Shown here: positions 1 to 64,000 of the stretch, in pieces | How positions within the stretch are numbered: the stretch's first letter is position 1 | How the letters are laid out: each line of letters opens with the position of its first letter | Assembly (NCBI GenBank): GCA_951804945.1 | Contig: OX638154.1 | Span: forward strand, 49,104,001-49,168,000 | Source of the DNA: Podarcis cretensis | Taxonomy: Eukaryota | Reading direction: 5' to 3' | Length of the DNA stretch: 64,000 nucleotides | Program-made: the position numbers and the translations under genes | The notes under the pieces: generated by a model | The model's database searches: none | The model's input: the letters and a program-made list of their open reading frames with translations, nothing else | Told to the model about the DNA's origin: nothing

Positions 1-228
1 TATTTCTGCAGGAAGGTGGATTATAAAATACTTGAAAAGTACCCCAACTTCAGAGCCTTCCTGTATGTGCAAGACTGTCATTACAGGCAGAAGGCTTGAG
101 ATGACTGAAGTATACTGTGATGATTATGCCCCTTAATTGGGATGTGCATAGGGCGACTGTCTTCCACCCCAGTCCATGTGCTCTTCAGCCCTTCCTACTG
201 GTGTTTTCATTCATTTCTGTCTCCAAAG

Positions 229-418
229 GGTAAGCGTGTCATTGGAGAGGATGGCTCTGAAGGCTACAGTGACCTGTTCCAGGAGAATGCCATGCTGCAG
301 AAGGAGAACACCACTTTGCGTATGCGTGTGAAAGCCATGCAAGAAGCTATTGATGCCATCAACGTCCGTGTTACACACTTGATGAGCCAAGAAGCCAACT
401 TGATTCTTGCCAAGGCAG
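229..418 (+). CDS. KIF21B: KIF21B coding exon (GKRVIGEDG...LILAKA)
   Basis: AAG acceptor at 226-228, donor GTGAGG at 419; phase 0 to 1. Confidence 0.95.
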
Positions 419-729
419 GTGAGGCTGAGAGGGGCAACTGGTTGGGGTCTCTAGACCATTTCATTAGACAGCATACAAATGGCACTATATATTCCTTAAA
501 GTCACAAGAGAAAAATTGAGTTTACACATTTCAGGGTTGGTTTTATGAAGGACCAAACTGTGCATGATGTTAGTCATATGTTCAGTGAAGCATGCTTAGC
601 CTGGCTGCTTTTGTTTTCCATAGGAATTGGGCTTCTCTGATTTCTTTGGGATCTTGCTTGCTCTTGCCTAGCTTTCTCCATTATTGTTTGGAATTTAATT
701 TCTGTGTCTTTGCGTCATTGTTCTCCCAG

Positions 730-793
730 GTGATGGCAACGAGGCTATTGGTGCTCTGATTCAGAACTACATCCGGGAAATAGAGGAGCTCAG
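730..793 (+). CDS. KIF21B: KIF21B coding exon ([20 protein letters not shown])
   Basis: ttctcccAG acceptor, GTAAGA donor; not in the ORF track. Confidence 0.95.
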
Positions 794-2337
794 GTAAGAC
801 GGAGTGGTCCTCTGGATTCCCCCACCCACTTTTATTCTTTTTGCAAGTGGCCATACCTTCGTGAAAGAGAAAAATATCTAACTTCTAAACTGGTGACTAT
901 TAAAGTAGCTATAAGCCAGTATTTTCACCCCTGTGGCTTCTTGCCCTTTGTGTACTGTAATCTTCAAATTATGAGCACTTTAGGATCAGAAACAACCCTT
1001 TGCGAATAATAAGAGAACCCATACAAGTGATGCTGACACAAAACCCCACACATACACTAAGGAGAAGAATAGAAGCATTGCCCACCCCACCCCACTCACC
1101 ACCCCCTCTCCTCCTCTTTTCCCCTCTTTTCTTCCCAAGCTAATACTGCATGCAACACTAATGTCTCACAACAAATGAAACTGATCTGTAGAAAACACAA
1201 CTTAAAAAAGAGACAATGCACGTATTTTTGTAAACTAAGAAATTTTTAATAATAATAATAAAAAAGAAACAACCCTTTGATATAAAAGACTTGTGGTACT
1301 TATAAATTCACTTGTGCCCTCCCAAGGTGTGGGCATTGTAAACAAAGGTGCCTTAAATAACCTCTTTGTCTGCAGTGGTGGCTTTCACAGCCACACAAAG
1401 GCAATAAAGTTGAGAGCAGCAGTTGCAGGTCCCACATGCACATTAACTTGCAGCAGTATGCCACAGATGCAGGAACAAACAGCTGAAGCTGCCACAAGTA
1501 CACAAGCATGCAGCAGCATGAGCCCCCTGCTGGCCAGGCATGCAATAGGAGTGATACAGGGATGCAGAGAGCCAAGCATGTTGCTGGGGGAATAGAAGCA
1601 GATGCAAGTGATATGGTAGTGGAATATTCTGCTTCAGAATGTCAAAGAATCATATTAGTAGCATGACTTCCTTGATTTTCTGATGTTCTGACTAACAGAA
1701 TTTAGGATATCAAAATTTGCATTTGATAAGTACAAATGGCTCCAGTTGACAGTGTCACTCCATGATCTTCCCAGCCCCTTGCACTTGGGCTTCTTTTTTT
1801 TACTGGAGATGCCAAGAGTTGAATTTCGGGTCTTCTTCATTGCAAAGCATGTGTTCTACCACAGAGCAATGGCCCCTTCCCTTTATCTGAGATAACTGCT
1901 TTGTAGACATCATGAGGAAGGAGTGTGTGTCCCCCAGCACTCCATCTTCTTTCCCCCCTCACATCAAGAATTATCTTAACTAGCAAGTTTCTCAGGTCCC
2001 CCCCCACTCCCCCAAGTGTTTCCCCCCTCAGATTTTCTTTTCTTCTGAGTCAAGAGATTAAACATTATACTGCCTTTTGGGTCCTGCTCATTCCTGTTAA
2101 TGAAGCTGTGTGCTGTCAAGAGTTAAGAGCTGAGCATCCTCCCTTATGGTCTTTTTGAGTCCCTTACTCAATTGCATGTCAATGAGGGCATCAGATGGAC
2201 TTATATCCATGTGATTCTGGGCTAGCAGATACTCTCCTCCCCACAGTTCCCATAGGAATCTGTCTCTGTCTTCGTGTCAGCACTTCAGTATATAATGGAC
2301 ACTATGAGGTGACTGCTATCTCTTGTCTTCTTTGTAG

Positions 2338-2559
2338 GACAAAGCTCTTGGAGAGCGAAGCTATGAATGAATCACTGCGTCGTGGTCTATCACGAGTTTC
2401 CTCTAGGCTTCCTTATTCCCTGAGCTTATCTTCATCTCCTGGGTTGGGAGCTTCAAATAGCCCTGTCTCCTCTGTGCAAGCTGAGGCCTCAGAGGTCATC
2501 CAGTGGGCCAAGCAAGATATAGAACGGTTGAAGAAGGAGACTAAGCTGCGAAGGAAAAG
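2338..2559 (+). CDS. KIF21B: KIF21B coding exon ([15 protein letters not shown]...KLRRK)
   Basis: tttgtAG acceptor, GTAAAA donor; inside ORF 2195..2563. Confidence 0.95.
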
Positions 2560-3046
2560 GTAAAATGGGTTCCTCTGTCTTGCATCAGCTCAGGATCCTT
2601 CTACTCTAATTAGGCTGCTGGGCCTTCAGAACTTTTTAGAAGTATCAAAATATATTTGTTTTCCATCATTCTCACTCTATGAGACTCTTGTAATGCAGCT
2701 CTCATGATCTACAATACAACACCCTTTTCTGTGTTGAGCTTTGATTTTCCCTTCTGTATTGCAAGGATGGTAAATACTTGCTGTCTTGCAGAAAGCTTTG
2801 TGAGAGTGACTGCAGGCAAAGAGCTTAGCCAAAAAACACAGAAGAGGCAAATGATTGTGTTTCCAATGGAAATGTCCCCTTCCCATTAGTTATGCAGATG
2901 AAATGTTTTGTTTTGATTTGTTGTAATTGGAGTGGTGTTTGTTTTCTTAGCTGCCCTGATGGCCTGTTTTTGTGACTCTGCAGTCTGGAATAAAAATGAA
3001 TGATTTAGAAACAGATGTTCATGTAAAACTGCCTTCTTTTCTGCAG

Positions 3047-3131
3047 CCCAGAGAAAGAAGGGTTTAAGAAGAGGTTGAGGATGCAGCAGGGAAATGAGGC
3101 GGATGAGACAGATGAGAACGAAGTGGAAGAG
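3047..3131 (+). CDS. KIF21B: KIF21B coding exon (PEKEGFKKR...ENEVEE)
   Basis: ttttctgcAG acceptor, GTAAGA donor; phase fits both neighbours. Confidence 0.93.
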
Positions 3132-4279
3132 GTAAGAGATCTTGCCCTTCTCTTGCATACAACTTCTGTGTTCTTTTGAGCAATTATTAAGGGTGTGAAA
3201 TTCACTGCTAGCCTTTGGTGGCATCAGGATGAGTCCTGTGGCAATCTTTCAGCATAATGAGAAACTGGCCGTAAAGGACATCTCAAGTGCTATTCCCTTC
3301 AGCCAGATTTAACATCTGCTTCAAACATTTCCTGACCTCAGCAATTGCCATACTAATTCCTTAGGCTCCTGAGTCTCAATAAAATATCTCCTGCCATCTC
3401 CTCTGAGAAATGCAAGCTTCTCTTTAATCCAACGCCCTTGGATAAATGGAGCAGAATAGGCTGACAAATAGGTGTGTTTTTTAAGTAGGTGAAGTATGTC
3501 TTGCTTTTCTGTCTCAAAACATGAATGTCTCTGTGGGATGCCATTGGATTCTTAAAAGCCTGGGGCTGTGCACATTACAAAATGGAAACATTCTTTGATT
3601 TAAATAAAGTTAAATAAATTGGTTAAAACTGACAAACTTGTTTATTTTTGGAGGAAATAACAGTGCACTGCTAAAGGCATAATTTTGACTGTGCACAGTC
3701 ATTACATTATTTCTGCACTGATTCTTGTTTTGGGGGCAGGGGTTTGTTATATTGATATATTTAAGATGAACATTTGGGAATGCAGTAGGCCCACTGTGTA
3801 CACTGGGATTACATTCTAGGGTCCTTGCTTTGAAGAGCAGAGTTGAAAGACAAAGGCTTGGAAGTTAGTAGAATGAATGGCCAGGTAAAATGCAGCATGG
3901 TTTGATTGAGTTGTTGGTGATGTGTGTTAGATCTTCTCTGCCTTCACTTCTCAACATCCGGCTTGATTTCTGAATCCATGTCCAGGACAATGGTAAACAC
4001 TGATCTTCTAGTGTTTTGCTAATTCGTCAACTAGAAGAACAGAAGGTTGGGTTCATGAAAGGAAGTATGAACTGTAAGAAGTAACATCCCCATGGTGCCT
4101 GTGTTCCTAAGCAGTGCAAAATTCATTGAATTAAGGATTGCCATAGGAACAAATTAGCGAACCAAGGAAAGCAGATTGCCATATGCAAGGAAAAGTTGGG
4201 CAGGGTTGGAACTGCAATGCCTTGGAACAAGCTGCATCACCACTCCCCTTTTTCTCATCACTGTACCTTCTGTTTTCAG

Positions 4280-4394
4280 GAGGAACGGGATGAGAGTGGC
4301 TGTGAGGAAGAAGGCGGCCAGGAGGAGGAAGAGGAAGATGATTCGGGAAGTGAAGAAAGCCTGGTGGATTCTGACTCGGATGTTGAAGAAAAGG
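4280..4394 (+). CDS. KIF21B: KIF21B acidic exon (EERDESGCEEE...DSDVEEK)
   Basis: ttttcAG acceptor, GTAAGC donor. Confidence 0.95.
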
Positions 4395-4746
4395 GTAAGC
4401 TACTGCAGCAAGTGTTGAAAGGCTGATGACTCTTAGTGGAGTCTCTGCAGGGATCTAGGTGAACACAACACACACAGTCTTCAGGATATATGGAGGGGAT
4501 GGCCTTCAAAATGTTGAATCCACAGCCCCCATGCTTTCCACCTGGAACTACTGTTGTAATCCTTTTAATAGCACAAAAAACATGCCTGTACATATGCTAG
4601 GCCTTTTCTCTTAGCATTCAATTCCATAAAAGGGATACAACTTATTCTAGTCTTTAGTGGAGGTTGTAATGAGTTTAGATACCACTGTCTTCAAGGTGGT
4701 GAAGGGTTTTTTGTTTTTTGTTTGTTTGTGTGTGTGTCTTATCTAG

Positions 4747-4938
4747 CAGCAAATTTCCAAGCTGATCTGGCTGACCTGACCTGTGAGATCGAGATCAAAC
4801 AGAAGCTAATAGATGAGCTGGAGAACAGCCAGCGGCGCCTGCAAACTCTGAAGCACCAGTATGAGGAGAAGCTGATTCTACTGCAGAACAAGATCCGTGA
4901 CACACAGCAAGAGAGGGATAGGGTCCTGCAAAACTTGA
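4747..4938 (+). CDS. KIF21B: KIF21B coding exon ([24 protein letters not shown]...VLQNL)
   Basis: TAGCAG tandem acceptor (start 4747 or 4750), GTAAGG donor. Confidence 0.95.
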
Positions 4939-5292
4939 GTAAGGGCATGCCGCTGGGGTAAAATTGGATTTTGACAGTTCAAACAGCATCTGTTTGCTGA
5001 TAATGAAAGATTTTGCATTTGGATTCTCAACTGAGGCTGTGATACAAGGGTGGAAAGATTGCTTAAGCAACATTTCTGTCCATACACTTAAAGTGTAACC
5101 AGTCACATTGGCACCGAGAACGGTCTGTCTGTACTTAAAATCTGCATCAGAGATGTGGAAGCTGTGGCCCCCTGGATACTGTTGGGACTCCAACTCCCAT
5201 CAGCCCCAGGCACCATGGCCAATTGGTCATGGATGATGGGAGTTGTAGTCCATCATTCCTGATCTACATACTTCCTTTGTTCTTTCCCTCAG

Positions 5293-5492
5293 GTTCCATG
5301 GAATGCTACACAGAAGAGAAGGCGAACAAGATCAAAGCAGATTATGAGAAGCGTCTAAGGGAGATGAACAGGGACCTGCAAAAGTTGCAGGCAGCCCAGA
5401 AGGAGCATGCCCGCCTCCTCAAGAACCAGTCGCGATATGAGCGAGAGTTGAAGAAGCTGAATGCAGAAGTGGCAGAGATGAAGAAAGCCAAG
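5293..5492 (+). CDS. KIF21B: KIF21B coding exon ([12 protein letters not shown]...EMKKAK)
   Basis: ccctcAG acceptor, GTACCT donor. Confidence 0.95.
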
Positions 5493-5681
5493 GTACCTTG
5501 CCTGGGAATTTGCAATTCTTCATTTGTTCAAGCAACAGGGCACCTTCTGGGTGTTTTGGATTCCCACCCTCAGCCCACCCAGCTTGGGCACCCAACTGGG
5601 GAAAGTGGCCCTAGATAGTCACTGGGGCAAGCCAGCTTCTCAGTTATTATGCTTGGCATTGAGTCTATTTGTGCCCTACAG

Positions 5682-5789
5682 GTGGCACTGATGAAACAAA
5701 TGCGTGAGGAGCAGCAGCGGCGCAGATTGGCAGAGACGAAAAGGAACCGGGAGATTGCCCAGCTGAAGAAGGAGCAGAGGAGGCAGGAG
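5682..5789 (+). CDS. KIF21B: KIF21B coding exon ([11 protein letters not shown]...EQRRQE)
   Basis: ctacAG acceptor, GTGGGC donor; 108 nt. Confidence 0.95.
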
Positions 5790-6295
5790 GTGGGCAAGAG
5801 CACCATTTATGGCTGCTCAAGCTTTGAGAAGCCTCTTCCTAGTAGAGCTTACAAAAACCCATAGACTGCTTGTGGACAGGAGAGGGGAAGACGCTCAGTA
5901 TAATCAGAGCAATCATGCAAAGCGAAGCTGTGATTTAATGCCTGCCTCACTTCAGCCGTCTTCACAAAAATAACTTGTGTGTCTACAAATACATAAGAAG
6001 AGGTCTCTTGGATCAGACCAGAGGACCATTTAGTGTGGCGTCCTGTGCTCACAGTGGCCAACGCAGTTGCCTATGGGAAGTCTACTAGCAGGACATGAGA
6101 GCAGCAGCATTCTCCCCTCTTGTGCTCCAAAGCAACTTGAGACCTATTGTGGTTTAGGAGGAGTTGGCTTCCTTCCATACATTCCTTTTACACCAGTACA
6201 CATTTGTCTCCATTTAAGTCAAGACTGACATCACTCCCATTGAGATCCTCTGCTTGTGGGTTTTGTTAATAACTTTTATCATGCTGTGCCTGCAG

Positions 6296-6364
6296 TTTCA
6301 GATTCGAGCTCTAGAATCTCAGAAGCGGCAGCAGGAGATTGTACTTCGCAGGAAAACCCAAGAG
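6296..6364 (+). CDS. KIF21B: KIF21B coding exon (FQIRALESQKRQQEIVLRRKTQE)
   Basis: ctgcAG acceptor, GTGAGT donor; 69 nt. Confidence 0.95.
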
Positions 6365-6927
6365 GTGAGTGGTGACCTTCTTGCTCACAAGGAAGGCAAG
6401 TCTTTAGTTTCCTCTAAAAATACACTCACCTTGGCTTTTGCTGTATTAAAAGCCTCTCACTGTCATCCAGAAAGGATTGTGGATATTTTTGGTGGGTGTG
6501 CTTTTACCTGTCATAAGCACTCACTCAGACTGGAGACATGAATGAACCAGACAAGGAATATATTTCCCACTCAGGAATTCTTTACATGGAACAGCGTATG
6601 ATGGACGAACTATTTCTTTTCTTAAAAATAATTCCAAAATACAAAGGCAAATGTAATACCTTGCCTGGACAAAAACAACCTATCCCTCCACTAGAAAAAA
6701 ACCCTGGCAAAGCTACAATTTTCCTCATATATCACAGAAAAGATAGGACACAGCCGGATGATCCAACAGAAAGAATTTGCATCCAAAATTCTTTTGAGCT
6801 ATTGTGGGTTACACAATTTCTCTCTCTCCCTTTAGGATGCCCACTCTCTTTTTATCCAGAACAACTGGGCATCATACCTGCTGCATCACACATGGCTTAG
6901 TGTGTGATAGCCAAAATGGTTCTTTGA

Positions 6928-7163
6928 GAGCCAGTGTGGTGTAGTGGTTAAGAGCGGTAGTCACGTAATCTGGGGAACCGGGTTCGCGTCTCTGCTCCTC
7001 CACATGCAGCTGCTGGGTGACCTTGGGCTAGTCACACTTCTTTGAAGTCTCTCAGCCCCATTCACCTCACAGAGTGTTTGTTGTGGGGGAGGAAGGGAAA
7101 GGAGAATGTTAGCCGCTTTGAGACTCCTGAAGGGGAGTGAAAGGCGGGATATCAAATCCAAAC
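6928..7163 (+). mobile_element. tRNA-derived squamate SINE (Squam3-like), young copy
   Basis: A box (TGGTGTAGTGG), B box (GGTTCGCGTC), microsatellite tail; 4 mismatches versus the copy at 19637. Confidence 0.85.
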
Positions 7164-7230
7164 AACAACAACTCTTCTTCTTCTTCTTCTTCTTCTTCTT
7201 CTTCTTCTTCTTCTTCTTCTTCTTCTTCTT
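7161..7230. repeat. (AAC)4 + (CTT)19 microsatellite forming the SINE tail
   Basis: read directly. Confidence 0.95.
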
Positions 7231-7511
7231 CGTTTTGTTACTTATTTAAGCTCATATGTAGGTAACTTGTTGCATTTTTCTCATTCTGCCATGAATGCCC
7301 AATGTTACTGGGAACATCTGTAAAAACAGCTGATACTGTGAGCAGACACTTTGCACTTAGGCATGAATAGAGACTAGGGTTGAGGCTGGAGACTGAGCAG
7401 CTAACGCTTTGAAGATATTTTCACATAGCAGCCCTGCTTAAGACTGTATCTGTCTGTTATCACCTCTATATTTTCCATTCTTCTAGACTGCTTTGTTGTG
7501 TTGTTGTCTAG

Positions 7512-7741
7512 GTCTCTGCTCTGCGCCGTCTGGCAAAACCTATGTCTGATCGGGTTGCTGGAAGAATGAATCAGAAGCAAACCATGCTGGACTCGGGTGT
7601 AGAGGTCTCCACCAGCACCACCTCCTCCGAGCCAGAATCTAGTTCTCGTTCTGTCTCCAGCATTGTGCGCCAATGGAATCGGAAAATCAACACCTTTCTG
7701 GGAGACCCTCCTTCTTCCACAAATGGGACTCGAACTGTCAG
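7512..7741 (+). CDS. KIF21B: KIF21B coding exon ([14 protein letters not shown]...NGTRTV)
   Basis: gtctAG acceptor, GTAAGA donor. Confidence 0.95.
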
Positions 7742-8112
7742 GTAAGACACTGGCCCAGTTAGCAGTTGTCTAGGTAAGTCAGACTGACCTAGGTGTCTAA
7801 AACCATCTGATATAGATTCCTTTGAGGCCTGTCTTGACATCTAATCCACTGGCTTCTATGTGCCTTCCTTTACTTGGCAGCATTCAGAGCAGCTCCCATT
7901 TCCATCCACCCAGTATGCTTGGGTAGGAATGACCCAGAATATTTAGCACGGGGATGAGGATCCTTCCAGATATTGCTGGACTCCAACTTTGCCATTTTGC
8001 TATGACTGATGCAAGGTGGAGCCCAGCAACATCTGGGAGCCTTTCCATCTCTGGTTTTGGATAATTCTAAGATCATGCTGTTCAGTTTTTCATACATGAC
8101 TTCCATCTGCAG

Positions 8113-8260
8113 GAAGAAGTTCGCAAAGAAAGGGGCAAACCAGACCTTTAGTAAGACAGCCCGCATGAAGTGGCAGTCTCTGGAGCGCCGTGTCTTTGAC
8201 ATTGTCATGCAGAGGATGACCATCATCAATCTGGAGTCGGATATGGAGCGACTCATCAAG
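8113..8260 (+). CDS. KIF21B: KIF21B coding exon (KKFAKKG...WQSLERR...DMERLIK), start of regulatory coiled coil
   Basis: ctgcAG acceptor, GTGATG donor. Confidence 0.95.
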
Positions 8261-8382
8261 GTGATGAAAAGTGGCTGTTTCTCACTGGAGCAGAAGGCGA
8301 AGGGCCTGGGAAGAGAGCCAGAGAAGGGGCTGCACAACATTGGCAAAGAGGAAACATTCTGCCTTCTCTTCCCCATTTTCAG

Positions 8383-8577
8383 AAACGTGAGGAGCTGTCA
8401 CTGATGCAGGAGATGCTTCTGGGGAAGAGGGAGAAGCTGCAGACAGAGAACCCTGAAGAGCAGAAGGGGCTGCAGGAGCTGAATGAGGAGATTGAGGTGC
8501 TGGCAGCCAACATTGACTACATCAACGACGGCATTTCTGACTGCCAGGCCACCATCATGCAACTTGAAGAGACCAAG
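8383..8577 (+). CDS. KIF21B: KIF21B coding exon ([10 protein letters not shown]...IMQLEETK), regulatory coiled coil
   Basis: ttttcAG acceptor, GTGCGT donor; 195 nt. Confidence 0.95.
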
Positions 8578-9556
8578 GTGCGTCTGATCTATCCATGATG
8601 CAAGCAGTTTGGGAGGGTAGAATGCTGTTGGACCTGGACCCGGTGATGAGCTGAGGTCGGCTGGCTGAGCTCTTGTGTAGATCAGTTACAGTGGATGGAT
8701 CAGGAAGCACTATGTCTTCTGATCTTACCTTAATGAGTTAAAATCTTGTTTCATTTTCCCAGGCCACTTTAGTTTTGAGTGGGCTGTTTCAGTCTGTTAC
8801 TGCTTCCTTAAAAGGGGTGGGCTGGGGGAATATAAGACGCAGAGACTGGGAAGTTAACTTGTAGAGTATGGAAAGTCCTGGGTCTCTGCTATTTCCTCTG
8901 AGGAACTGCTATTTCTCTCCCCCTCCCCCTTACTTGGTATGTTCCTTTCCCGAACACACAATAAACGGTCGTGTATCAGTTCCTTTCAAAAGCATAAAAT
9001 AGCAGTCCAAACAAATGGTTTTGTATCAGTGATACTAACATTATAACATTTTAAATTCTTAACAAAATAGTATCAATCCGTTATTAAGAGTTCTGAGAAT
9101 TTGGCAATTGTGTGAAAGTCTCAGCATCCTAAGTGAACTTGCTGGTCTGTAGACATCTCAAACAAAGGCTTCTGATTGGCCTATAACAGCTTCCACAGCC
9201 TGGTGCCCTCCAGGTGTTTTGGACTCCTGATGCCCTTCAGCCAGGGCCAGCATGCCCAATGGTCAGGGGTGATGATGTGAGTCATAGTTCAAAAATATCT
9301 GAAAGGCACCACATTTGGGGAAGGCCACTCTGTAGTGCATATGATTTGAGTTCAGGGGCTGGAGCGAGTTGATAATATGAAACTGACTACTACTTTTATG
9401 CACAAATCTGCTGGATGGGTCTCTTGCAAAGCCACTTAGCCTGTGGAGCTAAATCTTTAGCAAAGGAACCAGTCCAACTGCTGGCATGGGTAGCAAACTG
9501 CAACTGCCCTTTCCCAGGCTTTCTCATTCTGTTGTTTTCCTCCTCTGGGTCTCTAG

Positions 9557-9658
9557 GAAGAACTGGATTCCACAGACACCTCTGTGGTGATCAGCTCCTG
9601 CTCCTTGGCTGAGGCACGGCTTCTGTTGGACAATTTCCTCAAGGCATCCATAGACAAG
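9557..9658 (+). CDS. KIF21B: KIF21B coding exon ([11 protein letters not shown]...KASIDK)
   Basis: ctctAG acceptor, GTAAGT donor. Confidence 0.95.
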
Positions 9659-9934
9659 GTAAGTTATTATTTTTTAAAAGCAGCCTTTCTCTCTCATGCA
9701 GACCAGAGATCTGATAGCCACATCTTGCTTTGCAACTATTCAGTAGCAAGTTGGTCTGTTCAAAGACCCCAAGTAGACGGATCAGTCCTGATGGACAAGG
9801 TTAATGAACTTCTTCAAATAGTTTTGCTTTAGAATGGAGTGAGGGAGACAGATGTGTTTCACTAGGGAGGGCATTCCACAAGTGGGAAAGCTGCCGCTGA
9901 GCTTGTGCCTAATCCTCCAATCTTTGCAAAACAG

Positions 9935-10100
9935 AGCCTGCAGGTAGCCCAGAAGGAAGCCCAGATCCGCCTGCTGGAAGGCCGCTTGAGACAAACAGAT
10001 GTGACTGGCTCCTCTCAGAACCACCACATCCTGGATGCCTTGCGGGAAAAGGCAGAATCCCACCCTGAGCTACAGGCGCTCATCCACAACGTGCAGCAAG
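9935..10100 (+). CDS. KIF21B: KIF21B coding exon ([18 protein letters not shown]...HNVQQ)
   Basis: aaacAG acceptor, GTGGGA donor. Confidence 0.94.
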
Positions 10101-10292
10101 GTGGGAGTTTGGAGTAGCTTTTGCTTCTTTGAGATAGAATCGTGTTCACTTAGAAATCCTCTTTTTCGCTTACCCTCATTCATGGCCTGGGTCAGAGGGA
10201 AACAGGGGTATGTTTTGGTCCAACACCAGAGCTAAGTACCCATGTGCTAGTGGATGCGCTCTACCTGGTTTTTGTTTTATCCTTTTGCACAG

Positions 10293-10353
10293 AGAATGGC
10301 TATGCCAGCACAGATGAAGAAGTTTCTGAATTCAGCATGGCCTCAGAGGGGAG
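10293..10353 (+). CDS. KIF21B: KIF21B coding exon (NGYASTDEEVSEFSMASEG)
   Basis: gcacAG acceptor, GTGAGT donor. Confidence 0.93.
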
Positions 10354-10697
10354 GTGAGTTGTGGACCCAGAGAGACCGCAGGGCACAGGTTGAGTGTTTT
10401 CCACCTGTTTTCCCTTTGGGCTGTGGTGGGCTTTAAAAGGTGGGCAGGGTGTAAATTCCATGTGGTGACCAATGTAGCCACCATTCAAAGTCAGCTTTGA
10501 GTATGAAAGAAACCCCTACATGGTTCTTTTCTGTAAAATTCTGGAATTAAGCTAGAAAACCTGTGGTGCAAGAATGAAGTGGGCTCCTGAGTTAAGGACT
10601 GAAATTCTGCTGGGATGGAGAGTCTCTTAGTTAGTTTGCACCTCTGTAGTTCTTACTGAAAATATGTGTGCACAAAACTCTCCCTGTGTCCCTGCAG

Positions 10698-10755
10698 CTT
10701 TTCCCAGTCTTTCTCCATGAAGGGCTCTGCCAGCCAGGATGACTTCAAGTGCAGG
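10698..10755 (+). CDS. KIF21B: KIF21B coding exon (FSQSFSMKGSASQDDFKCR)
   Basis: cctgcAG acceptor, GTAAGT donor. Confidence 0.93.
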
Positions 10756-11708
10756 GTAAGTTTCAAAGTTTGAGTCTGGCAAACACTTCCAATTCTTCTT
10801 GTTGTTGTTATATGTTTTCATTATGGAAATTTCCTGGGAAGATGCTTAGCAGATCCATCCAGAACTAACAAAAGCTTCAAATAGCGAGGAAGGAGTTTAA
10901 GATTTTCACCAACCTAAACAATGGTCAGTGACAGGAAAATGTTGACAACGTTGTAGGATATCCTGGACATTTTTGTACAGAAATGCTTTTTCTTGTTGAA
11001 GGTGCCCCATGTGGTCAGATTTATGTTTGGCTATATTTGTTTATATATGTTTGTTTTTAAAGCGGAACATGGCACTTTGACCTTGCCACGTTCTTATTCT
11101 GTAGCTTTCCGAATAGTGGGGAGCCCCCGGCGGATATATGCACCATTTTTTCATCTTCCCTACATTTCACTGAGGCCAAGTTATGGTATTTGTACTGCAT
11201 TTTGGCAGCTAGCCGTGGTGCTGTACATCCAGATGGTGATTCTTAAGCTTTGGCCCTCCTCCAGTGAATCGGCAATGAAATTAAAACAAAGCCCTGGACT
11301 GATGTGTGTTATGTCTCTGTCTGTCCTAGCCATGGCTCTGTTGAATAAGCCTTTTATCCAGAGAAAACAATTGGCCCCAGACTGGCCTACTTGAATTTTA
11401 GTGGGATGGAGGGGGTGGGGGCCACAGGAACTTCATTAGGTCTCTTCTGAATGACCAGCAATTGCTTCTCAGTGGTAGGTGGTGCGTTCTGTTTTTGTCC
11501 ATGTTAAGTTCAGAACGAAGTGGGAAGGTCTTGGAAGGCTGCTTGGGATATTTGCAGGGGTTTCTGAGATTGAGGTGACCAAGAAATGCTAGCCTTCCCA
11601 GGCTGAATTTGAGCACCAGCTACAGTGGCAACTGGGGAATAGCTCCCGCGTTGCCCTGCCATCTGCTGCTCCTTAGTTTGCTTTGTGTTTTCTGGGGCTT
11701 TGTTTTAG

Positions 11709-11914
11709 GGGGAGCCCAAGCTGTCTGGCCAGATGAAAGCTGTGTCTGCAGAGTGTCTAGGGCCCACATTGGACATCTCCACCAAGAACATCACCAAGTC
11801 GTTGGCATCCCTCATGGAGATCAAAGAGGATGGGATTGGCTTCTCCATCCGTGATCCTTACTACAAGGAGAAGGTCTCCCGCACCATCAGCCTGCCCATC
11901 CGAGGGAGTACATT
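11709..11914 (+). CDS. KIF21B: KIF21B coding exon ([17 protein letters not shown]...PIRGST)
   Basis: ttttAG acceptor, GTAAGC donor. Confidence 0.94.
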
Positions 11915-12847
11915 GTAAGCCATGGTAGCCTACTTGGTGATCTGTGTATGGATCGTGTTGGGGAAACTGTGGTGTAGGTGACTGCTGGCTTTGGGCGGTT
12001 GGATTTCTGCCATGATTTCTGCTCTACTTGAGGGTGAAGAGTTGGTGGGCAAAGGGAGAGCAACCAAGGTAAGAACAGAAAGTCATGCATTGTTCTGGGG
12101 TCAGAGTCAGTTTCCCTCTTCGCTGGCACAGTCTTCCATGGGGAGTAGCTGTGACACGGGCGACATCGGATCCCTCATTCTTGTGAAACTGTTCCCCAGG
12201 TCTTCTCCCCAGACCTATAAACTGGCAGCTTCAAGTACTCCTGGTTTACAAACTATAGTGAACAGCAAGAAAGACTTGAAAGGCAGGGACATCCCCTCTT
12301 TCCCCCAGATGCTGCTACTGCGGGTGGACAAACCTAGGTGGTGTGAACTGCATAGCCTTTACAGCCCACCATCAGCCAGGCAGGAACCAGGGCAGGCAGC
12401 TCCTGTGGACACCAAGAGTGCTGAAAATTGAAATAGTCCTCCCAGTCCCCAGAATGAGGGCCACTTAAGACCTTATGGAAACTCACTTGGTACAGCCCTC
12501 CCAAGAAGTGTACCATCTTGTAATGCACATAGAGAAACGTGTCCCAGAATGTGCTTCCACATCAAAATCTCTGCATACACACACAGCTGGCACGTGCAGT
12601 AAGAATGTTTTTATCCTAGCCTCCCTGTTGTGTTGCTTGGCACCTGCAAGGAGATTCTGATGTGGAGGAGCTTTCAAAGAAGGAATTCCCTGCATGTGAT
12701 GCAGGACTGTTCTGTGTGTCCTGGAGAATATTAGAATCTGCTATGAGAACCAGCTGGTCAAGACTTTGCTCCTCCCAGTTTCCATCAAAGCTGAGGGAGC
12801 CCAACTTTGGATAGGGTATTTACTAACCATGGCTGCCTCTCGTCTAG

Positions 12848-12922
12848 CCCTAGACAGTCCCGTGGTGCAGACACATCACCCCTCACCAGGAGGAAGTCAT
12901 ATGACCGGGGCCAGCCTATCAG
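12848..12922 (+). CDS. KIF21B: KIF21B coding exon ([24 protein letters not shown])
   Basis: gtctAG acceptor, GTGAGT donor; not in the ORF track. Confidence 0.93.
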
Positions 12923-13046
12923 GTGAGTGTGTGTGAGTGAGTGCAATTGGCAGCAGTTCTTACGCTTTGCTCATAATGCAGAAAATGAATTGTTGTGTGA
13001 TGCAGGATCTAACAGTGCTGCAAGATTATATAATTAGTGGAACCCA

Positions 13047-13307
13047 CCCAGCACCTGCCAACCTAGCAGTTCGAAAGCACCTCCGGGTGCAAGTAGATAA
13101 ATAGGGACCGCTTACCAGCGGGAAGGTAAACGGCGTTTCTGTGTGCGGCTCTGGCTTGCCAGAGCAGTGATGTCACGCTGGCCACGTGACCCGGAAGTGT
13201 CTCCGGACAGCGCTGGCCCCTGGCCTCTTGAGTGAGATGGGCGCACAACCCCAGAGTCTGTCAAGACTGGCCCGTACGGGCAGGGGTACCTTTACCTTTA
13301 CCTTTAC
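13047..13307 (+). mobile_element. Sauria SINE (Squam1/POM-like), 5'-truncated, with (ACCTTT)n tail
   Basis: shares CCTAGCAGTTCGAAAGCAC...GTGCAAGTAGATAAATAGG with copies at 59772 and 63379; ACCTTT tail is typical of Sauria SINEs. Confidence 0.9.
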
Positions 13308-13329
13308 TGCTTCTCTCTTTCTTGCCTAG

Positions 13330-13443
13330 GAACCCAGATGTTGGATTCACTCCTCCTTCATCCCCTCCCAGCAGGCCACGCAACGACCGGAATGTTTTCT
13401 CCCGCCTCACCAGCAACCAGAGTCAGGGCTCAGCACTAGACAA
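13330..13443 (+). CDS. KIF21B: KIF21B coding exon ([37 protein letters not shown])
   Basis: gcctAG acceptor, GTAAGG donor. Confidence 0.95.
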
Positions 13444-14700
13444 GTAAGGCCGCCTGCGGAACTTGGGGAAACTTGTATCCCCATAGAAGGTGACAACAGA
13501 ATGGATAAACTGGCAGTGCCAGGGATATCTTCCCCTTATGTCCCACTCTGCCCAGCACCAAGAATGGCATGTTTTTCTTTGACTTCCAGGTTTGGGCCCT
13601 ATTTGCACTGGAATTAGCACCATGCCTCTGTCACCTAGACACTTAGGTGCAATTACTGTGAAACCTGCCAAATCATTCAGGGAGCCTCTTATGTGCTGTT
13701 GTAGAGGCATGTGAATCAAAGTCCTTGGTCTTTGCGGCCAAGTACCTGAGTCGGTGCTTTAAGCTCAGAAGCACCCTATTCTCCCCATATGTCATGGGTA
13801 GCAGTTCTGAATCTCTTTCCAATCCTGTCTGCAGCCTATAGGGGCCATCTGCTCTGGTGCCCCTTTATTAACAGGTCACCTCTGTTTTAGTGCGGGGGAG
13901 GAATTGGTATGTTTTTTCCAGCACAGGTGTAAGTTTAGCCTTCCAGATATTTCTTCATATTGGAAAGATATTGGAAATCAAGGTCATATGAGTCCTGCCT
14001 TCTAAATACCAGCATGTCAGCTTTGGGTCCACACCCCGCCTCTGGAGTGTGTTCCACAAGCCTCCTGAACGACAGCTGGTGGCAGCATTGACAGAGCTTC
14101 AGTTAACACAATGGGATTCCTCTAACATGGGCTGCCTTGATCTTCAAGGACACAGGGATGATGCTGAATTTTCAAAACACAGAACAGCAGCCCAATAAAT
14201 AAAGGAACCTCTTAGGGCTAAGCTGGCAGTAGAGTGACCTCTGTGACCATTGGGTCCATATTCCCATTTGGAGGTGGCATGGGAGTCACTGCCAACGTTC
14301 TCAGAAGCTGGCCCACCCGTAGCTATGTAGGAGCCTTGGGCAGGCATTCCCAGATTTGTGCACATTCCCTTCTTTTGCAGAAGAACCATACATGCACAAT
14401 AACTCAGCATCCTGAGAATCTCCACTTCCTTTTTGTTCTTAATCCAAGCTCCGAGCCTTATGGCTGTGATGACAGGCTTGCAAGTGTGTGGTGAAGCACC
14501 TAGTTAAAAACTCATGATGGTTTCTGCTACGCACCCCCCACCCCCCCGTTCCTGATCCCTTCTGTCTGTGGTCTGCTCTCCTATGTCTGCCCGCCCTGCT
14601 AGCTTGGATGCAATAACAACCCTTCCTTTTCTGACTATGCTGCTGCTTTTCCTTCTCCTGGTTTTAATTACCCATAATCCTGCTAATTTTCTGTTCCTAG

Positions 14701-14739
14701 GTCTGATGACAGTGACTCCTCTGTCTCGGAGGTGCTGAG
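14701..14739 (+). CDS. KIF21B: KIF21B 39-nt frame-preserving cassette exon (SDDSDSSVSEVL)
   Basis: ttcctAG acceptor, GTATAA donor; matches recalled human SDDSDSSLSEVLR segment. Confidence 0.9.
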
Positions 14740-17104
14740 GTATAAAACTTACTATTTATTATATAACTCTTCTTGCTTTCCTCTTTTCTCATTCTTTTCC
14801 CCTCCCTGCATTTGAAACCTGCTTGTAACTGAACCCGGTGTGATGTTTCTTTCCTTGTGCTGCTTCTCCTTGCTGGTAGATTTGCCTTCCCAGCTGATTA
14901 GAGTGCTCGATTGGGACCCCTTCCTATGTTAACTGAAACAGTAGGGTTCACCCCACTCAGCATGCTTCACTAGGACACATCATGCGGTTAATCCACCAAC
15001 ACGCACGTGTATCTGAAAATCTCAAGTCTCTTTCCCCCCGGCACTTAATAGACGCCATCCTGTGGCATGTTTTTGTTTGGAATGGACCAAGCATACGCCT
15101 GCAGGTAGTGCATGTCTGTAACTAGGAGTTAGGAGCTAACCATTTGCATGTGTCGTAATTGCACCATGATTTCATGAATGTGGCTCTTGAGTAGTTTCTA
15201 GGCCTCGTGGTGGAGAGAATATCAGAAAACGTCCAGGCAGCTTCCCTTCAGGCTCAGAGTCTTGGAGTCATTTGAGTTGAGAACATTTCCATGCCCTTCA
15301 AGCACAGCTCCCTGCCTCCCCCACACTTCCCATAGGCTTCCAGTTCTTGGCAGTCCTGCTCCCATGAAGCCTATGGGAGCACCCCATGCCTTTTCCATCT
15401 GCCACTACAGCCCAGAAGTCCAGCTCCTGTTTTCTTTTTATCCAGGGCAAGTTATTTTTGCCATAGTTGCTAAAATGGATGGATGGTAGTTTTTAAATTT
15501 GCATAATGGCATCCAGCCTCATACTGTGAATACATGGGAGGTCCTGAATGCTGATTCTGGTCACTGGATTTCGTGTTAAAGCGATACTCCAGCAAGCGGC
15601 AATGCCTTTCCCTTATTTCTGGGTGTAAAATAAACTTTCAAGACATTAGCCAACCCCACTGAAGATGGAGGGGTGCACATGTGTAAGGGAAATGTAATCT
15701 GTTATCTTTATTTCTGTCCTAATAATCAAGAGTGTGTCCTTTTTGAAAATGGGAATAAACTACTGGACCAAGTTTAAGATTTTGGTATTGACTCATAAAT
15801 CCGTGAACAACTTGGGACTAGAATACCCGAGCAATCACCTTTTCTCCCTATTGACCTACCACCAGCCTTTGCCAACCTAGTGTCCTCCTGGTCCTTAGGG
15901 CTACCACTCCCTTCAGCCCCAGCAAAGGCTACCCTGCATAATCAGTACAATTGTCTAATGAGGCCTTCATGGTTGTGCTACAACCTTTTGAAGTACAGGT
16001 AGTGGCCATTAGAACGGGAGGGCCTTTTCTGTAGTGGCACCCTTATTATAGAACCACGTTCCCTCCGAGTTTAGGTGAGTGCCCAATCGATGCTGATCAG
16101 GCATCTTTTAAAAACTCACTTGTACTCCCAAGCTGGACCTTGGTCTCAGTATATTATCACTTTAATTCTGCCCTACTTTTTCACTGCATTACATTTCTAT
16201 ATTTTATATGTATTTTAACAGTATTGTACACTACCACTTCTCAACTTTGATCTTGGAGAAAAGTTTTGTGTGATGTGTTCAAGCCTCTAACTCACTCTTA
16301 TGTGATTTATTTTTTGGGGAAGGGGCTCCATTCCTTTTTTAAACTTTATGTGTCTTGGTGATCCCATGTATTCATATAAGAAACTGCTGCCAACTTTCAG
16401 AGCTGTTACAAAGCTTGTTGCCGGGAAGGTTTGAAGTGTCTCCATGTTGACCACAAGGTGGTGCACCGATTTCATGCCCGACTCAGATGGAGACAGTTTA
16501 GAGAAGAGGAGTTTGAGTTGTCAAAGTTACAAAGTTTATAGGTCTAGAATAACATGACATGCTGCTAGGTGGGACCAAGTGGATTATTAAAATAATTGCA
16601 ATCATTTGGACCCATGTGTTCATTTCAGAGCAAAAAATAAAGGAGATTTTTGTTACTTACAAAGGGTCAGTGCCTCTCTTGCCATGTGGTAACAAAACTA
16701 TATTAGTTACATTGCACCTTGATCTTGCACAAAGAGAGTTGGAGGCTGAAATTTGAAATAATCTTTCAGAAACAAAGCAGCCAATGCAGTAACTTGGAGC
16801 TGTTGATGAGGAAGGGGCTGTCACTCTATGGATGCTTTGCATGCATCAGGTTCCATGTTCAGTGATATCTCCAGGTGAGGCTGGCAAATATTCCCGCCTG
16901 AAACCCTGGAGAACCACTTTCAGTCAATGTTCTGAGCTGGATGGATTAATAGCATAAAGTAGCTTCCTGTGTTCCCATTCAAAGCTGCATGTAAATACAC
17001 ACATTCTGACGCTCAGGGTTGTGCATTGCAGTTTTCAATTCCATTAAGAACTTCTATGAATACACAAAACATTAGTTGGCTTTAATATAGCAACAACTAA
17101 TAGT

Positions 17105-17465
17105 TTATTTACACCCCGCCTACTATGGGCAGCTTCCAACATAATATAAAAACACAACTAAACATCAAGCATTAAAAACTTCCTGATACAGGGCGGCCTT
17201 CAGATGTCTTCCAAAAGACAAATCACTGTTTATTTCCTTGACATCTGATGGAAGGGTATTCCACAGGGCAGGCGCAACTACCAAGAAGGCCCTCTGCCTG
17301 GTTCCCTAAAGCTTCACTTCTAACAGTGAGGGAACCAGAAGAAGACCCTCGGAGGAGGACTGAGGTGTCCAGGCTAGAGGTGGAGATGCTCCTTCAGGTA
17401 TACAGGGCCGATGCTGTTTAAGGCTTTAATGGTCAGCACCAGCACTTTGAATTGTGCTTGGAAAG
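17105..17465 (-). mobile_element. LINE (L2-like) 3' fragment
   Basis: shares GCCTTCAGATGTCTT...TTCCTTGACATCTGATGG...TTCCACAGGGC with 61900-62135. Confidence 0.65.
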
Positions 17466-17866
17466 GGGCCTAAGCATGTGTCCTGTAGCCCTGCTATGCA
17501 ACCTATGTTGCCTCTTGGGGAAAAAACACTTGAAGAGCATTTGAGTGGATCAGCTTTCAGCATAATACTGACACCAGTATATAACCAATGGTGGAGCATC
17601 TCACCCTTCCTGTAACTTGAAGATGTTTGTGCCCAGAACTTTGTGACATACTCTTCAGCTTGATTCTGCATGTGCTTGCCTGCCTGTCACTCCCCCACCT
17701 TTCCCCCCCCCTCTTTTAAGCTTAATGTGGGTCTGGTCCTTCTGGCACGCCAGTGTCTCCTGAGCAGTGTGATTCCCAGGTGCATGATCAGTTACTCTAA
17801 GGATGCCTGATTGCTGCAGCTGCAGGAACCGTCTCTCAAAGCATTTCTCTTTTTCTCCCATGCAAG

Positions 17867-18003
17867 GGGCATTATCAACCCTGTGGGAGGCTCCAGGAGT
17901 GCCCGGACAGCTCCGCTGCAATGCATCTCTGTGGCAGAAGGACACACCAAGCCTGTTCTGTGCCTGGATGCTACAGATGAATTGTTGTTCTCTGGATCCA
18001 AAG
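17867..18003 (+). CDS. KIF21B: KIF21B coding exon, first WD40 repeat (GIINPVGG...GHTKPVLCL...SGSK)
   Basis: AAG acceptor, GTGTGT donor. Confidence 0.94.
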
Positions 18004-18804
18004 GTGTGTATTTGAGAGAGGGGGTGGGAGCTGCTTTTGGTGGCTTAAGCCTGGTATGAATGAACAGAGTCAGAAGTTCTGATTGGAGCTTTTCCAGCAA
18101 TGTTCAGAAATGGTGAAAAATTAAGCATTTTCAGGGATGGTGGAAGAAAAAGTATACTATTGCCTTCCCTGCCCTTTTACCCTAGTTTTGCTGCTGAAGC
18201 AAGTTGCCCAGCAACCTTTCCCCCTGCCCCAGTACCTCTGTTTGAAGGACTCTGTGTCATGATGGAGCTGCTTCACCCCAGGGACATGGTTGACGGAACT
18301 AAGCTGCCCCCATGGCTGCAATTGGGACAGCCATTCTCCCCGCCCCTGCAAGCAGTGACGTTAAAGTGCTTCACATGTGGAATAGCCACTGCATGGAGAC
18401 AGTTTTGAGCAGGCTCAGTCTGTATGGTATATCATGTGACAAGTGCCCTCTAGATACATTGCACTCTCACTATTTTCCTTGGTAAGTCAAGCATGCATGT
18501 GCCTGCTCACAGACATGAGCATAACAAGTGTAATGTCTCTTTCCAATAAATGCAGTGGGTGGCAAAAAAGTTAAGGATGACTATAAAGACAATGGCTGTC
18601 CCCCCAAAAAAAGAAACTTCTGCAACTGCTGAACCTTTCAAATTTGAATTAAAACCGGCTGCTTTCCATCTTATCTGCTGTATGTCCACATTTTAAAATA
18701 TTAGTCACATCTTAGAATCGCTTAGGAGAAAGTGGTGGTTTCTGTTCTCAGATGGGAAACTAGGGCACTGCTGGCACAACTGAAGTTCTCTCTTCTTTCC
18801 AAAG

Positions 18805-18985
18805 ATCGGAGTTGCAAAATGTGGAACTTGGTGACCGGCCAGGAAATTGCCTCCTTGAAAGGCCACCCTAACAATGTGGTTTCCATAAAGTACAGTAACC
18901 ACTCTGGCCTGGTGTTCACAGTCTCTACCTCTTACATCAAAGTGTGGGACATCCGGGATTCTGCAAAGTGTATTCGTACTCTCAC
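18805..18985 (+). CDS. KIF21B: KIF21B WD40 exon (RSCKMWNL...[15 protein letters not shown])
   Basis: AAG acceptor, GTAAGT donor. Confidence 0.95.
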
Positions 18986-19636
18986 GTAAGTACTTGTCAG
19001 CTTTCTGTTTTGCTGCTTTTGAGTTTTTCGAAGCTTCATTTGTGGCCTTGTAAGGTTTAACAAAGTGGGGTTTAAGAGCATAAGCCATTGCTATCCATGG
19101 TCACACAACATTGTGCCAAATCATCCATTGCGCCATAAGGCAGGGGAAAGTGAACTGTGAGATCCCACAAGCTGCTTCTGATTGCTGATGTTTGGATAGC
19201 ATTGTATCTGCAGGTGCTCCTCACCTGCTTGCTGGTCTACTGTATCCTGTTTTGCAGTCTTCTATATCCTGGTCTACTATATCCTGGGCACAGCCTTGAC
19301 ATCTGACACAGGGCCATCTCTCTACCCACCAAACTTGCTTCCTCCAACATCTACAGGCCAGATTATGCATGTCATTTGTCACATGCTTAGTCCTACTGTG
19401 CAATGTGCAAGGATGAACATAGCAAAGTCACATCAGGACAGTCCCAGTCAAGGAGCTCCTGCATTGACTATTCTTAAGAATAAAAAATGGTACACCAGGT
19501 CTAATCCTGTGACAAACCCTCAGTAGGCTCTCCTTTCAATCTGCTAGAACTGTTCCTCTGAGGAATAATTCCTTCCAGGTGATCTGTGGGTTTGAAAACA
19601 TATTGCTGTTCCTGGTCCTCATGGAGTTGAACCATG

Positions 19637-19901
19637 GAGCCAGTGTGGTGTAGTGGTTAAGAGCGGTAGTCACGTAATCTGGGGAACCGGGTTCGCGTCT
19701 CCGCTCCTCCACATGCAGCTGCTGGGTGACCTTGGGCCAGTCACACTTCTTTGAAGTCTCTCAGCCCCACTCACCTCACAGAGTGTTTGTTGTGGGGGAG
19801 GAAGGGAAAGGAGATTGTTAGCCGCTTTGAGACTCCTGAAGGGGAGTGAAAGGCGGGATATCAAATCCAAACTCTCCTCCTCCTCCTCTCCTCTCCTCCT
19901 C
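19637..19901 (+). mobile_element. tRNA-derived squamate SINE (Squam3-like), second copy with (CTC)n tail
   Basis: near-identical to 6928-7163. Confidence 0.85.
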
Positions 19902-20074
19902 CCGAGCTCTTTATTTTGGAGCTGCTTTTGTCTGAGTAGCCTCCTCCGAAAGGCAAAGGCAAATCTGCAGTCTCTTTCTTGCTGCCCTGCAGCTGAACTC
20001 CATTTCTGCTTCTGTGAGACTCCCCCTCCTCTTTCCTCTGTGAGACTCTTTTCCTCTTTCTCTCCCTCTATTAG

Positions 20075-20239
20075 TTCATCAGGCCAGGTGATTGCCGGGG
20101 ATGCCTGTGCTGGGACCTCTACCCGCACCATCACCAGTGTGCAAGGAGAGCACCAGATCAACCAGATTGCACTTAACCCCACAGGCACCATGCTCTATGC
20201 AGCCACTGGCAATTCTGTCCGCATCTGGGAGCTAAACAG
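20075..20239 (+). CDS. KIF21B: KIF21B WD40 exon ([11 protein letters not shown]...VRIWELN)
   Basis: ctattAG acceptor, GTGAGA donor. Confidence 0.95.
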
Positions 20240-20484
20240 GTGAGAGGGGGTGAACTGCCTACAATTCCAAACTGTTTGGAAATCTGCAAAAATGCCCAGA
20301 AGAGAATGGCAAGAGACTGTTGCCATGGCCCAAACTCCTCAGTTACTCACACTGAAGAACTTGAAACTCAACCCCTTTATGAATACATTTAGTATCTGGG
20401 CATTACTTGGGGAGCATTTAGCCTTGGGGGGGGGCGTTCCTGCTGTTAATTTCTCAACACTACCCTTTCCACTTTTTTGACTAG

Positions 20485-20602
20485 GTTGCAGCCCATTGGG
20501 AAGCTGACAGGCCATATTGGGCCAGTGATGTGTCTGACGGTGAACAGGACTGCAAGCAACCATGACCTAGTCATCACGGGATCTAAAGATCACTATGTCA
20601 AG
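20485..20602 (+). CDS. KIF21B: KIF21B WD40 exon ([17 protein letters not shown]...SKDHYVK)
   Basis: gactAG acceptor, GTATTA donor. Confidence 0.95.
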
Positions 20603-21186
20603 GTATTAGACATAATAATTACGTTTTACTGAGTTCACTGTTAGCAGCATCCTTAGTCCCCCACCCCCCTTTGGCAGCCCAACTATCTGTGTCTCCTGTC
20701 TTTACAGAGCCCTACAAAATACTCAAGGTCAAACCCTTTCCCCCCCTAATACACACTTCCATTTCCAGACATTTTGTTCCACATAACCAAACATACTTAG
20801 GGAAGAATTCAAAGTAGCACTATGTCAGTTGTTCCATCATTGCAAGGATTTCAGCTTGCTAGAGGAAATGAGTCGTCCTCTCCTCCCACTATATGCCATT
20901 CCGGGGGCTATTCTCCCCAATCAAGTCAATTGGGTGGGGTGCATGGGCAGAGAAGGGGCAGAAAAACCCTGTTTCACCAGTAGAAGTCATCTCACAGCCT
21001 TCCATTAGCAAGACTCATTGGTTGAATCCATTCCCTTATTTTTAAGAGTTACTCTGGAGCAGGGAAAGCTATAGGACTATCTAGCACAATGCCTACTTTT
21101 CTGAAAGCGGGGGACACTGAGCCCAGGGTTAACTGCAGGTTGAATCTGGGCTGCGGATTCTTATTTTGCCACTTCTCATTTTGCAG

Positions 21187-21357
21187 ATGTTCGAGATTGC
21201 GGAAGGCGTTGTTGGGAACATTGGCCCCACTCACAACTTTGAACCCCCACATTATGATGGCATTGAGTGCCTAGCTATTCAGGGAGATGTTCTCTTCAGC
21301 GGCTCCAGGGACAACGGAATCAAGAAATGGGACCTGGACCAGCAGGAGCTCATCCAG
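21187..21357 (+). CDS. KIF21B: KIF21B WD40 exon (MFEIAEG...[12 protein letters not shown])
   Basis: ttgcAG acceptor, GTAAGA donor. Confidence 0.95.
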
Positions 21358-21687
21358 GTAAGAAGGATGATAGGGAAAGATGCTGGGTTTTCAAAGACAG
21401 AGGCGGTATACCATTTGTGTGGTGTGAATTGTGCTGAGGGTGTCAATATACAGTTGGTGCATAAATTCCTCCTGTAGTGCAAGGGTAAGAAGGCCCCATG
21501 CTGACATCCCTGAAGGGGGCGGACCATGAGGCCAGTGGAAATTTTAGATGCTAAAATTCAGATAGTGCACGTATCCCATACACATTAAATTTATTTGCAG
21601 CAAGTATGGCCTCTGCATATGTATTCCAGCCATGATTGTATTGAGCTCAGTAAGCCTCTTCGAAAAAGCAGGGTGGTTATTCTAGAG

Positions 21688-21823
21688 CAGGCATAGGCAA
21701 ACTTTGGCCCTCCAGATGTTTGGGACTACAATTCCCATCATCCCTAGCTAACAGGACCAGTGGTCAGGGATGATGGGAATTGTAGTCCCAAACATCTGGA
21801 GGGCCAGAGTTTGCCTATGCCTG
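21688..21823. mobile_element. Palindromic hAT MITE, 136 bp
   Basis: 58-bp inverted arms, 20-nt spacer, perfect 8-bp TSD TTCTAGAG. Confidence 0.92.
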
Positions 21824-22936
21824 TTCTAGAGAGAGGGTGAGCAAGGACCAAATCTCTTGGAGCACTGACTTGCTGGCAGTATCTAGTAGAACCTGGTGTC
21901 CTCCAGATGCTTAGGGCTAACAGATTAGGGAAAGCAGTTGTAAAAGAATCCTACTATCTTCCTTTAATAAGTTAATATTTCCATTGTATATTTTCCCAGC
22001 AGTCAAACAACATTGGCCCTCAAAGTCTTGTTGGGGGTCTTATGGCCTATGTGTTGTATTATTTATTATTCTAGCTATTTAGTGGTTCTTGACTTGGTTA
22101 TCTAGTTTACTACTGGTAACAAGCACAATTAGTCCCAAGGCCAAGTGTGCCAAGTTTGGGGAGCTTGGGGCAACTCCCATAATCCCTAGCCATTGGCCAT
22201 GGTGCCAGTGGGAGTTGGGGGTCTAAAAACATCAAGCAAGCCACAGATATTCCACTGCTGATCTATGCCCTTCGGTGCACTATTTTAGAGTTAAATGTGG
22301 GAAGGCCAAGCCAACAGCCATTCTGAGTGCAATCCAGTAACTTCCATCTTTGCCAAATGTGTCACATAAGAACCAAAGGAAGGAAGTTGTCCTGGCTTAG
22401 TTAAGAATTGGAATCCCTGTTGAAAGGGTTGGCCCTGCTCATGCAGAATTCTCCTCTTGTTGCTGCAGTGTTCATAGTTTTCAAGTGTGTGGCCTTGCTT
22501 TTGCATAGCCAGTTCCCCATTTCAAATTTAGCCTCAATTCCAGGTAGTGATATCGATCTGCAAACATTTGTTCAGGTTTCTGAGGTGTGTCAGCTGGGTG
22601 TCCTCATTTTAAGACTGTTTACATTATTAGGAACAAGCCCTATGAAAGAATTCCCCTGCATTTGCAAGATTGGTGTGTGGGCCAATTGGGTTTTAGCTGC
22701 CACTGTGCCATAACCTTCAGGACAAATTAATGGCATGGTGGCATTATTTTTATGGCACAACCAACACCTACAATGAATGGCAGTGTTATTCCAGTTCTTC
22801 TTTAGTATCTAGTCCACTCCCTTGGGCTTTGTTTTAACTCCCAAGTCATCTCATTCAGAAATCCGTGGGTGGAAAAGTTTTTGGGGTGTGGCAACAGGCC
22901 CTTGCTAACTCAGCTCATTGTGACTCCTGTTTCTAG

Positions 22937-23136
22937 CAAATCCCAAACGCACACAAAGACTGGGTTTGTGCGTTGGCCTTTGTGCCTAGCCGGCCCATGC
23001 TGCTGAGTGCCTGCCGTGGTGGGACAGTGAAGGTCTGGAATGTCGATAACTTCACCCCCGTTGGGGACATCAGAGGGCACGACAGCCCCATCAATGCCAT
23101 CTGCACCAATTCTAAGCACATATTCACAGCTTCCAG
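22937..23136 (+). CDS. KIF21B: KIF21B WD40 exon ([13 protein letters not shown]...HIFTAS)
   Basis: ttctAG acceptor, GTGAGT donor. Confidence 0.95.
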
Positions 23137-23837
23137 GTGAGTGTTGAGGGCAAGGGCTTCTCTTTACCATGAACTCTTTGCCCGCTGCATCCCATCATGT
23201 GTAGTCAAGCTGCTCAAAAAAATGAGGTGCCACCAGAGATGAGCTGGTTACTGGCCCAAGCACCTGGTTGACGGAGGAGCCAGAGGAAGCCATTGCTTCT
23301 GTGTCTGCCCTGCTCACAGAGCCATAGTGCAGTGGTGTCCATCTCAACACCGATCTCCCAGAGTCACTTACTGTGCATCCTTGAGACCAAGGAACGGCTT
23401 TTTCATGGTTCTTTAGTTCACCTCTTCCTCATCACATCTCCAGCGAGATTCTGTATGGTGCTTCCTTGTTTGTACCTAAGGTTGATTTCTGGCACTGCCC
23501 CTTACGAAAGGGTGCCTTGCTGTAGTAGCCAGTGATTAGCACCTAAGGACATAGCTCCTCAACTGAGGCACAACAAGCTGGTTTGTCCCAGCAGTCACGA
23601 ACTGAACTGAGCCGCAGGGACTCTTGGTAACCCATCACGGTCCCATGGAGATTCTGGCAGAGCAAGGGCCAAAGACTTGGCCAGAGGGCTTCCCCAGGGT
23701 GGGCAACCCAGGCCCCACCACTCACTCTCTTCCCCTTTGGAGTCTCTAATCTCCTCTTTTCCGACCATGTTTCTTTTTTCCTTTTCTCTCTTCCTCTCTC
23801 TGTCTCTCTTCTCTCTCTCTGTTTCTATGTGCCACAG

Positions 23838-23937
23838 TGACTGCCGGGTAAAGTTATGGAATTACGTGCCTGGGCTCACCCCCTGCCTTCCACGACGCGT
23901 CCTTGCCATCAAGGGCCGTGCTACCAGTCTGCCTTGA
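23838..23937 (+). CDS. KIF21B: KIF21B proximal terminal exon ([32 protein letters not shown])
   Basis: long CT-rich tract, cacAG acceptor, TGA stop at 23935-23937. Confidence 0.95.
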
Positions 23938-24928
23938 CCCTCCTCCTGTCTTCTCTACTCTCCTGCTCACTTTTTCTTGCTGTGTTCCCCCTTCCCCTCT
24001 TTCTCGTCCCTAACCCCTTTCTCTGCGAGCTGATCTCAGCTGCTTCTTAACGGTATGCAATGCTTACTTGCTTTTCTTTCCCTTTAGGGCAGTAAGTGGA
24101 GGTGTTCTCCAAGGGAGACATTACTTCCCAGTTCACCTCCAAAGTGGGCATGCAAAAAAAAAAAACCCCATCTCACTTTCCTCCTTGACATGCCTGCTTG
24201 GTTGCATTATTAAGGCTGCATGCTTCACTTGGAAGCCTGTCCCACTGAAATCAATGAAGCTAACCTCTAATAAACTATGTTTAGGGTTGGCGTGATTTAT
24301 GTGGAAATTGTTCAGTTTGATTGTGTTTTTTAATGTTTTATTTATTGTTTATGACTAATTTTGTTATGTTGAAGTTATGCATTTCCCTTCATGTTGTAAG
24401 CCACCTTGAGCATGGTTTGAACTGTGGAAAGGTGGCATACAAATAAAATTGTGTGTGTGTGTGTGTTTTGGGTGTGTTTTGGGTGTGTAAATGTCAATGG
24501 GGTTCATGTAGGGGGTGGGGGAGTACAACCCCCAAGGCAGGTCCCAATTTGAATTCTGGTTTTGCAGTAAGTGAAGGTGTTTGAATTCTTTCCCTCTTGC
24601 TTTAAACAGGGCATTTGTTCTGGAATAGCCCATGTGCCTACATGGTATCCTTGGGCATTGCAAGAGAGTGAAAGGCAGGAGGGGAAGGATTTGGGTGGGA
24701 AATCAGCACAGTGCCTAGATTAAGGAGTGTGGTCCAGATTGGGAGCCCATGTGGCTGCTTTTCCTTCAAAATAAATATTCACCTATCTACTAAGCACACT
24801 TTTTACAAGCATGTTATTTATGTAATCTGTGGTTTGCACCTCCATTTTCCCTTTATCTGAGCTTGTTCAGTGTTTGGTTCTTGACTTTCTAAATGTCATA
24901 TTCCCACCTTTTCCTCTTCATTCCCCAG

Positions 24929-24983
24929 TGACTGGACAGTGAAACTCTGGAGTGCAAGGAAGCTACTGAACAGCACAACCTAG
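24929..24983 (+). CDS. KIF21B: KIF21B alternative distal terminal exon (DWTVKLWSARKLLNSTT*)
   Basis: pyrimidine tract + cccAG, same phase as 23838, DxxVKLW WD40 motif, TAG stop at 24981-24983; resembles recalled human alternative C-terminus DLTVKFWS. Confidence 0.85.
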
Positions 24984-27900
24984 ATAGAACCTGGGGAACT
25001 ACTTGGACATGGTGACTGTGGTGGAGGTCACGAGAAGACAAGATGTGGCACTCTTGTTGAGCCTGGCTTGCAAGGGTAGGACATGCTTAGCTTCCCACCA
25101 GAATCTCACACACTCAGGGCTTCAGGAAAAGATGGCACCCTGGCTTTTTGGTACCATGTGCCCCAGTGAGTGAGTTGGTTGGATGGTGCGAGGGAGTCTT
25201 CTTTCCTTTCCAGTTTCCATGTCTCTTTGCTTGGTAGGATTTTGCAATGACACTGAACTGTGAAACTCCCACCATGGCATTGCCAGCCAAGGAGAATGGT
25301 CAAGCTGAGGCATTTGAGAGCATTTCTCCCATCAGAATCCGCATGCCACCCAAACAGGCACCCCCCCCCAGGCTATGTGAGAAGCTCTGCAAAATAGGTG
25401 GTTTTAGGTGTTCATAGACCAAGGAGGTTTATCAAGGAAAGATGCAAGAAACCTCATTCCTCACTCCATCACGCCTGAGCAATCCATACCCATCGACTCC
25501 TATGGCCGCATGTGCCCTGCTTATGGCATTCCTTCAGAGCTTAACAGTGAAACTGACCAGAGGAAATCTAAATATGCCAGCTGCTTCCTGGATGTGTTTC
25601 CTGCATATCTGATTGTTGTGTTTTAGAGGGTATTTCTTGTTCTAGTTAGATCTTTCATGAGTGTTAATGCGCTGGCTTCCTTTCTCTTATTTCCACCACT
25701 GATGGGCTGTGTGTATGTGTGTGTGTGATTTTATGAAGGGGGGAAGGGTGGGTGACAAAGTTAGCCACCTTTTTTTAAATGTTAAGCACATGTGATATTT
25801 CTCAGTTTTCACTCCAAAAGTAGAATCGCCAAAGGTTTTCATTTTCAAATGCTTAGAGCCCTACCAAGAGAACATAAAAAAGAAAAATCTCTACTGTATA
25901 AGTGAGGCCTGTCAAATGGGTGATGGATAATATGGGATTTGGATTATCACTTTTTCTTCAACTGTGGAATCAAAATTTCTGTTAGTTTGGAAGAATGGTT
26001 GCTTTCTGTGTTCCAGCTTCAGACTTGAAATTGTAATGCTGGTCCCTTTTTTCATAGTGCTAGATATCCCAGAAGGGAGAAAAAAAAGATGTGAGCTACT
26101 GGAATATGTTTTTGGATTCTCCCTGGGAAAGTCTTCACAGGCAGCCTGGGGAAAAACATGCATTATTTCAATCTGTGAAGCTGTTTACATTGTCCTGTTC
26201 CAATACGAGAAAATAATAATGGCAACAGAAACTGACTCTCTCCCCTCAGGTGGAGAAAGGACCCTTTTAAGTATTGGAACAGAAATGTGTGTTTTTTCTT
26301 TAGATTTTTAACAGGGTAAGAAACACTTGAACAAGCGTGTGGTGATTTGTTCCTGAGTTCACATTTCCCCAGATGTGGGATGATGAGACTTGCCCTCTTA
26401 GTCTTGCCCCATCACCTGTTTACTTACACCTGCTTGGCATCCGTTCACGTCAATACTCATGTCTTTATAATAGACTCTGCAACGAATAAGCAGGAGAAGC
26501 TTCTCTCTCTGTGCTTCAATCAACTTGAATTTTCACTGGTGGAGTTTCAACCCACTTAAGTGTTCTCATGGACCCTGTGTGAGCATCACTTTGCAAGAGA
26601 TGAAGCTTTCTGTTTGTGTGTAACACAGCAGGGCTGTCCCAGCCCTCACTGGAGAGTCACAGAGCACTCCTCAAAACCTTCGTTTCCTCACTTGGTTGTT
26701 AATATGTGGTATAAATGGACTTTTGACATGCATTGTGCTCTCCTGACCAAGGACCAAGTTCATGCCTCAACCAGCAGACTTGGGGTAAGCAGCACACTGG
26801 TGGACCATTCCACAGCTCTGCCCCCTGGTTTATAGGAGTCTTCTGCTCTAATAAACTGGGTTTGGGTGTGAACTTCATCCACTCCATGCAGTGAAGCTGC
26901 AGATTCTTCCATTGGGAGTAGGTTATTGTACTGTAATTCTGTATGGGTGTTCAAAAGGTTCTGTGTATTGTCTTGTGCATTATTTGGGGCTGGGGGAGCA
27001 GGAGGGAGAGGGTTGTGTGTATGTGCACGCACATGAGTGAAATTTAAAAAGGGTGAGGGCTTGTTTTGAGTTAACCTACCTCATGGTCCAAGGTGTCTAG
27101 TTCTACTCTTCGGGGTTTTTTTATGTTAATAAAACTTGAATTAGTCTGGGGAACGCACATTACCACTGACCCCTAAGTCCCAAAAGTGAGATGAAGGCAA
27201 GGTGAAAGCAAGTGTGCTTTGCCTTCGCTGTTGACTGATTTACATTCAAGCTCACAGCTTGTACTGTGTCCACCAGCAGCACCAATTTTAATAAGCTCTT
27301 CTTAAATGTTTAAGACTGATATTTATTGAATCACTGTGTCCTTTGCAGTCTTCTCGTGACTTAGCATTCTCAACCGAGAATAACAGAGAGGTCCAAGTGA
27401 TTCAAGCCTTGGAAGAGGGACCATCTTCCATCGGTAATGAAATCAGCACAATCCTCACGCCTTCACATGGCTACACGAGATATCTTGTCCGATATTTTCA
27501 GAAGCTTGTAGTCCACCTGTGAATTGCCTGTAAAAAAATATATTCTAGGAATACATTGTGAATTAGCTGCACACAGTTCACCTAAAACTTCCTCCATTCT
27601 TCCTTGGAGGAAGTCTGTTTAGTACAAGAAATATGAAATGTCTTGTAAAGTATTACTTGATATACCTGAAAGCACTGTACCTGACAGCACTCTGCTTAAC
27701 TGTTAAATTATTGACCATATTGCCATATAGTCCCATGTGCCTCAGTGCTATTGCTAGCTTTTTAGGTATGGGATTATATTTTCTCATATTGAAGAAGCTA
27801 CCCCCTTCTCTCTTATTTTTTAATAGTCCTGATCCAAGCAACGTGACAAAGTGCAAAACCCTGCAAATGAAATTGGGTGCAAACCAGGAGAGCCATTTTA

Positions 27901-28506
27901 CCTCCTATGAACAGTTACGTGAAGCACAAGGTGGGAAGGGTCAGAATAAGCAAGCTGAAAACATCGTCTGCTTTGAGTAGCCCTTGGGAGTAAATGTGCA
28001 TGCTCATTAAGAGGACACTGTCATTAACGAGATTCAAAAGTGGGTTTGCACAACCTGCTTGATTCATCCAGCAGCCCTGGGAAAATCTCTGCCAGGTTCT
28101 CCTGGTGTTCTTAAGGCTTTGCTCCTGGTGGTAGGATAACATGCACCATCCCTGCATTCCAAGAAAGGAGCTGGGGTGAAAGATGCCCCCTAAAGTGCAT
28201 CAACACCATAGGCCCATTTGCTCCACCTCTTGGTTTATGTATACATATATAATCATGTTTCAATTGACAGGTGCCTTTTCTTGCCCTGAAAGGTGTTTTC
28301 TCCCCCTCAAGGCTGGCGTGTGTGTTCAGGGCTTCTTTGGGGGTTTTGTACCATCAGGCAAAATGGTCACACGTATGTATGTGTGTGTGCGTGCGTGTGT
28401 ACATGATAAGGTGTGTAATTATTTTATACCGCTATGTAAATAGTGTAAGTTATTTAAAGCTCCCGCTGTACATGGTTTTCCAATGAATGTGTTTGTTCCT
28501 CCTCTT

Positions 28507-28516
28507 AATAAATAAA
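28507..28516 (+). terminator. Probable distal polyadenylation signal of KIF21B (overlapping AATAAA x2)
   Basis: AATAAATAAA at the end of an AU/GU-rich UTR-like segment carrying a Pumilio element (TGTAAATA 28435-28442). Confidence 0.6.
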
Positions 28517-30166
28517 CATCGAAAACAAGATCTGAGAATAATTATTTTTAATAAAAATAAAACAGGCCATTAAGTGTAAGTTCAAAAGGCTCTTTCAGTG
28601 GTACGAAGATTGAGCTGATGAGGAAATGGATATTGATACAGGTATGAGCAAGTGGCTCTGATCTAGGAAGTTAAAAACAAACAAACCCAGAAGCAACGAG
28701 CCTGGCCAGAATTTAAGTGTCATCTGATAACTGTATCTTCATGACCTGGCTTTTTGCCTTTTTTGTACTTAATTAACAGCACACTTTGGGGCAACAACAA
28801 AACATTGTTTTTGACTGTTTCTAAAGAAGTAATTAAAGCAGAGGCAATTCCCAAATGATGACTTGCAAGGATTAGAACACACAAGGACTCAGAAAAAGCA
28901 TCCTATTCAATATAAAAATGTTCAGGTAGATTTAACACTGTTTTGAGCTGAGTCCAGGTAACTTTCATAGTTGCACATCATACATACGGTATTCCCTCTC
29001 CCTCCACTGGCAAACCTTGTACAAATAAGTTAATATTAAGAACAATGTTGGTTGCAAATACCACACACACTTGATCATCATGATACCATAATTAGTGCTT
29101 TAACATCCCTAAGTTACCCCAGAAGCAAAGACCAGTATTAGAGAGAGACGGGTACTTAGAAAAGACCCCATAGTAAGTAGTAGAGGTTAAGCAAAATATC
29201 TTTTTGTCCAGTCTAGGGTTGCATGACAAATTAAGTACAAGCCTGGCATCTGGAGAATCTGCTTTTCTTTTTCAAAACTGACATTTCTAGCCTTAAAAGC
29301 ACGAAGGCTTATGCCCATTTTTTTTGCCATGACTTGTAAGTTGAAAAGGATCTGGGCTGAGACCAAACAGAGTCACTTTCAGTTCCTTGTGACATGCTTG
29401 TATAATGAGAAACCCCTTCCACGAAGTGATGGGTTTCATACAAAGATAGAGCCACACATGAAAAGGGCTCCTTTTAAGAATCGTTGTGATGTAGATACAG
29501 AACCAAGAACATGGCAAATGCTGTGAAAAGCAGTTGTGAAGAGAAAACAATAAGGAAAGGGCATGTGCACCAAACTACACTTGGGGAAGCTTGCTTGCCT
29601 CCATTGCCTGTTTGCTACATCACACTACTTTATGCAAGAATAAAGACGACAACAGAGGCTCCACATCTAGCACATGTGAGGGCAGGCGGATTCTGCTTCC
29701 GTGGGGGAAAGAAAATTCATGTAGTCAGGCTTGGCTCTTTTCTGAAAAGCTATAAAAAGTTCTCAAGTTCTTGCTTTCATAACCTACAGCCGGCTCCCAA
29801 GATCTTTCCACCACAGACAGACGTGAATAAATAGGCAGACAAGCAAACACTAGTTAAGAGGGGTGAGGGATCTTGCTGTGCTCTGTATTCCGCACAGGAC
29901 AGAAAACCTAGCTGTCTGTTACAGTAGTCTATTGCATCAGTTCATCACAGGAACAAAGGAAGAGACTGAGCTATATAGTCTCACATAGGTTGCAGCATAG
30001 CCCCTAAAGTGTTCTCTTTAATAAAGCAGGATCAGATGGTCGAAGAACGCACCAAAGTTTGACACAAGCCTCGTCTTTCCAACCTGGAATGGGGAGACAG
30101 GTCGGTCTAGGCAGCCAGCCTGCTGACATTGCCGAATTGCAGGAAGTCACGGTGATTCAGCAGTCT

Positions 30167-30259
30167 CTACACCTGAGTAATGATTTCTCCATTTTCTGGC
30201 ACGTAGACCTGCACAGGGGCTCCCTCAGGAGACCGTTTCAGGATATGGACACGGGGAAC
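30167..30259 (-). CDS. INAVA: INAVA last coding exon (VPRVHILKRSPEGAPVQVYVPENGEIITQV*)
   Basis: ttccAG acceptor, TAG stop at 30167-30169. Confidence 0.95.
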   Translation of the reverse strand, partial: VPRVHILKRSPEGAPVQVYVPENGEIITQV

Positions 30260-33200
30260 CTGGAAGGTTAAAAAAAGGAGCCTCTTAATGGAACTGCCGC
30301 ACCAGCACATCTCCCCAGTAGCAGCAACACGACCACCACCAAATACAATTTCCTTCATCAAACATAAAAGCATTTGTTGCAGCTAATGGTCACTTCCTAT
30401 CTTGATTGCCTCAGGAAAATGTGGCCCATTATGTTTCTCCATGCCTATAAAATCAATTCCTCCCCCACCATTAAGCGCAGTGTAAAAATAAAGTTTCCAG
30501 GGCAATCTTTCCTATTCTTTCCATTCAGTGCCATTAAATTAAGTGTCTTTAAAATGCTGTGATGTTTTCCAGCCATGATTACCATTCATGCTTTCACCTT
30601 TGGGGGTTGGACTAGAGGACCCACCACATAGAGGGTCATGGGAAGGTGGTGCTCTGGCACTTTTCAACAGGGCTGCGGCACCTGTGGCCCTTCCAAAGAG
30701 GCTGGGACTCCCAGCAGCCCCAGCTGGCATGGCCAATGATCAGAGATGATGGGCCTTGTAGTCCAGCAACAAATGGAAGACCACAAGCTCCCCATCCCTG
30801 CTGTAAAACAACTAGGTGTCTAGAGCATCCTAAAGAATACACGGAAAAAGCTGAGCCCCTGCAGGCAAATAAACAGAGCTTGCCATAGCTTTATGCATTA
30901 TGAAGGACTAAAAGAGGCTCTTAAAAGTAGCAATATTGGCATAAGATGGTCTAACTGACTACAAAGCAGCTTCTTATATTTATATTGCCATGCATGGGTG
31001 CAAAACCAAAACAGCTTCTAACTATTAATCAACGTGAAGCTTCCACGGTTTCTACCCATTATTCACAGGCATGTCCAGAGGAGCACCCACTTGCAAACTT
31101 GAGAGTGTGAGCTCACTCTCAGAGGGGTGGCTATTTTAGTCTGTTGCAGCAAACTGGCATCTTAAAGACTTAATAAAGTAATGAGCTTCTGTGGACTGGA
31201 GTCTGTTTCAACCGATGCTTATACAAGGAGATTGTCCTCATGGCTCCTCTTTTTAGGTGAGTAAAGCTCCCCTATCTCTTGAATGGGGACCACAGATTTA
31301 AATGAACTGGCCAAAGGAGGTTTGGAAACAGCGTAACTGGCCTCTAGGACTCACAAATAAAACTACCTGAAAATGCACATGTGCCCCAACTGATGGGCAT
31401 AGAATTGCCAGGGATTTATCTGATGCTGCATGGATGGGTGGTTTCCTTGTGCTGAAGATAGATTAGACAAACACGTAACGTGCAATCTATGGTCGCTGTC
31501 TTCTCTTGCTCATGCGAATGCTTCCTAGCACAGCAAAGAGTTGTCTGATCAAAATTTCACAGCTGTTTCCAGGTGAGGGGAGGCACGCATTGAAGAGGAT
31601 GGGAGGAATCCAAGGGCAAGCTCTTGCTCGCATGGTTGTGGGCTTCTGCCCTGTGCTGCAGGCGAGGGAGATGCCCAAGGAGGAGAGAACTGTGCTTCAT
31701 TGTGCAACAGTTTTGCACATCGAAAGAACATAATTCTCCAAGCGGAACCCCCCCCCCCCGCCACCAGGATTCATATCTTTCAGAATTCCTCTCACTGACT
31801 ATGTTTCTCAAGGAACAGCGTGCAGAGTTGCCAAAAGGCAATGCTGTTCTCACCAACCATCAGAACTAAGGAGCAGCAACATAACCTTTTCCTATCTAAC
31901 AAACTGCCCAACAAGCATACAGGTAAAAAATACAGTAAAGGACCCATGGACAGTTAAGTCCAGTCAAAGGCAACTATGGGTTTCAGCGCTCATCTCGTTT
32001 TCAGACCCAAGAACTAGAACAAGCTTAAGGACTACTGGACTTTACTGAGGTTCAAGGAAGTGGATACTACTTGATGTGTTGTATTCAGTGCTAGTCCTAC
32101 TTAGAGTTGACCCACCGCCATTAAGGAGCCTGTTAGTCTTGTCCAGTAACTTCAATGGGTCTACTCCTGAGTAGGATTAACACCGGATACAACTCTATTA
32201 TTTTTTTAAATTACCTGGGCAGAGAACTTGGAAATTTCCCCTCTGCCACAAACATGAGTCAACTCTTATAGGCTCTGAGCCAGAAGACTCCTCTTCATGA
32301 GTAATTTGGAACACTCAAACAGCTCTCAGAGCAAACAAACATCTGAAACTGGGGTGGTGATTTTAAGCAGCTGAATGGCCCTTGGGAAAAGGCTTAGGCA
32401 CCCCTCCCATGATCTACCGTTCTCAAGTCCCCATCCCAATCCGTCCCAAAGCACTATCTTATTACTTTAAATTGAATTTGTGGTAGTGTTGCATGCATTT
32501 GTGTTTAACTTCTAATTAGTCGTAGGGCTGTGCCAAATGTCTGTTCCAAAGCATAGTGTTTCAGTGGACCTGTAAATGCACTTTTAAAATAATATTAAAA
32601 AAGCTTTTCACAACATTGCTAGAAAATAGCACAAAAGAAGCAGCCAAACCCACTAGCTGTGTATGTTTCTCCAGTCCTCCCCCCCCCCCAAGCCCATGAG
32701 CTGTAAAAAGGCCCAGCAGTGCAGTGCGCCTTTGCGAGGCGACAGCAGTCTGTGGAATCTGCTTTTCCCTGAGCCCGTGGATGGCTCTCCAACTCACGGA
32801 GAGCTGGCCATGTCTCTTGGTTGCCATGAACGAATACTGCTTCCACCAACACACATTCTGGTGGTGTGCCAAAATAGCAACTTTTGCCCACGAATATGTA
32901 AGACAGTCAACATTTTGGTAGCCATAGCAGGATGCAAAAAACTGAAAAGAAGCGTAACAACCTGAGCAGTGAAGTGAATCCCACCTGAGAGGCACCTGCC
33001 TTCCTCTTACAGGAGGGAGCACTATAGTATACTTCTACAGATCTGCTGGTACTCATGAAAGCCTTCCTCCATTTTTCCTATTCACATGGGCGCACACACG
33101 GAGCTTTCAATTCCTCGTGTGCCCAGATACTAACAGCCTGTAAAGTAGGAATGGAAACCTGTAGTCTAGCAACATCTGGAGAGCTACAAGTCCCATCATG

Positions 33201-33449
33201 CCGACTATTAGCCCTGCTGGCTAATAGTCCCATTAACATCTGGGGGCTGCAGATTCCAGATTGCCCACACCCGTTAAGAGGCTTCTACACTCATTTGTTT
33301 ATAGAAAATGAGCTTATCTATGAACATGCACATTAGCACGTTCTCCTTAATCAGGTCTAGCTGGAATATTGAGGAAACTCTTGCAGAAACAGTAAAGAAG
33401 AGGCTGGTTCCTCTCTCCCCAAGACACCTTCCTGCCCAAAGATCCTCAC

Positions 33450-34167
33450 CTGAATTTGCTGCCCCATGGAACAGGAGGGGCGCAACTCTCGGCCGGGCCC
33501 ACTGCGCATGCGAAAGGCCCCTTGTCTGTCCAGGGAATGTGGCCGCGCATTACGCAGCCGAGTCCGTTCGTGCCACGATTTCAGCTCTTCTGTCACAGCT
33601 GACTTGGAGAGGACTCGGGGCCCCATCGGGGAGCAGTCCTTCAGAGATGGGGTGCGCACCACCCTGCTGTGGGAAACAACCGACCGGTGGAACCGCACAG
33701 GCACCGCCTCTTCCTTGTAGGCAAAATGGGCGGAGCTTACAGACAGGAAGGGCGGCCGGCTGTGGCCGAGCTCCCGCCCAGCCAGCAGGTGGCTGTCATA
33801 TTCTACGGCAGAGAAGTAGCCCAGGGGTGAGAGCAGCTTCTGAGGACACTGGCAGTGGTATTCGGGTCCGTTCCCCTTGGAGGTCTGGTTCTGGAATGGC
33901 TGCAGGGGCTCCTCCACGGGGACCGAGGAGCTTGGCTTCAGGAAGGAGATGTCGGGGCTGCTGCTACCGGCAGAGGTGGCATAGGAGATGCTGGAGACAT
34001 CCGAATTGCTGTCTTCTGAGGCGGAGTGGTAGGTGGGCTTGGCGGCTGGGTTGGCCTTGGGCACAGAGAAGCAGTACTCGGGGACAGTGACAGTGTAGTA
34101 GGTGGGACGCCGCCTTGGCAATGCGCTTCTTCCGCGGGACTCGAAGCCTTCCCGGGATGAACACACC
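33450..34167 (-). CDS. INAVA: INAVA large exon (VCSSREGFESRGRSALPRRRPTYY...HSLDRQGAFR...QQIQ)
   Basis: ctccAG acceptor, GTGAGG donor; ORF 33357..34166. Confidence 0.95.
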
Positions 34168-34946
34168 CTGGAGGCCAGAAGGAGAGAGTTAAGACCATCT
34201 ATCAGGAGCTCACAATGGCTACCTTAACACCTTTGAAGCACTTCCTCCTAAGGATTATGGGAGGTTCAGCGCACTGAGAGTCGTTAGGAGGCCCCCTTCC
34301 CTTCACACAGCTACAGTTCCCTACAAGGAAGGGTTGATTGTTAAATCCAGGACTTTTTCCATCCGGAACTCAGTGCTGGCACCTCTCAGGTGGGCGCCAT
34401 TGCCATTATAAGAGAACAAGGGAGGAGTTTAGGAATTGCCAGGAGAACTCCAAGAACATTATGTCAGATGTGGGGAGGAGAAAGGAGAAATGCTTACACT
34501 GCTACAGCAATCTCCTTAGAGCTCCTTTGCATTATTATATGCTTCCTTTGTATAGTTTATTCTGCACACAGTTGGAAAAGGAGGGTCATGAAACAATGCA
34601 GGGCACTGAAGCCCCTACCCTTAACTGCTGGAAATCCTGTTTGCCCCTCCTCTAGCTTCCAACATTTTCCCAAACATTGCTCATTTGCCTTCAAGCCTAT
34701 TTTCATAGCTAGGAGAACTAGAAAACCCTTTTTTTCAAAATAACAACAACAAAAATAACAAAAATAACTGAGAGCTGAGATTCCCAAAAAAATTAAATTT
34801 TGCATTTGTGAGGCCTGATAATAGAAGCAAAACACATAGCCTCACCCCAAGGTGTCTGACATGTTCAAACTTCAAAGCGTGATCAGGTAACAACAGGCAG
34901 GGCCACCTGCTTGAGTACATGAATTGACCCTAAGTCCATAGAGTAC

Positions 34947-35120
34947 CTCATGAGTTGAGGTTGTCCTCTCCTTCCCAGGAACTCAGGTGTCTGTGGGGCA
35001 CTGGAACCAGCCTGTTTCCTTACTTCCAGCTTCCTGGGAGGAACAAAGTGGCATGGCGATGCCTCAGCACTCGTCTGAGGGGTACGGCTGGGTGACGGTT
35101 GAGACAGCAGGCCTGGACTG
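34947..35120 (-). CDS. INAVA: INAVA exon (SPGLLSQP...SAPQTPEFLGRRGQPQLM)
   Basis: CAGCAG tandem acceptor, GTACTC donor. Confidence 0.9.
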
Positions 35121-35652
35121 CTGTAACAGAACACAATAAGAACATCAAGTAAGAAGCTGTCTGCAGTCCTGTCATCTTTCTTTGTGTGCAAAGGAGTGAG
35201 AGGCTCTGGTCAGGGGTCAAATCCCCCTCCCTTTCATCTTCCCTAAGAGTGAAAAACAGGAGTAAAAAGAGAAAGCAAGACTCAAGTGGGTCTACAAAGC
35301 CCACTGTTCTGGCTTAGTTAATTGGACTACTAAGTTTCTAGGTCAGTGGTTCTCAAAGGACACTTTCCCCAATGCAATTGTGAAGCCTACATTGGCTGGG
35401 ATTCACATGCAATTTCATTTCATGTTATTAAATTAAGCAACTTTAAGGTGGATTTGTGGAAATAAAAAAATGGAAACATTGCACAATCACACTAAAGCAG
35501 CAAAACAATACAATGCTTATTGTTCTTAAAACGAAGTAATGGACATACACTACAGTAGCTTCCATATTAACTGCATGCAAATAACCATTAACAGAGGCCA
35601 TGCAGGCATATCCGAAGAAGAGCAAGAAAAGAGAGAGAAGAAAGGTCTTGAC

Positions 35653-35887
35653 CTTGGCACACTGCTGGGCTCAGTGGATTTCTTTGGCTTTTCATAGGGC
35701 TTGTCCAGACTGGTCTCTTTCCATGGGCTGTTTTGGATGGGAGAGCACTCCACGTCAGTGGCTTGGTAGTGGGTTTGCCCTTCTAGTAACGCAGAACGCA
35801 GAGGCTGAGCCGAAGAACCGGGTGGGGGTTGGAGGCGAGCTGAAGCTGTGAGGATTGGCGGAAGATGGGCGCTCAGCACCTGGGATT
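35653..35887 (-). CDS. INAVA: INAVA exon (SQVLSAH...NSPWKETSLDKPYEKPKK...VP)
   Basis: pyrimidine tract + AAG acceptor, weak GTCAAG donor that gives the correct phase. Confidence 0.9.
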
Positions 35888-36834
35888 CTTCAGAAAAGGA
35901 AAAGGAAAGAACTGCAGCATTATCTACTGAGTTACATTCAAGGTGCTGGAACTGGTGTACAAATCCCCATGCATCTTGGGACCAGGGTACCTAAAATATC
36001 ATCTCACCCCTTACATACCCACTCAATCACTGCACTCTGCAGGTGAGGGCCTCCTGCAAATACCATATTGTAATGGGGTCAACCCTGCACAATACAGGAA
36101 TCGGGCCTTTAGTGTGCTGGAATCTGCCCCTTGGAATTCCCTCTGTTGTGTTTTCAGCACCTGCTGAAGACTTTCCTGTTCCAACAAGCCATTTAAATGG
36201 AGGACTTTGTCCCAAACTGCATCTGTACTGGAACTGCTTTTAATAGTTTTCATATGTGTAATTGTAATTGTTTTATGTATGGAACTGTTTTTAACTGTTT
36301 TACACTTTTCTTGTTTTATAGTTGTGACTATTTTGCTTGTTTCAAAACTGTTTATTTTATTGCTGTAGTCTACCCTGGCACCTTATAGTAAAAGGCAAGT
36401 AAGATATCTAATAAGAGATTTTTAAAAAAGCATGAATAACCACTGACTTAGGCTATATCATTCAAAATATACCAAATCACTTATCACAGACTCTTATCAT
36501 CCTCTAGATTAAACCAAAACAGGATGTTGAATTTAGCAGATATCCACAGTCATAAAAGACCCACTTATCGGTCACCTTTGTACTTGAATCTTTTGAAAAT
36601 TTAGATGAGATCCATTCACTAACTCTCTTCTCTGCCTTACAAGTCCAGCTGGCTGCTGTGGCCTAATTCTTAGTCATGTGGTATGAATCAAGGCCAAACC
36701 TCGACAAGATGTCAGAGAGCAGTGATCAGATACAGTTTGTCTCTTCAAAGGCTTAACTACCACTTTACGCTAGGTGAAGGAAAGTCACAAGCACACGGCA
36801 ATGACAGTGCAGAGATCACAGTTATCTAGTTTAC

Positions 36835-36888
36835 CTTCTTCTACCGCAACAGCATCCAACAAGGAGTTCTCATCAGAGGCACTGAACC
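36835..36888 (-). CDS. INAVA: INAVA 54-nt exon (FSASDENSLLDAVAVEE)
   Basis: caccAG acceptor, GTAAAC donor; similar to recalled human LSASDDSSLSDGLLLEE; not in the ORF track. Confidence 0.88.
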
Positions 36889-49051: not shown

Positions 49052-52000
49052 GGTTAGACCCTTATATCCCTATGACATCACAATGACACCAGGTGACCTG
49101 TTTTAGTCCACATGGTTTTTAATCAAACTGCACAGGCAAAGGCACAGTGTTTTGCAAGCCCCAATGAAAGGGATGATAATCCAAACTTGAAGAGCGCTGT
49201 GGGAGGCCCCAAAGATCAGCATAAAATCCAGAATGCAATTCTACTTGAACAAAGAGATGCAACCTTCGCATATTGAAACTTTTGCAGTCCACTGAAAATA
49301 AAAACATAACACAGCGTAATAAACTGACGTGTAGGAATAACATCCAACCAAGCTATAAAGCCACAACCCCTGAATCCAAATCTGCTCTGTAGGGTGAACT
49401 GGCTGCAATTTTTCAGTCAACAAAGTTTTCAAGTCAAGGGGCTTCTGAAGGAAACATTCATTCAAGTCAGTTTCCATTCTCTTCTGTTCATGTATCTGAA
49501 TGCAAAGACTGACATGATCGTCCGTTTACATGATAAGGCTACATAGTTCTAACTGGTCCTTCCTGCCTCCAGTCCCATCCTAACGACATGTCCAAGCATG
49601 TTAAAGCACCACCAAAACTGAAGAGATCCATTCTGATGCAAGACATTACGTTACCAGGAATCCATGCAGCCCTTAAGTAGGTTATTCCCAGTTTGATTGC
49701 AAAAATAAGCAGAGATGCTAGGCAGCTAAGCAAGTTTAGTTCCAACAATTCACACACACACCCCTCCTGAATATATTCAGATGCCCAATTCCTATCCAAA
49801 TATTCCAAGTCTACACCCTCTCTTTTGTTCTGCCCGCGCTGGGCTATTACCCTGCTGACTTGGCCTCTTTAAAGCTGCACAAACAGCTCTCAATGCCTGG
49901 GAAAGACTAGAAGAGGGTTGTGCAAAATATAAGGCAAGGTCCTTAAGGCATGGACTTGTTAGAATCCCAAGACTTCCCAGTTTTCATTTTAAAAAACGCC
50001 AGCACTTTTCTAACACTCATGGTTGTAGAGAAAAGTGTGGATATGTGATGGCAAACAACATTTCCAGTGTGGTCCTCTGTGCCAAATAAGCTTATCTCGC
50101 CTGTGGATTAGACTCACGCTGCCTGTTTGCTAGCCAAGAGGAAGTTTGCTGCAGGCAGCCGCTGAGTAGATGCATAAACCTTTCTACCAGAGAAGAACTA
50201 GTTTCCCTGGGCACAGAGCCCAGTTTTTATTTAACTCCTGAGCATGTACGTAATATCAAATATACCAAGCTGGGAAGCAGACTGTGGAATTCCAGGCTCC
50301 TTGTAAAAGAGCAAGATTGGAATAGGAAGTATTGTAAAAGTTGTCTCGGTGGTCTCTTCTCGTCCAGGCTACCCTCTTCCCGAGTTCCACTCTAACCAGC
50401 AGGAATCACTGGCAAACTCCAAGCATCTCCCAGGCAAAATCTGGAATGCAGTTGTGCGCCCTCTGCAAACTTTAGCACCCAAAGGTGTGTCTGCATGCTC
50501 CTGTAGAGAAACTGTGCTCATGCCATAAACCTTGGCGTCTTGAACCAAAACAAGATGTTTTATAATTGAGTAATCAAACCTCCGCCGTGTTGCAATGGAA
50601 TCACATGACTCCCCCTCCTCAAGGAAGGGAAATCTCAGGGTAGGAAGTCAGCTAGACGGAGGGAATGCCAACTCATTATAATCAAATGCATCTATTAGAG
50701 CCCCACCACCATCATTATCATTAAAGAAAAGCACTTCAGAGGAGTAGTGGGAGGCGACATGCCAAAACATCTCCCTGCCTGTTGTTCCACTGCTGCAAAT
50801 AGCTGGGAAAGTGGCTTTTCCAAAAAAACAGAGAGGACTATAGCACCAGAGCTCACTTGTTCGTAACATGCAGTCAACATCTAAGTGCCTGCCCCTCTTC
50901 ACATGCATGTGTGATGTGGGAGTCACTTTCCTTTGGCTTGATGTCCCACATGGGTGTTGGCACCAGAAGTACCATGTGGGTGAGGCTAATTGCAGGTGAC
51001 TTTCCCACCTAGTTGGTGGCCTGCACACAACCAGCTCAGCGCATGAATCTATTTCATGTGGAGTTGCAGTAACCAATATGCAGCTAATGGTTATGGGAAT
51101 CAGCCTCCGTATCCTTCTATGTCTGCAGAATCCCCATTGGAAGATTAGAAATGCTGGGCATGCCTACTTGGGGGAAGTACATTCATCATCAAGCATTGCA
51201 GCCAAAATTCCAAAGGGCTGGTGGTGTCCCACCTGCAGCTCTGCAAAGAAAATTAGTTACCTTCTACGAATTTCTTGCCCACTACTCAGCCTGACAAAAC
51301 TCCATCCGGGATATGTTTGCAGCCAGTACAACTTTGACCTACTGACACATACTCAGGGGCTTTCCAGATAACAGCAATGAATAAAGTTTGGTTTGCTTGT
51401 TTAAATAAGAGGGGTTATTAGTTGGACTCAGTGGAGCAATGTCCTGCCTAAGGGTTTGAGAGAAATTACGTTTGGTTCACATTTTAATTGGAAACTCCCT
51501 GTTCCACACTTCCTAAAACAATATGCAAACAGAATTGCAGTTATCCTTAGAAATTTGGATTTCTCCAGATTTTGCGAAGCAGTTGTGCAGCCAAAGAATG
51601 GGTACAAAGATGGGTACATCAGGGAACAGTGTACATGAAATGCATATATTAGTGAAAACTACATACAAAATGCATTATGTTAGGGATAATTGCTTCCCCA
51701 AAAAATGTGTTTAGCAGGGGAGATTTGCACTAAAACACCGATGAACGTTTATGAGGACTTGAGGAATTTGAAGGAAGAAGCACAGAATAATGAGAAACTC
51801 TGGGAAACGGACATTGGCAGATCCATTCATCCTTAGTCCTACTCCCTGCTCTCCATGCTCAAATTTCAGGGTGGCCAGAGGGGATGATGGTGAGCTTCAG
51901 GCCTGGAGGCCAAATAGCTATCATTTTTAGAAGTGGCAGTGAAACTGTGATTTAGCTAAAATGCAGGCAGGTGTGGTTTCACCGAAAGCCCCCTACCTTT

Positions 52001-52223
52001 CCCCCTATACTTAGAACACTACTTTTGGTTTTGAACACAAGATGTTCCAGGGCTGAAGAAAATAAGTGCACAGCTTGGAACTGGGGGGGGGGGGAGAGAC
52101 TGGTGGTGGTAAGATTAACAAACTGGTGGGACATGGGTGTGATGAAGCTCTCTTGTACTGGAATAATACAGCAAGGGCACATTCTACTCCAGAGAAATAA
52201 GTACAGCAGCAACAAAACACACC

Positions 52224-52251
52224 ACACACACACACACACACACACACACAC
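52224..52251. repeat. (CA)n microsatellite
   Basis: read directly. Confidence 0.9.
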
Positions 52252-52319
52252 CAGTTTATAGAATTGTGCAAGACTGGGAAGGGAAATGTGTGGCAGTGTT
52301 ACTGGGACATAATCTCAGA

Positions 52320-52498
52320 GTTGTGGCTCAGTGGCATAGCACAGACTTGGCATGTAAAAGGTTCCAAATTCAATCCCACATCTCTAGGTAGGACTGGGAG
52401 AGAGCCTTGAAACCCTGGAGAGCTGCTGCCAGTCAGTGTAGACAGTAATGAGCTAAGCACACCAGTCGTTGGGCTCAGGAAGCCTCCCGTGTCCCTAT
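52320..52498 (+). mobile_element. Degenerate Squam2-like SINE
   Basis: GGCTCAGTGG head, GAAACCCTGGAGAGCTGCTGCCAGTCAGTGTAGAC body; relatives near 16835-16977 (+) and 1735-1880 (-). Confidence 0.65.
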
Positions 52499-52693
52499 GA
52501 CGAATGCTGCTTGCCACCAGCAATGTCAAAAACAATAGACAGTGAACTTATGACCCTCCTTGTTGGACTTCAGCTCCCATCATTCCTGACTATTGGCCGT
52601 ACTAGCTTGGGGATGATGGGAGTGGGAGTCCAATGACAACACCTGGAAGGCCAGAGTTTCTCTACCCATCTCTGCAATAGAGACAAAACAGTA

Positions 52694-52935
52694 CAGTGGT
52701 ACCTCGGGTTACATACGCTTCAGGTTACATACACTTCAGGTTACACACTCCGCTAACCCAGAAATAGTGCTTCAGGTTAAGAACATTGCTTCAGGATAAG
52801 AACAGAAATCGGGCTCCGGAGGCGCAGCGGCAGCAGGAGGCCTCATTAGCTAAAGTGGTGCTTCAGGTTAAGAACAGTTTCAGGTTAAGAACAGACCTCC
52901 GGAACGAATTAAGTACTTAACCTGAGGTACCACTG
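52694..52935. mobile_element. Tc1/mariner-type MITE family A, copy 2 (inverted relative to copy 1)
   Basis: same TIRs; reverse complement of 38642-38873. Confidence 0.9.
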
Positions 52936-54509
52936 TGTCATAGTCCAGACAGAGCTGAACGCTACAAATAGATGGGCAAGCTATGACAAGTGTGTTACAA
53001 TTTCACATCACAGCAATTCGTGTGCTCAGAAAACACAACATCCCTGGCCAGAACAGACCCCCTACTTCAGGAAATACATGTCAGACATTTACCACCATAA
53101 TACGGACAACTGTGTGTTTATCGTGCAATAAACCAATAATCCGGAAATGTCCTCCAGGTGCCCAATCCCAGACTGTGAGTCAAATCCCTCCTCCTGCCCC
53201 CACCATAGTCGCAAAGATGTTTAAACAACCCCCTGGGCAGTTTTAAAAGTAACTCATGCTGAGTGAGCTCTTTTTCGTTTGTCTTCTACACACCAAGGCA
53301 GAAACAGGGCTGCCAACTGGCTGAATTATTATTTTTAATTAACTGTGCAGTTTTAATTGATTAATTGAACAATTAAGAGATTAAAATCTCAATACTAAGC
53401 AATAATTATCACCACCTTTCCCCCAAGGAGCCTCCCAGATGCCCCACACCCTGAAAAGCTTGGCTGTCTATTTTGCCTCCACTGAAGGAAGGGTTCCACA
53501 TATCCTGGTCAAAGCAACCACAATTCAATACCTTCCCATTATACCTCCTTTGCTATATTCTCCCTGTTTGTATCAGCTGCCAACGTGTGGCTAAAATATA
53601 CTCAGCACTGAAGCATATCTTCAAAATGTATCTGTTTGACTGGAAGAATACCACAGACTTCAGAAAACCAGAAAAATTATTGCACCAAAAATGGATTGTG
53701 GCGTTGCAGCTACGAAACCACCAAACCCCAATTGCTGGGAAGCAGCAACACTAGCCCAGAGTTGGCACAATATATTTTGCTGCCCGAGGTGAAGCAGCAA
53801 GTGGCACCCGTCCCACCACAAGCCACACTGCATCCCAGGCTGGAAATGTTATGTTTACACCCGAGGCAGCAAATCCCAAAAGCAATCCCCATAGCAGGAA
53901 AAATATAACAAGGGAAAAAACAAAATTTGAGAATTTGCTGCCCTTGCATGACATACACAACCAGCTGCCTGAGGTGGTGGCCCTTCTCTGTGCAATGGCA
54001 GGGCTGGCCCTGCCTGCCTCCAACAAGATGGCTGCTGCACTTCGGTCAGTAGAGGGAAGAAGTCTGGTGTCCTGAATAGCAAGCGGATAATGCCTTTAGA
54101 AGCAATACTAGTTGTCAAGTTACTCCCTGTGCCATTTTGAAATGGCTTATATGTACACCCCCTCACGCCCCCCAAATGTTTAGGGATCCTCCCCACAATC
54201 CCGCTGCCACTGAAGACTGTATGTTCCCCTTTTGCACTGCTCAAGGAAACACTTCCTACAAATGAAGAACACCACCACTAACCCCAGCCATACCAAGACT
54301 ATCCCCAGCCCAGTTCCATAATGTGGAGTTGGCCAGCAAATGTGTAGGACTAGGAGATCGCCTGAAGCAGCTGGCAGATGAGGCAGTGCGCTTAAAAGGG
54401 GCACTCAGTGCACTGAAGACGTTGAATGGTGGCCAAGGGGTAAGGGGCCCCTATCTGACAAATTAGTGCCTGGGGCATGTGAGGGTGCCAAGTCAGCACC
54501 TTGCAGGTA

Positions 54510-54723
54510 CAGCCATACCTTGGAAGTCGCACAGAATCCGTTCCGGAAGTCCATTCGACTTCCAAAATGTTCGAAAATCAAATCTTCCTGCAGCCAACCA
54601 GAAGCCGCAAAAGCCCCATTGGATGTTCGGGTTCCAAAAAGTGGAACGATCACTTCTGGGTATGCGGCGTTTGGGAGCCAAAACTTCCAAGTTCCAGGGC
54701 ATTCAGGATCCAAGGTACGACTG
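54510..54723. mobile_element. Tc1/mariner-type (Tigger-like) MITE family B, 214 bp
   Basis: TIRs CAGCCATACCTTGG / CCAAGGTACGACTG, TA TSD on both sides. Confidence 0.75.
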
Positions 54724-55509
54724 TATTTGACACCCATTGTCAGCTGCTGGTATCATAGCTCATGCCCACACTTGGGGGATGCCAGCTAGTCAGCTGCCAC
54801 ATGTCTGCAGACCTAGCAGCCCCTATATCTCTGCTGCCACATCCCTCTGGTAAAGGCATCTAGCTCGCCAGCCCTTTGGTAATTCCTCCTTAGTGGCAGC
54901 CTCTTACTTCCCAATGCATCACTTCACCAGTTACTACTGGCTGGATAAAAGCATCATGAAATAACCCCAGTTTTGCAGGACCCTACATTCCTATGTGCAT
55001 ACAGTCCCTGCCAAAGACCTCAAATGCTCCTTCCTCCCACCAGGCAAGATAATCAGCACGGAAAGTGATTTTGTCTTGAGGCCCTTTCTGTTTCTGCTCT
55101 GCCTCTAGTCACAGGGCTGCCTTCCCACCTTTTAGCCCAGGAGAGCTTCCTCTGCATTGTCCCGCAGAAACAGGGAGGACTGAGAGAGAGAACAACAGGG
55201 CAGCGCCCAGCATCCCAGCAGACCAAGAGCTGCACCTCATATTATGGATTTCCAATACAAACGCAACTTCCATGTAAGAAATCACAGGCAGGCAGCACAT
55301 AGATGTAAACGCATACACTCAGAAGCCACGACCAGGACAAAAAGATTGCACATGCAACACATGGCAACCCATCTGTGGATTTTAATGCTATAGTTGTGAC
55401 TTCCTTTAAGCAGGGAATCTGCAACATGTGAAATAACCCATAGAGAAGAGGAAGAGAATTGTTGATTTCACCAGAGCTCTGTTTTTTTTAAAAAAAATGT
55501 AACCAAGTA

Positions 55510-55743
55510 CAGTGGTACCTCACGTTACATACGCTTCAGGTTACATACGCTTCAGGTTACAGACTCCGCTAACCCAGAAATAGTACCTCGGGTTAAGAAC
55601 TTTGCTTCAGGATGAGAACAGAAATTGTGCTCCGGCGGCAGTGGGAGGCCCCATTAGCTAAAGTGGTGCTTCAGGTTAAGAACAGTTTCAGGTTAAGAAC
55701 AGACCTCTGGAACGAATTAAGTACTTAACCCGAGGTACCACTG
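55510..55743. mobile_element. Tc1/mariner-type MITE family A, copy 3 (same orientation as copy 2)
   Basis: TIRs and TA TSD. Confidence 0.9.
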
Positions 55744-55933
55744 TATTAATGGATTCACCCCAATAAAGTAGCAGTTCCCATTCTATGTCTAATTATCTCA
55801 TGAACACCAGGAAGCTGGGTACTTACATTCCGAAAAATAAATACTCCACAACATTTTCTAATGATTTGGAAATATTGATCATCAATAAACAACAGCCCTC
55901 TCTCCCTTTTCGAATCAGAAAGCAACAGAACTC

Positions 55934-56160
55934 CCTTACCTGCTGGGCTCGGTCCCTGATTCAGAATAGCTGGTATCAGGAGAAAAATGAGCGAGAGGAA
56001 GCCAGTTCTGCCCTAGTGTTCCAATCTCCAAAACTGCTGGATTTTTCGTTGAGTTCACACTTCCGACCCCTCGGCTGCTTCCCTCTTCCAGGCACTGTCT
56101 TGCTCTGCCAAAGAAACTGTGTTACTTGTTTTGACTTGAGTCAGAGGGGAGGGGCAGGTG
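55934..56160 (-). promoter_or_regulatory. Candidate distal INAVA promoter / non-coding first exon
   Basis: consensus donor CAG|GTAAGG at 55940; AP-1 TGAGTCA 56137-56143; GC box GGGGAGGGGC 56146-56155; E-box CAGGTG 56155-56160. Confidence 0.4.
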
Positions 56161-56638
56161 AGCAATACCTTTTCAGCCACAGTGGAATCAGCACAGCCAA
56201 ATCCTTCCAGGCACAGAAGGACAAGCCAACACATGGCACCAAAGGGGAGGGACTAGAGGGACAGCCTCTTTCTTGCAAAAGGCTCCCAGGAATCCCTCCC
56301 TCGCCCCTGAACTGATCCTTAAGAAAAAGAGAAAGCAGCAGTATGTTTGCTTTCACTGCAGCCAGCTCCAGACCAACACACAGGCATTGAATACCCAAAA
56401 TTAATTTGATTCCACACTTATAACTCATTGCAATATAAACATACTCTGAGCCCTCCGATGATAAATAATGAGATCATTAGTATTTGGATACCAGATGTTG
56501 CTACACTTCAGGAAGCTCAGGGGCCACTTTTTATAACACTGTTTTGTACTTGGTACTGAGGGTAAAACTACTACGCATTACATTCAAACACATTTAACAA
56601 TACCCTGACAGCTGCTGCTGCTACTACTACTGCTACTA

Positions 56639-56880
56639 CCATGGTACCTCGGGTTAAGTACTTAATTCGTTCCGGAGGTCTGTTCTTAACCTGAAACTGT
56701 TCTTAACCTGAAGCACCACTTTAGTTAATGGGGCTTCCTGCTGCTGCCGCGCTGCAGAAGAAAAATTTCTGTTCTCATCCTGAAGCAAAGTTCTTAACTC
56801 GAGATACTATTTCTGGGTTAGCGGAGTCTGTAACCTGAAGTGTCTGTAACCTGAAGCGCCTGTAACCCGAGGTACCGCTA
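56639..56880. mobile_element. Tc1/mariner-type MITE family A, copy 4 (same orientation as copy 1)
   Basis: slightly degenerate TIRs, TA flanks. Confidence 0.88.
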
Positions 56881-57321
56881 TATTAAGGAAAAACAACTTA
56901 GGGAAGATTGTGATCTGCAGCAGTGAAGGAGGGGTGCTTTCCTCTCCACACATTTGCCACTATTTCACTGCACCTCCTTCCCTTCCCCTGCAATACATTT
57001 TCCTCTCCACGGTTTTTTCTTCCTGATCATGTTTACCTTCACAAGCAAGGAAAACAGCCTTTGGACAGAAATTGCAGTGAGAAAGAAATAGGCAGGGGAA
57101 GGGTCAAGCCCCCCTTCCTCCCACAGCTGTTTCAAACTTCGAGGGGGGGGTGCGGAGTGCTCCTGCTCTTGTGCTCAGGTCCTGCTCGTTTCCCACAAGC
57201 ATCTGGCTGGCCATTGGGATGCTGACTTAGATGGGGCACTGGCCTGATCCAGCCTGCTCAAGGTGGGACTGAGGCCAGAAGCTGTGTGGCTCCAGCTGCA
57301 TTTCCCTTTGCACAGCACAGC

Positions 57322-57353
<32 letters not shown>

Positions 57354-57372
57354 AGAGAGAGTGAGTGTGTGA
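57322..57372. repeat. Compound (TG)n-(AG)n microsatellite
   Basis: read directly. Confidence 0.9.
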
Positions 57373-58809
57373 GACAGCTAATTCAAAGGCAAAAAGAGGA
57401 GGGTATTTGCTATCATTTTTCAAACCCACTGGTTATACTGTCCCCGGTCAGTCTCGAAAGCCTCACTACTTCTACACAGAAGCTGCCTTGCAGCCTGTGC
57501 TGACATGGAGAAAGTGAAGCGCTGATGAAGAGACGTTGCTTGGAGACCATTTTTCAGACACCTGCTCCAGTAGTGTACTTCAGAATAGGGCGCAGAAAAT
57601 CAAGTTGTTTCCTATATTGCCAAAACCCAATCGCTCTCTGTGCAGCTGTTTCCTCACTTGTTCCCAACCAAACATCAGAAACAACAAATAGTTATTTGAG
57701 CATAGATTCCCCATACTGCCCTTTGGAAACAAGCTGCTATTACATTCTGGGCTCCTTGTTTTCATACCCAACGCTTAACCACTAGTGGGATCTGCGGGTA
57801 GATGTTCCATAGTGGTAGCTGAACTCCAGGGGGAGGTTCACAGTAAGTATTCTCAGGCCCTGGGTGCTCAATAAAGGCTTACCCAGGCTAGTTATTGGAA
57901 ACTCCAATATAAGCAGGCTTTCTGTTGCAGCTGAAACTTGTTTGAGAAACAATACCTTCCTAGGTCTTTGCATGCTTTGATATCTTGGTTGCTCTTTGTT
58001 TTCTGGCTTGCTTGTTGATTCTGCCTCCCAGTTTTTTCTACAGTCCTGACTTGCTTTTCAGCCCTAAGGTCTGGCTTCTTCTTGACCCAGCCAATTTCCC
58101 GTCTTGTTCCTGAACCCTGATTCCCAGTTTGTCCTTTGGTTCTGATGATTTAGTTCTACAGTTCTTGATTCCCACCTCAGACTGCTGCTCTTGGCTCAGC
58201 CCTTACAAGACCACACTGGATAAAATGTGAACCTTGGAACTTTTGAAGACTTCAAATATTCAGCCAATGGGCTCCCTTGGGCAAATTTTGCTTCTCTGCC
58301 CCCATCCCCCATCTGCAAAGCAGGAATAACTTGTATTATAGTGTTGGGAGAATAAGATGGTGCTTGCAAAATGATTGCCACTTAGGCATGGTATAAATTA
58401 ATTTATTTTAATTAAGATTATCAGTCATAACAACTGCTTCCTCTTAGTCCGCTCTGAGCAACTAATTTGCAGTTCAGGCAAACATGCAGAACAGCTCAAA
58501 AATCTTACCCTGGAAACTTTACTCACTCTGCTCTATGAAGAAATGTGTGGTGTTTATTCAGAGGAAGAAACCCTCTGGGCTTGTTTACCACACTTCAAGG
58601 TAAAATGCCAAAGTATATTTGTGGTAATCTTCCCTTCAACTCTGACCGTCATACAATACGGCCACTGATTAGGCTTATCAGTAATCTATCTATATACTAT
58701 GGAGCTGTGGGAGCAGCTGTAGAGTTAAGGCAGCTGGCTTTTTCCATATTATATCATTATAAAGCCTGAAAATTCTGCTCATTGTAAGTGTGAAGAATCT
58801 GCCTCACGA

Positions 58810-59115
58810 GGGGTATAATGTAACAGACAAACTGAAGCTCAATCAAGGCAAGATGGAGGTTCTGGCAGAGCATCTTTTCACAGAATCCAGCCCATTCTGA
58901 ATGGAGTTGCAGTCCCCTCTTAAGGAGCAAATTTGCAACTTGGAAGCACATCCGAGTCCACCGCGGCTTCTGAATTGACAAGTGACAGCTGTGCCCAAGG
59001 GTGCTTTTCCACAATATCGGGGATGTGCTAGCTGCAAATTGTCCTGAGGAAGGCAGACTTTGCCACAGTCACACGTACTAGACTAATGTAACGCACTTTA
59101 CATGGCGCTGCCTTG
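58810..59115 (+). mobile_element. Degenerate L2-like reverse transcriptase fragment
   Basis: AAACTGAAGCTCAAT..GGCAAGATGGAG resembles the LKLN.xKTE motif; disrupted. Confidence 0.55.
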
Positions 59116-59590
59116 CTGAGGCAGATCAGCATGAGCATTTGTAAATGCCAGACAGAACTATTCTGTTTCTCCTCTCCCTACGTTCTGTTCTGGGGGGTTC
59201 TCATGACTCTCCAGAGTGGATTTGGGGGAAAGTGGGGGAAGCCCCATTGCACTAGCAGGAGCCTTAGCTCTGGCAAAGTGGGTAGAACAATGAATGTAGT
59301 TTTTACCTTTGTACAGTATGCTAGTTTCGACACACACATCTCCCTCTTTCCTCCATTTAGGCAAGCGATAATCAGTCTGAGAGCTCAAGGGCACATTGCA
59401 GCCCAGCCAAAAAACACTCAAGGAGGGTGTGAGGTAAAGCCAGTGGGTGGTATTGCCTGGAAAGAGCCCTAAGGTTAGATGGAGGGACCCAGATTACCAC
59501 ATTTGGCCCCTGGGCCTGAAATAAGCAGCAAACACATACTACAATCTCATATATTTTGCTCACTTGCAACATGCTGCACCCAATTGCCCC

Positions 59591-59629
<39 letters not shown>
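59591..59629. repeat. (AAT)n microsatellite, about 13 units
   Basis: read directly; explains the poly-N and poly-I ORFs. Confidence 0.95.
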
Positions 59630-59771
59630 TCTTTAATACGGTCAATGACCAGAAAGCCCCATTATCTTTCTACCCCAAATGCCCCAATTCATGCATACGT
59701 CCCCCTAACTGCACTTTTTTTGGGAAACAGTGGATGCCACCAGCTAGGTATTTGGCTGCAGATACAGACAA

Positions 59772-60121
59772 GGGACGCAGGTGGCGCTGTGGGTTAAACC
59801 ACAGAGCCTAGGGCTTGCAGATCAGAAGGTTGGCAGTTTGAATCCCCGTGACGGGGTGAGCTCCCATTGCTCGGTCCCTGCTCCTGTGAACCTAGCAATT
59901 CAAAAACACATCAAAGTGCAAGTAGATAAATAGGTACCGCTCCGGCAGGAAGGTAAACGGCATTTCCGTGCACTGCTCTGGTTCGCCAGAAGTGGCTTAG
60001 TCATGCTGGCCACATGACCCGGAAGCGGTACGCCGGCTTCCCTGGCCAATAAAGCGAGATGAGTGCCACAACCTCAGAGTTGTCCGTGACTGGGCCTACT
60101 GGTCAGGGGTCCCTTTACATT
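59772..60121 (+). mobile_element. Sauria SINE, full length, TSD TACAGACAA (59763-59771 / 60122-60130)
   Basis: GGGACGCAGGTGGCGCTGTGGGTTAAACC head, B box, GTCCCTTTAC tail, flanking direct repeat. Confidence 0.92.
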
Positions 60122-60719
60122 TACAGACAAGGCTACAGGGTGACTAAGAACTTTCAAACCTTTACGGAAGGTGTAGTATGTTCTTTCTTTACCAGAGAGG
60201 CCACACAATTTGATATATAGCACCTGAAGAGGCTATTCCACTCGGATGCTCTAAAGTCAGTGTGCAAACCAAGTTCCGAAAGCACCAGCCAACAAAACTC
60301 ATCATTTCAAAGAAACAGTCAGTGACTAATCTAATCACCATTGTGTACCTGTTTAGAGACAGTGACTGATGCATGACTTTTGCCTTTTCTGGTGATGGTG
60401 TGAAGATTTCCTGGATCACGCAGACAGATCCAGACAGCAAGCAGAGAAAGAAAGGCCCAGCACATGGCCAGGGATGGATCATCATCTTTTTGCCAGACAG
60501 AATTTGAAAGTTTTGTCTAGGTGCAAAACTGGACTGGCCCTGCCACACAGCAGGGTGATGTGTGTTCAGACAGCGTCATGGGAAGCGGGGTGACCACTAA
60601 AGTCAGGAACTGGTGTCTGGAGGGCACAGCAAGACTTTTATAAGTGTTTGCTAGGGATGGAGGAGAAGTAATTTTTCAAAAGCACTTTAATGAGGAACTA
60701 CCAAATCAGCGCCTCTTGG

Positions 60720-60738
60720 GGGCCACCAGGTGGCGCAT
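60720..60738 (+). promoter_or_regulatory. CTCF binding motif
   Basis: GGGCCACCAGGTGGCGCAT is a near-consensus CTCF core, in a small CpG-rich patch outside recognisable repeats. Confidence 0.7.
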
Positions 60739-61549
60739 TGGAAGATGGCCGACAATAACATCTCTCCGACCCACACAAGGTAATTAAGAGGCTGCTACGG
60801 GAAGTATGCAGCCTTCCCGATCCCCCAAGGATATGGGGGAGACAGCCTTGCCAGCGGTGTCCATAATGCACCCCCGGATTCGAAAGAAGGGGGTGCCGGT
60901 CACTTGGCACAGCCCTTGGTGAAGTCGGCTCTTCCTGGACGCTGTCTCCAATCAGCGCGTGCTGGTTCGCTTTAGCTCGAAAATATAATTGGAAACATAT
61001 AATTGGAAAGAAGCTAAAGCACATACATATGTACAGATAGCTGCAGAGAGCCAGAAGTCCTTTTATTTTACCCTCCATCTTTCTTCAGTTTTTTCTTTCT
61101 TTTCCTTTTTTTTGCTTACTACTTTAGATTTCTCATTTTCTTATTTTCTCCCTTCTGTCTTAGCTACTTAATTTAAAAAAGAGCAGTTTTAAGTTGCAAA
61201 CAGGCTGTTTAGGTATCACAAATGAGTCACTGGAAACAGGTTTTCCACCACCCTCGGATTTCCCTTGAAAAGGATAAAGAAAGATTAAATGGGGGAAAAT
61301 ACAGGCCAGCATTTTGATGCCAACAACGTTTGAGTGTTTTGAAAAAAATTGTATGCATGTGTAGCACCTATCAGACAACACCCCCATGTCTAGAAGCACC
61401 CTACAAACACAGCGCAGGATGATCTGCTCTCTGGCCCTAATCTGTTTCTTTATATTTAATATTTGAGTGCGGGGGGGGGGGGGGGTTACGGCAGGGCAAC
61501 AAGGGAGCAACTGTTTTCAAACACTAGCAAATTGTTTTCTTTTGATGAA

Positions 61550-61735
61550 AGCGTCAGTGTGGTGCAGCAGTTAGAACGTTGAACCTGGGAGACCAGGGTT
61601 CAAATCTCTACTCAGCCGTGAAACCTTGGGTCCTTCCTTATCACTTAACCTAGCCTACCTCACAGGGTTGCTGTGAGGATAAAATGACTTCCTTGGAGAA
61701 AAGGCGGGATACAGATGTAATAATAAATAAATAAA
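61550..61735 (+). mobile_element. Older tRNA-derived SINE (MIR/Squam3-related)
   Basis: CAGTGTGGTGCAGCAGTTAG head, GGGTTCAAATC B box, CCTACCTCACAGGGTTGCTGTGAGGAT core, AT-rich tail. Confidence 0.65.
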
Positions 61736-61899
61736 ACTGACCTGCAACACAGGCAAAGTTTTTCCCCCAAGATGTAGTGATGAGAAATGCTCAAAGGCAG
61801 CTTGCTGGGTGAAGTGGATTGGTTATGCTAGATTCCTGGCAGGTGGGGTGCTCTTGGCTTACTGGGAAGAAGCAAGGTGAGGAGGTCAGTAGAGTGCTA

Positions 61900-62135
61900 A
61901 TAAATAATAATAATAATAATAATACCCCGCCCATCTTGCTGGGTTTCCCCTGCCACTCTGAGCAGCTCCCAACAGAATATTAAAAACACAATAAAACATC
62001 AAACATCAAAAACTTCCCTAAACAAGGCTGCCTTCAGATGTCTTCTAAAAGTCAGATAGTTGTTCATTTCCTTGACATCTGATGGGAGGGAATTCCACAG
62101 GGCGGGCACCACCACTGAGAAGGCCCTCCGCCTGG
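61900..62135 (-). mobile_element. LINE (L2-like) 3' fragment with (TTA)n tail
   Basis: encodes RAFSVVVPALWNSLP...FRRHLKAALF, typical of the L2 ORF2 C-terminus. Confidence 0.75.
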
Positions 62136-63378
62136 CAAACACATCAGTGCCACCAATTTGGCATTCCAGCAGGTGCATTTGCACCAATCCACCCTTCGTG
62201 CAGGTAAATAATAGAGACCCTCCTGCCAGGAACTTAGAATGGCAGCTCCACCTCACCTAGCTAGCCATTTCTAGAAATGCTTCACTCTCTTAAATGTTTG
62301 CTGGGAACGCAGGTGTTAAAGGCAAAGGAGTTTCTGCAGGAAAAAGGTGGCAAGCATACGCAAGAAAGGGCCCCAGAAGTAAACTGTTTGTCCAATATGT
62401 ACTGATAAGCTGATCCGCCCCTGGCAATTTTCACTTCCCAAGTGCTTAAAGGAGCATCTAGAAACAATGTCTGGGATCTAACCACCTCCTGATGAAACCA
62501 AGTCAAGGTCTTCTGAAAATGACTTAGATAACCTCCAACTCTGCTTCTTCTCTTTGATTCTTCTCAAAGAATAAAAAGGCAAGGTTGTGCAACAAACAAG
62601 CTAAAGAACTTCTATTTAATCCATGGCAAATAAACAGACAGGGGTGCTATGCATATAGTAGGAATGGGTTTATATGTGTATTTTTGCATGTTGCAACAGT
62701 CTGCAAATTTCTTTTTAACTTCCTCTCAAAAGCAGGTATGTAAATACATACTTTGATGCAAATTTAAATGTGTATTTTCTCTCAAAATACGATTTAAACG
62801 TATAGGTATGTTTATTTCAAAATATGATTCTAAATGCATTATTTTAAATGTTTAAACCAACCTTCCTCAACGTGTAGACTATATTCACCAGAAACCAGGT
62901 AAAAACTCACTTTAAAAAACAGGTATTTAAAGGCTGATGTCATTTTTTATGTTGTGATGCTGCTAATTATGTTTTTTTATGTGCTGTATGATAATTATTT
63001 TTAATGTTTCTGCTTATAATGTACAATATTATGTTTCTTATTGCTTTTCTTTTATTGCAAACTGTCCTGTGGCCATGTTTGGTGAATGTCAGTCCAGAAA
63101 TCTATTTAATAAATAAAACACTCATCAGCACAAATATTCATTCCAATATTTGGTGGGTAGCTAAGCTCCAATCTGCATATTAGGCCAAGAGATACAGATC
63201 AGGTAGAAAAATCTGCAGACTGAATTCCTCAAGCACTTTCTGTTTCTACTGCTGTATTTGCATTATTTGAATAATTATACTTGTGCCAGTAGAGGTCACT
63301 AGTATGCAGCATCTTCCATTCCTCCCACTCTGTCCCCAGCAAGTAAGAAATGTGGAGTTAGATTATGCTTATTACTCC

Positions 63379-63940
63379 AGCGAGAGTGGTGCTGTGGGTT
63401 AAGCCACAGAGCCTAGGGCATGGGTAGGCAAACTAAGGCCTGGGGGCCGCATCTGGCCCAATTGCCTTCTAAATCTGGCCCATGGACAGTCCAGGAATCA
63501 GCGTGTTTTTACATGAGTAGAATGTGTGCTTTTATTTAAAATGCATCTCTGGGTTATTTGTGGGGCATAGGAATTCATTCTTTTTTCCCCGCTTCAAAAT
63601 ATAGTCCGGCCCCCCACAAGGTCTGAGGGACAGTGGACCGGCCCCTGCCAGAAAAAGTTTGCTGATCCCTGGCCTAGGGCTTGCCGATCAGAAGGTTGGT
63701 GGTTCGAATCCCCGCGACGGGGTGAGCTCCAGCACATCAAAGTGCAAGTAGATAAATAGGTACCGCTCCAGTAGTAAGGTAAATGGTGTTTCCGTGCGCT
63801 GCTCTGGTTCGCCAGAAGTGGCTTAGTCATGCTGGCCACATGACCCGGAAGTTGTACGCCGGCTCCCTCGGCCAATAAAGTGAGATGAGCACCGCAACCC
63901 CAGAGTTATCTGCGACTGGACCTAATGGTCAGGGGTCCCT
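63379..63940 (+). mobile_element. Sauria SINE interrupted by a hAT MITE; TSD TTATTACTCC (63369-63378 / 63941-63950)
   Basis: both halves align to the 59772 copy; 10-bp flanking direct repeat. Confidence 0.9.
63419..63671. mobile_element. hAT (Charlie/OC1-like) non-autonomous DNA transposon, 253 bp
   Basis: perfect 8-bp TSD GCCTAGGG; imperfect terminal inverted repeats (TIRs) CATGGGTAGGCAAACT / AGTTTGCTGATCCCTG. Confidence 0.88.
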
Positions 63941-64000
63941 TTATTACTCCTGGACAGGTGGTGAATGGCTTCTACTGTGATGATAACCTATATGTTTTGG

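Follow-up and report, generated by a model that had tools for sequence, protein, structure and literature searches.

Can the tail of a SINE become the branch point of the intron into which it has inserted? The question is raised by an intron of KIF21B in Podarcis cretensis, in which a Sauria-type SINE ends shortly upstream of the acceptor of a coding exon. The stretch of DNA analyzed here, 64,000 nucleotides of contig OX638154.1 (positions 49,104,001 to 49,168,000), is referred to as the window. A sequence-only reading of it had proposed that the insertion displaced an ancestral branch point and that the SINE tail took over. SINE-supplied branch points are already known, and the KIF21B locus adds a natural lizard candidate.

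A SINE tail before a KIF21B acceptor

Protein comparison identified the gene as KIF21B, the best full-length match being 99% to Podarcis muralis KIF21B. The features of the locus are as follows:

12849..12922, + strand: upstream KIF21B coding exon, located by tblastn of proteins P0004 and P0012, with donor GTGAGT at 12923; its start is approximate, one reading placing the end of the acceptor AG at 12853
12923..13329, + strand: intron, 407 nt with the SINE and 147 nt without it
13047..13305, + strand: 5'-truncated Sauria-type SINE, sense-oriented, with an uncertainty of 1-2 nt at its edges
13287..13307, + strand: (ACCTTT)n tail of 3.5 units, with TTTAC at -36, -30 and -24
13330..13443, + strand: KIF21B exon of 114 nt, with donor GTAAGG at 13444

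The protein encoded by exon 13330-13443 is 100% identical to lizard P0004 and P0012, and the intact exon suggests that the acceptor is used in the SINE-bearing animal. The 114-nt exon can be skipped in frame; among 120 listed homologues, which are gene models and not expression data, it is included in 95 and skipped at its exact start in 9. Its size is unlike that of the 180-nt neural cassette of mouse Kif21b (bioRxiv 2024.09.20.614071, PMC3041816). An open frame at 17242-17418 was considered as a counterpart of the mouse cassette and rejected, since it matched none of the 120 proteins and lies within a repeat.

Adenosines occur at -36 (13294), -30 (13300) and -24 (13306), each within TTTAC, and the sequence from 13307 to the acceptor AG (13328-13329) is free of adenosine. 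These positions agree with the sequence-only reading, as does the presence of a CTAAC at 13009-13013, upstream of the SINE. An additional SINE adenosine at 13288 (-42, context GGTAC) was absent from its list. The -24 and -30 adenosines conform to yUnAy, taken here as a position within -34..-21, a U at -2 and pyrimidines at -3 and +1; the adenosine at -36 fits the motif, but falls outside this zone, which contains 83% of human branch sites (PMC2367711). A U at -2 occurs in 74.6% of human sites, the tract begins about 4 nt past the branch point, and downstream sites are favored (PMC2367711). An AG more than 8-12 nt past the branch point gets selected (PMC7969005). The nearest AG upstream of the acceptor, at 13282 (-48), lies within the SINE, and the candidate branch adenosines are followed by a pyrimidine tract with no intervening AG before the acceptor. 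A 7-bp hairpin predicted at 13282..13299 (+ strand) covers the -48 AG and the -36 adenosine; in the predicted centroid structure the -30 and -24 adenosines are unpaired (region z = +1.1).

Four full-length siblings of the SINE (99% identical) carry, by eye, a tRNA-like head with motifs that we take to be Pol III A and B boxes. About 104 nt of this 5' head, the boxes included, are missing from the KIF21B copy. That copy is 98-99% identical to 39 other listed copies (40 scored of 2311 candidates) and shows one private difference (13168) from the four full-length siblings, which makes it very young. Its tail forms a tandem array of TACCTT repeated 3.5 times at 13287-13307, and ACCTTTACCTTT occurs twice in the window, where 0.02 matches would be expected. 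The family is interspersed at high copy number, with 79,718 exact matches to a 17-nt tail anchor genome-wide. Two older Sauria-type copies occur in the window at 59876-60124 and 63731-63943, with 75-76% identity to the KIF21B copy. An (ACCTTT)n tail is a published mark of Sauria SINEs (Squam1; PMC13295347), and one Podarcis muralis fragment in the supplement of that paper resembles the SINE by eye. Our Sauria-type assignment draws on the tail, the head of the siblings and the copy number.

Target duplications of Sauria SINEs start at T or TA (the Tn-TA signature; PMC13295347). Among 84 Sauria loci examined here, a duplication of at least 9 nt was found at 38, a count limited by the search window and by truncated or old copies, and 30 of these 38 start inside a perfect tail. 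What looks like the terminal A of a tail is therefore frequently host-derived, which makes the empty site decisive. An ordinary target duplication was sought at both junctions of the KIF21B SINE and none was found; the site lacks the typical T/TA-initial duplication of some 10 nt or longer and has 0-2 nt.

The site without the SINE

Alleles with and without the SINE are called filled and empty. Contigs were obtained from four related organisms (B-E) in two studies, representing 4 of 24 listed sequencing runs, none of which is recorded as RNA. In all four organisms a SINE-free site was found, each on one contig contiguous across the joint; such contigs show the presence, not the absence, of an allele. 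In X7 and X11, position 13045 is joined to 13306, so that 260 nt are skipped and 2 bases can be placed on either side. In X5, position 13048 is followed directly by 13309, and in X12 the joint contains 21 letters between, ending in the same host flank. Among the pieces listed, those matching the right flank cover 13306-13700 in X7, X11 and X12 and 13309-13700 in X5, and the depth of the flank equals that of the single SINE-free contig. From these joints, the insertion is a clean 260 nt, and its duplication measures 0-2 nt where a long one is usual. Runs labelled with the window's own species contain 0.87-0.99 of the words, and the source may be among them. Organism E has 6 extra bases directly upstream of the former branch zone (window 13030-13048). 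In organism B the joint lies 3 places further right; the ends of the pieces imply that a base has changed two positions past the -24 adenosine.

The comparison defined four further features:

13009..13013, + strand: host CTAAC, the top branch-point motif by matrix and by U2 pairing
13028..13045, + strand: former branch zone of the host, now 260 nt further upstream
13046..13047, + strand: left copy of AC (former -24/-23), assignable to either side of the joint
13307..13329, + strand: polypyrimidine tract and acceptor TAG of the host, also found in empty alleles

The -24 adenosine is present in 4/4 empty alleles, in the context CCCAC and directly before the same tract and AG, whereas the tail adenosines at -30 and -36 are absent from them. 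The SINE therefore gives only the bases upstream of -24 and the TTTAC motifs at -30 and -36. Because the empty allele has the identical two bases there, the AC at 13306-13307 may be of tail or of host origin. The adenosines of 13028..13045 formerly lay at -42, -40, -38, -37 (in ATAAT), -34, -29 and -28, and the remaining host adenosines (-28 to -42) were shifted 260 nt upstream by the insertion. Since all host sequence upstream of -24 has been replaced, every adenosine within reach is either in the SINE or preceded by SINE bases. In this respect the sequence-only reading was right, as SINE bases must now take part in the branch context. It had named a CTTTAC at -24 in the orthologous empty site as evidence against itself; the empty site reads CCCAC, not CTTTAC, but the adenosine at -24 was already there. 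The further proposal, of a portable tail that supplies the pyrimidine tract, is not supported here, as the tract and AG are host sequence found in the empty alleles.

Branch sites were scored with the matrix of Table 4 in PMC2367711 multiplied by a position prior, using two priors, two backgrounds and two widths (eight settings); this matrix derives from 181 human clones and is of modest accuracy, so the scores are predictions and not a mapping, and a predictor examined in that paper recovered just 44% of real branch sites (PMC2367711). In the empty allele the -24 adenosine ranked top in 8/8 settings (share 0.33-0.75), and ATAAT at -37 received 0.02-0.19. In the filled allele the shares were 0.34-0.53 for -30, 0.16-0.43 for -24 and 0.04-0.23 for -36, the wholly SINE-derived -30 adenosine being first or equal first in 8/8 settings. 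CCCAC scored 4.0 bits versus 2.4 for TTTAC under the local background and 3.4 versus 4.0 under the uniform background, so the two motifs are comparable. Each pairs at 3/6 core positions with this genome's U2. CTAAC has the top raw matrix score (4.8-5.5 bits) and forms 4 Watson-Crick core pairs with U2. The U2 comparison consists of fixed-register pair counts, as free duplex energies with an extended U2 slid out of register and were discarded. At least seven full-length U2 snRNA genes are clustered at G000:C16:10.87-12.90 Mb.

A candidate hybrid branch site

We propose, with a probability of roughly 0.55, that the SINE landed directly before an existing -24 adenosine and that the resulting candidate branch site is a hybrid of host tract, shared adenosine and SINE context. 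The -24 adenosine was likely the original branch point, which the SINE likely re-dressed rather than rescuing a lost one. The host AC would have matched the AC of the tail, such that the junction reads as an extra tail unit; CCCAC would thereby have been converted to TTTAC, leaving a usable branch motif in place, and the tail would contribute equivalent motifs at -30 and -36. U2 would pair with SINE bases and U2AF would bind the host tract, with the lariat likely forming at -24 or -30. The insertion was probably tolerated, helped by an exon that is skippable in frame. Given that the target has no TA and no long duplication, the account of priming is one that we infer. The reading that fits best is one fortunate landing, with no general system of donation behind it. 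Against the hybrid site stands the fact that CCCAC has no U at -2, which both ATAAT (-37) and CTAAC (-58) possess, and the top rank of -30 in the filled allele leans to the view taken in the sequence-only reading.

That view is the foremost alternative, and we regard it as possible, if unlikely: the ancestral branch point, ATAAT at -37 or CTAAC at -58, would have been pushed 260 nt away and splicing rescued by the TTTAC of the tail. Every former upstream adenosine was indeed moved away, both motifs carry the -2 U that CCCAC lacks, and CTAAC has both the highest raw score and the 4 Watson-Crick core pairs with U2. Moreover, the ATAAT stretch is retained in organism E despite the adjacent 6-nt length difference, and SINE-supplied branch points have been mapped in a reporter (PMC7969005). 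Against this, -37 takes only its small share of the predictions and lies outside the -34..-21 zone with its 83% of sites, and the -24 adenosine adjoins the tract in both alleles. In the empty allele CTAAC lies at -58 and three AGs separate it from the acceptor, one of them a TAG 24 nt away; in the filled allele it lies at -318, with 23 AGs between. For this acceptor CTAAC is thus unlikely as the ancestral branch site. The replacement of all host sequence upstream of -24 stands from the earlier proposal, but with that adenosine already in 4/4 empty alleles and ranking best there, and with CTAAC unlikely, displacement and takeover becomes the less likely history.

Somewhat less probable again is a weakened acceptor, in which the insertion would lead to the 114-nt exon being skipped in frame more often, or to splicing at the -48 AG, and would persist as recent and of low cost. 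In minigenes, exons with an Alu inserted 25-41 nt upstream were skipped more often, and splicing changed at 5 of 23 Alu loci tested within 100 nt of exons (PMC6326789). A SINE at -15 in dog FAM161A leads to skipping (PMC3976383), and mammalian SINEs are depleted within 100 nt of exons (PMC3088655). The 9 of 120 gene models that skip the exon and the very young age of the KIF21B copy fit this account as well. On the other side, the tract, AG and -24 adenosine are intact with three yUnAy-type motifs within range, the exon protein is 100% identical to relatives, the -48 AG has no preceding pyrimidine tract and is predicted to be paired, and 18 of the 23 Alu loci showed no significant effect (PMC6326789). 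Finally, that the SINE is irrelevant, with the branch falling on a non-adenosine of the host tract or on some distant site, is very improbable: 7.7% of mapped human branch points are non-A (PMC2367711), but no such candidate exceeds a share of 0.05 here, and 23 AGs separate CTAAC from the acceptor in the filled allele.

Known systems share parts of the proposed hybrid site. In a reporter of OGDH intron 4a, a MIR SINE upstream of the 3' splice site carries branch motifs and provided mapped, used branch points, and a functional clone kept a U at -2 before an adenosine of non-MIR origin (PMC7969005). That system is an engineered human library with sites at -60 to -79, whereas KIF21B has a natural insertion with its tail at -24 to -36 and is described from sequence. 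The human polymorphic Alus likewise place a young SINE in the branch or pyrimidine zone, often at a skippable exon, but they have poly(A)/poly(T) tails, their effects are mostly increased skipping, and the main text of PMC6326789 makes no mention of branch points. Canine FAM161A and the Merle SINEC_Cf in PMEL resemble KIF21B in having a SINE in a host acceptor region (PMC3976383, PMC6091007). In the former the SINE causes skipping (PMC3976383) and in the latter an antisense oligo-dT makes a new acceptor (PMC6091007), whereas KIF21B has a sense SINE, an intact tract and AG, and a branch motif that is apparently kept. The KIF21B copy shares the (ACCTTT)n tail with Squam1, and the duplications of its siblings start with T or TA as published (PMC13295347); it differs from a typical Squam1 in its 0-2 nt duplication and in having no TA at the target. 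Within the open-licence literature, searches for Sauria SINE tails serving as branch points yielded no paper, and among the papers listed as naming the Sauria SINE none deals with splicing, judged by title or start of abstract.

KIF21B thus offers a clean natural pair of alleles whose only difference is a SINE exactly at the likely branch position, the tract and acceptor being shared. With this pair one can ask how much the sequence preceding a branch adenosine contributes, and whether a microsatellite tail can serve as a redundant branch array. The locus further carries a caution: where a Sauria tail seems to end, the terminal bases frequently belong to the host target, so signals at tail ends should be called SINE-donated only with the empty site at hand.

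Sauria tails upstream of acceptors genome-wide

The sequence-only reading had asked whether sense tails are enriched 18-40 nt upstream of acceptors genome-wide. Among the 79,718 tail anchors, a tail followed by an adenosine-free 15-mer and YAGG was found 59 times and the control ending in YATG also 59 times, with no excess; the test counts sense tails with an intact anchor and detects strong enrichment only. On the two strands of 239 kb of unselected DNA, YAGG and YATG endings numbered 43 and 38. There was no enrichment, and the data leave room for depletion and may be compatible with a mild sense advantage. For the 59-site pattern, the rough neutral expectation is about 5-18 real acceptors, assuming 190,000 acceptors (an estimate) and a match rate of 13-25%, in which 25% is 4/16 KIF21B acceptors and 13% a guess; two were recognized.

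Three patterns (21, 59 and 13 sites, 6 shared) gave 87 distinct candidate sites, all of which were inspected, the 13-site pattern by eye alone. A recognizable coding exon at the AG was present at three of the 87: KIF21B, a ferroportin exon and a CUB-domain exon. Since the latter two keep host adenosines between tail and tract, KIF21B is the only strict case found among the 87 sites. Pfam matched no family in 61 reading frames behind 53 candidate sites, all of at least 20 aa and free of stops in the reference; as Pfam missed the KIF21B exon itself, exon recognition is incomplete. With one probably tolerated insertion, an exon skippable in frame and no genome-wide excess, general knowledge of transposons and splicing is unchanged.

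A broader conjecture, which we consider doubtful, is that Sauria SINEs are branch-point-safe by construction. Where a sense copy lands on a branch adenosine, the CCTTT end of the tail and the usual T/TA target would rebuild yUnAy at an unchanged distance and add spares, so that sense copies would survive in the branch zone of squamate introns while antisense copies and poly(A)-tailed SINEs would be purged. If true, sense Sauria copies would rewrite squamate branch points lineage by lineage.

Several sites merit individual description. At L011 (G000:C1:123234182, - strand), a sense tail ends about 37 nt before the ferroportin exon (Pfam FPN1, E 5.9e-21) and a host CTAAA is retained between tail and tract. 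At L028 (G000:C17:3288105, - strand), a sense Sauria copy lies before the exon with the CUB domain (Pfam CUB, E 1.6e-13). The target duplication of this copy, 21 nt long, repeats the branch-like TCAAT of the host together with some of the tract, and the acceptor thereby retains its own signals. At L054 (G000:C7:5892204, - strand), a Sauria copy with a 30-nt duplication lies about 100 nt before an exon with no Pfam match, which we presume to be FCHSD1-like, and the tail-adjacent AG is probably not a real acceptor. L036, the site most similar to KIF21B, in which a host adenosine starts a 12-nt duplication and is followed by a tract and CAG, was rejected as it had no PDB match and, by eye, no recognizable gene in 20 kb.

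Independent Sauria copies were also found in near-identical flanks, L013, L014 and L044 forming one group and L012, L015, L016, L025, L033, L073 and L084 a second. The two groups suggest preferred landing spots inside other repeats, and such repeated landing inflates the acceptor-like counts. At L008 and L009, several Sauria copies of differing age lie within 1.5 kb, one of them abutting the tail of another.
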